Shown: piece by piece, positions 1 through 64,000 of the stretch | Layout: each line of letters starts with the position of its first letter | Numbering within the stretch: the stretch's first letter is position 1 | Source of the DNA: Promethearchaeota archaeon | Lineage (GTDB): Archaea > Asgardarchaeota > Lokiarchaeia > Sigyniarchaeales > SOKP01 | DNA: 64,000 bases | Reading direction: 5' to 3' | Assembly (NCBI GenBank): GCA_018238625.1 | Contig: JABCSY010000007.1 | Coordinates: 1-64,000, forward strand | Translations under genes and position numbers: made by a program | The notes under the pieces: generated by a model | Databases searched by the model: none | What the model was told of the DNA's origin: nothing | The model's input: only the letters and a program-made list of their open reading frames with translations

Positions 1-1631
1 ACTAGAATTTTATCGGCATCTCGTACAATGCTTAAACGATGGGCTATAATTAGGGTAGTTTTTGATTTGACTAATTTTCTTAAGGTTTTTTGTATTATTT
101 TCTCATTTTCAGAGTCGATATTTGAAGTAGCTTCATCTAAAATTAATATTGGAGTATTTTTAAGAATAGCTCGCGCAAGAGCAATCCTTTGTATTTGACC
201 CCCAGAAATATTTTTTGCCCTTTCAGCTAAAGAAGTATCTAATTTTCTTGGAAGAGAAGATATAAACTCAGAAATACCAGCTTTTTCGCATACATCCAAT
301 AATTCTTCCTCAGTAGCTTCGGGTTTTGCCATTAAAAGGTTATCTCGGATACTACCATAGAATAAATAAGTCTGTTGGGAAACCATAGAAATATTTTTAC
401 GTATTTCATTTGGATTACAATTTTTTAAATTAAAGTCGCCTATATAAACATCTCCATTAACAGGATCGTAAAAACGAGCAATTAAATTGGCTATGGTAGT
501 TTTGCCCACGCCACTCTGTCCTACTATTGCCGTTATTTTACCAGCTTCTAATTTAAAATTAAGATTGTTAAGAATTATTGGACTATCAGGTGAATATGAG
601 AAACTTACATCTTTAAATTCAATATCAACATTATCCAGATAATCTAATTTTTGTGAATATTCAGTTGTTAAATGATAAGATTTTTGATTTAATATTTTAA
701 GGATAGATTTACCCGAAGAGATGCCATTCACAGCTGTATGAAAATAGGAGCCTAAAATCCTCAAAGGTCGGAAAAACTCATAAGAAATGAGCAAGATGAT
801 AATAGCTCCTGTTAAAGTTAATTCGTTTGAAAAGAAGTATGTAATTGCTAAAGAGATACCTAAAGCAGTTCCTACCATCGAAATTAGGTCCATGATTAAT
901 ATGGAAGTAAGATTAGCATAGAGAAGTTTCATAGTATTATTTCTAAATTCCCAACTAATATTAGCTATTTCCTTTTTGCGTCGTTTAATTTGTCCAAACA
1001 TTTTTAAAATAGTGAGTCCTTGTAATGAATCTAAAAAAAAAGAGTTTAAGTCTTCAAAAGTTTCCCAGTGGACTTTTGCTACTCGTTGTACCCACATTTG
1101 TACTATTCCAATACTTATTGGTATAAAAGGAATTAAAAAAATAAGAGTTAGCGCGATTCCTGGATTAAAAATGCTAACATAAAAATAAAGGCCAATTGGT
1201 GCTAATATCGCTACAAAGATTTGGGGAATAAATAAACCAAAAAATGATTCAAGATTTTCGACGCCATCCAATGTAGTAGTTACTAATGCTCCAGTACCTT
1301 TTATCTCTTTATATCTTAATTCAATTTCTAAAATTTTGGAGTAAATTTTATTTCTGACTTCTAATTTTATTCGAGAAGAAGTTTTAAATATAGCAAGATT
1401 AATGAACCACGATAAAAATAGACGAGAAACCATCGCAATTGAAATTATTATTAAAAAAAGAGCAAGCTTCTCAATAATTAATGAATTTAAGTATAATAAA
1501 TTGATAATATTTGCTATACGATCAATAATTACAATATTAATAGTAATAATAAGTAAGCTGGTAAGAATTGTAGTTAGAATCCAAAATCTTGATGCTTTTC
1601 CTAAAGAAAAAATATTTGGTTTTTTTTCCAT
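1..1631 (-). CDS. ABC transporter fused permease/ATPase (CydD/IrtA-like), truncated by window edge; not in ORF track
   Basis: Manual translation from ATG at 1631 (MEKKPNIF...): TM domain, FFRPLRILGSYFH, Walker A GQSGVGKTT, signature ISGGQIQRIALARA, Walker B ILILDEATS. Confidence 0.9.
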   Translation of the reverse strand, partial: MEKKPNIFSLGKASRFWILTTILTSLLIITINIVIIDRIANIINLLYLNSLIIEKLALFLIIISIAMVSRLFLSWFINLAIFKTSSRIKLEVRNKIYSKILEIELRYKEIKGTGALVTTTLDGVENLESFFGLFIPQIFVAILAPIGLYFYVSIFNPGIALTLIFLIPFIPISIGIVQMWVQRVAKVHWETFEDLNSFFLDSLQGLTILKMFGQIKRRKKEIANISWEFRNNTMKLLYANLTSILIMDLISMVGTALGISLAITYFFSNELTLTGAIIILLISYEFFRPLRILGSYFHTAVNGISSGKSILKILNQKSYHLTTEYSQKLDYLDNVDIEFKDVSFSYSPDSPIILNNLNFKLEAGKITAIVGQSGVGKTTIANLIARFYDPVNGDVYIGDFNLKNCNPNEIRKNISMVSQQTYLFYGSIRDNLLMAKPEATEEELLDVCEKAGISEFISSLPRKLDTSLAERAKNISGGQIQRIALARAILKNTPILILDEATSNIDSENEKIIQKTLRKLVKSKTTLIIAHRLSIVRDADKIL

Positions 1632-1686
1632 TTAAATGCACTTATTTGTTTTAGTTTTAAAAAAATAAGATATTATATTATATTTA

Positions 1687-2898
1687 TTAAGGAGATCCAT
1701 GGAATTTTCGAATTAATAAAAGATTAATACCTAAAGTTATCAATTCAATCAGTCCTGCTACTATAAAAGCTATTATGAATTGAGATTCCTGAAAATTAGG
1801 AACAAGAATAAAACCAATTAAGGGACCTAATGTGAGACCTAAATTGCCAAGAAAATTGAAAAATCCCATCCCCATAGCCCTATCTTCTACATCGACAATA
1901 TCTCCAACTAAAGCTACAGAAGGAGGGCCAGTTACTCCTGAAAATGTTCCTAATATTATAAAGCAAATTATCAAAGCACCCAAACCAAATAACCCAAAAT
2001 AACCTGTTAAACTCAGCATAATTCCATAGCTAAAGCTCCCCCATATTAAAAATTTATATCGTCCATATTTATCAGATAACTTTCCTATGGGATATTGCAA
2101 AATAATAAATGGTAAGGCAAAAATTCCCATAACCATTCCTCGTTCTGTTGTTCCAAGGAATAAAATGTTTGCTATATATAATGGTAGGATATAAATAATA
2201 AATCCCATGTGAAGGCGATCTACAAAATTAAATATTCCAGGTAATATTAATTTGGGTGCACGGTTTATAATTTTAATATTCTCTTTAAATAAAGGTCTTT
2301 TTTTTAGAAAAGATGGCTCTTTTATTATGAAAAAAGTAATTAGTAAAACAATTGCATTAGCTCCTATAGCAATATAATATGGAACGAATATACCATATTT
2401 AGCAATCATTCCTCCTAACATTGGACCTATTCCCATTGCTAAAGCTAAAAAAATACCTAAAATACCTAAACATTTCCCTCTATTTTCAGAATTTGAGATA
2501 TCCAGTATCATCGTCATTAAAATTTGCCAACACATAATTGTAAAACATCCTTGTGAAAATCTAAAGATTAATAGAAGCCCATAATAAGGAGGGGGTGTTG
2601 CAATCATAAGGAAAAAGGAAATAATTGTTCCCACACTCCCAACAATAACAAATCTTTTTCTTTTTCCAAAACGATCTGCTAAAATACCAGTAACTATTCC
2701 CCAAATTAAATATGATAAATAAAGAACAAAGTCATAATAAGCAGTTTCTCCCGTTATACCAAAACGAAGAGAAATAAATTCGTATTCATTTGTGTGTAAT
2801 AATGAAACTGATATAATCGTTAAGAACATTGAAATACTTATTATTAAGACTTGAAACATATTAGTTTTAATTTCATCTTTAATAATTTCATTATTCAT
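1687..2898 (-). CDS. MFS transporter
   Basis: 12 TM pattern with motif A (GILADRFGKRK; GKLSDKYGRYK). Confidence 0.9.
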   Translation of the reverse strand: MNNEIIKDEIKTNMFQVLIISISMFLTIISVSLLHTNEYEFISLRFGITGETAYYDFVLYLSYLIWGIVTGILADRFGKRKRFVIVGSVGTIISFFLMIATPPPYYGLLLIFRFSQGCFTIMCWQILMTMILDISNSENRGKCLGILGIFLALAMGIGPMLGGMIAKYGIFVPYYIAIGANAIVLLITFFIIKEPSFLKKRPLFKENIKIINRAPKLILPGIFNFVDRLHMGFIIYILPLYIANILFLGTTERGMVMGIFALPFIILQYPIGKLSDKYGRYKFLIWGSFSYGIMLSLTGYFGLFGLGALIICFIILGTFSGVTGPPSVALVGDIVDVEDRAMGMGFFNFLGNLGLTLGPLIGFILVPNFQESQFIIAFIVAGLIELITLGINLLLIRKFHGSP

Positions 2899-3063
2899 AA
2901 TTACTCATCTTCTTTCTTTCAATTTCTTTTAATATTAAAATTCTTCTATTTAAACTATTTATCTTAATTATTATACGGTAATTCCTTCTAATTACACTCT
3001 AAAAGTTACAATATTTTTAATTTCTTCCTACTTTTAAAGGAATTATAATTATTTTTATTGAAA

Positions 3064-3079
3064 ATTAGGCATGCCTAAT
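3064..3079. promoter_or_regulatory. Perfect palindrome ATTAGGCATGCCTAAT, DtxR/MntR-family operator-like
   Basis: 16-bp perfect inverted repeat with TTAGG-N4-CCTAA core upstream of the MFS+ABC genes. Confidence 0.55.
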
Positions 3080-3273
3080 AGTTTATAAAAAAAGGTAGCA
3101 TATAAACATTTTTATTCAATTGAATGAATTTAAATTATAGGAAGATCGTAAATTGGAATATTTTATAATAATACTTTAGTTCAAATAATTTTTTATGATA
3201 GTCACTATGCCTAAAATGATTTTACGGTAATAATTTTTTTTAATAATTTAGTTATAACTAATTATTTGATTCG

Positions 3274-3759
3274 TTATATTAACGATTTTATTGTAAAATC
3301 TGTTTTAAATTTTTTAATTAAAATTTTTAAAATTTCCTTTTTTGATTTCATTTTACCATCATAAAAAATTTTGAACATTTTTTGTTTTGGATAGTATTCT
3401 ATAGGGTACTTAGAGCGATTGATATCGAAATAGAGTTCTAAATCTTCATAAATTCTTTTTATTATATATGTCTGATTTTCTATAGGTATAGGATTTAAAA
3501 TTTCGAATTCTAAACCTTCTTTCTTTAAAAGATTCTCTAAAAAATATTTTTCTTTCCCACTTAGCCTTATTGACCTAAATTTCCAAAAATGCCCTATAGT
3601 CCACCAACTAAAAGTATAAAGCAAGATTATCCATAAGGAAGTAATATAAGAAATTATTGGTGCACCCAAATTAATTAAGAGCCAGTTAAATACACCAAGG
3701 AAGAATCCACTAAAAATATAAGCTTTTATCGTCCACCATTTTTTCGACCTTTCCATCAA
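3274..3759 (-). CDS. Hypothetical membrane protein (2 N-terminal TM)
   Basis: 161-aa ORF with hydrophobic N-terminus. Confidence 0.6.
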   Translation of the reverse strand: MMERSKKWWTIKAYIFSGFFLGVFNWLLINLGAPIISYITSLWIILLYTFSWWTIGHFWKFRSIRLSGKEKYFLENLLKKEGLEFEILNPIPIENQTYIIKRIYEDLELYFDINRSKYPIEYYPKQKMFKIFYDGKMKSKKEILKILIKKFKTDFTIKSLI

Positions 3760-3898
3760 TAAGTTCCCTCTATTATTCGTTCTATAAATTTTTAATTTAA
3801 GTTTAAATTTTTTTTCCTAACTTTTTAACTAATATTATATCGGTTTTCTAATATTTATCAATAAATCAAACTATTTATTTGTTAGCCAAAAATGAGAA

Positions 3899-4147
3899 TT
3901 AGGGGTCTTTTTTTCCTCTAGATTTTGGGTATTTCAGAATTCCACCTAAGAACAATGGAGTAGCATACATTATACAAAATGGTATGTTGTATAAAAATGC
4001 AATTATCACAGGTTCTCCTAGATTAATTGAAATTATACTTTTGTGTAACCATGTAAACAAAAAAAAGAGGGTTCCCATGATGAAACACCCTTTTCTTGTA
4101 TTCCCTCCATGGTATAATTTTTTAAACCATATAATTAATTGCTTCAT
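3899..4147 (-). CDS. Small hypothetical membrane protein
   Basis: 82 aa, two hydrophobic segments, same strand as neighbours. Confidence 0.45.
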   Translation of the reverse strand: MKQLIIWFKKLYHGGNTRKGCFIMGTLFFLFTWLHKSIISINLGEPVIIAFLYNIPFCIMYATPLFLGGILKYPKSRGKKDP

Positions 4148-4221
4148 TCTTAGATTTTTATCTTCTTTATTCTATAAAGATATAATTTTTGTTTATAAGG
4201 TGCGTGATTAAAATTTTTCTC

Positions 4222-5244
4222 TCAAGCTTCAAAATCAAGAGATTCTCCACAATTTGGACAAAATTTAAATTTGATTCCCATATGATACCTACAAACGGGA
4301 CAGTATAGGCCCGATTCGACATGTTCTGGTTGAACTTGAACCTGTTCTGTTCTATATGATTCAGTTGGCACTTGATAATAACCTCGCCGGTATCCTAAAT
4401 CGAATCTTACTTTAAACGATGCGAAAAGAGTGGTTAATAAACATATAAAAAGTGGTCCAAGAATGATTGGTACCAAATTATTTAATAACTCATTCAGAAA
4501 GAGCATGCCATATCTCCTGCTTGCTGGGTTATACCACGAAGCTAATGTAGGAGCGTCCACATGCCATACAAAGTTTAAGAAAAAACCGAAAATCATACTA
4601 ATAACGCGGATAATTAAAGAGCTGATAAAAAAAACTCCAATGATTTTCCAAAATGCTCCTTTGGTAATTTTTCTTGCTTGTTTGAGAGGTTTTTCTATGT
4701 TTTCAAATTGATAAGTGAATACTGAACAAATATAAAGTCCTAAAATTGTAATTCCAGGAATCAATAAAAACCATAACCCAAGTGGATATCCAAGACCAAG
4801 AATCGCAAGGACTACAAATAGTTTGGAATTAAATGATTTCTTTATATCTTGAACTAAATCAGGATCTAAGTTTAAGTACTTCTTGTAGAGGTAAATACTC
4901 ACGGAACTCATAGCTAAGGCTGTAAATAAAGAGTAAATAATACTATCTATAAAGACAACGCTAAGACCAATTAGTAAAAAACTTAGCAGTTGAGCTACAT
5001 CAGCTTCCGTCAGGTTTGAAAGGTTTGGATCCATCGTACTAGCTATATTTTCTCCAAGAACACTTACTTGCCAATTAAGATCTGCAAGTAAAAAAATCTT
5101 TAAAAGCAAGTAAATTACATAAAAAAAAGTGAGCGGTACGATAATTTTTGTCCAGTTTTTTCCAAATAAGCGAAAACCATCGGAAATGGAGTCACCATAA
5201 CTTTTTTTTGCTATTCTTGTTAATTCTTGAGATTCGCGCGACAT
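4222..5244 (-). CDS. Multi-pass membrane protein with C-terminal zinc ribbon
   Basis: TM segments plus CPVC...CPNCG. Confidence 0.8.
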   Translation of the reverse strand: MSRESQELTRIAKKSYGDSISDGFRLFGKNWTKIIVPLTFFYVIYLLLKIFLLADLNWQVSVLGENIASTMDPNLSNLTEADVAQLLSFLLIGLSVVFIDSIIYSLFTALAMSSVSIYLYKKYLNLDPDLVQDIKKSFNSKLFVVLAILGLGYPLGLWFLLIPGITILGLYICSVFTYQFENIEKPLKQARKITKGAFWKIIGVFFISSLIIRVISMIFGFFLNFVWHVDAPTLASWYNPASRRYGMLFLNELLNNLVPIILGPLFICLLTTLFASFKVRFDLGYRRGYYQVPTESYRTEQVQVQPEHVESGLYCPVCRYHMGIKFKFCPNCGESLDFEA

Positions 5245-5413
5245 AATTTTTATATTTTATATGTAAGTAAGACCCAATTTAATAAGATTCAAAGTAAGTT
5301 AATAAATATTGTTAAAAGTTTTTCTTGAATTCTAAATTAACATTCTTTTGCCAACAACAGGCAAAGATTTGATAATAAAAATAAAAAAAAGATTTTAGAT
5401 TTTTTAATTTATA

Positions 5414-6388
5414 TTAATCTCGTTTAATTTTTGTGAAGATCCAAGGAACTAAAGTAATAACTAAGAACGCTAATATGAAGTATTTAGTAAATCTCCAAAC
5501 GAAAAAATCAGATGAATAAACGCTTAATGCAAAATAGAAAACCATCGTTAATACTAACCCTATTACAAGATTAATTAGTTTCTGTTTGTTATTGAGTGCT
5601 TTTGGGTCGTAATGAATCTTTTCGTTTTCGATTAAATAACCAAGCGATATTCCCATTAGCGCGCCACTAGCCAAACCATAGTCAATCGTAGTGGTTGGAA
5701 AGATAACAATAGCTATAGTTAACATGGCAATTGGGATTATTATTGATAGAATTACCTTGGTTAAAAAATTCAAAGATTTAGCTTTTTCAGAGAGTAGTGG
5801 CTCAAAGTAGATGAATAAAACCAAGAAAAGCGTGCCAAAAAAGAATCCACCCCACACATCTTGTAGATCGTGCACTCCAATTACGATTCTCGATATTCCG
5901 ATTAAATAGATAAATATTATAAATAGCCATTGAAGAATTTTATTTTCTTTTTTGTACGACTCATAAGACATTAGTCCCCAGACCGCTACGGCATTTTGTG
6001 AATGTCCAGAAGGAAAGCCAAGACCCTCAGCAACTGGTTCACCATCCCATATATTAGTCCAAGGACGGGGATCTTGAAATATGTCCTTTAAAATTCCGTT
6101 AACATAAACAGAACCTAAAAGAGAGAACCCTACATTTCTTCCAAATTTTACATCGTATACGAATACCAAAGCCGCAAGTAATAAGATCTGTACCATATCT
6201 TCTCCTATATAGGATATTGCCCGAAAAATTGCGAAAGTGATTGAATTACCATAAAACATTTCGTTGAAATATAAGTTTAGCCCTAATAATAACAAGATTC
6301 CTCCAACTACAAAATTGACCGCTGCGATTATTAATATAAAGAGTAATACCTTTTTTGATAAAGTTTTATTTTCGCTCATATTTTTCAC
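5414..6388 (-). CDS. PAP2-family membrane phosphatase
   Basis: KxxxxxPRP, FPSGHS and SRxxxGVHxxxD motifs. Confidence 0.92.
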   Translation of the reverse strand: MKNMSENKTLSKKVLLFILIIAAVNFVVGGILLLLGLNLYFNEMFYGNSITFAIFRAISYIGEDMVQILLLAALVFVYDVKFGRNVGFSLLGSVYVNGILKDIFQDPRPWTNIWDGEPVAEGLGFPSGHSQNAVAVWGLMSYESYKKENKILQWLFIIFIYLIGISRIVIGVHDLQDVWGGFFFGTLFLVLFIYFEPLLSEKAKSLNFLTKVILSIIIPIAMLTIAIVIFPTTTIDYGLASGALMGISLGYLIENEKIHYDPKALNNKQKLINLVIGLVLTMVFYFALSVYSSDFFVWRFTKYFILAFLVITLVPWIFTKIKRD

Positions 6389-6722
6389 TTTTTATTATAG
6401 ATTCTCCTAAAAAATGGATATGATAATATTTTACAAACTATTATAAAAGGTTTTCTTTAAAAAATACCGATTTTAATGATAAATTACCGGTAAATTCAAA
6501 TTGATTTTTTGAAATGTTTTTAAAAACTTCATACCAATACAATACATATTAAGATGAAGTTCTGTTTTTACGAATTTAAAGAGAATATGTTATTAATTTT
6601 CCCTTTAATAAAAACCATGAAAAAAAATAAATAGTAATTAAATTTTGCTTTAGATAACTGTTTAAATGTGTTGAATAACAAAAATATCGGGTGTCAAATA
6701 GATTTACTATCGAGGATACATT

Positions 6723-6983
6723 TTGGTTCGCTTAAAAATTATCGGAACTCAATGGAAGATAGTAGAGAAATTGAAGGGTTTGAAACCAGAAGAAGATCAA
6801 GATTGGAAGATTACTTACGCATCCCCTACTTATGGCGGTTGGGATTTAATTGTAGAATGCGTTTTTAGTAATTTAGAAGATTTGGACAAAATTGTGTCCT
6901 TCTGTCGAACTGACGAAGATTTAAAAGAGTGGATCGATGCTACAACAACTCTGATCAGCACAAAAAGAAATTTTGAAGAATAG
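6723..6983 (+). CDS. Stand-alone Lrp/AsnC ligand-binding (RAM) domain protein
   Basis: TYGGWDLIVE...LEDLDKIV...TTTLI pattern. Confidence 0.7.
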   Translation: MVRLKIIGTQWKIVEKLKGLKPEEDQDWKITYASPTYGGWDLIVECVFSNLEDLDKIVSFCRTDEDLKEWIDATTTLISTKRNFEE

Positions 6984-7006
6984 AAGGCTGTTTTTTATTG
7001 TATAAC

Positions 7007-8005
7007 TCAAATCAAATTATTAATAATAATCTCGGAAATATCTGACGAGTATTCGCCTGTTCTCCTGATGCTTTCGATTATAGATCCTATTTCAACGAGA
7101 TACTCTGAATTTGGATTAATTTTAATAGTATTACATGCTTCTATTAAATTTTCAATGGATTCAATATTTTCATTTGCTAACAATAAACTATTTTGAAGCC
7201 ATGCATCTAAACTCATGTTCAATAAATCTAAAGAAATCTTACTAGCATTCATAATGTTTTTGTATAATTCTTTGTCGATTTTTTGGTAATCTACAAGTAA
7301 AACATTCCGTGCAATTTTTACGGCGTGGTCCGCAATTCTCTCTAGAAATCGGCTTATGAATTTATAATTACTGGCATCTTCTAGTGTAATGTCTAATTTT
7401 TGGCACAATATAATATCACGCAGTACAATGTGAGCCTGACGCTCGATTAGCCAATTCAATCGATCAATTTCATCATCACTTTCAATTACTTTTTCTGCTA
7501 GCTTTTTATCCCCCGTTTCCAATGATTTAAGTGCGTCCTCGTGCATACCATTAGCTAGAATATACATCCTCCTAATCGTTTTTTCAAACGGCATTTCTTT
7601 TGGGTCGAGTAAATCTTTAATTTTAATGATATTATCTGTTTCCTCTATTATTTCGGTCCCTATTGTTATTTTTCTAAAATGACTTACTGTATCTCTTATT
7701 TGTGACTCAATCTTTTTGCTAGATTTCACTTCTATAATGTTATACCCCATGATATAAGCCCCTACTAATAATCGAAACAAGAAATCAGTGTTTTTAATCT
7801 CGTCAATGTCGAGCTTCTTTTCTCTTATAAGTTTTTCTGAACTTATGTAAGGAGTAATAAGCAAATTACCATCTGGTTGTGACAAGATCCCAATTGTATC
7901 TTTAACTTGAATTCCGTGTTTATCAATCCATTCCCTTGGTAGACTAACGATATAAGTAGACCCACCCGTCTTTTGTACTTTTCGTGTTTCAATATTGAAC
8001 GCCAT
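7007..8005 (-). CDS. Archaeal phosphate uptake regulator (AbrB + PhoU domains)
   Basis: RKVQKTGGSTYIVSLP AbrB motif; PhoU repeats (DDEIDRL, LERIADHA). Confidence 0.93.
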   Translation of the reverse strand: MAFNIETRKVQKTGGSTYIVSLPREWIDKHGIQVKDTIGILSQPDGNLLITPYISSEKLIREKKLDIDEIKNTDFLFRLLVGAYIMGYNIIEVKSSKKIESQIRDTVSHFRKITIGTEIIEETDNIIKIKDLLDPKEMPFEKTIRRMYILANGMHEDALKSLETGDKKLAEKVIESDDEIDRLNWLIERQAHIVLRDIILCQKLDITLEDASNYKFISRFLERIADHAVKIARNVLLVDYQKIDKELYKNIMNASKISLDLLNMSLDAWLQNSLLLANENIESIENLIEACNTIKINPNSEYLVEIGSIIESIRRTGEYSSDISEIIINNLI

Positions 8006-8085
8006 AACCTCTTCGACTTGTTTTAATTTTTAAATTTTAATTCTATTGATAATAGATAATATATTTTTCTTTTTAATAAATATAT

Positions 8086-8123
8086 TATATAGTGGATCTA
8101 TAGAGTATATATTCTATATATAT
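8086..8123. promoter_or_regulatory. Tandem TCTATATATAT-like boxes (putative Pho box) between regulator and pstS
   Basis: tatatag/tctatagagta/tctatatatat; similar arrays at 9392-9425 and 10496-10517. Confidence 0.45.
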
Positions 8124-8297
8124 TCTTCTTTTTATGAAATGTTCCTTGAAATACATTTAGTATATAAAATATATATCATCAATATTTAGCCATAATCTAA
8201 GTAGAGAGTTCTTAAATTTTACACATGATACGATTAATTAACAAAATTTAACAAGAAACAAGAAATAGATAGATCTTTAAAAAAAAGTACAACAAAA

Positions 8298-9209
8298 GTG
8301 AAAAAAAAAATGGAAAAAAAAGCTATAATTTATTTGGCAATTGTAGGAATGATCGGTATGTTCTTTATTGGTGGTGGAGTAACAACTCTACTAACGCCTC
8401 CTGGAGGCGCACAGAGAGTAACGATTATAATCTCTGGATCAACAACTTGTGAACCTGTAATTACTGAATGTGCAGATCAATTTATGGCAATCAATCCTAA
8501 TGTCGACATTTCCGTATCCGGTACTGGCTCTGGCTCTGGAATTTCAGATACTATTAATGGTTTGAACAGTATTGGCATGTCTTCTAGAAACATAAAAAGT
8601 ACAGAGAACGCATCAGCAGGTAATAATCTAATAGATTACAAATTTGCAAAGGATGGAATCGCTGTTATAATCAGTGCCACTCATCCTAACGCAACTTGGA
8701 TACAATCAAATGGTCTTACCTTAGATCAAGTATTTTTAATCTATAATGGTACCTATGACACATGGGATGATATTAATGCTGCTTTAGTAACTGATACAAT
8801 TGATGTTCACACTAGACCTGATGGGTCAGGTACTAGAGCCACATTTGAAGAACTAGTTGAATCTGGTGGTGAAGAACTTGGAGATAATTCCGGTTATACT
8901 AGCTCAGTTACCGGATATATCGAAGTAGCTTCTAATACAGTCATGGTTCAGCAAGTTGGAAGCAATTCATATGGTTTTGGTTATTGTGGGCTCGGATATG
9001 TTGACGCTAGCGTTATTGCTATTCCTGTTGATGGAGTTGTTCCTTCAATTTCCACAATTTTAGACGAAACATATCCAATCTCTAGAGCATTACACTTGGT
9101 AACAGATGGACCTGTTAGTGGGTGGGTACAAGCCTTTATTGATTTTATTTTCGGTTCTAATGGACAGCAAGTAGTTGCTGATGAAGGTTTTGTCCGACTT
9201 TGGTTTTAA
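8298..9209 (+). CDS. pstS: Phosphate ABC transporter substrate-binding protein
   Basis: SGSTT, GTGSGSG, MSSR, RPDGSGTR, YPISRAL; N-terminal anchor. Confidence 0.95.
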   Translation: MKKKMEKKAIIYLAIVGMIGMFFIGGGVTTLLTPPGGAQRVTIIISGSTTCEPVITECADQFMAINPNVDISVSGTGSGSGISDTINGLNSIGMSSRNIKSTENASAGNNLIDYKFAKDGIAVIISATHPNATWIQSNGLTLDQVFLIYNGTYDTWDDINAALVTDTIDVHTRPDGSGTRATFEELVESGGEELGDNSGYTSSVTGYIEVASNTVMVQQVGSNSYGFGYCGLGYVDASVIAIPVDGVVPSISTILDETYPISRALHLVTDGPVSGWVQAFIDFIFGSNGQQVVADEGFVRLWF

Positions 9210-9391
9210 ATTTATGTTTAACAAAAATAATTTTAATTTTTTTTTAATATATATCTTTTTTTTATTTTCTTTCAATAATCCATGCAGAAGTTAATGTATA
9301 GCGGTGACTTGTGTCTAGGAGCAATTCATACCATTATTTACTATGTCTTTTGATTAGCCGTCCTTTAAAATACATTTGTGTTATGATTATT

Positions 9392-9425
9392 TCTATATAT
9401 AGATCTATGTATATTCTATAAAGTA
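9392..9425 (+). promoter_or_regulatory. Tandem TCTATRTATA-like boxes upstream of the 9492/GTPase genes
   Basis: tctatatatag (9392), tctatgtatat (9404), tctataaagta (9415). Confidence 0.45.
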
Positions 9426-9491
9426 ATATGGAAATGTTGATAAGTTAGTTGCATATTCTTTTTATTAGGGATTATTAGTAGAAGTATTACA

Positions 9492-9824
9492 ATGATTAAA
9501 AAAGATTTAGTAAAGATTGCATTGGTACCATGTTCTAAATGTGGAAGAGTTTTTAAAGCCAAGATTACACAAGATATTTTAAATGATGTCGAAAGATATC
9601 CATTTACTATTGTTTTGATGCATGTTTCTATGGAAAATGGAAAAAAAGAGATACATACTCTTGTTGCATATCTCGACAAATATTTAAACTGCAGACATGT
9701 TACAGTTCTACTAGGAAGAAGATTATTCATAACACCCTATGTTTTATATAATCCTAATCTGCTAATACTCTCATGTAATAGGAGTTTAACAAAAAATAAT
9801 TATATAGATGGTGTTAAATCGTGA
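9492..9824 (+). CDS. Small putative Zn-binding protein (CxxC...H...HxxxxYLD), coupled to GTPase
   Basis: CSKC, MH, HTLVAYLD; stop overlaps GTPase start. Confidence 0.7.
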   Translation: MIKKDLVKIALVPCSKCGRVFKAKITQDILNDVERYPFTIVLMHVSMENGKKEIHTLVAYLDKYLNCRHVTVLLGRRLFITPYVLYNPNLLILSCNRSLTKNNYIDGVKS

Positions 9825-10369
9825 TGATAAAACAATCTGTAAGTAATATGTTTAAAAAGAATATTTATAAGGTAGTTGTAGGAGGAGAAGGTGCTGTTGG
9901 AAAAACTACAATTTGCCAAAGACTTGCCGGAACTTTGGAACGTGAAAAAGATCGGCTTATGACGATTGGCGTTGATTTTCATAGTTTAAAAATTAAAAAT
10001 GGTAAATTATTTGAAGCTCAAGTCTGGGATTTAGGGGGACAAGAACAATTCAGAGATTTTCAGCAACCATTTTTCAAAAATGCTAAAATTGCTATATTTG
10101 TATTTTCTGTTGAATGGTTCGATACAATGGTATATATTGATTTTTGGTTAGATATGTTAAAAGATGAAAATCCTGTTAAAATTTATCTAATTGGAAATAA
10201 AATCGATTCTCCTAATAGATTTGTAAGAATTGATGAAGCATTAGAGTTCGCTAGAGATAGAAATTTGTCATATTATGAAATTTCTGCAATTAAAGGAACT
10301 GGTTTTGAAAATTTTAAAGAAGATTTAATCCAAACAATCCAAACCATAGCAAATTTAAATATTAATTAA
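9821..10369 (+). CDS. Rab/Ras-superfamily small GTPase
   Basis: G1 GEGAVGKTT, G2 TIGVDF, G3 WDLGGQ, G4 NKID, G5 SAI. Confidence 0.95.
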   Translation: MMIKQSVSNMFKKNIYKVVVGGEGAVGKTTICQRLAGTLEREKDRLMTIGVDFHSLKIKNGKLFEAQVWDLGGQEQFRDFQQPFFKNAKIAIFVFSVEWFDTMVYIDFWLDMLKDENPVKIYLIGNKIDSPNRFVRIDEALEFARDRNLSYYEISAIKGTGFENFKEDLIQTIQTIANLNIN

Positions 10370-10495
10370 TGGAAATATTTCAAAAATTTTTAGAAAGAAT
10401 TATTTTTTTTCCCAATATTTCATTTTAGCATTTCTGATCTCAATCTACATATGAATATGTTTTATAAATTAAACTCAAGAAGATAATTATCAACT

Positions 10496-10517
10496 TCTGT
10501 ATATATACTATATATTT
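10496..10517 (+). promoter_or_regulatory. 11-bp-period TATATA boxes upstream of pstCA
   Basis: tctgtatatat actatatattt. Confidence 0.4.
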
Positions 10518-10665
10518 CAATATAATATATGGTGGTTATGAATTTATTAAATTCTAACTTTATTTTCTATGAGAAAACTAAATAAATTAAGCAAAATGCA
10601 TAACTGTCTTATGTTTATATCTTTGAAATTAAAAACACACTATTTATTGAATTCTGAGTGGAATA

Positions 10666-12783
10666 ATGTCTGCAGAAACTATTTACGATAAGAAACTTTT
10701 TGTATACGATGAAGATTTTTCTCATTTAAAGAAAAATAGAGATCCTATGATAAAATGGACTTTATTTTTTTTTGCTTCTATAGCAACAATTTTTGTATTT
10801 TTGATAATAATCTTTTTATTTATAGAAGGTGCGCCCTTTTTTGGTGCAGTTCCTTTAAACGAATTTCTTTTTGGTACAAATTGGCTTCCTTCAAATGGAG
10901 ATTTTGGTGCCTTACCTATTATTGTTGACACACTTTTGGTTGTTTTGGGCGCTATAATTATTGCTTTACCTTTAGGGTTAGCAACAGCAATTTTTATAGC
11001 AGAGATTGCACCACCGAAACTTAGGAAAATTCTTAAATTTAGCGTGGAAATACTTGCGGGTATTCCCTCAATCGTATATGGATTTTTCGGTCTAATTGTT
11101 TTGAATGTCCTTATAAAAGATATATTTGGTTTACATCATGGAAATACATGGTTGTCTGGCTCTCTAATTTTAGCATTAATGGCTTTACCTACAATTGTAT
11201 CTGTATGTGAAGATGCAATAAGAGCTGTTCCAAATTATTATAGAGAAGCCTCTTATGCTATGGGAGCTACAAGATGGCAGACTATATATAAAGTAATAAT
11301 TCCCTCAGGTATGTCTGGAATTACTGCTGCTATAATTTTAGGTGTTGGTCGTGCTTTAGGTGAAACCATGGCAATGTTGTTAATAATAGGAAATTGTAAG
11401 ATATTTCCTGACCCAATTACAAACATGTTAGATTGTGTAGCAGTAATCACTTCAACAATAGCTGCAGGTTGGGGTCCTACTGAACAAGGAAGCTTAGAAC
11501 AAAGGAGTTATCTGGCCCTAGCAATTCTTCTCTTCTTAATGACTCTTATTATTAATACAATCGCTAATCTAATATTGTCTAGAATTCAAAGAAAATTTTC
11601 AGGTGAAAAACCCAAAGAAAGATTTTCAAAACTAAAAGAGCTTAGTTTTTATGAACGCTTTCAAAATTACAAACAATTGATATCAACCGTAATTATTTCT
11701 GGATTGATTATGTTAATTCCAATTGATTTGATGTCTAGGGTGATAGGAGTATCGATTTGTGTAGTATTGAGCTTAATAATTTATATTCGTAAAAATATAC
11801 CTCAAAACTATAAGAAAATGCTTACATATTCTGTTACCTTATCTATTGTAGGATGGATACTTAGTACTTGGATTGGAATATTCCTAGCAATATCCATATG
11901 CGTTTTATTTATAGGAACAGTATTTATAATCAGAAAAATATCCACAGTAGCTCAGCAAAAGTTATGGTTTTCACTAATTTATTTATGTTCTTTTTTTGTT
12001 GTATTGGCTGTCGGAATTTTAATATCTTACATAGTTGTTAGAGGTTTCCCTGTCTTGCTTGAACCGGACTTTCTTATAGGGTATCCAAGCCATAATGGGA
12101 GAGATGGTGGAATCTTTCCAGCAATTGTGGGAACACTCCAGCTTACCTTAGGATCGATATTATTTGCGCTCCCACTTGGTGTTTGTGCTGGAATTTATCT
12201 CTCTGAATATGCAAAAAACAATAGAATTACTAGATTTATAAGAGCCAATATTGATAATTTGAATGGTACGCCTTCCATAGTATTTGCCTTATTCGGCTTT
12301 GTATTTTTTATATTATTTTTTGGATTAGGAAGAAGTTTACTAGTAGGAATCTTAACCTTAGGATTAATGATTCTCCCAACAATAATAAGAACTACTGAAG
12401 AAGCTATTAAAGCAATACCTCAATCGTTTCGAGAAGGTAGTTTAGCTTTGGGTTCGAGTAAATGGAAGAGTATTAGCAAAATTGTGTTACCTGCTGCAGT
12501 TCCGGGAATTGTTACAGGGGCCGTTTTAGGTATGGGGCGTAGTGCTGGAGAAACAGCTCCAATCATGTTTACAGCAGTGAGATCCTCAGCAAGGTGGGTC
12601 ACATTCTCACTTTTTGAGCCTGTTATGGCTCTTACGTATCATTTATATAGATTAAATACAGAAGTATTAGGTGCTGTAGATAAAGCTGCGGGTACAGCTC
12701 TAACTTTATTGATATTAGTATTATTATTATACGGTCTTGCGTTTATCGTCAGATCTAAATACGAAAAAAGAAAACAATGGTGA
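10666..12783 (+). CDS. pstCA: Fused phosphate ABC permease PstC-PstA
   Basis: Two permease halves ([10 protein letters not shown]...GRALGETMA; LNGTPSIVF...GRSAGETAP) in one 705-aa ORF. Confidence 0.93.
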
Positions 12784-13616
12784 TACATTTGGTATTGAAA
12801 ATTAAAAATAGAAATAAGCAAGAAATCAAAAATAACCACAATTCGGATATAGTAGGTGAAGAATCGTCCGTAATTGAGGTCAAGGATTTAAATCTTTGGT
12901 ATGAAACCAATCATGCTTTAAAGAATATTAATATGAAATTTAGTAAGAATAAAGTAACTGCAATTATTGGCCCTTCTGGATGTGGTAAGAGCACATTGCT
13001 AAGAAGCTTTAACAGAATGAACGATGTAATTGATGGTTGTAGGATTGAGGGAGAAGTTTTTTTCAATGGGAAGAATATATATGCTAATTCTGCAGATATT
13101 AGACTAAATAGAAAAAAAATTGGAATGATTTTCCAAAAACCAAACCCATTTCCTATGTCTATTTACGATAACATCACTTACGGCCCAAAAATACATAAAA
13201 TCGAGAATAGCGACATACTAGATGGAATTACAAATAAATGCCTTAAAAGAGCTGTTTTATGGGATGAAGTGAAAGAACGATTAGATGATTCCGCTATGGG
13301 ATTGTCTGGTGGACAGCAGCAACGTTTGTGCATTGCAAGAGCTTTAGCAGTGGAGCCCGAGGTATTATTAATGGACGAACCTACTGCCTCTCTTGATCCA
13401 ATCGCTACTCAAAAAATCGAAAATTTAATTCTTGAATTAAAAAAAGAATGGACCGTTATAATTGTTACACATAATATGCAACAAGCTGCTCGAATTTCTG
13501 ATTTTACAGGCTTTATGTATCTCGGAGAATTAATTGAATATGGAGCTACAACACAAATTTTTGAAAATCCACAAAAAAAATTAACTGAAAATTATATAAC
13601 AGGAAGATTTGGATAG
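12777..13616 (+). CDS. pstB: Phosphate ABC transporter ATPase
   Basis: [40 protein letters not shown]. Confidence 0.97.
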
Positions 13617-13627
13617 GTGTAATTAAA

Positions 13628-14278
13628 ATGGCAAAAATATTCCATAAAGAACTTGTTGAATTAAAAAATGAAGTTGTTAAAATGGGTAACTTAGCCTTAA
13701 AGATGCTTGATGACTCTATGAGTGCGTTAATTACTCAAGATATTGAATTAGCAAAAAAAACAATAGAAAAAAAGACTTTATTGAAAAAATACGATTCCGA
13801 AATTGAAGCGAAAGCACTGAGACTTATAGCGTTATATCAACCAATGGCCATGGATTTGAGGTTATTGGCTACAATTCTAAAAATAATTACATATTTGACA
13901 AGATTGGGGCGATATGGAAAAGATATTGCCGTAGTTGTAGAAGAATTGTCTACAAAACCTTATCCTGCATCATTTATTAATTTAAAAAATATGTGGGAAC
14001 ATGTCAATACTATGGCTAAAGACTCGTTTAAAGCATTTGAAGAATCTGATATAAATTACATCGAAAATTTCGGAGAAAGAGATAACGAGGTTGATGAGAT
14101 GAGATGGAGCGTATTTAGAGAGAGTATAACCTATATGATGGAAGATCCTAAAGTTATTACCCCTTGTTTGTTTTTTGCTATGATCGCTCGTTATCTTGAA
14201 AGATGTGGAGATAATACTTGTAAAATTGCTGAAAAAGTCTATTATATGGTTACAGGTAAGCACATTGAAATTAAATAA
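13628..14278 (+). CDS. phoU: Phosphate signalling protein PhoU
   Basis: QPMAMDLR, RYLERCGD, IAEKVYYMVTG. Confidence 0.95.
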   Translation: MAKIFHKELVELKNEVVKMGNLALKMLDDSMSALITQDIELAKKTIEKKTLLKKYDSEIEAKALRLIALYQPMAMDLRLLATILKIITYLTRLGRYGKDIAVVVEELSTKPYPASFINLKNMWEHVNTMAKDSFKAFEESDINYIENFGERDNEVDEMRWSVFRESITYMMEDPKVITPCLFFAMIARYLERCGDNTCKIAEKVYYMVTGKHIEIK

Positions 14279-14305
14279 TTTATATCTGGGAGAATTTTCA
14301 ACGAA

Positions 14306-14734
14306 GTGCCTTTAAGCATGGAAAAAAAGAAAATTTTATTTATCTGCACACATAATTCAGCACGTTCTCAGATGGCTGAAGGCTTTGTAAACACCTTTTT
14401 TAGCGATAATTATGAAGCTTATAGCGCCGGTATTGCTTTTGTAAGACCTTATGCTATAAAAGTTATGCAAGAAATTAGTGTCGATATCTCCAAAGATCGT
14501 TCTAAACATTTAAGCGCGTTTTATGGGAAAGATTTCGATCTAGTCGTAACCGTATGCGACAATGCTAAAAAGATATGTCCTGTATTCCCTGGAGCAAAAA
14601 GAATGATACATCAATCTTTCGAAAATCCTTCGTCTGCTAAGGGAACTGAAGAAGAAATGTTAAAAGTTTACAGAAAAGTGAGAGATCAAATAAAAAATTG
14701 GTTAGTTGAAAATTTGGAAACCATAAAGAAATAG
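14306..14734 (+). CDS. arsC: Thioredoxin-type arsenate reductase (LMW-PTP fold); start probably ATG 14318
   Basis: CTHNSARSQMAE P-loop, VC...CP cysteines. Confidence 0.88.
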   Translation: MPLSMEKKKILFICTHNSARSQMAEGFVNTFFSDNYEAYSAGIAFVRPYAIKVMQEISVDISKDRSKHLSAFYGKDFDLVVTVCDNAKKICPVFPGAKRMIHQSFENPSSAKGTEEEMLKVYRKVRDQIKNWLVENLETIKK

Positions 14735-14782
14735 GAAGAATTAAGACCTAAGAAAATCATCTACTGGTAAAACTATGTGTAA

Positions 14783-15144
14783 TTATCCAATATAGCCATT
14801 AACAACTGTGAGAAATTTTACAATGTTAAATGGTTTGATTAGATAATCAGTGAATCCTATATTGAAAGCTTTTTCTCGATTACCATTTAACGCAATGGTT
14901 GAAACTGCAATTATCGGCAAATCTTTAGTATCTTTATTTTTCTTAAGAAGTTTTGTTGCCTCAAATCCATTCATTATTGGCAATTGGATATCCATTAAAA
15001 TTAAATCTGGTTTTATATTAATCGCCATTTCAACCCCAGCTTTCCCGTTAATGGCTTCCAATACTTTAAATCCATTTTTTTAAGTAAGAATGCAATCATT
15101 TCTCGATTATTTTTATCATTTTCAACTATAAGAATTTTTGCTAT
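14783..15144 (-). pseudogene. Frameshifted CheY-like response regulator
   Basis: N-terminal IAKILIVENDKNNREMIAFLLKK lies in another frame; an A7 run (15075-15081) needs A8 to join NGFKVLEA...DLILMDIQLP; the apparent start is ATA. Confidence 0.75.
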
Positions 15145-15159
15145 GTTTTCATCTCTCTT

Positions 15160-17046
15160 TTATGCTTTCACTTCGATTTGAAGGGGCAAAATAAAATTAA
15201 AATCGCTGCCTTTCCCTAATTCACTTTGAACTGAAATCTCTCCCCCTAATAGATTCACTAACTTCTTTGAAAGATATAAACCTAATCCAGTTCCTTTCAT
15301 ACTCTTTTCTATTGATGAATCAACCTGTTGGAATGGTCTGAAAAGTTTATTAATACCCTCTTCACTTATGCCAATACCGTTGTCAATAATGTGAACTTTA
15401 AGATGTTTATTATTAGCAATTCTTGTCTTGATAGAAATTTTGCCACCCTTGGGAGTAAATTTAATTGCATTACCAATAAGATTAAATAAAACTTGCTTCA
15501 TACGTCCTTCATCTGATATTAATTTACTATTTACATTAAGATCTGTTGATATTTCAAGAGATTTTTCAGAGGATTTTGGTGTTAATGCTTCAAGTACTTC
15601 ACTGAGTAAATCATTAAAATTAAATTCCGCTGGATGTAATTCAAATTTTCCAGCTTCAATTTTAGAGATATCCAAAACTCCATTAATAAGATTCAAGAGA
15701 TGTTTTGCACTATTGAAAACAGAGTTAAGTTGCTGTTGTTGTTCTTCTGTTGTGTCGCCTGAATAACCAAGCATCATTAATTCAGTAAAGCCCATTATTG
15801 ATACTAATGGTGTTCGTAATTCATGACTCATTGAGGCTAGAAATAACGACTTTAGTTTTTCTGTTTCTTCTAACCGAATATTTATCTGTTCTAATTCGAC
15901 AGTTCTCAGTTTAACCAATTCTTCTAAATAGCTTTCCAATGTTTCTATTGGTTCTGTTGTCGAAGTAGTACCTAATGGAAAAATTTCTTTAATCAATTTA
16001 GTTGCTTCACGAAAATTATCAACATCATTCATACCTACCCTAAGTAATTTCTCATATTGACTTTCAAATGCTCTAGTAAAATTCTCTAAAGCTTCTCGTA
16101 AGATCGGAGATTGTCTTGAGGATAGAAGTACCGTAGTTATATAATTAGCATGCTTAAAAAGAACTGTTGAATTTTCTAACCTAAGTTCCTCTACTTGTCC
16201 TGATGTACTAATCTTTTGGCTGAGTTGTTGAAGAACTGGCATCCATTTAACAAAACCTTTCTGTTCAGCCAATTTTGAGGTTCCTCGTAATTGCCAGGAA
16301 AAATCAAAAAGAGGTATTCCAGTTTGATTAGTTATAACTGTAATTCGCCGTCCCTCAAACGATAAAATATATAATAATTTTGGTTGACGATAAATAAAAT
16401 ACGCTGTAATAGATATTGATACTGTTGTTAAAAGATAACCCATTGGAAATATCAACCATAACCCTAACAGAAAGAGGAAAATACAACATATATAGAATAT
16501 TAATGAGGTTAAAAATAAATAAAAGGCATCTCTCACTAACTCTGGTGGAGCTCTTCTCCACGCTTTAAAAAACCAACTTGTCAATTGGAAACAAAGTGCA
16601 AATAATGCTAAAATATTTATAATTTGCAAAGGTCCTTTCATTCCTAAAGTTGGATATCCCCCGTATTCATGAATATAAAATTGGATATTTCCAGGAATAA
16701 AGATTAAAACGATAGTGCTACCTATGATGATGCTCGCTATTATAACTTTATAATAACTTATTCGTTCTTTAGTAATATAGTCTACATTCAAGATTAAAGC
16801 AAATAAACCAATGGATCCTCCCATCATACTTAAACGCTTCATTTCAAAACTTAGAAAAAGATAAGCCATTGTTTCAAAAAGATGAAAAGCAGCAAACCAA
16901 GAAAATGCAACTAATGTCAATAAGTATAACTTTGTTTTTCGGGTATATGTATACCAAAATAAAATAAGACAAAAAATCGAGAAAAATATGAAAGCAATAA
17001 AGGTTATTAATACTTCAATGTTCCAGTTTAGTGCTATAAAAATCAT
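15160..17046 (-). CDS. Membrane sensor histidine kinase (7TM + longin-like + HisKA + HATPase)
   Basis: SMSHELRTPL H-box, NLIGNAIKFT, DNGIGI, GTGLGL. Confidence 0.93.
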   Translation of the reverse strand: MIFIALNWNIEVLITFIAFIFFSIFCLILFWYTYTRKTKLYLLTLVAFSWFAAFHLFETMAYLFLSFEMKRLSMMGGSIGLFALILNVDYITKERISYYKVIIASIIIGSTIVLIFIPGNIQFYIHEYGGYPTLGMKGPLQIINILALFALCFQLTSWFFKAWRRAPPELVRDAFYLFLTSLIFYICCIFLFLLGLWLIFPMGYLLTTVSISITAYFIYRQPKLLYILSFEGRRITVITNQTGIPLFDFSWQLRGTSKLAEQKGFVKWMPVLQQLSQKISTSGQVEELRLENSTVLFKHANYITTVLLSSRQSPILREALENFTRAFESQYEKLLRVGMNDVDNFREATKLIKEIFPLGTTSTTEPIETLESYLEELVKLRTVELEQINIRLEETEKLKSLFLASMSHELRTPLVSIMGFTELMMLGYSGDTTEEQQQQLNSVFNSAKHLLNLINGVLDISKIEAGKFELHPAEFNFNDLLSEVLEALTPKSSEKSLEISTDLNVNSKLISDEGRMKQVLFNLIGNAIKFTPKGGKISIKTRIANNKHLKVHIIDNGIGISEEGINKLFRPFQQVDSSIEKSMKGTGLGLYLSKKLVNLLGGEISVQSELGKGSDFNFILPLQIEVKA

Positions 17047-17307
17047 GAAATACTTATCTATTATTACAAGTTAACTTAGAGTACTCCCTAATTAAAAATT
17101 AGGTGTTTATACTAATAAAAGATATTAGAAAGGATATTTAAATATAGAGAAAACCAAAAATGTTGTCGCTTTTTCTCGAACTAAATATTTTTGGTTTTTT
17201 AAACTTATGATTTATGTGAAAAAAATCTATTAATGAATGCTTAATTTTGATATTTAGAGTTAAAACATCGATTTTAGCTTTTTTATTACTATAATTTCTG
17301 ATATGCT

Positions 17308-19143
17308 ATGGTGTTTAATAAGAAAGAATTAACAGTTGAACCCGTGGTGGAGTTTTCTTCGGGTAAAGACCCGTATGTAAAATCGCGGAAAAAGGGGGCT
17401 ACCAGATGGATTTTAGCTCACGTATTTCACGGCTCGAACAAATTGTTTGTGGTTGTTGTAGTTTTTATAATTATCCTTTCTGCTAATTTATCCTCAATTA
17501 CATATATTATAATTGGCGAAACAATATCAGCACTGCTAAGTGGAATGACGGCTTTGCTTGGAAATTATATTTTAACTTTATTTTTATTAGGGATAAGCGG
17601 GCCCATAATGAGAATTGTGAGTCGAATGTTAATAGAGGTTTTAGCTCAGAGGTTAGAAAGAGACGCACGAAGAGAGTTCTTCACAAATCTATTAGGAAAA
17701 AGTCAATCGTTTCACGACAGACAAAAGATTGGAGAGTTAATGGCAAGGGTTACTGATGATGTTCGGATGTTGAATTTCTTAATCAGCCCGGCTTTATCGT
17801 TAATTATAGAATCCTTTACATTTCTATTTATCCCTATTATTTACATTGTTATGTATTTCCCTTTTCAGTTAATTATTGAACCTGTATTCTTTTCTATATC
17901 GTTTCTTATCTTATTGAAGTCTTATTCGCGTAAAATTGGACCTGTAACGGCCCGTTTAAGGGGAAGCTTTGGTTTAATGACTGCTTCTTTAAGCGAGACC
18001 TTATCGGGCATCGAAGTAGTTAAAGCTACAGTCCAAGAAGAAAAAGAGATGAAAAAGTATTTTAAACATATAAATAATTATAAAAAGGCGTTTATCGAGC
18101 GAGGTAAGCTACAGGCAAAGTATCTTCCTATTTTAGTTCTTGCATTAGTTATAACAGCTGGTTTTGCTCATAGTATTGTGCTATTTAATTTAGGTTTAAT
18201 GGATATCGGGCAAATTATTGCTTTCTTGGGAATTTTGGGGTTGCTCCGTTTTCCTACCAACATTTCTATGTTTGTTTTTGCTATCTTTCGATTAGCAGCA
18301 TCAAGTGCAGATAGACTGCTCGAGTTAATGAATAAAAAAACTGAGATTGACGAGAATAAAGAAGGTAAAAAGAAGGTTTTTAACGGCCATATAACATTTG
18401 AGAATGTGGATTTTATCTACCCTGATGGTAAGACACCTGTGTTAAAAGATATCTCGTTTGAAGTTAAACCTGGGCAGACAGTTGCGATAGTTGGTACAAC
18501 GGGATCTGGAAAAACTACGCTAACTAAATTAATCTCCAGGCTATATGATGTTTCTAAAGGGCGAATTTTAATTGATGGGAGCGAAATTCGGGATTATGCT
18601 TTACAAACTTTGCGAGATCAAATTTCTTATATCGAGCAAGATGTATTCTTATTCTCTACAACCATTTTTGACAATATATCTTTTGGGCGAGTAAGTTCAT
18701 TAGAGCAAGTTATTAATGTGGCTCAACAAGCACAAGCTCATGATTTTATCAGCGAGTTGCCTGAAGAATATCAGTCGAAGGTAGGAGAAAGAGGAGTTCA
18801 GCTTAGCGGAGGAGAAAGGCAAAGAATTGCCATAGCACGAGCCTTTTTATCCGATCCTCGAATTCTTATTTTAGACGATTCAACTTCAGCTATCGACTCT
18901 AACACAGAGGACAAAATTCAGTTTGCAATTAAAAACATTTTGAAAAATCGCACTACAATTTTAATAACGCACCGATTATCGCAAATTAGATGGGCTGATT
19001 TAATTATAGTTTTAAAAAATGGTGAAATCGCAGCTAAAGGGAACCATGAAGAGTTACTAAAAACTTCCGAAGAATATCGCAAAATTTTCGTTAAGAAATT
19101 TGATATCGAAGAAGATCAATTGCTTAAGGAGGTGAGAAAATAG
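17308..19143 (+). CDS. ABC exporter permease/ATPase, heterodimer subunit 1
   Basis: GTTGSGKT, LSGGERQR, degenerate ILDDSTS. Confidence 0.93.
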   Translation: MVFNKKELTVEPVVEFSSGKDPYVKSRKKGATRWILAHVFHGSNKLFVVVVVFIIILSANLSSITYIIIGETISALLSGMTALLGNYILTLFLLGISGPIMRIVSRMLIEVLAQRLERDARREFFTNLLGKSQSFHDRQKIGELMARVTDDVRMLNFLISPALSLIIESFTFLFIPIIYIVMYFPFQLIIEPVFFSISFLILLKSYSRKIGPVTARLRGSFGLMTASLSETLSGIEVVKATVQEEKEMKKYFKHINNYKKAFIERGKLQAKYLPILVLALVITAGFAHSIVLFNLGLMDIGQIIAFLGILGLLRFPTNISMFVFAIFRLAASSADRLLELMNKKTEIDENKEGKKKVFNGHITFENVDFIYPDGKTPVLKDISFEVKPGQTVAIVGTTGSGKTTLTKLISRLYDVSKGRILIDGSEIRDYALQTLRDQISYIEQDVFLFSTTIFDNISFGRVSSLEQVINVAQQAQAHDFISELPEEYQSKVGERGVQLSGGERQRIAIARAFLSDPRILILDDSTSAIDSNTEDKIQFAIKNILKNRTTILITHRLSQIRWADLIIVLKNGEIAAKGNHEELLKTSEEYRKIFVKKFDIEEDQLLKEVRK

Positions 19144-19144
19144 T

Positions 19145-20950
19145 TTGTGGGTGGGTCTTGAAGCAGAAGAATACGATCGCAAATATCAGGATAAGGATTT
19201 ACTGAAACGAATTGTATCTTATTTCTCGCCTTATAAGCGAGCAATGTTTCTTGTAATTTTCTTTCTTACTATCTCATCGCTTACCGTTGCTTTTCAACCG
19301 ATTATAGTTTCTCTAATTATTAGTAATTTAGAAACTACTCCAGATTTAGTCTATATTTTATTCTTAATCTTTATCATTTTCACATTTAGTATTTCAAGCT
19401 GGGTTTTTAATTATATTAGACAGATATATTCTAATCGAGTAATTGGAAGCGTAGTACTAGATATTAGAAGGGACGCTCATCAATCTGTTGTCAATCACGA
19501 TTTGTCTTTTTTTGATAAGAACCCAATAGGAAAAATAGTTTCAAGAATCAATACAGACTCTAGGGACTTCGGAGAGACGGTTGGATTGTCAATTGAGGTA
19601 GTTTCCTCTGTTGTCGTCTTAATTCTTTTAATAATTGTGATGTTAACTGTGAATGTAGTTTTAACTCTCGTTCTCCTTATAACTCTCCCATTATTTTTTG
19701 TAGCAGCGTTGTCATTTAGGAAATTTGCGAGAAAGATGACATTGCTAGGGCAGCGTGCCCTAGCTTCAGTAAACGCCTATACAAAAGAAAGCTTTTCTGG
19801 CATCCAAATAGCAAAAACATTCAGGCGAGAAAAAAAAGTTTACGATGACTTTATTCAAGTGAATAACCAATCTTATAAGGTGAATTTAAAAAGAGCTTTC
19901 TTGTTGAATGCTATCTTTCCTACTCTTGGTTTAATTCAAGGTTTTGTTACGATGTTGTTAATTTTAATAGGAAGTAACTTAGTAATAGAAGGGTTTGTCG
20001 GAGTAGGAGAATTAGTTCTCTTCATTCAAAGCATAAATCTATTATTTTTTCCCTTACTCGTTATAGCATCTTTCTGGCCTATGTTTCAAACGGGGATGGC
20101 CGCTTCAGAGAGAATTTTTGCAATAATAGATACTCTCCCTCTTGTTGTTCAAAAAGACAGCATTAAGCCTTCAAAACTAAAAGGTGAAATCGAATTCAAG
20201 AATTTATCTTTTGGATATGATAAAGCTAAACTAATATTTGATAACTTCTCGCTAAAGATTAACCCCGGAGAATCAATTGCTCTCGTTGGCCATACTGGGG
20301 CGGGTAAATCTAGTATTGCTAAATTAATCGCTAGATTCTACGAATTTCAAGGTGGAGAAATTTTAGTTGATGGCAAGAGTATTAGGGATTACGATCTCAA
20401 CGAATACCGGAAGCACATAGGCATTATCCCACAAACACCGTTCTTATGGGCTGATACTGTAGAAAACAATATCAAATATGGGTGTGAATCTGCCACAGAA
20501 AAAGATGTACTTAACGCACTAAGTATAAGTGGCGGGTCCGAATGGGTGGAAAGCTTATCAAAAGGTTTAAGAACTGAAGTACGCGAGAGAGGGACGCTTC
20601 TATCGATGGGACAGCGCCAATTAGTGGTTTTTGCTCGCGTATTGTTAGAAAGCCCTTCAATTCTTATCTTAGACGAAGCAACGGCTTCAGTCGATCCATT
20701 TACTGAAACAAAAATTCAGGACGCTTTAGAAAAAACGATTGAAGGACGCACTTCAATTATTATTGCTCATCGCTTATGGACCGTTAGACACGTTGATAGA
20801 ATTGTCGTTCTGGATCACGGTAAAATAGTGGAAGAAGGAAATCACGATGAATTAATGAAACGAGGAGGTACTTACGCCAACCTTTATAACACTTATTTCC
20901 GACATCAATCTCTTCAATACATTGAGGATATGGGAAAATCTAACATCTAA
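19145..20950 (+). CDS. ABC exporter permease/ATPase, heterodimer subunit 2
   Basis: GHTGAGKS, LSMGQRQL, ILDEATA. Confidence 0.93.
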   Translation: MWVGLEAEEYDRKYQDKDLLKRIVSYFSPYKRAMFLVIFFLTISSLTVAFQPIIVSLIISNLETTPDLVYILFLIFIIFTFSISSWVFNYIRQIYSNRVIGSVVLDIRRDAHQSVVNHDLSFFDKNPIGKIVSRINTDSRDFGETVGLSIEVVSSVVVLILLIIVMLTVNVVLTLVLLITLPLFFVAALSFRKFARKMTLLGQRALASVNAYTKESFSGIQIAKTFRREKKVYDDFIQVNNQSYKVNLKRAFLLNAIFPTLGLIQGFVTMLLILIGSNLVIEGFVGVGELVLFIQSINLLFFPLLVIASFWPMFQTGMAASERIFAIIDTLPLVVQKDSIKPSKLKGEIEFKNLSFGYDKAKLIFDNFSLKINPGESIALVGHTGAGKSSIAKLIARFYEFQGGEILVDGKSIRDYDLNEYRKHIGIIPQTPFLWADTVENNIKYGCESATEKDVLNALSISGGSEWVESLSKGLRTEVRERGTLLSMGQRQLVVFARVLLESPSILILDEATASVDPFTETKIQDALEKTIEGRTSIIIAHRLWTVRHVDRIVVLDHGKIVEEGNHDELMKRGGTYANLYNTYFRHQSLQYIEDMGKSNI

Positions 20951-21147
20951 TAAGTTTCATTGGCTATTTTTTTTTTCCAAATTTAATTGAATAGTAGCTT
21001 TTTTTACCGAATGATTAATATATGTTATTTTGATTCCTTACTATAGTAAGTCCGATTAAAAATCAATTCATTTTAAAAAAGAAGATGGAAAATACTGAAA
21101 TAACTGGTTATAAATGCGTTTTACAGAAATATTTTAGTCAATTCTCC

Positions 21148-21255
21148 ATCATGAAAGAAGCGGTCTCGAGATGCTGGATGCAATAGCGCTGATGTGGCCC
21201 TTGAAGGCTACTACGGAAAAGGTTTAGCCATTACGGACTAGAACGCTTCAATGAT
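21148..21255. ncRNA. Candidate structured non-coding RNA (multibranch)
   Basis: GC-rich intergenic island; GAAGCGGTCT (21157-66) pairs with AGAACGCTTC (21240-49); inner hairpin GTGGCC-CTTGAA-GGCTAC. Confidence 0.45.
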
Positions 21256-21266
21256 AATTATTATCA
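21252..21266. promoter_or_regulatory. Perfect 7-1-7 Fur-box-like palindrome TGATAAT-T-ATTATCA
   Basis: Exact match to the 7-1-7 Fur consensus. Confidence 0.4.
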
Positions 21267-21422
21267 TAAGCAGATATAGTGTTATTTTAAGTCTATGATT
21301 AAAAAAGCTATATTCTAGAATTATGAGAGGGTATATGAACCATAATTCAGTTCAATTTAGGTTTAAGATGATTATAGCATAGATAGAAAGGTTTAAATAA
21401 TAGAAAGGTCTTTTATCTAGTA

Positions 21423-22199
21423 ATGCAAGATTTAGAGAGATGATTTAATAAAGCCAAAGTGCCTGTTAAGATCAAAAAGGAACCCTTAAGTTCTATCAGG
21501 CTATCGATTAACAATCAAGATATCTTCCGAATGAGTATCAATACACGGGGGAAAAAACACAAGAGAGAATATTTTAGAATCTATTATGGTCACCCAGAGA
21601 ATGATATTAGGGTAATTGATACCGATTCTAAAAATCAACAATTGATTTTACTTGTGAATGAACCTGAAAGGAAATATACTGTGAGAATCTGGGAACCTAA
21701 AAAAAGCGTTTGGTTATCTCAAACTCAAAAATCTCCTAATTTTTTAAGGAAGTATTTAATAGGGATGGACGAAAGCCATCTTTTTATCGCAGAATTACCA
21801 AATAACTTAGGGCCAATCAACAAAATCAAGGATGCTCATAAAGTATTAAAACCAAATAATGTTTTGGAGAAAGAAAAGAAAACAAACAGAATTAAAAGAC
21901 AAGGAGAATGGTTTTTTATTCCAACTACTCAAAAAGAAATAGAATTAATTGAAGATAATTCTAATTTAATAAAAAAGAAGACACCCTTAAGAAGTAATGT
22001 ACGGAGATCGCGTAATTCTCATATTGCTGACCAATTAATTAATATCGGTGAAGAGCAATTTGTAAGCGGAAGGATCTCCCATATTGAACATAAAACTTTA
22101 AAGTTACAGGGTTGGTTTAAAGTTGTAATAAATAATGAAGTTAGAATATCAGCAACATCTAGAAACCAAATCTATAATGGAGTAAAGTTTATAGATTAA
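21423..22199 (+). CDS. Hypothetical protein with RQGEWFFIP...SH...HIEH motif; upstream ATG with in-frame TGA at codon 7
   Basis: ATG 21423 MQDLER-TGA-FNKAKVPVK is in frame with the 21459 GTG-start ORF. Confidence 0.7.
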
Positions 22200-22215
22200 A
22201 TAAAATGGAATTAAC

Positions 22216-22398
22216 ATGTCAAGAACATACGTAAAAGGTAGAATCAGTAAGGATAAAAGAAGGGGTTTTAAGCGTACTAAATGCTTTCATGTCGGTTATT
22301 GTCATTGTTGTAATTCTCGAAGAAAAGATTTGAGAAAGGCTAAAGAAAGAGAGGAGATAGAATCAATATTGAATGAATATCATTCAAGAAAGGGGTAA
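22216..22398 (+). CDS. Small basic Cys/His-rich protein
   Basis: 60 aa, MSRTY..., CFHVGYCHCC; 16 nt after previous stop. Confidence 0.65.
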   Translation: MSRTYVKGRISKDKRRGFKRTKCFHVGYCHCCNSRRKDLRKAKEREEIESILNEYHSRKG

Positions 22399-22548
22399 TT
22401 TAAAGTTTTATTTTTATAATAAAAGAAACTTTTTTATTTGATAACTTCGAAATTAGATTAATAGTATTTAATATCAATATCTCAATAAAAAAGAGGTAGT
22501 TAAATCATTTTAAACGTTGAAAATTGGAAAAATAAAGCAGTAATTGGA

Positions 22549-23178
22549 ATGATCCTTGGGCAGGTTTTGTTTTTAATCTTAGTCTTTCTAGCTATGATTT
22601 TTTACGCCGGTGGTACGCGCGATAATCCCGCCCTTATAGGATATTCGTTTTGGGGAAATACTATCAGCGATTCAGGACGAATTATAGCGTGGTCGGGCCT
22701 TCTAAATACAACTTCAATGGTGTTTTTATCAACTGCGTTAATAGTATACGCTGTTTCCTTTATGCCCTTTTATATCATAGTTTCTAAATTGTTTTCGGAG
22801 GGAAAGATAGAAAAATACGCAAGTAAAATCGGTTGTATTTTAGGCGTTATCTTTTCCTTGTCATACATTGGAATAGCATTCACTCCTGCTGATGTATTAT
22901 ATACGCCGCACATGATATTCGTTTTGATCGGTTATATATGTGCTTTTGTTATGGCCGTGTTTTTTACTATCGCATTTTTTAAAAACAAAGAATTCTCAAA
23001 TATCTACGCGATAATATTTGCCCTTTTTACAATATTCTATTTTGTTACGCAAATAATTGCTCTAGTAGGGCTCTCATCGGACAGGAACTTAATGGTACTC
23101 ATGCAAAAACTCGGAACATTCGTTAGTATCGGGGTTTTCTTCATAATCGGTTATGGAATATGGAAATTTGAGAAATAA
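22549..23178 (+). CDS. DUF998-like membrane protein
   Basis: YAGG...YSFWGNTISDSG motif, 5-6 TM. Confidence 0.75.
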   Translation: MILGQVLFLILVFLAMIFYAGGTRDNPALIGYSFWGNTISDSGRIIAWSGLLNTTSMVFLSTALIVYAVSFMPFYIIVSKLFSEGKIEKYASKIGCILGVIFSLSYIGIAFTPADVLYTPHMIFVLIGYICAFVMAVFFTIAFFKNKEFSNIYAIIFALFTIFYFVTQIIALVGLSSDRNLMVLMQKLGTFVSIGVFFIIGYGIWKFEK

Positions 23179-23279
23179 ACTCCATTTCTTTTTTATTTTA
23201 CATTAATTATTATACTAATTCATATTAAAGGAGTAAATAAGTATTTCAAATTAATATTTAGCAACTTAAAGGGGTTAAG

Positions 23280-24206
23280 ATGAACGAAAAATATTTTAAA
23301 AATAAAAACGCAGTAATTACTGGAGCTGCAAGCGGGATTGGCCGAACTTTAGCCTTAGAACTCGCCAAAATGGGAACTAACCTCGTGATTTCAGATATTA
23401 ACTTAGAGAGATTAGAGAAGGTAAAAGAAGAAGCGGAATCATATAAAGTTAAAGTGGTCTTAAACAAGTGTGATGTCTCAAAAAAATCGGATGTTAAAAG
23501 CTTGCGAGATACAACCCTCTCAAACATGAAAGATATACATTTTCTTTTTAGCAACGCAGGAACAGCGGCAGGCGGATATCTCGAAAGTTTTTCAAACGAA
23601 ATATGGAGAAATGTTATCAATGTAAACATATGGGGCATGGTTAATTTAGTTAATGCGTTCATTCCTAAAATGGTAGAACAAGGTTTCGGGCACATTATTG
23701 TAACCAGCTCTATTGCGGGAATAATTGGAGCTGGAGGATTAATTCCGTATAGTACATCTAAGTTTGCTAACTTTGGGTTCTGTGAAGCTTTGTACGGAGA
23801 GTTTAAAGATAAAGGAATAGATGTTTCTATTATTTGCCCGTTCCCTATTAAAACTAATCTAATTGAGACGGCGAAAATGAGTATTCCTCCCGATTTGCTC
23901 AATAAATACAGTCAAGAACAATTAGCTAAAGCCTTTGAAATTGGAAAGGAGCACTATTGGAACGAGTTTACAAAGGAAGGATACGAATTAGAGCGTGCAA
24001 TACGCATTTATCTAAAAAAAGTCGCTAAAAAGAAGCTTTATATAAGCGAACATAAAATAGCGAGATTTCTCTTTTTCATAAAAGGGCTATGGCCAAATTT
24101 TTATAAAAAGCTCGTGAGGAAGGTAGGAGCTGATCACTGTGGCGTATTGGACGAATCAACTCAAAAAGCCATTGAATTCATGGATAACATGTTAGAAAAA
24201 TATTAA
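23280..24206 (+). CDS. SDR family oxidoreductase
   Basis: TGAASGIG, SNAG, YSTSK. Confidence 0.95.
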   Translation: MNEKYFKNKNAVITGAASGIGRTLALELAKMGTNLVISDINLERLEKVKEEAESYKVKVVLNKCDVSKKSDVKSLRDTTLSNMKDIHFLFSNAGTAAGGYLESFSNEIWRNVINVNIWGMVNLVNAFIPKMVEQGFGHIIVTSSIAGIIGAGGLIPYSTSKFANFGFCEALYGEFKDKGIDVSIICPFPIKTNLIETAKMSIPPDLLNKYSQEQLAKAFEIGKEHYWNEFTKEGYELERAIRIYLKKVAKKKLYISEHKIARFLFFIKGLWPNFYKKLVRKVGADHCGVLDESTQKAIEFMDNMLEKY

Positions 24207-24225
24207 AAAAAAATATTAGATTGAT

Positions 24226-25584
24226 TTAGAGGCGAGTAATGTATCTATTCCGTTCCCACTCGCTTACAACAACTCGATAGGCGTCGTTCTCCTCTAGTTT
24301 CGCGTAATAGAAGTTTTTAAATGGTTCTTCTCCAAACACTTCCTTTAAAAAATCTGAATTTCTAAACTCATTCAAGGCTTCGCTTAAACTTCCAGGTAGG
24401 GAGTTAATTCCTTCTTTTATCATCTCTTTCGTTGTTAAATTGTAGACGTTTCTATCCGTTGGTTCAGTGATTTCTATATCGTCTGATAAAATTCCGTCCA
24501 TTCCAGCCGATAAAAGGACGGCAAATTGTAAGTATGGATTTCCAGCAGGGTCAGGACATCTTATCTCGCATCGAGCAGCAGTAGTTTTACCGTGAAAGTC
24601 AGGCACTCTTATTAAAGGTGACCTGTTCCTAAAACCCCACGCAATATAAACGGGTGCCTCAAACCCTGGAACAAGTCGCTTGTAAGAGTTAGGCCAACTG
24701 CTTAAAACCGCACACATAGCTTTCGCGTGTTTAAGTTGACCAGCGATCCACTTCTTCATAGTATGAGAAATAAAAGCTGGATCGGATTCATCGTAAAATA
24801 GGTTTACTCCGTTTCTCCAAAGGCTCTGATGTACGTGCATCCCAGAACCATTTATACCAGCAAAAGGTTTGGGCATAAATGTTGCCGTCATGTTATTCTT
24901 TGCGGCTACTGTTTTAACTATCATTTTAATTGTATTCGTATTGTCAGCAGTTTCTACTGCTTTACCATAGCGAAAATCGATTTCGTGCTGTCCTAATGCA
25001 ACCTCGTGGTGTAAACATTCTATCTCAATTCCAAAAGCGTCGCAATATTCAGCAATCGTATATCTCATTTTTTCGTTAATATCGTAAGGATCGTAATCAA
25101 AATATCCTCTCATATCTGACGGCTTAAACGCTGCTTCTCTAGATTGTTGTTCTAACATAAAAAATTCCATTTCTGGTGCGCAATAAAAAGTAAATCCTTG
25201 TTTTTCCGCCTTTTTAACGGCTTTTTGAAGAATATAGCGAGGATCGCCTTCATATCTCGTACCATCAGGATTATATATGTCGCAAAAAACGCGAGCTACC
25301 TTTCTATTGTCGTTCCTCCAAGGAACAATGTAAAAAGTGCTGGGATCTGGTACCGCTACTTTATCAGATTCCTCTATCGCTCCATAACCAGTTACAGAAC
25401 TTCCATCAAAGTTCTCGCCTATATCAAAAAATTCTTCGATCCTTTTCGAATTTATCTCAAAAGACTTAATAATACCTTGAATATCGGTAAACTGAAGGTA
25501 TATAAATTTAATATCTTCCTCTTTAACCTTCTCGATTACCGCTTCACATAACCCTTTTCTCTTCGGATCTTCCTTTTCAATCAT
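24226..25584 (-). CDS. glnA: Glutamine synthetase type I
   Basis: FDGSS, HHEVA, FMPKP, NGSGMHVHQS, KRLVPGFEAP, NRS, EIRCPD. Confidence 0.97.
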   Translation of the reverse strand: MIEKEDPKRKGLCEAVIEKVKEEDIKFIYLQFTDIQGIIKSFEINSKRIEEFFDIGENFDGSSVTGYGAIEESDKVAVPDPSTFYIVPWRNDNRKVARVFCDIYNPDGTRYEGDPRYILQKAVKKAEKQGFTFYCAPEMEFFMLEQQSREAAFKPSDMRGYFDYDPYDINEKMRYTIAEYCDAFGIEIECLHHEVALGQHEIDFRYGKAVETADNTNTIKMIVKTVAAKNNMTATFMPKPFAGINGSGMHVHQSLWRNGVNLFYDESDPAFISHTMKKWIAGQLKHAKAMCAVLSSWPNSYKRLVPGFEAPVYIAWGFRNRSPLIRVPDFHGKTTAARCEIRCPDPAGNPYLQFAVLLSAGMDGILSDDIEITEPTDRNVYNLTTKEMIKEGINSLPGSLSEALNEFRNSDFLKEVFGEEPFKNFYYAKLEENDAYRVVVSEWERNRYITRL

Positions 25585-25688
25585 TTTTTACATCAATTTA
25601 TATTATTTACAATTCTGACAAAGGGAAAAGTTCCCTATTTTTATTTTATAAATATAATTGATATTAAAAACATATAAATTTTAGGGTC

Positions 25689-25750
25689 TTTATAAAGGAT
25701 ATGAATCTTTATGATAGTCCATTTATAAAGGGTATAAAATTCTATGATAG
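25689..25750. repeat. 29-bp direct repeat x2 upstream of glnA
   Basis: tttataaaggatatgaatctttatgatag vs tttataaagggtataaaattctatgatag (24/29 identical, 33-bp period). Confidence 0.75.
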
Positions 25751-25949
25751 AAATTTAAAAAACATTTATGTTCCCTTTAATAATCGAAATCTTTTTTTTG
25801 GAATATTCAAAAAGTAAACTATCAGTAGAATTCATTAAAGCTCTCTAAAGATTCTATATAAGATTTTATTGAATTTGGAATGTCTGGATCCGCTTGATCG
25901 ACATTACTAACATCTAAAGATTTTTAAAAGCGAATAGAAATTTATGGAT

Positions 25950-26894
25950 TCAAAAAAAATCCATATCATGACTTAACATAGGGTTTTTTTCCGTACATGG
26001 AACCCCAAATTGGCAAAATTCACAACCTACAAGGAAAATATCTTCTTTTAATTTCCAGTTAATACGCCGGGAATCAGGCTTCAGAATTGAACCAAGACGC
26101 GGTACCATTTTTCTTGCAACCTTCATACGGTATTTATTACATTTTACTTTATTATGTCCTTTTACTGTAATCGCATTAGCAGGGCACTTGTTTATGCATT
26201 CTTTGCAAATTCCTTTTGCATAATATAAACAATTGGCATAAGGTTCATCGCTCTTTCTTCGAGAAATTTTGATTGGGGCATTAGTAACCACTGAGGCTAA
26301 TCGAATATTACATCCTACTTCAGTGATAAGTCCTTCGTGCAAACTGAAGGTTCCTAATCCCGCAGCAAAAGCGATATATCTTTCAGACCAAGTAGAATAA
26401 TACCCTCCTTTTAAAACAATCGAATAAGAATCACTAAACAACCCAGATATAGCATTATAATTTTTTTCTTTAAAGAAATTAATTGTTTGCTTTATTAAAT
26501 ACCTTTTGAATTCATTTCCATAATTTCTAGCAACGGAATAGATTTCAGCTGGTAATGTTATTTTAGGTAATACAATTGGGTTATTACTTTCCTTGCGAAT
26601 CTTATCAACAAAAGGAAACACTATTGATACTACATAAAGGTCCGATGCTGGCAATTGATCTTGACCACTTGCTATCCACATTTCTAGAGGTGTTAAATGT
26701 TTCTGACCTATAATTTTTTTAAACTTATGAAAAATGGGATCATTGCCTTGAGCAACGCCTACTAATGGATGAGAAAAAATATTTCCACCCCCATATTTCT
26801 CTGGAAGACGGTTAAGCTTACTAATTTTAAATTCTTCTTCTAAAAATCCTAATAATTCATCATTCATTAATCCTAAAGAATTAGATTGCTCCAT
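25950..26894 (-). CDS. QueG/reductive-dehalogenase-like Fe-S protein
   Basis: SERYIAFAAGLG, GCNIRLASVVT, CKECINKCP, CEFCQFGVPC. Confidence 0.85.
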   Translation of the reverse strand: MEQSNSLGLMNDELLGFLEEEFKISKLNRLPEKYGGGNIFSHPLVGVAQGNDPIFHKFKKIIGQKHLTPLEMWIASGQDQLPASDLYVVSIVFPFVDKIRKESNNPIVLPKITLPAEIYSVARNYGNEFKRYLIKQTINFFKEKNYNAISGLFSDSYSIVLKGGYYSTWSERYIAFAAGLGTFSLHEGLITEVGCNIRLASVVTNAPIKISRRKSDEPYANCLYYAKGICKECINKCPANAITVKGHNKVKCNKYRMKVARKMVPRLGSILKPDSRRINWKLKEDIFLVGCEFCQFGVPCTEKNPMLSHDMDFF

Positions 26895-27044
26895 TTTTAA
26901 AATTTTATTAAATTTTCAATTTTCATTTATATTTTGAACCGTTTAATATATAGGAAATATTGATTTTTAAAATATTTCATAAAATAAAGGTATTAAAACT
27001 AAAAGAAGATATAATTTTTAGAGTTCGATTTTAAAAAATGGATT

Positions 27045-27920
27045 TTAACATTCAGATATATATTTATAAAAATGCTTAAAATATCCTTTAGTTTTGTGAG
27101 TAATGAAATTTCCTTTAATCTCTGGGTCGTCAATTACATTTTGAATGTTGAAACCCTCTTTTATTACAAAAAGATTCATATATTTATTTGATATCGCCTT
27201 TTCCGGGCATATATAAACACAACGCATACAAAAAGTGCACTTATTTCCAAATATTATTTTATCATTGCTTGTAGATATGTTTCCTGTGGGACATTCTCTT
27301 ATACATTTACCACATAAATTACATGAGTCTGTTGTTACTAGATATTTACCAAAATAAGACGCACCACTACTCTCTGCTTTATTGAACAAATAAGTTCCAA
27401 TTTTTAGCCATAAACTATTTTTTTGAAGATTTAACTTTCCCAATAGTATTTCTTTAGTTCCTTTTTTAACCTTCTTAACAGCTACTTCGTATAACTGTTT
27501 AATTAGAGAATCGTTGTATTTGAACATTACATTAGCAGGCATAACAATCAAGTTTTCATGAAATACTTTATACCCTTTTTTGCTAAGGTATTTTCTAACC
27601 AAGCTTGTAGAACCACCAGAACAAATTGGATCTCCTGCTGTTTTGAAAGTAAATGTTTTTTTATCATCTTCTACATTTGGCAACCTATCAAGAAAATCAA
27701 AAAATATTTTTGGAGCGCTAAACGCATGTACAGGGTGCCCAAAACCTAGAAGGTCGTAATCTCCTATAGAAAGCGCAAGCTTTTTATTTAAAACATCCTC
27801 AATAGGTATAAGCTTTGTAGTGAATCCTTTTTTTTTGAACTCGTTTGCAAACAAGTTCGCAACTATTTCAGTGTTTCCCGTCCCAGAAAAATAGATAATT
27901 CCTATATTTTGAATAAGCAT
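27045..27920 (-). CDS. EFR1-family flavodoxin-ferredoxin fusion
   Basis: YFSGTGNT plus two CxxCxxCxxxCP motifs. Confidence 0.92.
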   Translation of the reverse strand: MLIQNIGIIYFSGTGNTEIVANLFANEFKKKGFTTKLIPIEDVLNKKLALSIGDYDLLGFGHPVHAFSAPKIFFDFLDRLPNVEDDKKTFTFKTAGDPICSGGSTSLVRKYLSKKGYKVFHENLIVMPANVMFKYNDSLIKQLYEVAVKKVKKGTKEILLGKLNLQKNSLWLKIGTYLFNKAESSGASYFGKYLVTTDSCNLCGKCIRECPTGNISTSNDKIIFGNKCTFCMRCVYICPEKAISNKYMNLFVIKEGFNIQNVIDDPEIKGNFITHKTKGYFKHFYKYISEC

Positions 27921-28052
27921 CTTTATGTGATTTTAAGATTTATTATTTAAAATTGTTTTACTTACTTTAATATTATACTTATTTGGGCTCAAAACAAATT
28001 AGTTAAAAGATTTACAAAAAACTCCTTTCAAATATTAAACCATCGAGATAGT

Positions 28053-29084
28053 TTATATTGATATCTCTCTTTTTTTCAATTTATATATACCTAACACTAA
28101 AAGCAAAACAGCTATGATGATCCAAATTAATAATGAGAAAATCGGTAAATAATAATTTGTTTTTTCTAAGCCACCAAGATCTATATTCTGGTCAGGATCT
28201 ATTGTAGATGCAAATTTATATACTCCTGTTAACATTCCGAACATACTTTGCCAACTTCTTGAAGGAGGTATTGCATTTAGAGCTTCCATAAAAAAGATAA
28301 AAACATTTCCTAAATGATAGCCCAGATCAAAATGGTATAACTGGAGAGTTTCATAGAAATCACCTACTAATGTCCTAATGAATTGGAAGCCAACAAAAGT
28401 TAATATAATAATTAAGATTATTACAACAGATACATTTTTGGATTTTTTAAAAATTGAAGACAAAGCCATTGTGATACTGGTAAATAAAAATAAAATAAAA
28501 AGACTATATAAGTACAAGGCTGTTAAAAAGGGTATTAGACTGATAAAATGATCGATGTTTCCTGAATTAATAAGTACAGTAATCCATCCTATTGAAAAAA
28601 TTGCAATAAAACTTAGAACCATTCCAAGTAGAAAAACAGCTAAATATTTTCCTAAGAAAATTTTTGTACGAGTAATTGGTTTACTAATTAGAATAAGCAT
28701 CGTACCAGTCTTTATTTCTTCAGCAATAAGAGGTGCGCCAGAAGTTCCAATAACTATTGTGAAAACGATTCCTAATGTCCAAAAAAAAACAGAAAACACA
28801 AGAGAGAAGCTAATAACTGTAGCTGCATGATGAGGAGACACGAGTCCAAAATCTATTACAGAGGGTATCAATAGAAAGAGAAACGGGACGATTAACATAA
28901 TAAAAATTACAATTAATCCTTTTTTCATTGATGAGATATCTCTATATGTCTTTTTAATTACTACATCCGTTTTTTGGAAAATATTCTCAGACAACCAAGC
29001 GCGAACAGGTAAAATAAATTTTTCCTTAAATGCGATATTTTTATTTTTTCTATCCTTAGTTGTTTTAATGTTAAGCTTTTTCAT
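28053..29084 (-). CDS. ABC-2 type permease
   Basis: IAEEIKTGTMLILISKPITRTKIFLGK. Confidence 0.9.
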   Translation of the reverse strand: MKKLNIKTTKDRKNKNIAFKEKFILPVRAWLSENIFQKTDVVIKKTYRDISSMKKGLIVIFIMLIVPFLFLLIPSVIDFGLVSPHHAATVISFSLVFSVFFWTLGIVFTIVIGTSGAPLIAEEIKTGTMLILISKPITRTKIFLGKYLAVFLLGMVLSFIAIFSIGWITVLINSGNIDHFISLIPFLTALYLYSLFILFLFTSITMALSSIFKKSKNVSVVIILIIILTFVGFQFIRTLVGDFYETLQLYHFDLGYHLGNVFIFFMEALNAIPPSRSWQSMFGMLTGVYKFASTIDPDQNIDLGGLEKTNYYLPIFSLLIWIIIAVLLLVLGIYKLKKREISI

Positions 29085-30046
29085 TTATTCTCGCTCTCCT
29101 TTTTTAACATAGTATCCATAAAAATATCCTGTAAAGATCGTTCTAGTTGATGGAAACTAAATAAAATTGTATTATGTTCAATTAATAAATGCGGAAGAGT
29201 TTCTCTAAGCTTTTTCAGATCTTTTGGTATTGCATGAATTTTTCCGTCTGGTTCATTTATTCGGACATTTGAAACGGAACTTTGTTTTTTTAATACTTCT
29301 AAGAATTTATCATTCATGTTTGTATCAAAAACATATAAATTTCTAACGAACCTTTTTTTAATGTTACTAATGGAATCAAAGATTACAATCTCGCCGTGAT
29401 TTATCATTACTACATCTTCACACATTTGTTCTATTTCTGATAAAATATGACTTGAAATGAAAACACTTACATTTTTCGATAATTCTTTAATTTTTTTGAT
29501 TACATCTGCTCTCCCTATAGGGTCTAAATTTGCAGTCGGTTCATCTAGTATTAGAACTTTTGGTTCATGGATTAATGCAGCAGCAATAGCAATTTTCTGT
29601 TTTTCTCCACCCGAATATGTTTCAATGTTTCTATTCCTAGCTTCAAAGAGATTAAAAGATTCTAATAATTCTTGTGCTTTTTTTTTTGCATTTATTCTTT
29701 GCAACCCTCCCAATTGTCCTAAATAAATGAGATATTCTTCACCAGTCATATCATCATAAAAAACAGGGTCTTGAGGTATAAATCCAATTAATTGTTTAGC
29801 CGCTACAGTTCCTGCATTCTCATCTCGTATTTTTGCTCTACCTTCTGTTATTGAAATCGCTCCTATTAACATATTGAGTGTTGTTGTTTTTCCAGCACCG
29901 TTTGGACCTAAGAATCCATGAATTCCTGGTTTAATACGAAGATTAATTTGTGAAACCGCTTTTAAAGCTTTTTCACCTTTCCCATAGACTTTAGTTAGAT
30001 TTTCAGTCCAAATTTCATATTGATGTATAGAACCCTTTTTTATCAT
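29081..30046 (-). CDS. ABC transporter ATPase
   Basis: GPNGAGKTT, YSGGEKQK, ILDEPTANLD. Confidence 0.95.
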   Translation of the reverse strand: MIKKGSIHQYEIWTENLTKVYGKGEKALKAVSQINLRIKPGIHGFLGPNGAGKTTTLNMLIGAISITEGRAKIRDENAGTVAAKQLIGFIPQDPVFYDDMTGEEYLIYLGQLGGLQRINAKKKAQELLESFNLFEARNRNIETYSGGEKQKIAIAAALIHEPKVLILDEPTANLDPIGRADVIKKIKELSKNVSVFISSHILSEIEQMCEDVVMINHGEIVIFDSISNIKKRFVRNLYVFDTNMNDKFLEVLKKQSSVSNVRINEPDGKIHAIPKDLKKLRETLPHLLIEHNTILFSFHQLERSLQDIFMDTMLKKESENK

Positions 30047-30066
30047 TTACCTCTTATCTCCTTTCT

Positions 30067-33000
30067 TTATTTTCTTTTTATTAAAATCATCTCTTTTTGC
30101 CTTTTGCTATATCTTCTATAAAAAATATAAATACTTGCTATAGCTCCTAAAATGACAAAAGTCAAAATTATTTGAATTTGATTAGGTGGAACTAATACTC
30201 GAATGCTACTAATGGTTGATATTAATCCACTTTTATCGTGCATAATAATATTGATATCTTTCCAACCTGAACTAAGTGAAACACGAATATCTTTGTTTGT
30301 TACATGACCTTGACTTACACCATTTACGATCACTTCAAAATAATCATAACTTGCGTCGGTATCCCATTCAATTTTAAAATTATGGGAACTCATCGATCCT
30401 AAATCAGTAGGAGATAATATCTGAACCGAAAACTTTGAATTTATGCAATATAAGCTATCTTGACTTACCACTAAGATTTCACTTCTATTATCTTCGTTTA
30501 AATCTAAGAGAGGGTAAATCGAAGATACATCCAAATTAAATCTATATAAAAATTTTCGTTTCATTACATCCAGAATTTCAAAAGTCGGAGATTGAGAGTA
30601 TGATTCCCAACCATATTCATCAGTTGATTTAACAAATAAATCACGGTCTATTAAGATTTCACTATAATTGTCTCCATTGATATCTCCAATATTTTCGAAA
30701 TTTCGAATAAATTCATAAGAAGGATATGAAAAAAAAGGATTTGAACACTCAAAAGGTTCAAGATCCCATCTAAATTGTGTTAATTCAATTCCTTCATTTT
30801 CATCGCTATTGTATACATCGTAAAATTGTATTCGACATCCTCTACAATCCCATCCTTCAGACTGGAATCCAACTATTGCATCTGAAATCCCATCATTATT
30901 AATATCTCCTATAGAAGAAAAAGGCATTTTAGATTTACTAGAATACTCTGCATCATAATTTTGATATATATTTTGAAAAGATTCTTTAAATAAAACAATG
31001 GGATTTGAATCCCCAGAATTACCGCTATAGATTTTCACTTCACGTGTAGGAGTGTAATATCCATTTGTAGGTCTATATATACCTACATGATCTAAAAAAG
31101 TATCTCCATTAAAATCCTCGTAAGATGTTAATAGTTTAAGTCTAACTACATCCAAGCTAAAGTCAACACTTCCAGCAGTTAAACTTGAATACCAGTTTAC
31201 TGATACTAGTCCATAGGTGGGAATTATACTTATGGTAGACTTGTTATTAATATCTACTGTTTTAATATCAGTGAGTGCTATATCTCCACTCTCAGAATAG
31301 ACATACTTGCCTAAAATTAGTCCTATCTTTCCATTAACAGATATAATTGTTTTTCCTGGAAGTTCGTAAGGTTTGAAACCATACCTATCTACATTAGGAA
31401 ATGAAGGGATTATTTCCCATTTGTAATCAATAGCTACTTCTGAATCTGTATAATTATCAAAATATGAGATTGATGTGTCCCAATATGGATTCTCGATTAA
31501 TTTATGAGAACAATTATATTTATCTCCAAATTTAAAAATTCCACTTATTATCCAGCTATTTAGACTATTATTTATTGGTAAAATTCTTACATTCTGATAT
31601 GGAATAATAGTTTTATTAAGACTCCATTTATCAAAGAATAAATTATTTTTTATATCAAAAAGGCGTATTCTTGAACTCCAAGCATCATCTGGATTTTCAT
31701 TGAAACCTTCCTTTCCAATAACGGCAATAATATCTAAGTAATTATCTCCAGTTCCGTTAATTACTTCAAAACTTTGAACTTCTAAGTCTAATAAATTAAC
31801 ATCATTAAACTCACTTTCCCATTCATTAACAGAATATTTCCATATATAATATGGGTCATATTCATTATCAAATAAACCCCAATAAAAAGCCCCTAATCCA
31901 AAATTATCAATTATTAAATCAAAAGGAATTTGATTATTTGAAACATTTATTCGAATTCTTATTTCCTTATTTGAATTTATAAAATCTGATAATGTAGTTT
32001 TATTTTCATAATCAAATTCTAAACATGGATATGCATCTTTAGTTCCACGAGTGATTATCCACATATGATCATACTGATAACCAGTATTATTTAATGGATA
32101 ATCTGAATAGTTAGTTCTCGGACTTTTAAAGCCTCCCTTTAAATCAGGATAAGTATGATTATTCCACGTTGTATGCTGATTATCCCAATTGCATATAACC
32201 CATCTTTCACTTGTAGCGTTATAAATTTCATAAGTAAAAGTATACCCGCTAGAGGATGATGTATTTACCATTAATTTAGTTTGCATTTTGAATGCTGAGA
32301 GTCTTTCTATTTGAGAAAGGGGAAATTCCATCCCGCCTAATAATTTATCCTCTAAAAAATCCAATGGGACAATTAGATCCACTACGGCATTCCAGGATCC
32401 AGAATCCTGTGTTGCCTTTACAGTATAGTTTCCATAAGAATAAATATAATCTACTGTTAATTTATCGATTGCAAGTGTAAATGCTGTTGCATTAACTGCT
32501 TCTAATTTGATTTTTACTAGTTTTTGGTCTCCTAGTGTTAAATTTTCTAAATTATTCAGGATTTTTGTCATATTTGTATATAATGCCGTATTATTTATAG
32601 CTGGTGTACTGATTTTATTCCAATGACCACCATTAGAAAAGTTAAAAATATACATGTCAATTTGTTCAATAAGAGCGCTTGATAAAAATCCTTGATAATC
32701 TACAACAAGATTATGTAGCTCACTATTGATAGGATTAGATAAATTAAATGATAATTCTACATTGATCTTATCTTTTCCAGCTGTTGGTACAGAATTTAAA
32801 ACCCAATATTGATTATCTCCACTTTCAACGCTACCTACAGATGTACTATTAGAAGTTGTTCCAATCTTTAGTGATTTTGTTGAATCTGATGAATTATAAG
32901 ACGTATATGTATAGTTTGAATTTTGATTTCCCCATAGATCAAATTCCCTATTGGTAGAAGTTCCATTAATCAGTTCAATACTTTCTGCGCGTAATAATGA

Positions 33001-35241
33001 AGAGATTTCCCAAATTTCATCCCAATTTAAATTATAACTGTTATGCCAGCTATCGTCGATTTCTTCATTTATTCTATTATGAATTTGAAAATCTCCCGAA
33101 TCCATAGGGGATATTGGATTTTCATAACTCCCTTCATATTCAAAATGTCGATAGAATTTATAAGGGGTATTTATTAACGAAGTATTCCAAAATATATTCC
33201 CTGATAATCCATCTATAACTAAGAATTTTATATATTTACTTAACAAAGATTTATAAATTTTCTCTGCCATACTTGATTGGATACTCTCTTGATCCGATAG
33301 ATCTTTAACAATTTGTGTTATCTCTGGAGGTATCGTTGAAGGAATAATCCAAGAAGCATAATCATCAACATTATCATCATTAATATCTCCTATATTCTTT
33401 ATATCTCTTAAACCCTCATAATATTGAAGTGCTGAGATTTCAAAATCCCAGATTATTTCACCACTTTTTCCATCAACAGAGTATAACTCCTTTATAATTT
33501 GTTTTCCATTATTTTCTGATTGACTCCATTCAGGTTCAAAGCTACTTATTTTTTCCACTAAAAAATCGTTAAATCCATTATTATTTAAATCTTCAATCTC
33601 TATTACTTCTGTATCAAAATCCTCATTAGGTCTTACCCATATAATTTCATCATTTTTGCAATCAATACATAAATATCGTCCATTAGCAGAAATTGCAAAT
33701 AAATCTTCTACACTATCACCATTAACATCACCAATATTCAAGAGATAATGAGTAATAAAAGTATCATGATAGTAAGATGGGTATTCATATTCTCCAAGAT
33801 CTCGATAAACAACAATAGGATATTCTGAGCCAATATCGTTTATATCAAAACGGTTAATCAACGACGCTTCAGGTGTGTTATAATCAGTTTCATATTGGTA
33901 AAAACATAACTGAATTCCATAATCAAGAGCTATAACTTCAGGATAAGAACTAAAGTAAAAATCTTCGTAAGTCCAATTAATAAAATTAGTAATTCTAAAT
34001 TTTTCTTCTGAAGTTGGATCAAGTTGAAATAAAATCCCTTGAATAACACCATTTTGAAATAGATCATAAACACTTGAACTATAGTCAAGATGACAACTAA
34101 TTGATATATATTCATCAATCCCATCGTTATTCGTATCTGGAATAGGATAAATTTTTATCCCAGATTTCATAAAAACTCTTCTAACTGAAGAATAAGGAGA
34201 TGTGGGTATATTATATCTGGATAAAGGTGATGTTGATTCAGTCATATTATAACATATAACATTATCAATCTCATTTCCGTATCTTCCAGAAATTATTCTT
34301 AAATAACCATCATCAGCCGCAATAAGAACATCGTTAATAGAGTCATCATCAATATCTCCAACGATTAGTATTTCATCAATTGAATTGGGAACTTCTACAT
34401 AAGTATAATGAAACATATCAAAGATGAGTACTGAGGATTTTCTCAGGGAATAACTCCATAATTTGGTTCCGATCTTTGAATCAAATGCGATTAATTCTCC
34501 TTCTTCTGATCCCGCTACAATAGTTTGATATCCATTATTATTAATATCATCCAATACTTCTAACTTCCAAATATCATTTGTAAAATCTTTATCATTCATC
34601 CAAACTTTAGCACCCGATTTTCCATTTATAACGTATAATCTATACCATGAAGAAATTACGATTTCTGGAATAAAGTCATCAGTAATATCATTGACTATTT
34701 CTATATCCCATGAATATGTAATATGGTCTTGCTCTTCATAATTTTCGGTACTTATACCTTTTATCGTAGGTTTAAACTTCCATATTTCTGACCCATTATT
34801 GGAGGCTATTGCTATTAGATTAGGATGATCTTTATTGTAAGTAATGAGAACTATATCTTTAACATCATCACCAGAAATATCTTCAATAATTTCGAAATCA
34901 ATTACAGGACCCATTGTTCTATAACTCATTTTAATAAAACCATTCAAGGTGATTGTTGCAATTCCTTTATCCATTCCTACAACAATTAAAGAAGGACCTC
35001 CTTCAGTAAAATTTACCATTCTAGGTTGCACTGTTGGTCCATCCCCCGGTATACCTTTACCTACTTTCCAGAGTATTGAATCTGCCCCAGAGCCTCCATT
35101 TTGAGATCCAAGATTAATCACACTCTCATTTGTCAATATATTAGATGGAATTGTAACAATAATAGGTAATAGCAATAAAATACCTATTATTATCGTCGTA
35201 AATACTTTATACCTTCGTTTTAAAATCATTGCAACTTTCAT
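30067..35241 (-). CDS. Large membrane-anchored surface protein with FG-GAP/PQQ-like beta-propeller repeats
   Basis: About 12 DxNxDG-type loops (e.g. GDVNGDSVEDL, GDINNDGISD); N-terminal signal, C-terminal TM with basic tail. Confidence 0.88.
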   Translation of the reverse strand: MKVAMILKRRYKVFTTIIIGILLLLPIIVTIPSNILTNESVINLGSQNGGSGADSILWKVGKGIPGDGPTVQPRMVNFTEGGPSLIVVGMDKGIATITLNGFIKMSYRTMGPVIDFEIIEDISGDDVKDIVLITYNKDHPNLIAIASNNGSEIWKFKPTIKGISTENYEEQDHITYSWDIEIVNDITDDFIPEIVISSWYRLYVINGKSGAKVWMNDKDFTNDIWKLEVLDDINNNGYQTIVAGSEEGELIAFDSKIGTKLWSYSLRKSSVLIFDMFHYTYVEVPNSIDEILIVGDIDDDSINDVLIAADDGYLRIISGRYGNEIDNVICYNMTESTSPLSRYNIPTSPYSSVRRVFMKSGIKIYPIPDTNNDGIDEYISISCHLDYSSSVYDLFQNGVIQGILFQLDPTSEEKFRITNFINWTYEDFYFSSYPEVIALDYGIQLCFYQYETDYNTPEASLINRFDINDIGSEYPIVVYRDLGEYEYPSYYHDTFITHYLLNIGDVNGDSVEDLFAISANGRYLCIDCKNDEIIWVRPNEDFDTEVIEIEDLNNNGFNDFLVEKISSFEPEWSQSENNGKQIIKELYSVDGKSGEIIWDFEISALQYYEGLRDIKNIGDINDDNVDDYASWIIPSTIPPEITQIVKDLSDQESIQSSMAEKIYKSLLSKYIKFLVIDGLSGNIFWNTSLINTPYKFYRHFEYEGSYENPISPMDSGDFQIHNRINEEIDDSWHNSYNLNWDEIWEISSLLRAESIELINGTSTNREFDLWGNQNSNYTYTSYNSSDSTKSLKIGTTSNSTSVGSVESGDNQYWVLNSVPTAGKDKINVELSFNLSNPINSELHNLVVDYQGFLSSALIEQIDMYIFNFSNGGHWNKISTPAINNTALYTNMTKILNNLENLTLGDQKLVKIKLEAVNATAFTLAIDKLTVDYIYSYGNYTVKATQDSGSWNAVVDLIVPLDFLEDKLLGGMEFPLSQIERLSAFKMQTKLMVNTSSSSGYTFTYEIYNATSERWVICNWDNQHTTWNNHTYPDLKGGFKSPRTNYSDYPLNNTGYQYDHMWIITRGTKDAYPCLEFDYENKTTLSDFINSNKEIRIRINVSNNQIPFDLIIDNFGLGAFYWGLFDNEYDPYYIWKYSVNEWESEFNDVNLLDLEVQSFEVINGTGDNYLDIIAVIGKEGFNENPDDAWSSRIRLFDIKNNLFFDKWSLNKTIIPYQNVRILPINNSLNSWIISGIFKFGDKYNCSHKLIENPYWDTSISYFDNYTDSEVAIDYKWEIIPSFPNVDRYGFKPYELPGKTIISVNGKIGLILGKYVYSESGDIALTDIKTVDINNKSTISIIPTYGLVSVNWYSSLTAGSVDFSLDVVRLKLLTSYEDFNGDTFLDHVGIYRPTNGYYTPTREVKIYSGNSGDSNPIVLFKESFQNIYQNYDAEYSSKSKMPFSSIGDINNDGISDAIVGFQSEGWDCRGCRIQFYDVYNSDENEGIELTQFRWDLEPFECSNPFFSYPSYEFIRNFENIGDINGDNYSEILIDRDLFVKSTDEYGWESYSQSPTFEILDVMKRKFLYRFNLDVSSIYPLLDLNEDNRSEILVVSQDSLYCINSKFSVQILSPTDLGSMSSHNFKIEWDTDASYDYFEVIVNGVSQGHVTNKDIRVSLSSGWKDINIIMHDKSGLISTISSIRVLVPPNQIQIILTFVILGAIASIYIFYRRYSKRQKEMILIKRK

Positions 35242-35819
35242 GTATAAAACACATCAGATTTCAATTATTTCTGGATTTGGCAAATAATTAGGGTTAGTTA
35301 GATTTTTTTATTATTTAACTTTTTTCATTTCTAACTTAATTTATCAAGATATTAGATAATCATAATATAAACTTGCTAAAAGTGAATATTCCATTATTAA
35401 TAGAACTTAAAAAGAATCATGGAGTTTTTCTATAATTTTATCCCTCATAAAAATAATAATTCACTCCAAATCTAAATTTAAAAGGGATAAATAGCAAGGT
35501 AATATTCATTTGACCTACTTTAAAATAGAATAATGCAATTGGTTGAAGAGCTACAATAAAATTATTCATCACATCAACTCTAAAATTATTGAACTTTTTT
35601 TTTCTATTGTATTATTCTTAAACAAATATTATACTGCAAGATTTAGCTTTAGATTAAAAATTGGACTAAATATTATTTAATAATGTTATGTCATTTTGGA
35701 TATTAAGAATCTCTCGTTAAAAGAGAATAAATGATAAAAAGAAATAAATAGAGTGAAAAAAACTGTCAAGTGAAAAGTATAAGCATCGTTATTATTCTAA
35801 AAAGAAATATGAAGCTGCC

Positions 35820-36329
35820 ATGAGCACTTTTGGAACTGGGCTTGTATTTCTATTCGTTGCGATTATGTCGTTAGTTTTTAGAGCGATTAATTTTGACCTT
35901 ATTGGGTTATCATCCTGGGGTTATTGGCTATTTATACCTGCCTTTTTCATTACAATTGGTGGGTTCACACAGATTAACACTAATATTCAATTCCAAAAAG
36001 CAGTAAGAGTTGCAATATTGGACCGTGGTAATCAGGGTGCTCATAAATTAGAAGATATAGCGCTTGAAGTCGGGATTAAACCTAAGGTCGTGCTTCGGGT
36101 CCTAATCGATTTACGCCAAAAAGGAGTCATTAGTTATCGCTTTAATTCTGAAACTGGCGAGATTATCCTCGGAGAGAACGTCGTTTACGCACCTGTTGAT
36201 AATTATGTAGCCCCACCTAAGAACCTTGCAGAACCCTTATCAACAGAGGGAAAGAGTTATTGCGTTTATTGTGGTCAGCAACTTCGACAAGGGTCCTTAT
36301 TTTGTGAAAATTGCGGCTCTAAAATTTAA
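35820..36329 (+). CDS. Membrane protein with winged-helix and zinc-ribbon domains
   Basis: 2 TM, LEDIALEVGIKPKVV, CVYCG...CENCG; frame open back to CTG 35763. Confidence 0.75.
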   Translation: MSTFGTGLVFLFVAIMSLVFRAINFDLIGLSSWGYWLFIPAFFITIGGFTQINTNIQFQKAVRVAILDRGNQGAHKLEDIALEVGIKPKVVLRVLIDLRQKGVISYRFNSETGEIILGENVVYAPVDNYVAPPKNLAEPLSTEGKSYCVYCGQQLRQGSLFCENCGSKI

Positions 36330-36753
36330 TCTAAGTAATTCAAACTTTAAAAAACAATTTTATTTTAATTTTCTTTTTGCTAAACTTATTTGATTTTTAT
36401 TCTCAATATATTGTTTCTTTATTTCTACAGCTTTTACAGACTAATTCTATGTGATTGTAGGACTCTCTTAAGAATAATTTATGATGTTTTAGTTCGCATT
36501 CATAGCATTCCTTCTTTCGATAGAAGAAATTAGGAATAAGATGTTCGTAAGATTTTGTTTTTAGATTATTCATATAGAGTTAAAAAACAAATCTTTTTTT
36601 AAGTCCAACCACGGTGGAGATTTTTCGTCTGTAAAATGCATAATTCGTAAGTTTTTTAAAAAGATATAATGTGGTAAAAGATTTATTATCTCATTCTATT
36701 TACTAAAATGAGGATGATCAAAAATTTTAATTGAGAAAATAGAAGGTAACGTA

Positions 36754-37725
36754 ATGAATCGACAAAATCACGGTGGAAATAACAAGGTTCTGATAGAATT
36801 TCAAAATGTATCAAAAAGCTATAAGAATACTTTAGCTTTAGATGAGGTTTCTTTCACCATAAACAAAGGAGATGTGTTTGGTTATATTGGACCTAACGGA
36901 GCGGGAAAAACTACTACAATTAAGATTCTAGTAGGACTAATAAGAGATTATATTGGAGATGTGTATATCACTGGGAAAAATATATCTAAATCTCGCCAAG
37001 AGATATATGAAATATTAGGTTATCATCCACAAGAAGCGGGGTTCCAAAGATGGCGCACTATAAATCACGTTCTAAGAACTTTTGGGCGTTTATCGGGCTT
37101 AGAGTCCACTCTTCTTGAGTCGAAAATTCAGGAAGTACTAGAATTTGTTAACCTACAAGATGTAAGGTATAAGAAGATAATTCATTTATCGGGAGGAATG
37201 ATCCAGAAATTAAGATTAGCTCAAGCGCTTCTAAACGACCCTCAAATAATAGTGTTAGATGAACCCTTATCCGGATTAGATCCGAGTAGTAGGTATCAAG
37301 TAAAAAACCTAATAAAAAATCTTAGCAAAAGGGGAATTACAATATTATTTTCCTCTCACATCTTAACTGACATTCAAGATATTGCAAATAAGATTGGTAT
37401 AGTGAACAAAGGTAGAATTATTAAAATTGGCTCCCCTGACGAGCTACAAAGTGAGTTTCACATAGGTAACATTATCGAAATTGTATATATTAAAGGAGGA
37501 AACCCTTGTCCCAATTTAGAGGATATAGAAGGAATCGAAAGAATCGAAACGGGCGCTTCTAATAAACAACTTGCCCATTTAAAAGTTAATGCTGACATAG
37601 ACAATGTAATTAACGGTATACTTAGAACAATAACAGAACACAAGTCTAAAATGCGCAATTTTAGAATTCTAACGCCAAGTTTAGAGGAAGTCTATTTAAA
37701 ATATATTGAGGGTGATGTTAGATGA
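36754..37725 (+). CDS. ABC transporter ATPase
   Basis: GPNGAGKTT, LSGGM, VLDEPLSGLD. Confidence 0.95.
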   Translation: MNRQNHGGNNKVLIEFQNVSKSYKNTLALDEVSFTINKGDVFGYIGPNGAGKTTTIKILVGLIRDYIGDVYITGKNISKSRQEIYEILGYHPQEAGFQRWRTINHVLRTFGRLSGLESTLLESKIQEVLEFVNLQDVRYKKIIHLSGGMIQKLRLAQALLNDPQIIVLDEPLSGLDPSSRYQVKNLIKNLSKRGITILFSSHILTDIQDIANKIGIVNKGRIIKIGSPDELQSEFHIGNIIEIVYIKGGNPCPNLEDIEGIERIETGASNKQLAHLKVNADIDNVINGILRTITEHKSKMRNFRILTPSLEEVYLKYIEGDVR

Positions 37726-38384
37726 GTTTAAAGATTTTATTCTTAGACGAATTGAAAGGATTCTATAAATCAAAAGTTATGATTATTTTGTGGGTAGGAA
37801 TGCCTTTACTATCGCTGCTTTTCAATTTTATCGTCCCAGACACCGAAGGCATTCCAATCTCTTCCATAGTTGCGATTATATTCTCAAGTATTGGTGGAAT
37901 GCTTGCTTCTGCTATGTTGAGCACATCCATTGCGAGTGAAAAAGTACGGCATGTTTACGATTTATTTTTAATTCGACCAGTTAGACGCACAAATATACTT
38001 TTAGCGAAATTCTTTGCCGTGTATTTGTGTTTAATTATAGCTACAGGTATCTCTCTTGCTATCGGGCTTATTATTGATCAAATAACTATAGGAACTCTTC
38101 CTGAATATGTTATAGTCCAAACAATAGAGTCGCTATCAATAAGTTTGGCAGCTATGGCAATCTCTTGTTCTATTGGAATATTTTTTGGCGTAATGGTTTC
38201 ATCTGTTCCGGTTGCAGCAATATTGTCTGTCTATTTAGGCAATCAACTTTCTGCAATCTCTATTTTACCAACGCTCTTCATAGACTTTATCGACCCTATT
38301 ATTCTTTCTTTACTTATAGGTTCCATTGTACCAACAATCATACTCTCAATTAGCATTTTGATATTTGCGAGGAAACAGTTTTAA
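37722..38384 (+). CDS. ABC-2 type permease
   Basis: IASEK...RPVRRTNILLAKF; 6 TM. Confidence 0.88.
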   Translation: MSLKILFLDELKGFYKSKVMIILWVGMPLLSLLFNFIVPDTEGIPISSIVAIIFSSIGGMLASAMLSTSIASEKVRHVYDLFLIRPVRRTNILLAKFFAVYLCLIIATGISLAIGLIIDQITIGTLPEYVIVQTIESLSISLAAMAISCSIGIFFGVMVSSVPVAAILSVYLGNQLSAISILPTLFIDFIDPIILSLLIGSIVPTIILSISILIFARKQF

Positions 38385-38401
38385 TTGACTTCCATCATAG
38401 A

Positions 38402-39973
38402 TTAATTTGAATTTATTATATCAAATTCTTCTTTTTTAGCATAACTTACTTTAAAGAAATCAAGCCATTTATTGAATGTCTCTAATCGTTTTTGAAAAGT
38501 TTTAAAATTCTTCTTGTTTTTAGGGATCCATCCCGTCTCTGCAATAGCTATTAACCTTGGAAATGCTTGCCATTCTAAGGTTTTCTTATTTTTTACAAAT
38601 TCCGTCCATAAACATGCCTCAATTCCTAAAATTTTGTCGTGATATTTTGCTTCTAATTCGTTTGGAATTGGTTCGTAATTATAGGATCTTTCTAAGGGGA
38701 TTATTTTATAAGGGTAATTTAGATAAACCGCTGACATTTCAGACATCACTACTTCCCTCCCCAATCTTGCGTGCTCTAAAACTTGCTTTAAATTTGCCGT
38801 CCAATAATGACATATCGCGTTTTCGTTTAGTTTGTCGTTTAGAATTTCGTTCCATCCTATTATCTGTTTTCCTTTAGACTCTAAATAATCTGCAATTCTA
38901 TTAGTAAAATATACTTGTAAATTTTCTACGCTTCCAAGTTCCTCGTTCTTAATGCGGGCTTGACAATCAAGACAGTTTTTCCACCTCTTTTTTGGAGCTT
39001 CGTCGCCACCGATATGAATTATCTTAGAGGGGAAAATTTCAATAATTTCGTTTAGCACATTTTGAGTAAATTCAAAAACTTTTTCTTTTCCTATACAAAG
39101 TACCTCTTTATGAATCCCAAACCGAGTACTAACTTTAAAAGGTCCACCCGTGCAACTCAACTCGGGATAAGCCGCGAGAGCTGCCGTTGTGTGCCCGGGA
39201 AAATCTAATTCTGGAATAATTGTAATAAACCGCTCAGTAGCGTATTGGATCAGCTCAATCAGATCTTGTTGAGTGTAATAGCCCGATACTGGAACTCCAT
39301 CTAGAGGAACTTTATTTTTTCGATTACTTCTGAAAGATCCTTGAGAAGCTATTGTACCTTCCCGTTTTGAGCCGATCTCTGTAAGTAGAGGATATTTCTT
39401 TATTTCTACTCGCCACCCTTGATCTTCAGTGAGGTGGAAGTGGAATTTGTTTAACTTTAAAAAAGCCATAAGATCTAATACTTTTTTCACTTCGCTCTTA
39501 GTAAAGAAATGGCGCCCTACATCCAGCATAAATCCACGCCACTTAAAACGAGGATAATCCTCTATTACAACACACGGAATAGAGAACTCTAAATTTATGT
39601 TTTTTCCTCCAATTGCTTCAAGTGGAATTAACTGTCGCATCGTTTGGATACCGTAAAAGACCCCATTAGGTGTAGAAGCTACAATCTCAATACGATCTTG
39701 GGAAACTATTAAACTGTAGCTTTCGTGCTTTAGCTGTTTTTCGTTATTAACTGTTTTAAGAATAATTACATTATTACTTTCCTTAGTTTGCAAATCTTCC
39801 TTTATAGCAATATTTAATCCGAGCGTTGATAATAAAACCTGCTTAAGTTGCTCGGCAATTGCTATTAATTTTAAATCTGTCAAAATTAGAGTTTTTTTGT
39901 TAAGTGTAAACGCTCCCTCTTTTGACGATATATTAACAGGTTCCGGGATTATGCTAAGCTCTTTTAGAGTCAT
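38402..39973 (-). CDS. Beta-N-acetylhexosaminidase (GH20)
   Basis: DYPRFKWRGFMLDVGRH, HLTEDQGWR, HIGGDE, LWTE. Confidence 0.96.
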   Translation of the reverse strand: MTLKELSIIPEPVNISSKEGAFTLNKKTLILTDLKLIAIAEQLKQVLLSTLGLNIAIKEDLQTKESNNVIILKTVNNEKQLKHESYSLIVSQDRIEIVASTPNGVFYGIQTMRQLIPLEAIGGKNINLEFSIPCVVIEDYPRFKWRGFMLDVGRHFFTKSEVKKVLDLMAFLKLNKFHFHLTEDQGWRVEIKKYPLLTEIGSKREGTIASQGSFRSNRKNKVPLDGVPVSGYYTQQDLIELIQYATERFITIIPELDFPGHTTAALAAYPELSCTGGPFKVSTRFGIHKEVLCIGKEKVFEFTQNVLNEIIEIFPSKIIHIGGDEAPKKRWKNCLDCQARIKNEELGSVENLQVYFTNRIADYLESKGKQIIGWNEILNDKLNENAICHYWTANLKQVLEHARLGREVVMSEMSAVYLNYPYKIIPLERSYNYEPIPNELEAKYHDKILGIEACLWTEFVKNKKTLEWQAFPRLIAIAETGWIPKNKKNFKTFQKRLETFNKWLDFFKVSYAKKEEFDIINSN

Positions 39974-40134
39974 TTTACAAGGCTTCCTTCGAATTTTTTA
40001 AAATAGGACATAGAATTAATAAAAAGATTAGGTTAAAGAATTTTAAATTCCATTAAAATTTAAAGATTATTTTGATTACATCGAATAATTAGAAAATAAT
40101 AAATCTTAAAATTCAACCTTACTATTTTTTTAAT

Positions 40135-40632
40135 ATGAAAGATAAGGATAAGGCACACCCTTCGGGTGAAGATATTGATCTTAATATTTTAGGAATTCTT
40201 AGCGAAAATAGTAGAGAAAATTACAATCAAATCGCTCTCAAATTAGGAAATTCCCCAGTTACTATTAAAAAGCATGTGGAAGACCTGGAACAAAAGGGTA
40301 TTATTAAAGGGTATGGGATAGATATCGACTTTGAAAAATTGGGTTACGATATTATTGCAACAATAGAAGTGACTGTTTCAAAAGGTAAAATGATTGAAGT
40401 AGAAACAGATATCGCGGAAAATCCTAATGTTTTTGGGGTTTACGATATCACGGGAGATTACGATGCCCTCGTTTTTGCTCGCTTCAAAACGCGCACGGAG
40501 TTAAGCGCAATGATTAAAAAACTTCATGCTTCTCCTTTTGTAGAAAGGACAAATACTCACCTCATTTTAAATGTAATTAAAGAAGGAAGCTCGTTTGTTG
40601 ACCTTTTAGAAAAAGAGAATAATGGTAAGTAG
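40135..40632 (+). CDS. Lrp/AsnC transcriptional regulator
   Basis: N-terminal HTH, VYDITGDYD. Confidence 0.95.
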   Translation: MKDKDKAHPSGEDIDLNILGILSENSRENYNQIALKLGNSPVTIKKHVEDLEQKGIIKGYGIDIDFEKLGYDIIATIEVTVSKGKMIEVETDIAENPNVFGVYDITGDYDALVFARFKTRTELSAMIKKLHASPFVERTNTHLILNVIKEGSSFVDLLEKENNGK

Positions 40633-40730
40633 ATACTCACAAAAATTTATTTAAATCTCCAATTTTCACTTTTATTACTAAATTTGTCGGGACTCTTTTT
40701 TTATTATTCTTGAATTTTATATCTATAACT

Positions 40731-40940
40731 ATGAGCCTAGAAATTGTAAAAAAAAAAAGACTTGAAAATATTTATATCGTACCTAATGACGGTTTTTTCG
40801 ATCTTTCTCAGGCTATCATCTCCATTTCAGACTTTTTTCAAACATATCCTCGCTTAGATCTATACACAGGGATGGAAAATATTCCTTTCGAAGAAAGAGA
40901 ACCGGAATATAAAAAAATCCTGTTATCCGAATTTTTATAA
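40731..40940 (+). CDS. Hypothetical small protein
   Basis: ATG 40731 in the 40710 ORF; no motif recognised. Confidence 0.35.
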   Translation: MSLEIVKKKRLENIYIVPNDGFFDLSQAIISISDFFQTYPRLDLYTGMENIPFEEREPEYKKILLSEFL

Positions 40941-41077
40941 ACTCTCTTTTATAAAATTATTTTTTCTCGTCTCGTCTTGTATTGAAAAGGATATGCTAAA
41001 TATAATTTAACTCCTTTATGCTAACATTTAAATTTGTTAGTCTATCTATTCATAATTAGATTAACTACAAAAAAGGG

Positions 41078-41248
41078 ATGAATTTTATGTCATTTTATTG
41101 GAGACTCAGATATATGTTCAGAAAATCTAAGGAAATAGAAGAATTAGAAAAAGAATTAGGAGTTAGAGGAGATAAAGGAATTAAAGGAGTTAGAGACACA
41201 TTTAGAGAAATCGACGAAAGAAATTCAAAAAATAAAAATATTGATTAA
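41078..41248 (+). CDS. Small protein with short Gly-X-Y run (not in ORF track)
   Basis: MNFMSFYWRLRYMFRKSKEIEELEKELGVRGDKGIKGVRDTFREIDERNSKNKNID. Confidence 0.45.
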   Translation: MNFMSFYWRLRYMFRKSKEIEELEKELGVRGDKGIKGVRDTFREIDERNSKNKNID

Positions 41249-41276
41249 AAGAAATTCACTCAGTCTCAATTAGTTA

Positions 41277-41960
41277 CTATAATTTTGGGCTATTCTTATT
41301 TTTAGCTCTTATTAGCGAATAAATTCCATAAAATAACATTATTAGACACAAAAATAGTGCTGGGAGCATAGAAATAGCGAATGATGAAAATTCATCTGTA
41401 CCAAATGGAGCTACACAACATAAACATATAAAAATACTATAAACTATTAAAATAAGAGAAATTGTTATTAGAACAACACCAAGAATTCTTTCGTTCTTAA
41501 CATTTACTATACCTTTGTCAATATAAAATAAATTAAGCTCCTTATTCCCTATAAGGGCAAAAATTGCACTAAAGAAAAATCCCCAAGATGATAACCGTAT
41601 AGTAATAATCTCGAAAGATAAATAATATTGACTTGCTATTAGCAGTATAATTGCTATGGCATAAATTAGATTTTTATCGTATGGATTACCAAGTTTGGCA
41701 TTACGTAACTCACCAAAAAATACCACTAGTAAAATCATTGCATTAACTATTAAAAAATAACCCTGAAATATATTACCACTAATATATAATTCTATCTCTT
41801 CAGTTGGATTGCGTGGAATTAAGATGTAAAACCCATAGATCCAATGAACCATGTCTCCAACATCAAATCCTATAGCCTGACTTACATGAGTTGGGAAAAT
41901 AAGTTCGATTATTGAAAAACCAAGTGATAAATAAAAGAATATTTTAATTTTCCAGGGCAT
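41277..41960 (-). CDS. Membrane protein, tandem paralogue A
   Basis: Shares FPTHVSQAIGFDVGDMVHWIYG with 42076-42768. Confidence 0.8.
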   Translation of the reverse strand: MPWKIKIFFYLSLGFSIIELIFPTHVSQAIGFDVGDMVHWIYGFYILIPRNPTEEIELYISGNIFQGYFLIVNAMILLVVFFGELRNAKLGNPYDKNLIYAIAIILLIASQYYLSFEIITIRLSSWGFFFSAIFALIGNKELNLFYIDKGIVNVKNERILGVVLITISLILIVYSIFICLCCVAPFGTDEFSSFAISMLPALFLCLIMLFYGIYSLIRAKNKNSPKL

Positions 41961-42075
41961 GCGCTCACTCTTGTTCTATAAATTGTATAAAAATCTCTTA
42001 TTGTATAGTTTTTTTTATCAACTTAAATAGTTTATTCTCTATGCTCTAAGCATTTCAAATGATATAAATCTCAAT

Positions 42076-42768
42076 TTACTGCTGCAATTTTGATCTATTC
42101 TTATTTTTAGCTCTTATTAGCGAATTTATACCGTAATATAACATTATTAGCAACAAAATAAGTGCTGGGTACATATTAGAAGCGAATGATAGTAAAAATA
42201 CATCTACTTCAAATAGAACTACAGAAGGTAAAATCATAGATATAATATAAACTAGAAAAATAAGAGATATCGTTATTAGAATAACACCAAGTTTTCTTTC
42301 TTTCTTAACATTTACTACACCTTTGTCAATGTAAAATAAATTAAGCTCCTTATTCCCCATAAGGGCAAAAAGCGCGCTAAAGATAAATCCCCAAATCGAT
42401 AACCGCATAACTATAATTAAGTTGTTTAATTCATAAAATTGACTTGCCATTAGCTGTATAAATGCAATTACGTAAATTAGATTTTTATCGTATCGATTAC
42501 CCCGTTTAGCACTACGCAACTCAACAAAAGAAACTACTAGAAAAAGAACAGCAATAAATATGAAAAAATAGCTCGGACCAGAACTATTATTATATAATTC
42601 TATCTCTCCAGTTGGATTGCGTGGAAATAGGATGTAATACCCATAGATCCAATGAACCATGTCTCCAACATCAAATCCTATAGCCTGACTTACATGAGTA
42701 GGGAAGATAAATCCACATAATGAAAAACCAAGTGATAAATAAAAGTATATATCAATTTTCCTAGGCAT
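42076..42768 (-). CDS. Membrane protein, tandem paralogue B
   Basis: Duplicated with 41277-41960, including upstream DNA. Confidence 0.8.
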   Translation of the reverse strand: MPRKIDIYFYLSLGFSLCGFIFPTHVSQAIGFDVGDMVHWIYGYYILFPRNPTGEIELYNNSSGPSYFFIFIAVLFLVVSFVELRSAKRGNRYDKNLIYVIAFIQLMASQFYELNNLIIVMRLSIWGFIFSALFALMGNKELNLFYIDKGVVNVKKERKLGVILITISLIFLVYIISMILPSVVLFEVDVFLLSFASNMYPALILLLIMLYYGINSLIRAKNKNRSKLQQ

Positions 42769-43137
42769 GTTCTCCCTCTTGTTCTATAAATTGTATAAAC
42801 ATCTCTAATTATATAATGTTTTTTTGTCAACTTAAATATCTTTCTTATGTATCGAGTAGGCTCGATAGTTTTTTTTAGTAATATATTATTAAATTCTCAG
42901 TTTTTTGTCGTTAGAGTATTCTCAGTGGTTAATTTTTTTTTACCGCAGAACAATAAGTTTATAAGCAAGAAGCTCTCATTCTAAAAACTTTTCAAGAAAA
43001 AGATGATTAATCTTAAAATTCTTCAGATATTTTCTTAAATAATAAAACTTTTAAAGATACGTTCATAAATATTAAATAATGTTTACGGGAATATATTCCC
43101 ACAAATAAAAGCAAAAAAATTTGTATGTGAATTATGG

Positions 43138-43398
43138 ATGATAAAAATGTTAGAAAAGTTAGATGAAAGCCCAGTGGTTGCGATAATTGCAACAGAAGAA
43201 GTGTTTAAGACATATGAACTAATATGCTTAGATAAGTTAAAGGAAATAGGTAGATCAACAGCGAGAGATTGGTCTTTTGCTATGGGATACAACCATCGTA
43301 GTTCACTTGCTAAAATTATTCGAAGGATTATAGAGAGATACCCTGAGAAGCTTAAGATTTACGGAGATAGATATCCACGCCTCTACGAAGCAATGTAG
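43138..43398 (+). CDS. Small putative DNA-binding (HTH-like) protein
   Basis: STARDWSFAMGYNHRSSLAKIIRRI. Confidence 0.65.
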   Translation: MIKMLEKLDESPVVAIIATEEVFKTYELICLDKLKEIGRSTARDWSFAMGYNHRSSLAKIIRRIIERYPEKLKIYGDRYPRLYEAM

Positions 43399-43527
43399 AA
43401 CTTTTAACAGAGCAGTTAGCGAAGATAACGAAGATAATTTCATAATTCTTAATTAGTAATTAGAAAATGTAATGGTTGATAAATACATAGCATAAAGCAG
43501 GAAAATTTGTGAAAAAAGGTTGAAAAA

Positions 43528-43737
43528 ATGCTAATAAAATGTCCAAATTGCGGAGCTGAATATTCTTATGGTAGAAATATTTGCCATATTTGCGATAATA
43601 ATATAATCTTCTTTGGTGCGATGTTTGGAAAGAAGCGAAAAAAATATCAATGGAATTGTGATACAGTAAAGAAAAAGAATCCCGAAACCAATATTCCAGT
43701 CATAGCCATCGTGAGTGGAATTACCCGCACGACATAG
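43528..43737 (+). CDS. Small zinc-ribbon protein
   Basis: CPNCG...CHIC. Confidence 0.6.
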   Translation: MLIKCPNCGAEYSYGRNICHICDNNIIFFGAMFGKKRKKYQWNCDTVKKKNPETNIPVIAIVSGITRTT

Positions 43738-43855
43738 TAACCAAAAGCCCTTGCCATGGGCGCTTCCCATGCTGATTACATGGCCGTGGCAAGGGTAATA
43801 ACTATGGTTAGTAAGATCTAGCTGTGAAAAATATAGGTAATATCTTAACTAGCCA
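43709..43855 (+). ncRNA. Candidate structured RNA element
   Basis: 12-bp stem CCCTTGCCATGG/CCGTGGCAAGGG with G-U pair favouring + strand; several additional helices. Confidence 0.55.
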
Positions 43856-43948
43856 AATATCAACTAAGATCTCTTGATTAATTAAGTGAATAAATTCTAA
43901 AAATAGAATAAAAATAATATAAGAATAAATAAGATAAGAGAAAAAAAA

Positions 43949-45754
43949 TTAATCCATTACTTTTTCAAATTCATTAACAAATTCTTCGATTTGCTTTATC
44001 CCTAGCTTCCAAAAGTCGGGTTTGGTTATATCTAAACCAACAATATCGCCTAACTCAACAGGAGATAAACTTCCTCCCGCACTTAAAAGTTTCTTAAATT
44101 TAGGGATAAAAGACTGACCTTCTTCCTTGTACTTTCGATATAAAGCAAATACAAAAAGTTGGGCGTATACGTAGGGGTAATTGTAAAATCGAAAATTCGG
44201 CTGATAATAATGGGGTTTCATAGTCCATTCCCATATTAATTCAACGAACCACTCAACAGAGTCACCGTATATTCTATCTCTTCCAGCACACCAGTATTTC
44301 GAGATTGTTGGACCATCTAAATTTTCGCCGTTTTCGATCGCATCGTATAAACTTTGTTCAAACCATAAGCGCCCACTTACTTGAAACGCTGCTTGACCTG
44401 CGTCGTCTAACACATGTGCTAAAAGCGCCCTTTTTTCTTCGTTACTTTCTGCTTTCTTTAGTAAAAGATCCGTCATTAAAAGCTCGCCAAATGTGGAGGC
44501 AGTTTCAGCAACCGTATATCCTGGGAAGCCGTTAAAGTACGATTGTTCGTCTGAAGCAAGATAAGCGTGAATCGCGTGACCAAGCTCGTGAGCAAGAGTG
44601 TAAATTTCATTTAAGGCACCTGTAAACGATAGTAAAATAAAGGCAGATTTTCCTTTGCTCCAAGAGTCGCAATATGCTCCATTTCTTTTTCCTTTTCTTA
44701 CAGCAGCGTCTATATGTTTTTTTGTGAACATATCATTAACATATTTCTCAAAATCTTTATCGACATTTCCGTAAGCTTCTAAAACAAGTTCTTTTGCTTC
44801 AGTCCAAGAACGATTTTTCATTGAAGGCGATTTAATAGGTGCTCGAACATCAGCACAAGTAAGTTTAGGTAAATTCATAAGTTTTGCTTTAAGTTTTAAA
44901 TACTTTCGATAAACGCCTACATTTTCCTCTATAACATTCATCAAATTGTCAATAATAATTCGTGTTGTATCATTTGTAATAAGGCTCTGATGCATTGGAC
45001 TATCGTATTTACGCCTTTTGGTAATTTTCATCCAATCTGAACAAATATTTCTGAGCGCTGTGGAAAAAACTTCCTGATCTTTACCTAATAAACTATAGAT
45101 AGATTTGTTAGCAGAGATCCTCGTTGCTCTATCGGGATGAGTTATTAAACTATTTGCCTCTCCATAAGATAAAGATTTCTTTTCTCCTTCTACTTCGACC
45201 TCAAATTCCCTAGTATTTAACCATTTACCCTGCAAACTGCTCCATGCTTTTATTCCATATTGGTCCTTCTCTAAGATCAATTGTTCCTCAACCTCTGAGA
45301 GTTGATGTGGAACATCTCTTCTAATCTTCTCTAAAAAATGTTTATAGTCTTTTAATATTGGATCATCAACCAATTCTTTTCGACCATAAACAAGCTTACC
45401 GATTTCCAAATCAAAAAAAGCCAGTTTCTTGGAAGTATCAGTGTTAAAGTCATCAATTTTATTTTTTAGCGCCTCTAATTCTGGAATTGTCATGTTCGCA
45501 TCGTACGACCTATGAGAAAATAACGCTAATTCTTCGAGATTTTCGTAAAAATCTTCTTGCTTCTTAAATAACTCGTATAAATCCTTAGCTGAAAAACTCG
45601 GTACGTTTAATTTTCCTTTAAACGTCTTTACAAAATCTTCCACTTGTTTATGAAGCGAGTCCATAGTCTTGGAAATTCTTGGATCATCGTGACCCAAAAA
45701 TATTTCAGATAAATCCCACGCAATTTCGGTTTCTTTTTTATTCATAATAATCAA
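43949..45754 (-). CDS. pepF: Oligoendopeptidase F (M3B)
   Basis: WDLSEIF, GKRNGAYC, TLAHELGHAIH, AETAS, FYNYPY. Confidence 0.93.
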   Translation of the reverse strand: MIIMNKKETEIAWDLSEIFLGHDDPRISKTMDSLHKQVEDFVKTFKGKLNVPSFSAKDLYELFKKQEDFYENLEELALFSHRSYDANMTIPELEALKNKIDDFNTDTSKKLAFFDLEIGKLVYGRKELVDDPILKDYKHFLEKIRRDVPHQLSEVEEQLILEKDQYGIKAWSSLQGKWLNTREFEVEVEGEKKSLSYGEANSLITHPDRATRISANKSIYSLLGKDQEVFSTALRNICSDWMKITKRRKYDSPMHQSLITNDTTRIIIDNLMNVIEENVGVYRKYLKLKAKLMNLPKLTCADVRAPIKSPSMKNRSWTEAKELVLEAYGNVDKDFEKYVNDMFTKKHIDAAVRKGKRNGAYCDSWSKGKSAFILLSFTGALNEIYTLAHELGHAIHAYLASDEQSYFNGFPGYTVAETASTFGELLMTDLLLKKAESNEEKRALLAHVLDDAGQAAFQVSGRLWFEQSLYDAIENGENLDGPTISKYWCAGRDRIYGDSVEWFVELIWEWTMKPHYYQPNFRFYNYPYVYAQLFVFALYRKYKEEGQSFIPKFKKLLSAGGSLSPVELGDIVGLDITKPDFWKLGIKQIEEFVNEFEKVMD

Positions 45755-45857
45755 GTTGTCATAAATTCTAAAAAATAAAAATCTTATCTTTATAGAAAAA
45801 CGATCCTAATAAATTGGTTAAGTAAATTAAGCTAATCAATAGAGTTTCGTAAACAAA

Positions 45858-47417
45858 TTATTCGTACTCAATTGTACTGGGAGGTTTGTTTGAGATGTCG
45901 TAAACTACTCTATTTATTCCTTTTACGTCGTTAATTATCCGGGTTCCAATTTTGTCCAAAAGTTCCCAATCTAATTTTGCAAAATTAGCAGTCATAGCAT
46001 CTATCGATTCGACGACTCTTATGGCACATATATACTCGTAAGTACGGAAGTCGCCCATTATTCCTACCGTCTTTAAAGGTAAGAATACGCAAAAAGCTTG
46101 CCAAAGGGCATCATAAACGCCCGCTTTTTTGATCTCTTCGATTAAAATCTCATCTGCTTCTCTTAGAATTGCAAGTTTCTCTTTGTCAATCGCCCCGATA
46201 ATCCTTACGGCCAACCCTGGACCGGGAAAAGGATGTCGCCTTATAATCTCTTCTGGTAAACCCAGTTGTAACCCTATTTTTCTAACTTCATCTTTGTACA
46301 AATCTTTCAAGGGTTCAATAATTTTTAACTTCATATCGTCAGGTAAAGTCAAGTTATGGTGTGACTTGATTTTTACCGAAGATTTACTCGTAGCGCTTGT
46401 TTCTACACGATCGGGATAAATAGTCCCTTGAGCGAGAAATTTAATGTCTGGATGTTCTTCTTCTAACTCAATTGTTTTTTTTTCAAAGACTTCGATAAAA
46501 GTATGACCAATAATTCTTCTTTTTTCTTCAGGATCTTCAATATTTTTTAACCTTTCTAAAAATAAGTCTTCCGCGTCGATGTAATGGAAGTTTTCAAAAC
46601 TTAACTCGTGTTTGAACGTTTCTTGAACCTCAAGGTCCTCGTTTTTTCTTAATACTCCATTGTTGACAAAAATGCTATGTAACCGATTTCCAATCGCTTT
46701 TTGGAGCAAAATCGCTACAACGGAGGAATCAACACCCCCACTTAAACCCAAAATCACCCTATCGGTCGAACCAATTTCACTTCTAATTTTTTCGATTGTG
46801 CTTTCTATCCAATTCTCTAACTTCCATTCTTTCTTCGCTTTTACAATGTTCAAAACGAAGTTCTTCAAAATTGTAATCCCCTTTTGCGTATGGATAACTT
46901 CAGGGTGAAATTGAACGCCGAATAAGTTCAAACTTTCATTTGCATACGCCGCAATGGGACAAGTAATTGTTTTTGCTAATACTTCGAAACCGTTTGGCAT
47001 AGATTCGACTTGGTCTCCGTGAGACATCCACACTATCTCCTTCTTTCCTAAAGATTCGAATAGATTCTTAGGCTTAAGTATTTCTAACTCCGTTTTACCG
47101 TATTCTTTCCGGTTAAATGGCTTTATTTTTCCACCTAATTGGTGAATTATCAAGTGTAAGCCGTAACAGATTCCCAAAACAGGTATTTTTTCTTCTTTTA
47201 CAAAACTAAAGAAACTCATTGTTAGTTGTGGACTATCCTGCTCGTAGACGCTACTTGGACCACCAGAAAGAATAATCCCTTTTGGGTTTACCCTTTTTAA
47301 TTCTCCAATAGAGACGTCGTATGGTAAAATTTCTGAATATATTCCTAAATCTCTAATACGTCTAGCTATAAGGTGCGTATATTGAGAACCCATATCTATT
47401 ACGCAGATTTTATCCAT
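45858..47417 (-). CDS. guaA: GMP synthase (full-length, GATase + ATPPase)
   Basis: GSQYTHLIARR, GICYG, QFHPE, SGGVDS, KSHHN, KPPSTIEYE. Confidence 0.97.
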   Translation of the reverse strand: MDKICVIDMGSQYTHLIARRIRDLGIYSEILPYDVSIGELKRVNPKGIILSGGPSSVYEQDSPQLTMSFFSFVKEEKIPVLGICYGLHLIIHQLGGKIKPFNRKEYGKTELEILKPKNLFESLGKKEIVWMSHGDQVESMPNGFEVLAKTITCPIAAYANESLNLFGVQFHPEVIHTQKGITILKNFVLNIVKAKKEWKLENWIESTIEKIRSEIGSTDRVILGLSGGVDSSVVAILLQKAIGNRLHSIFVNNGVLRKNEDLEVQETFKHELSFENFHYIDAEDLFLERLKNIEDPEEKRRIIGHTFIEVFEKKTIELEEEHPDIKFLAQGTIYPDRVETSATSKSSVKIKSHHNLTLPDDMKLKIIEPLKDLYKDEVRKIGLQLGLPEEIIRRHPFPGPGLAVRIIGAIDKEKLAILREADEILIEEIKKAGVYDALWQAFCVFLPLKTVGIMGDFRTYEYICAIRVVESIDAMTANFAKLDWELLDKIGTRIINDVKGINRVVYDISNKPPSTIEYE

Positions 47418-47575
47418 AGAAAATTACTACTTTGTAATGTTGATTAAGTATCTATTAAATTGATAATTTAATTAACTTTTTCAATATAAAATATATATTG
47501 ATTTCCATCGTAAAAAATTAAATAAGAAAAAGTAAAAAGGATAAAAAAATCAAATTGAATTGATTTATTGGTCTT

Positions 47576-48826
47576 TTATAGCCAGCCTCTCAATTTCATA
47601 GCTTCAATAACTCTTTCAATAGCTATACTATAAGCTCCCATTCGATTATAAGTGTTATATTCTTTGGCATGGTCCACTGTAGAACGGTACGCATTAGTCA
47701 TTACTCTATCTAACGCTGTAAACACTTCTTTTTCTGTCCAGTAATATAGATAATATCCTTGCACCATTTCAAAGTAGGAAACAGTCACTCCACCAGCATT
47801 ACAAAGGAAATCGGGAATTACAAGAATCCCTTTTTCAAAAAGAACATTGTCTGCATCTGGGGTAGTTGGGCCATTTGCTAATTCAGCAATAATTTTACAA
47901 TTTATGTTCTCAACATTTTTACTGGTTATAACATTTTCAAGCGCTGCCGGTGCTAAAACATCAACTTCTAACTCTAACAACTCTTCGTTCGATATCTTCT
48001 GTGTTCCTTCTAAACCAACGACGGTTCTTGTTTTCTCTTTGTGTAATCCTGCCTTAAACGCGTCAAGTCCATCCTTGTTATATATTCCACCTTTAGAATC
48101 TGATACTGCTACTATTTTGCAATTGAAATCATTTTGTAGAATTTTTGCTGCCCAGGAACCCGCATTTCCGTAACCTTGAACCGCTACTGTGGCACCGTTT
48201 AGGTTTAACCCAATGTCTTTCGCAGCTTCTCTAACGGTATAAACGCCTCCTTGTGCAGTTGCTATTGAGCGCCCTGCGCTTCCTCCTATTGGCAAAGGTT
48301 TTCCCGTAATTATCGATGGAGCGTGCTTGCGAACAATAGTTTCGTACTCATCCATCATCCAAGCCATAATTTGGGGCGTTGTATAAACATCTGGGGCTGG
48401 TACATCAACATTAGGTCCTAAGACATCCGCTAGTTTTCTAATATAAGCCCTTGCAAGGTTTTCGATTTCTCTATTGCTCATCTCTTTAGGATTGCAGATA
48501 ATACCTCCTTTGGCACCCCCAAGCGGGATGTCAACAGTAGCACATTTCCAAGTCATCCACGCGCTTAATGCTTTCACAAGAGAAGCACTTTCTTCAGGAT
48601 GCCATCGAATACCGCCTTTCATTGGTCCTCTAGCGGAGTTATATTGAGACCTAAATCCTCTGAAGGTTTTTATAGAACCATCGTCCATTTTCATCGTAAG
48701 CTTAACTTCGACGAACCTTTCTGGCACACATAAAGCGTTATATATTTCGTCACCGTAGCCTTTTATCTTGCAAGCTTCAGCAAGCTGATGTTGGGAGATT
48801 TTAAAAGGGTCTAAAATTTCGCTCAT
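47576..48826 (-). CDS. gdhA: Glutamate dehydrogenase
   Basis: [33 protein letters not shown]. Confidence 0.95.
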
Positions 48827-49111
48827 GTTTCATTCTTCCTTGTTTTTATTTTATTTTAGTTAAAAAATTTATAGATTAAGTAATTCAAAATGAACTATTT
48901 TATAATTTTTATTTATTTGATATTACTTTATTAAACAAATTTTAGTTTTAATAAGTTTTCTGTGGGTGTAAATTGGGAAAAAATAAGAATTATTAGCAAT
49001 AAATTAACTATTATAGTTGATAATCAGTTTATTTTTCTAAAACCATTAAATTAATATCTTAAATAGAAAAAATATATTATAACAAATTCCTAAATAAAAT
49101 GAGATTTCATA

Positions 49112-50368
49112 ATGATCGATAAAATAAACCCTTATGACGTGGTAAAAACCCAAATTGATATTGTTGCCAAAGAAATTGGATTAGATCCAAATGTAACAGA
49201 ATATCTTAAAAGAATTGAAAGAGCTTTAATTGTATCCATCCCAATTAAAATGGATAATGGATCGTTACAAATTTTTGAGGGATATAGAGTCCATCATTCT
49301 ACTGTTCGCGGTCCAGGCAAAGGAGGTATGAGATATTCCCCCCATGTTTATCTTGACGAGGTCAAAGCTCTTGCGACATGGATGACATGGAAAACTAGTT
49401 TATTAAATCTTCCTTTAGGTGGAGCAAAGGGCGGCGTTCGAGTAGATCCAAGGGAACTCTCCAAAAAAGAGTTAGAAAGACTTACTAGAAGATATACCGC
49501 TGAAATTATAAATGTAATAGGACCAGATATCGATATTCCCGCACCGGATGTTAATACTAACGCACAAATTATGGCATGGATGATGGATACTTACAGTATG
49601 CAAAAAGGGCGGTCAATTCCCGGTGTCGTTACGGGAAAACCAATCGAGATTGGTGGTTCTGTTGGCAGGCAAGCTGCTACTGGGACTGGACTATTTTTTG
49701 TACTTCAAGCTTTATGTGAAAAATTAGATTTAGACTTAAAACATTTAAAGATTGTAATTCAAGGGTTTGGTAATGTAGGATTTACGATTGCTGACCTACT
49801 TAATAAACACGGGTGCAAAGTTATAGCAGTTTCAGATGTATCAACTGGCATTTACTACGAAAACGGTTTGGATATAGAAAAGTTGGCAGCGTGGACTAAA
49901 CAAGGTAAATATTTGAAAGATTTTAAGGACGATAACTACACACTGATTAGTAATGACGAGTTACTAACGTCAAAATGCGATGTTTTAATCCCAGCCGCTA
50001 TAGAGAATCAAATTACGAGAGTAAACGCAGATAAAATTGCGAGTAAAATTGTTTTAGAAGGTGCAAATGGCCCCACAACTCCAGATGCTGACAAGATCCT
50101 ATTTAAGAAAGGAATACATGTAGTACCAGATATTCTTGCTAATAGTGGCGGAGTTTGCGTCTCTTACTTCGAGTATATCCAAGATATTAATTCATACTTT
50201 TGGAAACTTGATCGTATTAACGAAGAACTCAAAAGAATCATTATTGAAGCTTTCGAAGAAACATTTAAAATCTCAAAAGAAAGAAAGATCTCGCTTCGTA
50301 CAGCCGCCTACGTTATAGCGGTATCAAGAATCGCTAAAGCAATTGAATTAAGAGGGATTTTCCCTTAA
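49112..50368 (+). CDS. gdhA: Glutamate dehydrogenase (second paralogue)
   Basis: GPGKGGMRY, MTWK, GGAKGG, IPAPDV, GFGNVG. Confidence 0.95.
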   Translation: MIDKINPYDVVKTQIDIVAKEIGLDPNVTEYLKRIERALIVSIPIKMDNGSLQIFEGYRVHHSTVRGPGKGGMRYSPHVYLDEVKALATWMTWKTSLLNLPLGGAKGGVRVDPRELSKKELERLTRRYTAEIINVIGPDIDIPAPDVNTNAQIMAWMMDTYSMQKGRSIPGVVTGKPIEIGGSVGRQAATGTGLFFVLQALCEKLDLDLKHLKIVIQGFGNVGFTIADLLNKHGCKVIAVSDVSTGIYYENGLDIEKLAAWTKQGKYLKDFKDDNYTLISNDELLTSKCDVLIPAAIENQITRVNADKIASKIVLEGANGPTTPDADKILFKKGIHVVPDILANSGGVCVSYFEYIQDINSYFWKLDRINEELKRIIIEAFEETFKISKERKISLRTAAYVIAVSRIAKAIELRGIFP

Positions 50369-50392
50369 GTCATGTTTTTTATAACAATTTTT

Positions 50393-51712
50393 TTATGAAG
50401 TAAAGGGAATAAGTATTAATAAATAAAGACATGAAATTCCAATATGAATAAACGCAAACATAGCTCCTGTTTTTAACAACCTTTTATAACCTAGATTTTC
50501 AACGCCGCTATCTTTAGCAACTTTAAGAGTCATCATATCTGCTGCGGCACCGCTAGGTAAAATGTTCCCCCCTATATTTACAGCAACAATAAAGGCAAAA
50601 AGTAGAGGAACTCCTGGAAAGGTAAATTCTTCTATTAAAACTTCAATAATTGGCAAAAAGATCAATGCTATTGGCGTATTTGCTACAAATCCAGAAAGTA
50701 GGGAAACAAGAATAAGGATTATAAATACTGTTAATATAGGTCCAAAAGATTCGAAAGGAATCAAAGCAATAATGTCTCGGAAGCCCGCTTGTAACATGCA
50801 ATTGATAACCACATACATGGAGATGAAAAAGAATATTATTTCCCACTCAACGTCTTTTAAAATTTTTCCCATTGGTTTCTTTGTATATTTTCTATTAACT
50901 AAAACTAATATCACTGCTGAAATTGCAGCTGTAAGATATAGTAATGGCAATACGACAAATAAAACAATTGTAACGATTATAGCGATGCTATTAAAATAAA
51001 ACATTGTTTTACTTTTGATCATAACATCCGTACTTATCAGTTCTAACACGTACTCTCTCTGTTGCGCTTCAATCTCCGGCTCCTTTGAAAGCATTAACTT
51101 ATCTATCAAAAATATGGTTAAAAACAACAATACAAAAGAAAAAATCCAGAAATATTGGAAAAAAAAGACCGTATCAAGTGAAAACCAAGTAGAAATAATG
51201 ATATTCTCCCCGCTTGAGAAGGGAGTTATGATACTACCTATGTTAATACATACCGTCATTCCTAATAAGTAAGTACCAGCTCTTATTTTTAAGAAATGAC
51301 AAAGGCGAACGACTACAGGTGCTAAAATAATAATCACGACTACATCGCTGATAACGGCTGCCAATAATGTAGTAATAACACAAAGTAGATAAAGAAAATA
51401 TCGTTGGTTTCCTCTTGAAATTTTAAAAATCTTCACGGCTAGATATTCTAACACGTTTGAATCTTGAGCAATCTTAGATATAATACTCATGCTCATTATA
51501 ATTATAATTGCTTGCCATTCAATGGATAACACAAAATTATCGAACCAATTGTCAAAACCCAACGGCACCCCCAACACCAGACCAGTAACAAACGCTGCTA
51601 CGAACATACATATAAGGGAGACTGCTACAAAATCTACATCTTTCATAGAGTAACTTGCAATAATTAATGCAAAAACAATAAAAACAAAAGTTAGTAGAAG
51701 AGGATTAATCAT
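50393..51712 (-). CDS. ArsB/NhaD/SLC13-type ion transporter
   Basis: NIGSIITPFSSGENII, SGFVANTP, NIGGNILPSGAAA. Confidence 0.85.
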   Translation of the reverse strand: MINPLLLTFVFIVFALIIASYSMKDVDFVAVSLICMFVAAFVTGLVLGVPLGFDNWFDNFVLSIEWQAIIIIMSMSIISKIAQDSNVLEYLAVKIFKISRGNQRYFLYLLCVITTLLAAVISDVVVIIILAPVVVRLCHFLKIRAGTYLLGMTVCINIGSIITPFSSGENIIISTWFSLDTVFFFQYFWIFSFVLLFLTIFLIDKLMLSKEPEIEAQQREYVLELISTDVMIKSKTMFYFNSIAIIVTIVLFVVLPLLYLTAAISAVILVLVNRKYTKKPMGKILKDVEWEIIFFFISMYVVINCMLQAGFRDIIALIPFESFGPILTVFIILILVSLLSGFVANTPIALIFLPIIEVLIEEFTFPGVPLLFAFIVAVNIGGNILPSGAAADMMTLKVAKDSGVENLGYKRLLKTGAMFAFIHIGISCLYLLILIPFTS

Positions 51713-51836
51713 TTCTCTAAATTAAGATGTGAGTTTTTTAATAATTATGTTTAATTTAATAATTTATTAATTAATAAACCTAATTAAAATATGTTTTCAA
51801 GGTTTTTAGAATGCATAAATTATTACTTAGAGAAAA

Positions 51837-52685
51837 TTATTTTAATAAAAAAAGTTGTAAAAGAAATTTGAACAAATTTAGTTCATTAAGGAGAGAAAAG
51901 TTAGATATTAAATATTCAAAAATATTCTCTTCTATAAAATAATGTAAACTAACATAATATCCCTCTTGTTTTTTAATCATTTCAACAATCCTTCTTACTA
52001 AATTTATAATTTGCTTTTCAACTACCAGCATGTCGCATTTAGTAGGGTCAATATTAATGATATTAATTCCAGTAGCGTGGTTAAATGAAAATTTGCTTAA
52101 TTCAGAATTGTTCTTCACGTAATCATTACTTAGATAATGTTCAAACATAGATTCGATTTGAGAATTAATCGTTTCTTTTTTTTCAGCAGGAAAATGAGCT
52201 TCAATTAGATTTGTTAGCAAATTTAAAATTTGTTGAAACACACCTAAAATATCGAAATATTCTGCGATCGTTGTGATATTTTCGGCCGTTAACCACTGCG
52301 CATAGTATTCATCGATAACATCTTTAAAAGGGCTAAAAAGATCTGTATCGCCTTTCCATACAGAGGACCAGTTTTCTTTATCTCCAGAAACATACTTATC
52401 AAGAAAGGTTTGCATGATAACATTAAGCCGAGCCTTTAGCATATTTGCACCTATAGTTTTCTCAGATGCCGCAATAAACAGCAGCTTAGCCTCATTATCC
52501 TCTAAATAGGACCATCGGAGACCTCCCATCTCAATACTTTCTATACCTTGTTTAAATTCATAAGTAGTAAATTGATTTAATGCAGCTAAAAGACCACTGA
52601 TCAAGTCCTCATCTAAAATCAAGTCCATATACGGTTTATATAATAAGGTTATTCCGCTTTCAGAATCTAAAATCCAGATATTCAT
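51837..52685 (-). CDS. Longin-like domain protein (Asgard type)
   Basis: IWILDSESGITLLY...DLISGLLAALNQF...IESIEMG. Confidence 0.75.
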   Translation of the reverse strand: MNIWILDSESGITLLYKPYMDLILDEDLISGLLAALNQFTTYEFKQGIESIEMGGLRWSYLEDNEAKLLFIAASEKTIGANMLKARLNVIMQTFLDKYVSGDKENWSSVWKGDTDLFSPFKDVIDEYYAQWLTAENITTIAEYFDILGVFQQILNLLTNLIEAHFPAEKKETINSQIESMFEHYLSNDYVKNNSELSKFSFNHATGINIINIDPTKCDMLVVEKQIINLVRRIVEMIKKQEGYYVSLHYFIEENIFEYLISNFSLLNELNLFKFLLQLFLLK

Positions 52686-52883
52686 TTTTCCAAAAACCCA
52701 GTGTTATTAGAGGTTATCTCTAATTATCTCTAATTATATAGCTTATATATTACGGGCTTATAAATTATTTTTTTTAAATAAAATTTTAAATAATTTTATC
52801 AAAATCTTAATATTAACCACTTGAACTTTAACTTTTTTTTAAGAAACTTTAGGCTCAAATCTATTGGTTTTAACCTGTATTTT

Positions 52884-53378
52884 TTATAGGAAATCTTTCA
52901 GATCTTTTGTTTTGCAATATTTTTCTACATTTCTCATCATTTCGGTAATTTTAGTTTGAAGTGTAAAATCTGCTACACTGCCTATCAAACTGAGGAAATC
53001 GCTACTTAAAGCAAAATTCCCCACAAAGACACCTAGTTTAGTTTTAGTAGGAGACAAAGCCTTCATTCGCATCCGACCTTCTAATTGTTTAATATCTTTA
53101 TTATTTCTAACGTTAAATTCAACTAATCGCCCCTTTCCTTCGATCTCGCCTTTGTCTGAAAGCACTAATTCGCCCTCCATCTCAATTGGAATGTGAACTA
53201 CATCTATCTCGTCGTAAATTTTAGTATACAACACATTAGGTGCTATAAATTTAGCTTCCATTTTCTTAGATGGGTTAATAGTTTCCCAAAACTCAGCTTT
53301 AAATAGTGCTTGAGAAAGGATATCCTTATTACAATTGTCAATTTCTAAAACTTTTGTAATTTTGGCCATGGTTAACAC
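52884..53378 (-). CDS. Hypothetical protein, possibly SRPBCC/START-like fold
   Basis: 164 aa; N-terminal strand-helix, beta-rich core, C-terminal helix. Confidence 0.6.
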   Translation of the reverse strand: MLTMAKITKVLEIDNCNKDILSQALFKAEFWETINPSKKMEAKFIAPNVLYTKIYDEIDVVHIPIEMEGELVLSDKGEIEGKGRLVEFNVRNNKDIKQLEGRMRMKALSPTKTKLGVFVGNFALSSDFLSLIGSVADFTLQTKITEMMRNVEKYCKTKDLKDFL

Positions 53379-53537
53379 ATATATATCTATTTAGTATGAT
53401 TTACTAATACATCGAAAGTTTATAATCTTTTATATAACAATTATTGAGTCAAGAAAGTTAACTCGGCCTTAGGATTACTTTTTAAAATCATAGTTTATAC
53501 TAATAAAAAGAGCTTGAAACAAGTTTTTTCCATAAAA

Positions 53538-53744
53538 TTAATTATCCCGGAAAATTCTTGACTTTTCTTCATCTCGTTCCTCTTTGCAGTGAGGACAAAT
53601 CCACGTCTTATCGTTCTTTTTTACCGAATTTAAGCAAACATCGCAAACAGTGATATCGCATATGCAATAATGGCATTTATCTAATATATCTTTACAATCC
53701 TTCCCGCATATGTAACAATTAGGAGGGCTTTTGGTTTTGGACAT
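53538..53744 (-). CDS. Stand-alone C4C4 RING-like zinc finger
   Basis: C-x2-C-x13-C-x-C-x4-C-x2-C-x12-C-x2-C. Confidence 0.75.
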   Translation of the reverse strand: MSKTKSPPNCYICGKDCKDILDKCHYCICDITVCDVCLNSVKKNDKTWICPHCKEERDEEKSRIFRDN

Positions 53745-53844
53745 TTTAAGTTTATATTTTAAATTCTTTTAATTATTATAATATTGATTATTATGAATAT
53801 TACTAATTAAATTTAACAAAATTATTTTTAGCAATATTAGCAAA

Positions 53845-54030
53845 ATGGACAAACTAAAATCGCGAGTTCAATTGCTTTCGCTTTTTATAATTTTTTTTAT
53901 ATATAAGGCTATAGCGGGTATTGTTGGTAATAATTTCTCTGAATCCGTTCTATGGTTTATGTTTTCTATTGTTTATGCTATATCTCTTACGATCTTATAT
54001 TTTACTTATAAAAAAAGGCAAATTTCATAG
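53845..54030 (+). CDS. Small 2-TM membrane protein
   Basis: 61 aa with two hydrophobic segments. Confidence 0.6.
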   Translation: MDKLKSRVQLLSLFIIFFIYKAIAGIVGNNFSESVLWFMFSIVYAISLTILYFTYKKRQIS

Positions 54031-54089
54031 TTTAATTAATATTGACTAAGAAAATTAATAGATTGTTGATCTTCTTTGAAATGTCTTAT

Positions 54090-54374
54090 TCATTTCTTAG
54101 TCTTTTTTTTAAAAATATCCGGAATTAAACCCTCAATTCCAAAACGGTCCATAATAGTATCACTAATATCGACTTTAACTTTCATATCTTGCATAGCTTT
54201 TAACGATTCTCCTAACATTTTGGTGAAGCTCTCGCTCATTTCTTTAACAGCATTGGAAGTCAATTGAAGGGATTCCCGAATAGCAAGATTTGTCTCGTGT
54301 AATTCTAAAGTCATTTTTTCCATGCTTTTCCTCATTTCTGACATCTCATCTTTTAATCCCATTATCAATACCAA
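54090..54374 (-). CDS. Small coiled-coil protein
   Basis: Met/Glu/Lys-rich heptads. Confidence 0.7.
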   Translation of the reverse strand: MVLIMGLKDEMSEMRKSMEKMTLELHETNLAIRESLQLTSNAVKEMSESFTKMLGESLKAMQDMKVKVDISDTIMDRFGIEGLIPDIFKKKTKK

Positions 54375-54539
54375 TTTTAACTTATTTTATATTTTTTAAT
54401 AGTTTTGTAAATGAATGAAGTACTTAAATTTTTTACTTAAATGGAAAAGTAATCTCTTATAATTATTAAATATAACAATTACTCTTTTAAGATTGCTTAA
54501 TTATATTCAAAATAACTAATAAAATAAAAATAAATCAAA

Positions 54540-54677
54540 ATGTCTGAATGGAAATACAAAGTTAAAAAACCCGTAGCCGAAGAGGCCTTTTGTACTGGCT
54601 GAGGCATCGTTGACGGAATAATTTCGTGTATAAGTAATCTAAAAAAACAACGCAAAGAAAAGAAAAACCAAAAATAA
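54540..54677 (+). CDS. Putative micro-selenoprotein 1 (CxxU), UGA at 54600-54602
   Basis: MSEWKYKVKKPVAEEAFCTG-U-GIVDGIISCISNLKKQRKEKKNQK; conserved 3' RNA element follows. Confidence 0.65.
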
Positions 54678-54681
54678 ACTA

Positions 54682-54744
54682 AATCTCGAGGAGTAAAGCA
54701 AAAACGATAGGTTTTATTCCTTAGTTCCGCAAGAACTTGAGATT
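54682..54744 (+). ncRNA. Conserved 3'-UTR structured element, copy 1 (SECIS-like candidate)
   Basis: AATCTC/GAGATT; GAGGAGTAAAGC/GTTTTATTCCTT with loop AAAAACGATAG; AGTTC-CGCAA-GAACT. Confidence 0.75.
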
Positions 54745-54898
54745 AACTCTTACATTTTTACTTAACATTACTCTTTTTATTATTATAAAAAATTACTTAA
54801 TTGCGTGTTAACTTTATTTTTTATAAACCTAACCCTTAATACTCCTGATTTTTATAAATTTAATAATATATTTAATGATTTAAAAGTGAGAAAAACTT

Positions 54899-55048
54899 AT
54901 GTCGGAAGAAGACGAATTTGATTTTGGATTTGATGACAATTGCTATCAAACTAGTTGATCGTTACTTACTATGTGGTACTTAAGAGCTTTAAAAACGCAA
55001 AAAGCTAAAGAAAAAATGGATAAAAACATGAATAATAAAGATCTCTAA
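54899..55048 (+). CDS. Putative micro-selenoprotein 2 (Cx4U), UGA at 54956-54958
   Basis: MSEEDEFDFGFDDNCYQTS-U-SLLTMWYLRALKTQKAKEKMDKNMNNKDL; conserved 3' RNA element follows. Confidence 0.6.
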
Positions 55049-55105
55049 GATTAAGTCGTTAAACGATAGGATTTAATCGATAAGTTCTATGCAAGGACTT
55101 GAGAT
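55041..55105 (+). ncRNA. Conserved 3'-UTR structured element, copy 2
   Basis: ATCTC/GAGAT; GATTAAGTC/GATTTAATC with loop GTTAAACGATAG; AGTTC-TATGCAA-GGACT. Confidence 0.75.
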
Positions 55106-55119
55106 ACAATTTCTTATTA

Positions 55120-55131
55120 CTTTTTTTTTTT
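55120..55131 (+). terminator. Oligo-T archaeal terminator
   Basis: Long T run directly after element 2, between convergent genes. Confidence 0.5.
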
Positions 55132-55153
55132 GAAAAACAAAAAGAGAAAAACA

Positions 55154-56518
55154 TTAATAGGGTTTTTTTGGCCCTTCTCCAACCTTTCTGTAAATAAAAC
55201 CCTTTTCTTCAACCACTTTCTTGTCAAATATGTTCCTTCCATCTATAATAATCGCTGTTCTTACCTTCTTCTTTAAATCGTCAAGGTCGAGGTTATAATA
55301 TTCCTTATGGTTTGTTGCAAAGATTAATACATCAGCCCCTTTTACTGCTTCATTAAAATCACTTGTTAACTCAGTAAGTCTATAATCCCTTTCTTTTACA
55401 TACGGATCATGGGAAATGTATATAATGTTATGAGAATGATATCGATTTTGTAATACCTTAACAATATTTTCAGTTGGTGTATTTCTCACATCATCAGTAT
55501 TTGCTTTATATGATACTCCTAAAAGTACAATCTTTATATTATCTACTAGTTTATGGATTTCTCTAAATACATCCTCCATTAATTCAACCATATGGTAGGG
55601 CATATAATCGTTCAAGCTTCTTGAGTCAGGAATTATCTTTATTTTGGATTCGTTAATTTTTTCGGTATATTTATTAAATCCGTATAATAGAAGCCAAGGA
55701 TCTTTTGTCAAGCAATGTCCTCCTACGCCTGAACCGGGGTAATGCATCATTCTGTCGTGGCGTTGATTTATTAATTCTACAATTTCGTATATATTTCGAT
55801 TAAAATCTTCGCTTAATAACGCCATCTCGTTTGCAAATGCAATATTTACGTCTCGGTATGCGTTCTCTATGCATTTAGTTAACTCTGCCGTAAGGGTGTC
55901 TGTTATCTGAAGTTCTTTTTTAACAACCTTCGCGTACAAATACATAGCTTTATCGTTGGCCTCTTTACAACCACCACCAATTACCCTAGGAAAATTTATG
56001 ATATAGTCCAATAACTTACCGGGCATTACGCGCTCAAACGAAAAAACAAGATAGAAATCCTTACTCCGCTTTAAACCACTTCCTTCTTCTAAAATAGATT
56101 GTACAACATTATCTGTCGTTCCAGGTGCTACTGTAGATTCAAGTATGACTGTGGCACCCTTTTTCATGTGTTTTGAAATCTGTTGAGAAACTTCCTTTAA
56201 AGATTCGTACCTTGGGGTCCTCTGGTCGTCTACAGGCGTTTGTACATCAATTAAAATATAATCCGCATTTTTGACATCGTTATATTTGTCAGTAACTTTA
56301 AATTTTCCATTTTTTACTACTCTTTCAATTAGCTCATCTAATCCAGGCTCATCTCCTTCAAAAGGATTTTTACCGCTATTAAGCCAATCAATTTTCCAAC
56401 TAGATCTTTGAGACCTTCGTTGAATACCAGTAACATAGAAATCGTCTACATCAGCTAACAGAGCAGCCATCGGAATACCAACGTATCCCATACCAATTAC
56501 AACGATGTTAGTAGGCAT
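55154..56518 (-). CDS. Nucleotide-sugar dehydrogenase (WecC/UDP-GlcNAc-DH family)
   Basis: GMGYVG, ESTVAPGTT, ENAYRDVNIAFANE, GVGGHCL, YKANTDDVR. Confidence 0.95.
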   Translation of the reverse strand: MPTNIVVIGMGYVGIPMAALLADVDDFYVTGIQRRSQRSSWKIDWLNSGKNPFEGDEPGLDELIERVVKNGKFKVTDKYNDVKNADYILIDVQTPVDDQRTPRYESLKEVSQQISKHMKKGATVILESTVAPGTTDNVVQSILEEGSGLKRSKDFYLVFSFERVMPGKLLDYIINFPRVIGGGCKEANDKAMYLYAKVVKKELQITDTLTAELTKCIENAYRDVNIAFANEMALLSEDFNRNIYEIVELINQRHDRMMHYPGSGVGGHCLTKDPWLLLYGFNKYTEKINESKIKIIPDSRSLNDYMPYHMVELMEDVFREIHKLVDNIKIVLLGVSYKANTDDVRNTPTENIVKVLQNRYHSHNIIYISHDPYVKERDYRLTELTSDFNEAVKGADVLIFATNHKEYYNLDLDDLKKKVRTAIIIDGRNIFDKKVVEEKGFIYRKVGEGPKKPY

Positions 56519-56653
56519 TTTAATTACTCAAGCTTATTAAAAAATTTGATATTAAGTTTATAACCTAAATTCAAAAATAAACCATACTTGAAAAAATTTC
56601 ATACTTTTCATAAAAAAAAAATAAAAAAGTTACTAAATAATTTCGGATTAAGA

Positions 56654-57334
56654 TTATTTTTTCTTTTTCTTATATGACGATCCTCTAACGGCTTTAAATA
56701 CACTCGCTATTACTGCTCCAGCAATGAACCCACCTACATGTGCAAAGTGAGCTGTCTGACCAATGCTAAAGGGATCCATTAGTGAAACCATAGCATAAGT
56801 TAATTCCGCTATAAAATATGTTATTATGAAATAACCAGCACCTATTTTTCGCATACCTGTTGAACCCAAAAGATAAAATTTATTACCTGGATAAAGAATA
56901 GCATATACAGCCATAAGCCCAAATATAGCTCCAGAAGCTCCTAATGAAGGAATAGTAGATAACATCGGCCCCCATACGGGAATAATTATTGTGCTCAATG
57001 CATGAAGAAAACTACCAAATAACCCTGAGAGTAAATATGTAACTAAATATAATAAATGCCCCATAGCATGCTCGCAATTGTCAGTTATTACAATGAAAAA
57101 CCACATGTTCATAAGTATATGCATAAAATCTCCGTGCATAAACATTGAGGTAAATATCGTCCATAATTTTTCTCCGGCGAAAAATTCAGCAGGAACAAAA
57201 GCATATTCAATGTGCATCTGCAGCGCAGGGTCCATTATTTGCCATACGAAAACTAGAATGTTAGCAACTAAGAAAATAACCGAGAAATATTGCTTCATAA
57301 AAGAAATTTTATCGTCTGACGCTTCGAATACCAA
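56654..57334 (-). CDS. Rhomboid intramembrane serine protease
   Basis: TSMFMHG, HILMNM, GASG, AHFAHVGG. Confidence 0.95.
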   Translation of the reverse strand: MVFEASDDKISFMKQYFSVIFLVANILVFVWQIMDPALQMHIEYAFVPAEFFAGEKLWTIFTSMFMHGDFMHILMNMWFFIVITDNCEHAMGHLLYLVTYLLSGLFGSFLHALSTIIIPVWGPMLSTIPSLGASGAIFGLMAVYAILYPGNKFYLLGSTGMRKIGAGYFIITYFIAELTYAMVSLMDPFSIGQTAHFAHVGGFIAGAVIASVFKAVRGSSYKKKKK

Positions 57335-57502
57335 TTTAATTCACACTTCCTATATAATTAAAAAGTTTTTAATGTTTTTGTAGAGTTAGATTTTAATAGT
57401 ATTTAAGAATTTTTTTGATAATTAATAAATTTCCATAATTATTAATAAATTTGGAAATAATAACATAAAAACATTAAAAAATAACAAGGGATAACACGCA
57501 TT

Positions 57503-58687
57503 ATGCGATTAGGAGAATCTACTTTACGTAATATTGCAAAAATCCAACCTGATACTGTAAAGAGGAAGCGTATTTCAAGTTACGACAAGACGGGGGGAAA
57601 TAACGATTGGATCGATGTTCAACCTGGAGAAAAGGTAACAATTGGAAAAGAAAATTTTACTGGGTGTATAACCCATTTATGGTGCACAATAAAATGTAAA
57701 GACCGTTATTATTTAAGAAATATAATAATTAGAATGTATTGGGACGGTGAACAAGACGATAAACCTAGCGTAGAGGTTCCAATTGGAGATTTTTTCGAGT
57801 TAGGTCACGCTAAACACAAGAATTTTGTTTCTTTACCGCTCCAAATGAGTCCACAATCGGGAAAAGGGTTCAATTGTTGGTGGCCAATGCCCTTTTCAAA
57901 AGGTTTTAAAATAACAATAGAAAACGATGCCTCTAAACCTATGAGATTTTTTTATTATATTGATTACGAAATCTACGAGGATGGATTCGATAACGAGAGG
58001 GATTATGGAAGGTTCCACGCTCTCTGGCACCGCGAAAATCCTACAGCTCCCAAAAAGAAAGATTGTGAAACCGGAAAAAAGTTTTATAAGGTGAGACCAA
58101 AGAAGTTCTGTTATAAAGGGTGTAATGTCGATAATCCTCTGATGGAAAATTACAAAATTCTTCAAGCAAGAGGAAAAGGTCACTTTGTTGGATGCAATAT
58201 TAATATTGATAATATTTCATTTATGCCTTGGTACATTAATTGGCCTGGCGAAGGAGACGATATGATATATATCGACGACGATGTTGAAAAAGGCGAACCA
58301 ACATTACATGGGACTGGCACAGAAGATTACGTGAACCAAGCCTGGGTGCAACGCCAAAACTATTCTGCCCCATATCACGGTACAATTAAATCTGGTGGGT
58401 TAAACTGGTGGGGTAAAATCTCCTATTACAGATATCATATTGAAGACCCTATCTATTTCAATAAGAAAATAGTGGTCTCAATCGAACACGGGCACGACAA
58501 CCACCGTAAAGACGATTGGTCGTCAACGGCTTATTGGTACCAACGAGAACCACACGACCATACTTTGTTTCCAAAATTATTAGATAAAGAAGGAAGAAAA
58601 CCGCGCGTTCTTGTTGCTCATATGGTTAGAAAATCTATATGCCTCGTTTTAATCGTATTCGTCCCGCTTTTATGGTTATTCCTTTAA
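57503..58687 (+). CDS. DUF2961 / GH172 glycoside hydrolase
   Basis: SSYDKTGGNND, PSVEVPIGDFF, WPGEGDD, GTGTEDY, IEHGH. Confidence 0.92.
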   Translation: MRLGESTLRNIAKIQPDTVKRKRISSYDKTGGNNDWIDVQPGEKVTIGKENFTGCITHLWCTIKCKDRYYLRNIIIRMYWDGEQDDKPSVEVPIGDFFELGHAKHKNFVSLPLQMSPQSGKGFNCWWPMPFSKGFKITIENDASKPMRFFYYIDYEIYEDGFDNERDYGRFHALWHRENPTAPKKKDCETGKKFYKVRPKKFCYKGCNVDNPLMENYKILQARGKGHFVGCNINIDNISFMPWYINWPGEGDDMIYIDDDVEKGEPTLHGTGTEDYVNQAWVQRQNYSAPYHGTIKSGGLNWWGKISYYRYHIEDPIYFNKKIVVSIEHGHDNHRKDDWSSTAYWYQREPHDHTLFPKLLDKEGRKPRVLVAHMVRKSICLVLIVFVPLLWLFL

Positions 58688-58790
58688 ATTTTCTTACAAA
58701 TCTTTTTTTATGAAGTTAAAAATAAAACAAGTGAAAACTTAATAATTTTTAATTAATATCTTATCGTCTAATGATGATTTATTACAATAA

Positions 58791-59783
58791 TTATACTGGT
58801 TCAATGGCCTCATCTTTTTTAATAGAGGATGAGGATTTTTTCATGTCCATCGTCTCAATATCTGCTTGAAATCTACCAAGGGCGGAAGTTCCAATGAAAA
58901 TTAAAACGATCGCAAGGAAGAACAGAAAATAATTATTGAATGTTTGTTTAAAGACTAGAGTTCCAGCAATTATAGGTATTGATAACCCAATTGAATCCAA
59001 TATCGGAAATACTACTGCCATTCTACTTTTTTGGAAAGCACTTTGGTAAAACGCAAAACTAGCGATATTACAAATCGCTAAGCCCCACCACCCAATAAAA
59101 ACCCACAAATGAGGGTAATCAAACCAGAATACTCCAAAAAATATTTCTATCCCAAAATACCAAGTCAATTGTACGTTTGCTTGCCCTATTGCTTGAGCTA
59201 AAATGTTAGTAAAGACGCCTCCAAGCGCCAAGAAAAAAGAACCGGTTAACATAACAAAAAATCCTTCTAATTTCGTTCCTCTTTTCTTTTGAGAATAAAT
59301 AAAGCTACCAATGGTAATCGAAAACGCTATTATCAAAAAAATAGTTAATGGGATGACCATTTCGTGTAAATCAATAGCGACTTCAGAAATACCTGCAAGT
59401 GCAATTAATATAGGGGAAATAGCTAAAACAGTTATCGCGAGAAATTCATACCAAGTTACAGTTTCACCTAAAATACGGTTTGCGGCAATAACTACAATGA
59501 TTATACCAATACTGTTAATTGGTTCTGCTACCATAAATCCTACTAAACCTATTGACATTACGTAGGGAAACCAAGCAACAACACCCAGAATAGCGCCTAA
59601 AAGCCACCACTTGTTTTTTGCAATTTCTTTAAATGCTTTTAGTACCCCTACAAATCCTTTATCGAAAGTAATTTCTGGACCTGCTCGTAAACCCATTTTC
59701 TGGAAGACAATTCCTAAGTTAAACATAGGAGTTGCGATTAGCACTAAAATAATTCCCAATGTAACTGTATACGTATCAACCAT
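58791..59783 (-). CDS. DMT-superfamily (NIPA-like) transporter
   Basis: NLGIVFQK...WWLLG, 9-10 TM. Confidence 0.75.
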   Translation of the reverse strand: MVDTYTVTLGIILVLIATPMFNLGIVFQKMGLRAGPEITFDKGFVGVLKAFKEIAKNKWWLLGAILGVVAWFPYVMSIGLVGFMVAEPINSIGIIIVVIAANRILGETVTWYEFLAITVLAISPILIALAGISEVAIDLHEMVIPLTIFLIIAFSITIGSFIYSQKKRGTKLEGFFVMLTGSFFLALGGVFTNILAQAIGQANVQLTWYFGIEIFFGVFWFDYPHLWVFIGWWGLAICNIASFAFYQSAFQKSRMAVVFPILDSIGLSIPIIAGTLVFKQTFNNYFLFFLAIVLIFIGTSALGRFQADIETMDMKKSSSSIKKDEAIEPV

Positions 59784-59902
59784 AATTCCCTAGCTCTAAT
59801 TAAAGATTTATAATACCTAAGAAAATTATTCATCAATTTTAATCTTATTTATGTAATAAGCAGCGATTTCTCGAGAATAATTTTAAAACTGATAAGAAGT
59901 AA

Positions 59903-60307
59903 CTAATTAGTTTCTTTTTTCTTTTTCTTTTTTTCAAGTAAATTTTTTATATAGGTTATAATTTCGTTTCCGGAAATTGCTTTAACTAAATAACCATCCG
60001 CACCGAGTTCTTTACCTTTTTTAATGTCTCCAAAAAAATTTTTCACAGTAAAAAGAACTACAAGGATGTGGCTAAACTTTTCGTTGGATTTGATGGATTT
60101 GAGTACCTCGTACCCATTAAGATTTGGCATCATAATATCTAAAAGTACTAGTGCGATATCCTCGTGTTTTTCTTCCACTATCTGTAACGCTTCACTTCCA
60201 TTACTACAAGTAAGGGTCTCGTAATGCTCTAGTTGTAAAAATTTTTCAGTTAACTTGACGATATCTTCTTCGTCGTCGACAATGAGAATCTTTCTTGCTA
60301 TTGACAT
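59903..60307 (-). CDS. Stand-alone response regulator
   Basis: ILIVDDE, LLDIMMP, GADGYLVK. Confidence 0.92.
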   Translation of the reverse strand: MSIARKILIVDDEEDIVKLTEKFLQLEHYETLTCSNGSEALQIVEEKHEDIALVLLDIMMPNLNGYEVLKSIKSNEKFSHILVVLFTVKNFFGDIKKGKELGADGYLVKAISGNEIITYIKNLLEKKKKKKETN

Positions 60308-60531
60308 TCAGAACCCAGATTTATGTTAATATATTTTTTTATTTCTAACAAATATATGGTTTATTTGGTTATTTATAAAACATATATAATTTTAGTTAAT
60401 TTCTCGATAATATCAAGAAAATTAACTTATAAATAGTTATTTAAAAATCATTTGATTTTAAGCTGATTAGAAGTTTTGAAATAAGTAATTTACGACATTA
60501 AACCAGAATTTAATAGTTTTAGCTATACGTT

Positions 60532-60912
60532 CTATTTATTTAAAACTTTTTTTATGTAATCACGAAGTTCATTTCCCGAAAACGGTTTGGTAATGTATCC
60601 ATCTGCGCCTAATTCTTTACCTTTTTCAATATCTTCCTCAAAACTCTTAACTGTAAAAAGGACAACTCGGATATTCTTATAGTCCTCCTTCGATCTTATG
60701 GATCGGAGAACTTCAAACCCACTAAGACCCGGCATCATAATATCACATAAAATAAGCGCAATTTCCTTATATTTATCCTCAACAATTTTAATCGCTTCTT
60801 TGCCGTTGCTACAAGTAAGTATTTTAAAACTATCAAGTTGTAAAAATCTTTCAGTAAGATTGACGATATCAGGCTCGTCGTCAACTATGAGGATAGTATT
60901 TTTTTTTGACAT
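60532..60912 (-). CDS. Stand-alone response regulator (tandem paralogue)
   Basis: ILIVDDE, LCDIMMP, GADGYITKPF. Confidence 0.93.
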   Translation of the reverse strand: MSKKNTILIVDDEPDIVNLTERFLQLDSFKILTCSNGKEAIKIVEDKYKEIALILCDIMMPGLSGFEVLRSIRSKEDYKNIRVVLFTVKSFEEDIEKGKELGADGYITKPFSGNELRDYIKKVLNK

Positions 60913-61052
60913 GTTTAACCTCGATTGTTTTTAATAAAATTGTTTTTTTTTAATTTGGCATTTAACTTATTCTTATGACTACATATATATTTTATCTACT
61001 TATTTAATAATTTATATCTATACTTTTTAGCATTTTCAAATATTGAAAATTT

Positions 61053-61709
61053 ATGTCAAATCGCGAAGGTACGCCTAAATTTCCAGATTCCTACATAGGT
61101 GATAAATCAGTAGAGTACGATAATTCAACTTGGATGGAAAGAAATCAAAAAAAGACATCTTTATTATGTTTACAATACTTACGCGATGATAAATTGGATA
61201 GTCTTGGCAACTATGATGTTTTAGATGGTAATCCTTATATTATTGTGGATTTAGGTTGTGGTTCAGGCTTTTCTTCTGAAATTTTAGTGGATAGTGGCCA
61301 TCGAGTTATTGGCATCGATATTCTAATCGATATGATCTCAAAAGCAAAAACTAAAAAAAAAATCTCAGAACATAAAAAAGATTTAGAGCTAATATTAGCC
61401 GATATTAATCATATCCCTTTAAGAAAGGCTTCAATTAACCACATTATTTCAATTTCGGCTTACAATTTTATAATTTATGGAGCAAAAACAATCCGAGAAA
61501 AATTTAAAACCGCTAATAATACAGCATTATATTTGAAAAAAATTATGAAACCAAAAGGAAGAATAATAATCGAATTTTATCCAAAAGACGAAAAGGAGTT
61601 AGATCTATTTATATCTTCCTTTAATAGTAATGATTTTGATGGATTTATGATTAAAAAGAACCCTGCTCAAAAAGCGGGCCAAACTTTCTTATTGTTAAAA
61701 AAGCAATAA
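61053..61709 (+). CDS. Class I SAM methyltransferase, Bud23/WBSCR22-like
   Basis: DLGCGSGFSSEIL, ISISA, EFYPKD. Confidence 0.8.
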   Translation: MSNREGTPKFPDSYIGDKSVEYDNSTWMERNQKKTSLLCLQYLRDDKLDSLGNYDVLDGNPYIIVDLGCGSGFSSEILVDSGHRVIGIDILIDMISKAKTKKKISEHKKDLELILADINHIPLRKASINHIISISAYNFIIYGAKTIREKFKTANNTALYLKKIMKPKGRIIIEFYPKDEKELDLFISSFNSNDFDGFMIKKNPAQKAGQTFLLLKKQ

Positions 61710-61855
61710 GAAGATATAGTAGTTTATTAGTTTGATAAAATACATATTTTTTAACGATCCTGTGAAACTGTTATTATTTTTTTCCCCACAATAATTAATA
61801 AATAGGAAAAATAAGATAACCTTACTATTAATTTTAAAAAATAAGTTGCTTAAGA

Positions 61856-62956
61856 ATGAAAAGAATTAAGACTGTTGATACAATTCGTGGATTATGCATA
61901 CTCCTCATGATTCTTGGACACCTAATTGATTGGTGGATTAGAATCGAGGATAGATGGTTAATAAATATATTGTTTGCATTTTTAGCGCCTATAGCTGCTT
62001 CAGGATTTATGTTTATTTCAGGATTCAGCGCTATTTTATCTTATAAAAGTAAAGTTACAAATATAGACGACTCAAATGGACTTACTATGCGCAGAGTTAA
62101 AAACATATACCTTATTAGAGCTTTGTTATTATTAATCGTAGCTTTGCTTTATAATACAGCAATAGCTTTTGGAATTAACGATCTTACTTGGATTTGGGCG
62201 TGGAATGTTTTACAAACAATCGCGATTTCGCTCTTATTGGGGTGGTTTTTCTTAAATACTTCAAAAATATTTAGAATTTTGGTTGGAATTGTATTACTAG
62301 TTGGCAATCAATATATTTCACCCTTATTGCTAACTTATGATGGACAAACTAATATTTATGGGCTATTATTCTATATTTTATTCCATCCTATAGAACAATT
62401 TACGATCTTGTCTTATTTTTCTATATTTCTCCTTGGAACTGTAGTGGGAGATTCATTTATTGAGGTTAATAAAATTAACGATCAAAGGGAAAGGAAACAT
62501 GCGATAAATTATGTGTTTATAACGCCTCTATTGTTAATTGGGATAATTTCAGTATTCTTTGGTTTCATTTTTCGTTTTCCTGATATCATTTCTCGTAGAA
62601 CCTTTTCTTCGCTGGTGTTTTCTATTGGTTTTTTTCTAATATTGCTTTCAATACTTTTATTTAATGAAGAATTTGAGATTATAAGTGTAAAAAAAAGTTA
62701 TAGATTCTTCTTTTATTACTCTTTTTACTCTTTTACTATTTATTTGGCGCATGATTCATTGTATTTTGTATTTTTTGGTCAATTAAACGCTTTGACTATT
62801 TGGATAGCCCTCGTAGGAACTATATTTATAATAACATTAATACTCAAAGGCGTTTATAAAAAATGGGGGAGAAAAGCTTCTCTAAAAACTCAATTAAGCA
62901 TTCTAAGTTTAATAATACTAAATAAAATAGAACAAAAAGAAAGCAAAAATAACTAA
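61856..62956 (+). CDS. DUF1624/HGSNAT-like membrane acyltransferase
   Basis: RIKTVDTIRG...MILGH, FMFISG, WNVLQTIA. Confidence 0.82.
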   Translation: MKRIKTVDTIRGLCILLMILGHLIDWWIRIEDRWLINILFAFLAPIAASGFMFISGFSAILSYKSKVTNIDDSNGLTMRRVKNIYLIRALLLLIVALLYNTAIAFGINDLTWIWAWNVLQTIAISLLLGWFFLNTSKIFRILVGIVLLVGNQYISPLLLTYDGQTNIYGLLFYILFHPIEQFTILSYFSIFLLGTVVGDSFIEVNKINDQRERKHAINYVFITPLLLIGIISVFFGFIFRFPDIISRRTFSSLVFSIGFFLILLSILLFNEEFEIISVKKSYRFFFYYSFYSFTIYLAHDSLYFVFFGQLNALTIWIALVGTIFIITLILKGVYKKWGRKASLKTQLSILSLIILNKIEQKESKNN

Positions 62957-63078
62957 TTTAGCAATAACTTTTTTTTCAATTGAAGTTTAATTTCTTGTTT
63001 TAGGGTATGAATGATAAAATTTATTTAATTCTAATAATTTCTAACTCTAACTACTTCAATTAAAAATTGTTTTAAAAA

Positions 63079-63384
63079 ATGCAACGAGCAAGAATTAGGC
63101 TTTCATCGACAAAGCTTCCAGCGCTAAAAGGCGTATGCGAACAAATAGAAAGCGTGTGTAAAAATCAAGGCATTAGAAAACTTGGGCCAATCCCCTTACC
63201 TACAAAGAGATTACGCGTACCCGTATTAAAAGCACCTTCTGGTCAAGGAACTGCGACTTGGGCGAAGTTTGAAATGAGAATCCACAAACGTCTTTTTGAA
63301 ATAATTGCGAACGAGCGCTCGATGCATCTTATTATGAAGATCCAGATTCCAGAATCAGTTTTAGTCGAAATTGAGCTAATTTAA
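63079..63384 (+). CDS. rpsJ: 30S ribosomal protein uS10
   Basis: ARIRLSS, GPIPLPTK, KAPSGQG, FEMRIHKR. Confidence 0.95.
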   Translation: MQRARIRLSSTKLPALKGVCEQIESVCKNQGIRKLGPIPLPTKRLRVPVLKAPSGQGTATWAKFEMRIHKRLFEIIANERSMHLIMKIQIPESVLVEIELI

Positions 63385-63512
63385 TCATCATATTTTGTTG
63401 GTTGATTACAATCTGGAGTAAATGTCAAAATTAATGTAATCAGACTTCTTTTTATAATCTAGATATATTCCATAATAAAAATTTAAATGTTAAAAGATTA
63501 ATTTATTATTGT

Positions 63513-64000
63513 ATGCCTTTCACATCGTATCATTTAGGCCCAGGGTTAATGGTTGGATTATTGTTTCTTAATTTCATCGATTTTCCTACATTCTTAATTG
63601 CTAGCGTAATTGTTGATATAGAACCCTTTATAGTCTTATTTTTTAACTTAGATTACCCGCTTCACGGATTTTTCCACAGTTTTTTAGGAGGAACTATCGT
63701 TGCACTTCTCTTGACGGTGGTAATGAGCAGAATTAGAAAATGTTTTTCCCCTTTAATGTCGTTTTTCAAGTTAAAACAAGATGTATCGTTTAAAAGAATC
63801 TTGGTTGCCTCCCTTTCGGGAATTTATATTCATATTTTACTCGATTCCCCTATTTACACGGATATTCAACCTTTTTTTCCTCTCAATTCTAATCCTTTCT
63901 ATCAGAATACCAGTTTTCCTGGATTATTGCAAATCATAATATGTATGTGGTGTTTCATGGGAGCATTAATTTTTTACATGATTAGATTAATTCAATATAA
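63513..64000 (+). CDS. Membrane metal-dependent hydrolase-like protein (YdjM/DUF4184-like), truncated by window edge
   Basis: MPFTSYHLGPG...VIVDIEP...LHGFFHSF...HILLDS...PFFP. Confidence 0.8.
   Translation, partial: MPFTSYHLGPGLMVGLLFLNFIDFPTFLIASVIVDIEPFIVLFFNLDYPLHGFFHSFLGGTIVALLLTVVMSRIRKCFSPLMSFFKLKQDVSFKRILVASLSGIYIHILLDSPIYTDIQPFFPLNSNPFYQNTSFPGLLQIIICMWCFMGALIFYMIRLIQY

What the first reader, a model, noticed from the sequence alone, without database searches (positions are those of the whole stretch)
54540..55105. Tandem micro-ORFs with Cys-adjacent in-frame UGA, each followed by the same 3' RNA structure: candidate selenopeptide system
Seen: two ATG-started ORFs have TGA at codon 21 (C-T-G-TGA) and codon 20 (C-Y-Q-T-S-TGA). 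Each then stays open for 24 and 29 codons, encoding an amphipathic stretch and a Lys-rich tail, and ends in TAA. Each is immediately followed by a shared structured element and a T-rich tract. The peptides share layout but little sequence. A rough hand estimate for both post-UGA frames staying open by chance in ~72% AT DNA is about 1%. Known: CxxU is the typical selenoprotein redox motif, and Lokiarchaeota encode Sec using 3'-UTR SECIS elements. Inference: a family of 45-49 aa selenopeptides (redox, metal-binding, Se-sensing or modified-peptide precursors) that standard gene callers miss.
Basis: partly seen in the sequence, partly recalled or inferred. Interest (0 to 1): 0.92.

Follow-up and report, generated by a model that had tools for sequence, protein, structure and literature searches.

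The report
Two candidate selenopeptide genes with SECIS-like tails
Two neighbouring mini-genes in an AT-rich, apparently Asgard-type archaeal genome each carry one in-frame UGA and end next to the same folded RNA element, which partly resembles the signal these archaea use to insert selenocysteine; they may therefore encode a new kind of tiny selenoprotein, but this could not be checked in other genomes.

Summary
Two plus-strand ATG ORFs (54540-54677 and 54899-55048) each have a single in-frame TGA, at codon 21 and codon 20. They stay open for 24 and 29 more codons and end in TAA, 13 and 0 nt before a shared RNA element (54683-54743 and 55041-55105) followed by T-runs.

Anchoring on the element and shuffling the upstream 170 nt gives this architecture in 0.36% and 0.57% of trials. 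Codon usage is gene-like, strongly before the UGA and ambiguously after it.

The element folds as a three-way junction. Its main hairpin has a 9-bp stem and an 11/12-nt loop that starts A-rich and ends AG. That matches the published Lokiarchaeota SECIS upper part (PMC4989117), but the defining AUGA...GA core is absent.

No homologue could be retrieved. Sec machinery could not be checked. The two peptides share no detectable sequence similarity.

Best reading (about 0.5): 45- and 49-aa selenopeptides decoded through a variant SECIS. Rivals are 19-20-aa peptides that end at UGA, or non-coding RNAs. Verdict: partly supported, interesting, unproven.

The parts
54540..54677 (+). Micro-ORF 1 (P0001, 45 aa if UGA is read): ATG 54540, in-frame TGA 54600-54602 (codon 21, context C-T-G-U), TAA 54675-54677
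   Evidence: codon score; shuffles
54683..54743 (+). 3' element copy 1, a three-way junction. Outer stem 54683-54687 / 54739-54743. Hairpin 1 at 54691-54719: 9 bp (extendable to 12) with an 11-nt loop that starts with five A and ends AG. Hairpin 2 at 54723-54737
54755..54778 (+). Two T5 runs (54755-54759, 54774-54778) after copy 1; a likely archaeal oligo-T terminator (inference)
54849..54859 (+). A/T-rich TATA-like box about 40 nt upstream of ORF2, with an SD-like GTGAG at 54886-54890 (inference only, in very AT-rich DNA)
54899..55048 (+). Micro-ORF 2 (P0002, 49 aa if UGA is read): ATG 54899, in-frame TGA 54956-54958 (codon 20, context C-Y-Q-T-S-U), TAA 55046-55048, which directly abuts the 9-bp stem
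55041..55105 (+). 3' element copy 2. Outer stem 55041-55045 / 55101-55105 (its 5' strand lies in the last codons of ORF2). Hairpin 1 at 55049-55078: 9 bp with a 12-nt loop ending AG, followed by GA. Hairpin 2 at 55082-55100
55121..55131 (+). T11 run after copy 2; a likely terminator (inference). The convergent minus-strand nucleotide-sugar dehydrogenase gene ends at 55154

Best explanation
These are two independently transcribed small genes on the plus strand. Each is translated from its ATG, and the single in-frame UGA is decoded as selenocysteine rather than stop. This gives peptides of 45 and 49 residues with Cys 3 or 5 positions before Sec.

Recoding is directed by the conserved element that begins 0-13 nt after the true TAA stop and lies 88-90 nt after the UGA. 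Its main hairpin (9-bp stem; 11/12-nt apical loop, A-rich at its start and ending AG) is a relative of the Lokiarchaeota/Asgard eukaryote-like SECIS. Here it is embedded in a three-way junction and lacks the canonical AUGA...GA kink-turn core.

The products would be small redox-active (selenenylsulfide-forming) or selenium-handling peptides, with the Cys...Sec pair at or just before the start of a long, C-terminally Lys-rich helix.

Shown: the ORF layout and its improbability, gene-like codon usage, the element, its fold, and two compensatory changes in the stem. Inferred: translation, Sec insertion, that the element is the signal, and the peptide function.
For: Layout anchored on the element:
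- A qualifying UGA-interrupted ORF arises in 0.36% and 0.57% of 20,000 shuffles, and in 0.02% and 0.08% when a nearby Cys is also required.
- 'Exactly one internal stop and it is TGA' occurs in 2.2% and 2.0% of shuffles.
- Stop triplets per frame are 2/4/5 and 2/3/8, with the ORF frame lowest.

Stop codons:
- TGA is a minority stop here (7 of 48 ORFs, against 34 TAA). Both first stops are TGA and both final stops are TAA.
- The window's genes are intact under table 11 with full-length Pfam matches, so TGA is not a general sense codon.

Coding signal:
- Codon score is 0.127 and 0.159 per codon in frame, higher than in the other two frames and higher than the antisense ORFs (-0.04, -0.04, -0.32).

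Element:
- Hairpin 1 has a 9-bp stem in both copies, with all 14 of 14 tested pairs standard, 2 pairs changed on both sides and 1 on one side.
- The loop in copy 1 is 11 nt, beginning AAAAA and ending AG. The element lies directly 3' of the stop. These are the features PMC4989117 section 11 lists for 25 lokiSECIS elements.
- A descriptor of those upper-hairpin features hits 3 places in 128 kb of both strands, 2 of them these, against a mean of 0.63 in 30 shuffles.
- In copy 2 the stop codon sits exactly where lokiSECIS carries its AUGA, whose UGA often serves as the stop (PMC4989117 section 13), and GA follows the stem.
- UGA-to-stem spacing is conserved (88 and 90 nt).

Precedent and prior:
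- A ~50-aa single-Sec protein (VhuU) exists in these archaea.
- 85.9% of Lokiarchaeia/Helarchaeales genomes use Sec (PMC11227280 section 12).

A distant 3' element that redefines UGA is, to my knowledge, known only for Sec.
Against: - The AUGA that was 'always' present before the stem in lokiSECIS is absent (CGAG and CUAA). GA after the stem is absent in copy 1, where the stem simply continues as 3 more pairs.
- The only pairing that would build a GA/GA core from the two invariant blocks is about 18-19 kcal/mol worse than the MFE fold and has zero pair probability.
- The second hairpin and the outer stem are not described for any SECIS (literature search).
- Post-UGA codon scores are ambiguous (0.008 and 0.082; in ORF1 another frame scores slightly higher).
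- The peptides show no sequence similarity to each other or to any Pfam/NCBIfam family.
- No Sec machinery, tRNA-Sec or known selenoprotein gene lies in the 64-kb window.
- No Rfam family matches.
- No second locus was found anywhere, so there is no comparative evidence at all.
- With two sequences the covariation has no statistical weight (134 of 500 shuffles score as high).
- The comparison with lokiSECIS rests on the paper's text; its alignments are in supplements I could not open.
Confidence: 0.5

Rival explanations
1. These are real small genes, but translation ends at the UGA. The products are 20- and 19-residue peptides, and the conserved downstream element is a 3'-UTR structure with another role (transcript stability, 3'-end formation or protein binding).
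For: - The pre-UGA parts score clearly coding (0.27 and 0.28 per codon) while the post-UGA parts are ambiguous (0.008 and 0.082).
- TGA is a genuine stop in this genome (7 of 48 ORFs).
- The element lacks the SECIS core.
Against: - Both ORFs would have to use the minority stop: (7/48)^2 = 2%.
- Both downstream frames would have to stay open up to the element by chance (0.171 x 0.024 = 0.4%).
- The likeness of hairpin 1 to the lokiSECIS upper part would also be a coincidence.
Confidence: 0.17
2. These are two paralogous non-coding RNA genes of about 200 nt. The conserved, functional part is the 3' three-way-junction domain, and the ORFs are accidental.
For: - Only the 3' element is conserved between the copies (82% identity, against no detectable similarity in the ORF parts).
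- The flanks also show repeat traces of a tandem duplication.
- The folds are stable (-19.6 and -17.6 kcal/mol; z -2.98 and -1.82).
Against: - Intact ATG ORFs of this design upstream of the element arise in only 0.36% and 0.57% of shuffles. Their presence in both copies, although the 5' parts have diverged beyond recognition, argues for selection on the frame.
- Codon usage is gene-like in the ORF frame only.
- No Rfam family matches.
- The weak C/D-box-like hit scores 15.5 bits against a threshold of 38.
Confidence: 0.13
3. The UGA is a regulated stop rather than a route to a functional selenopeptide. The mini-ORFs act as sensors of Sec-tRNA or selenium supply, or the UGA is read through without Sec, and what matters is whether ribosomes stop or continue into the element.
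For: - The peptide sequences are unconstrained between copies while the position of the UGA (codon 20/21) and its distance to the element (88/90 nt) are kept.
- In copy 2 the ORF runs into the outer stem, so a read-through ribosome would melt the element.
Against: - No gene lies downstream on the same strand to be regulated; the next gene is convergent.
- To my knowledge, known Sec-independent read-through stimulators act within about 10 nt of the stop, not at 88-90 nt.
- No precedent was found in the literature searches.
Confidence: 0.1
4. These are decaying relics: former selenoprotein gene ends whose SECIS has lost its core and no longer works.
For: Upper-hairpin likeness to lokiSECIS together with loss of AUGA...GA.
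Against: - Both ORFs are intact from ATG to TAA, with gene-like codon usage.
- The peptides match no known selenoprotein family.
- Compensatory changes keep the stem.
Confidence: 0.05

Closest known systems
lokiSECIS, the eukaryote-like SECIS of Lokiarchaeota (Mariotti et al. 2016, PMC4989117; sections 10, 11, 13, 17 read)
   Same: - Lies on the coding strand directly after, or overlapping, the stop.
- 9-bp stem.
- 11-nt apical loop whose first five bases are A-rich and whose last base is G preceded by A.
- In copy 2 the stop codon occupies the place of the AUGA, and GA follows the stem.
- Folding energy is well below -5 kcal/mol.
   Different: - No AUGA (CGAG and CUAA instead).
- No GA after the stem in copy 1.
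- Copy 2's loop is 12 nt and starts GUUAAA.
- The hairpin is one arm of a three-way junction, with a second conserved hairpin and a 5-bp closing stem that the paper does not describe.
General Asgard eSECIS-like models, types I and II (Huang et al. 2024, PMC11227280; sections 7, 8, 12, 13, 14 read)
   Same: 3'-UTR location; stem and loop sizes of hairpin 1 fall inside the allowed ranges (7-15 bp, 8-20 nt).
   Different: - The required GA...[G/A]A core is not at the base of hairpin 1.
- The only shared core-containing pairing is energetically implausible.
- My re-implementation of the sequence pattern matches 4834 of 7221 GA positions in this window, so meeting it carries no information.
- Their seven Asgard selenoprotein families include nothing this small except FrhA/VhuU.
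VhuU, the ~50-aa single-Sec hydrogenase subunit of Lokiarchaeota and Methanococcales (as described in PMC4989117 section 10)
   Same: Size class, a single Sec, and a SECIS that abuts or overlaps the stop codon.
   Different: - No match of either peptide to any Pfam or NCBIfam family, hydrogenase families included.
- The Ni-binding Sec motif that I recall for VhuU is not present.
- No hydrogenase genes lie nearby.
CxxU redox motif of thioredoxin-fold / Rdx-type selenoproteins (recalled, not tested)
   Same: ORF1 has C-x-x-U at the start of a predicted helix.
   Different: 45 residues cannot form a thioredoxin fold. ORF2 has C-x4-U. No family match.

Membership tests
lokiSECIS (PMC4989117) | Located on the coding strand close to or overlapping the end of the CDS | tested here: met
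   The stem starts 13 nt (copy 1) and 0 nt (copy 2) after the TAA
lokiSECIS (PMC4989117) | 9-bp stem | tested here: met
   9 of 9 pairs are standard in both copies, with 2 compensatory changes; copy 1 can extend to 12 bp
lokiSECIS (PMC4989117) | 11-nt apical loop, first five bases mostly A, last base G preceded by A | tested here: inconclusive
   Copy 1 meets this exactly (11 nt, AAAAA...AG). Copy 2 has 12 nt, starts GUUAAA and ends AG
lokiSECIS (PMC4989117) | AUGA immediately 5' of the stem (stated as always present) | tested here: not met
   CGAG in copy 1 and CUAA in copy 2; 0 hits in the whole window for the descriptor with ATGA
lokiSECIS (PMC4989117) | GA (AA in VhuU) immediately 3' of the stem | tested here: inconclusive
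   GA in copy 2; CU in copy 1
Asgard eSECIS-like type I pattern (PMC11227280) | NNGAN, 7-15 bp stem, 8-20 nt loop, N[G/A]ANN, energy below -5 kcal/mol | tested here: inconclusive
   The pattern is matched only by other registers. The one shared by both copies costs -0.9 and +1.6 kcal/mol, against -19.6 and -17.6 for the MFE. The pattern is non-specific here (4834 matching start positions)
Euryarchaeal SECIS (GAA_A bulge type) | Two stems separated by a GAA / A internal loop, with a G+C-rich upper stem | not tested
   No descriptor was run; none is evident by eye
Selenoprotein gene (any domain) | In-frame UGA with the reading frame continuing to a normal stop | tested here: met
Selenoprotein gene (any domain) | Homologues with Sec or Cys aligned at the UGA, and conservation on both sides | not testable with these tools
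   The single genome-contig scan gave only 2 chance hits.
Selenoprotein gene (any domain) | tRNA-Sec, EFSec, PSTK, SepSecS and SelD in the genome | not testable with these tools
   None in the window: 0 tRNA genes and none among 50 ORFs scanned with Pfam. The rest of the genome was not available
Any Rfam family (including SECIS, C/D-box, ribozymes, riboswitches) | Score at or above the family's gathering threshold | tested here: not met
   0 matches in the window at gathering thresholds. The best in the region at E<=10 are chance-level, e.g. sR51 at 15.5 bits against a threshold of 38
VhuU / [NiFeSe] hydrogenase small selenopeptide | Similarity to the hydrogenase large-subunit C-terminus | tested here: not met
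   No Pfam or NCBIfam hit at E<=1 for P0001 or P0002

The most novel reading that the evidence does not exclude
A SECIS that works without the AUGA...GA kink-turn core. In this reading the Asgard Sec elongation machinery recognises the 9-bp stem and the A-rich...AG apical loop, presented here on a three-way junction. This element drives Sec insertion into a previously unseen class of 45-49-residue selenopeptides that gene callers and homology-based selenoprotein surveys cannot see. It would also mean that Asgard selenoproteomes are under-counted, and that the kink-turn core, which these archaea have no SBP2 to read, is dispensable.
Probability: 0.3. Interest if true: 0.85.

Novelty: new variant of a known kind. 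Interest (0 to 1): 0.62.

Why it matters
Archaeal selenoproteomes are currently put at 11 families, all found by homology to known proteins (PMC13188914, passages seen; PMC11227280, section 13). [quoted passage not shown]

A working element that keeps the lokiSECIS stem and loop but not the AUGA...GA core would bear on an open question stated in both papers: what in Asgard archaea, which lack SBP2, actually recognises the SECIS.

If instead the frames are not translated past the UGA, the locus is an ordinary pair of small genes or RNAs with a conserved 3' structure.

Tried and rejected
- Rfam, whole window at gathering thresholds: 0 matches. Region at E<=10: only chance-level hits.
- tRNA scan of the window: 0 genes.
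- Search for further copies in the window by exact blocks and by covariance model R1 with filters off: none beyond the two.
- One genome-contig scan with a two-block pattern from the element. It gave 2 stretches, both in Clostridia MAGs. One lies inside a regulator-like coding region. Both score <=11.4 bits with R1 and were rejected as chance.
- Phage and plasmid collections, blastn of 54420-55135: no match in phages, and one marginal 78-nt AT-rich hit in plasmids (E 4e-3).
Not pursued further.
- Pfam and NCBIfam for both peptides: nothing at E<=1. BLASTP between them: nothing.
- Alternative fold that pairs the two invariant blocks into a GA/GA core: rejected on energy.
- A kink-turn-like hairpin around the UGA of ORF1 (54576-54605). 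The descriptor is not enriched in the window (26 found, against 24.1 in 10 shuffles) and ORF2 has no counterpart. A full C/D-box sRNA reading was rejected (no proper C', D' or spacing, by eye; 15.5 bits).
- Antisense ORFs across the units: lower codon scores (-0.04, -0.04, -0.32).
- AlphaFold2 on single sequences. P0001 gives a helix at 13-43 (mean pLDDT 74.8). P0002 gives helices at 15-18 and 22-47 (mean pLDDT 67.9). This is only weak support for a 'disordered head, Cys...Sec, long basic helix' layout. No fold search was made.
- Literature: no report of archaeal micro-selenopeptides or of a three-way-junction SECIS in the searched library.

Full report
**What is there**

Between two minus-strand genes lies a 779-nt spacer with 24.6% G+C. 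The flanking genes are a 94-aa ORF ending at 54374 and a nucleotide-sugar dehydrogenase ending at 55154.

On the plus strand the spacer holds two units about 360 nt apart.
- Unit 1: ATG 54540, TGA 54600-54602 (codon 21), 24 more sense codons, TAA 54675-54677.
- Unit 2: ATG 54899 (one base before the position implied by the finding), TGA 54956-54958 (codon 20), 29 more sense codons, TAA 55046-55048.

Each ORF is followed by the same element (54683-54743 and 55041-55105) and then by T-runs (T5 twice; T11).

The two element copies are 82% identical over 77 aligned columns. Two exact blocks occur nowhere else in the window. A covariance model of the pair finds only these two sites: 100.6 and 87.1 bits, with the next of 12 listed matches at 15.4 bits.

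Traces of repeated flank sequence upstream of unit 1 and between the units point to an old tandem duplication of the whole unit. The ORF parts themselves are no longer alignable (BLASTP none at E<=100).

**Is it more than chance?**

- Of all 1968 TGA triplets in the window, 15.8% and 11.3% have >=24 / >=29 open codons behind them. Dinucleotide shuffles of the two post-UGA stretches give 0.171 and 0.024.
- Shuffling the whole ATG-to-stem stretch gives 'exactly one internal stop and it is TGA' in 2.2% and 2.0% of 20,000 trials.
- To avoid the bias of having picked the ORFs first, I anchored on the RNA stem and shuffled the 170 nt before it. The question was whether any of the three frames holds an ATG ORF of >=40 codons with a single internal stop that is TGA, and a final stop within 18 nt of the stem. 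The answer is 0.36% and 0.57%, and 0.02% and 0.08% if a Cys within five codons before the TGA is also required.
- TGA is the minority stop (7 of 48 ORFs; TAA 34, TAG 7).
- The window's genes are intact under table 11 with full-length domain matches, so TGA is not generally a sense codon.

**Coding signal**

A codon log-odds score (window genes against intergenic triplets) gives 0.127 and 0.159 per codon in the ORF frame. Gene samples score 0.19+-0.13 and intergenic samples -0.18+-0.13. Only 2.9% and 1.7% of intergenic samples reach these values.

The signal is strong before the UGA (0.27 and 0.28). After it the signal is ambiguous (0.008 and 0.082), and in ORF1 another frame scores slightly higher. 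Antisense ORFs score lower.

Unit 2 has an SD-like GTGAG 9 nt before its ATG, of the kind seen before many genes here. Unit 1 has none, like many other genes here.

**The RNA element**

Both copies fold into the same three-way junction: -19.6 and -17.6 kcal/mol; z -2.98 and -1.82; 2 and 8 of 200 shuffles fold as well.
- A 5-bp closing stem.
- Hairpin 1, with a 9-bp stem and an 11- or 12-nt loop.
- A small hairpin 2.

All 14 of 14 tested pairs are standard in both copies. In the 9-bp stem two pairs changed on both sides and one on one side. With only two sequences this has no statistical force (134 of 500 shuffles score as high). Hairpin 2 and the closing stem do not vary, so they are neither supported nor contradicted.

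**Comparison with the published signal**

PMC4989117 (section 11) describes 25 Lokiarchaeota SECIS elements as follows:
- directly after the CDS;
- AUGA, then a 9-bp stem;
- an 11-nt loop whose first five bases are mostly A and whose last base is an ultraconserved G, usually preceded by A;
- GA (AA in VhuU) after the stem.

Copy 1 has the 9-bp stem and an 11-nt loop starting AAAAA and ending AG. Copy 2 has the 9-bp stem, a 12-nt loop ending AG, and GA after the stem. In copy 2 the TAA stop sits exactly where the AUGA, whose UGA often serves as the stop (section 13), would sit.

A descriptor of the upper-hairpin features alone hits 3 places on both strands of the window. Two are these; the third is inside a peptidase gene. 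The mean in 30 shuffles is 0.63.

The AUGA is absent in both copies (CGAG and CUAA). Copy 1 has CU instead of GA and simply extends the helix by three pairs.

The looser Asgard pattern of PMC11227280 (sections 7-8) is matched only in other registers. The one register common to both copies pairs the two invariant blocks, and it is about 18-19 kcal/mol worse than the MFE. In my re-implementation that pattern also matches 4834 of 7221 GA positions in this window, so it does not discriminate.

I therefore do not file the element as a lokiSECIS. It looks like a relative of its upper part in a new setting. A kink-turn formed across the junction, using the invariant GA of the 3' closing strand, is conceivable but is my speculation only.

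**Context and organism**

The window has 31.4% G+C. It carries a Ras-family GTPase whose best solved relatives are eukaryotic Rab11 (E 7e-22). Its uS10 is closest to ~102-aa 30S S10 chains, followed by eukaryotic S20.

This fits an Asgard archaeon, but the organism was not identified. In PMC11227280 (section 12), 85.9% of Lokiarchaeia/Helarchaeales genomes use Sec.

The window itself contains no tRNA. None of the 50 ORFs scanned belongs to a Sec-machinery or known selenoprotein family.

**What could not be done**

The single genome-contig scan returned only two chance hits and not the source genome.

As a result the decisive comparative tests remain open: Cys or Sec in homologues, conservation beyond the UGA, and the SECIS of the same genome's known selenoprotein genes.

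**The peptides**

P0001 and P0002 match no Pfam or NCBIfam family. Single-sequence AlphaFold2 models give an unstructured head and a long helix that begins at or just after the Cys...Sec pair and ends in a Lys-rich tail (mean pLDDT 74.8 and 67.9). Only ORF1 has CxxU; ORF2 has CxxxxU.

**Verdict**

The most economical account of a UGA-interrupted, gene-like ORF kept twice in front of a conserved 3' hairpin with lokiSECIS-like stem and loop is Sec recoding, giving two micro-selenopeptides (about 0.5).

The rivals are:
- termination at the UGA, with a 3'-UTR element of other function (0.17);
- non-coding RNAs (0.13);
- a regulatory stop or sensor (0.10);
- decaying relics (0.05).

Searches of the paper library found no report of archaeal micro-selenopeptides or of a three-way-junction SECIS. 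The 2026 review passages list 11 archaeal families, none of this kind.

Noticed in passing
window 54576-54605 (+): A kink-turn-like hairpin: a 3-bp G+C stem, a 3-nt bulge, tandem G.A/A.G and a 4-bp stem. Its 3' GA is the GA of ORF1's UGA codon. It is also the source of a weak Rfam C/D-box hit (sR51, 15.5 bits). The descriptor is not enriched in the window (26 found, against 24.1 in shuffles), and ORF2 has no counterpart.
   Followed up: partly
window 54430-54502 and 54755-54802 (+): Short exact or near-exact repeats (11, 11 and 14 nt) upstream of unit 1 recur between the two units with different spacing. This suggests the whole unit, including its flanks, was tandemly duplicated.
   Followed up: partly
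window 41277-41960 (-) and 42076-42768 (-): Two adjacent paralogous ORFs (227 and 230 aa, no Pfam family) with nearly identical ~35-nt upstream regions, including a TATA-like box and an SD-like motif.
   Followed up: no
window 47576-48826 (-) and 49112-50368 (+): Two divergently oriented glutamate/leucine-type dehydrogenase paralogues side by side.
   Followed up: no
window 9821-10369 (+), 51837-52685 (-), 53538-53744 (-): Eukaryote-flavoured proteins: a Ras/Rab-like GTPase (best solved relatives are Rab11), a 282-aa protein with a sub-threshold longin-domain hit, and a 68-aa Cys-rich protein with sub-threshold FYVE/RING-type zinc-finger hits.
   Followed up: no
window 30067-35241 (-): A 1724-aa ORF with only weak beta-propeller matches.
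   Followed up: no
whole window, both strands: My re-implementation of the published loose sequence pattern for Asgard type I eSECIS-like structures matches 4834 of 7221 GA positions (about 38 per kb per strand) in this AT-rich DNA. On its own it has little specificity. The authors add folding and energy filters that I did not reproduce.
   Followed up: partly
window 45312-45341 (-): The third hit of the 'lokiSECIS upper hairpin' descriptor lies inside the peptidase M3 gene. I took it as chance.
   Followed up: no
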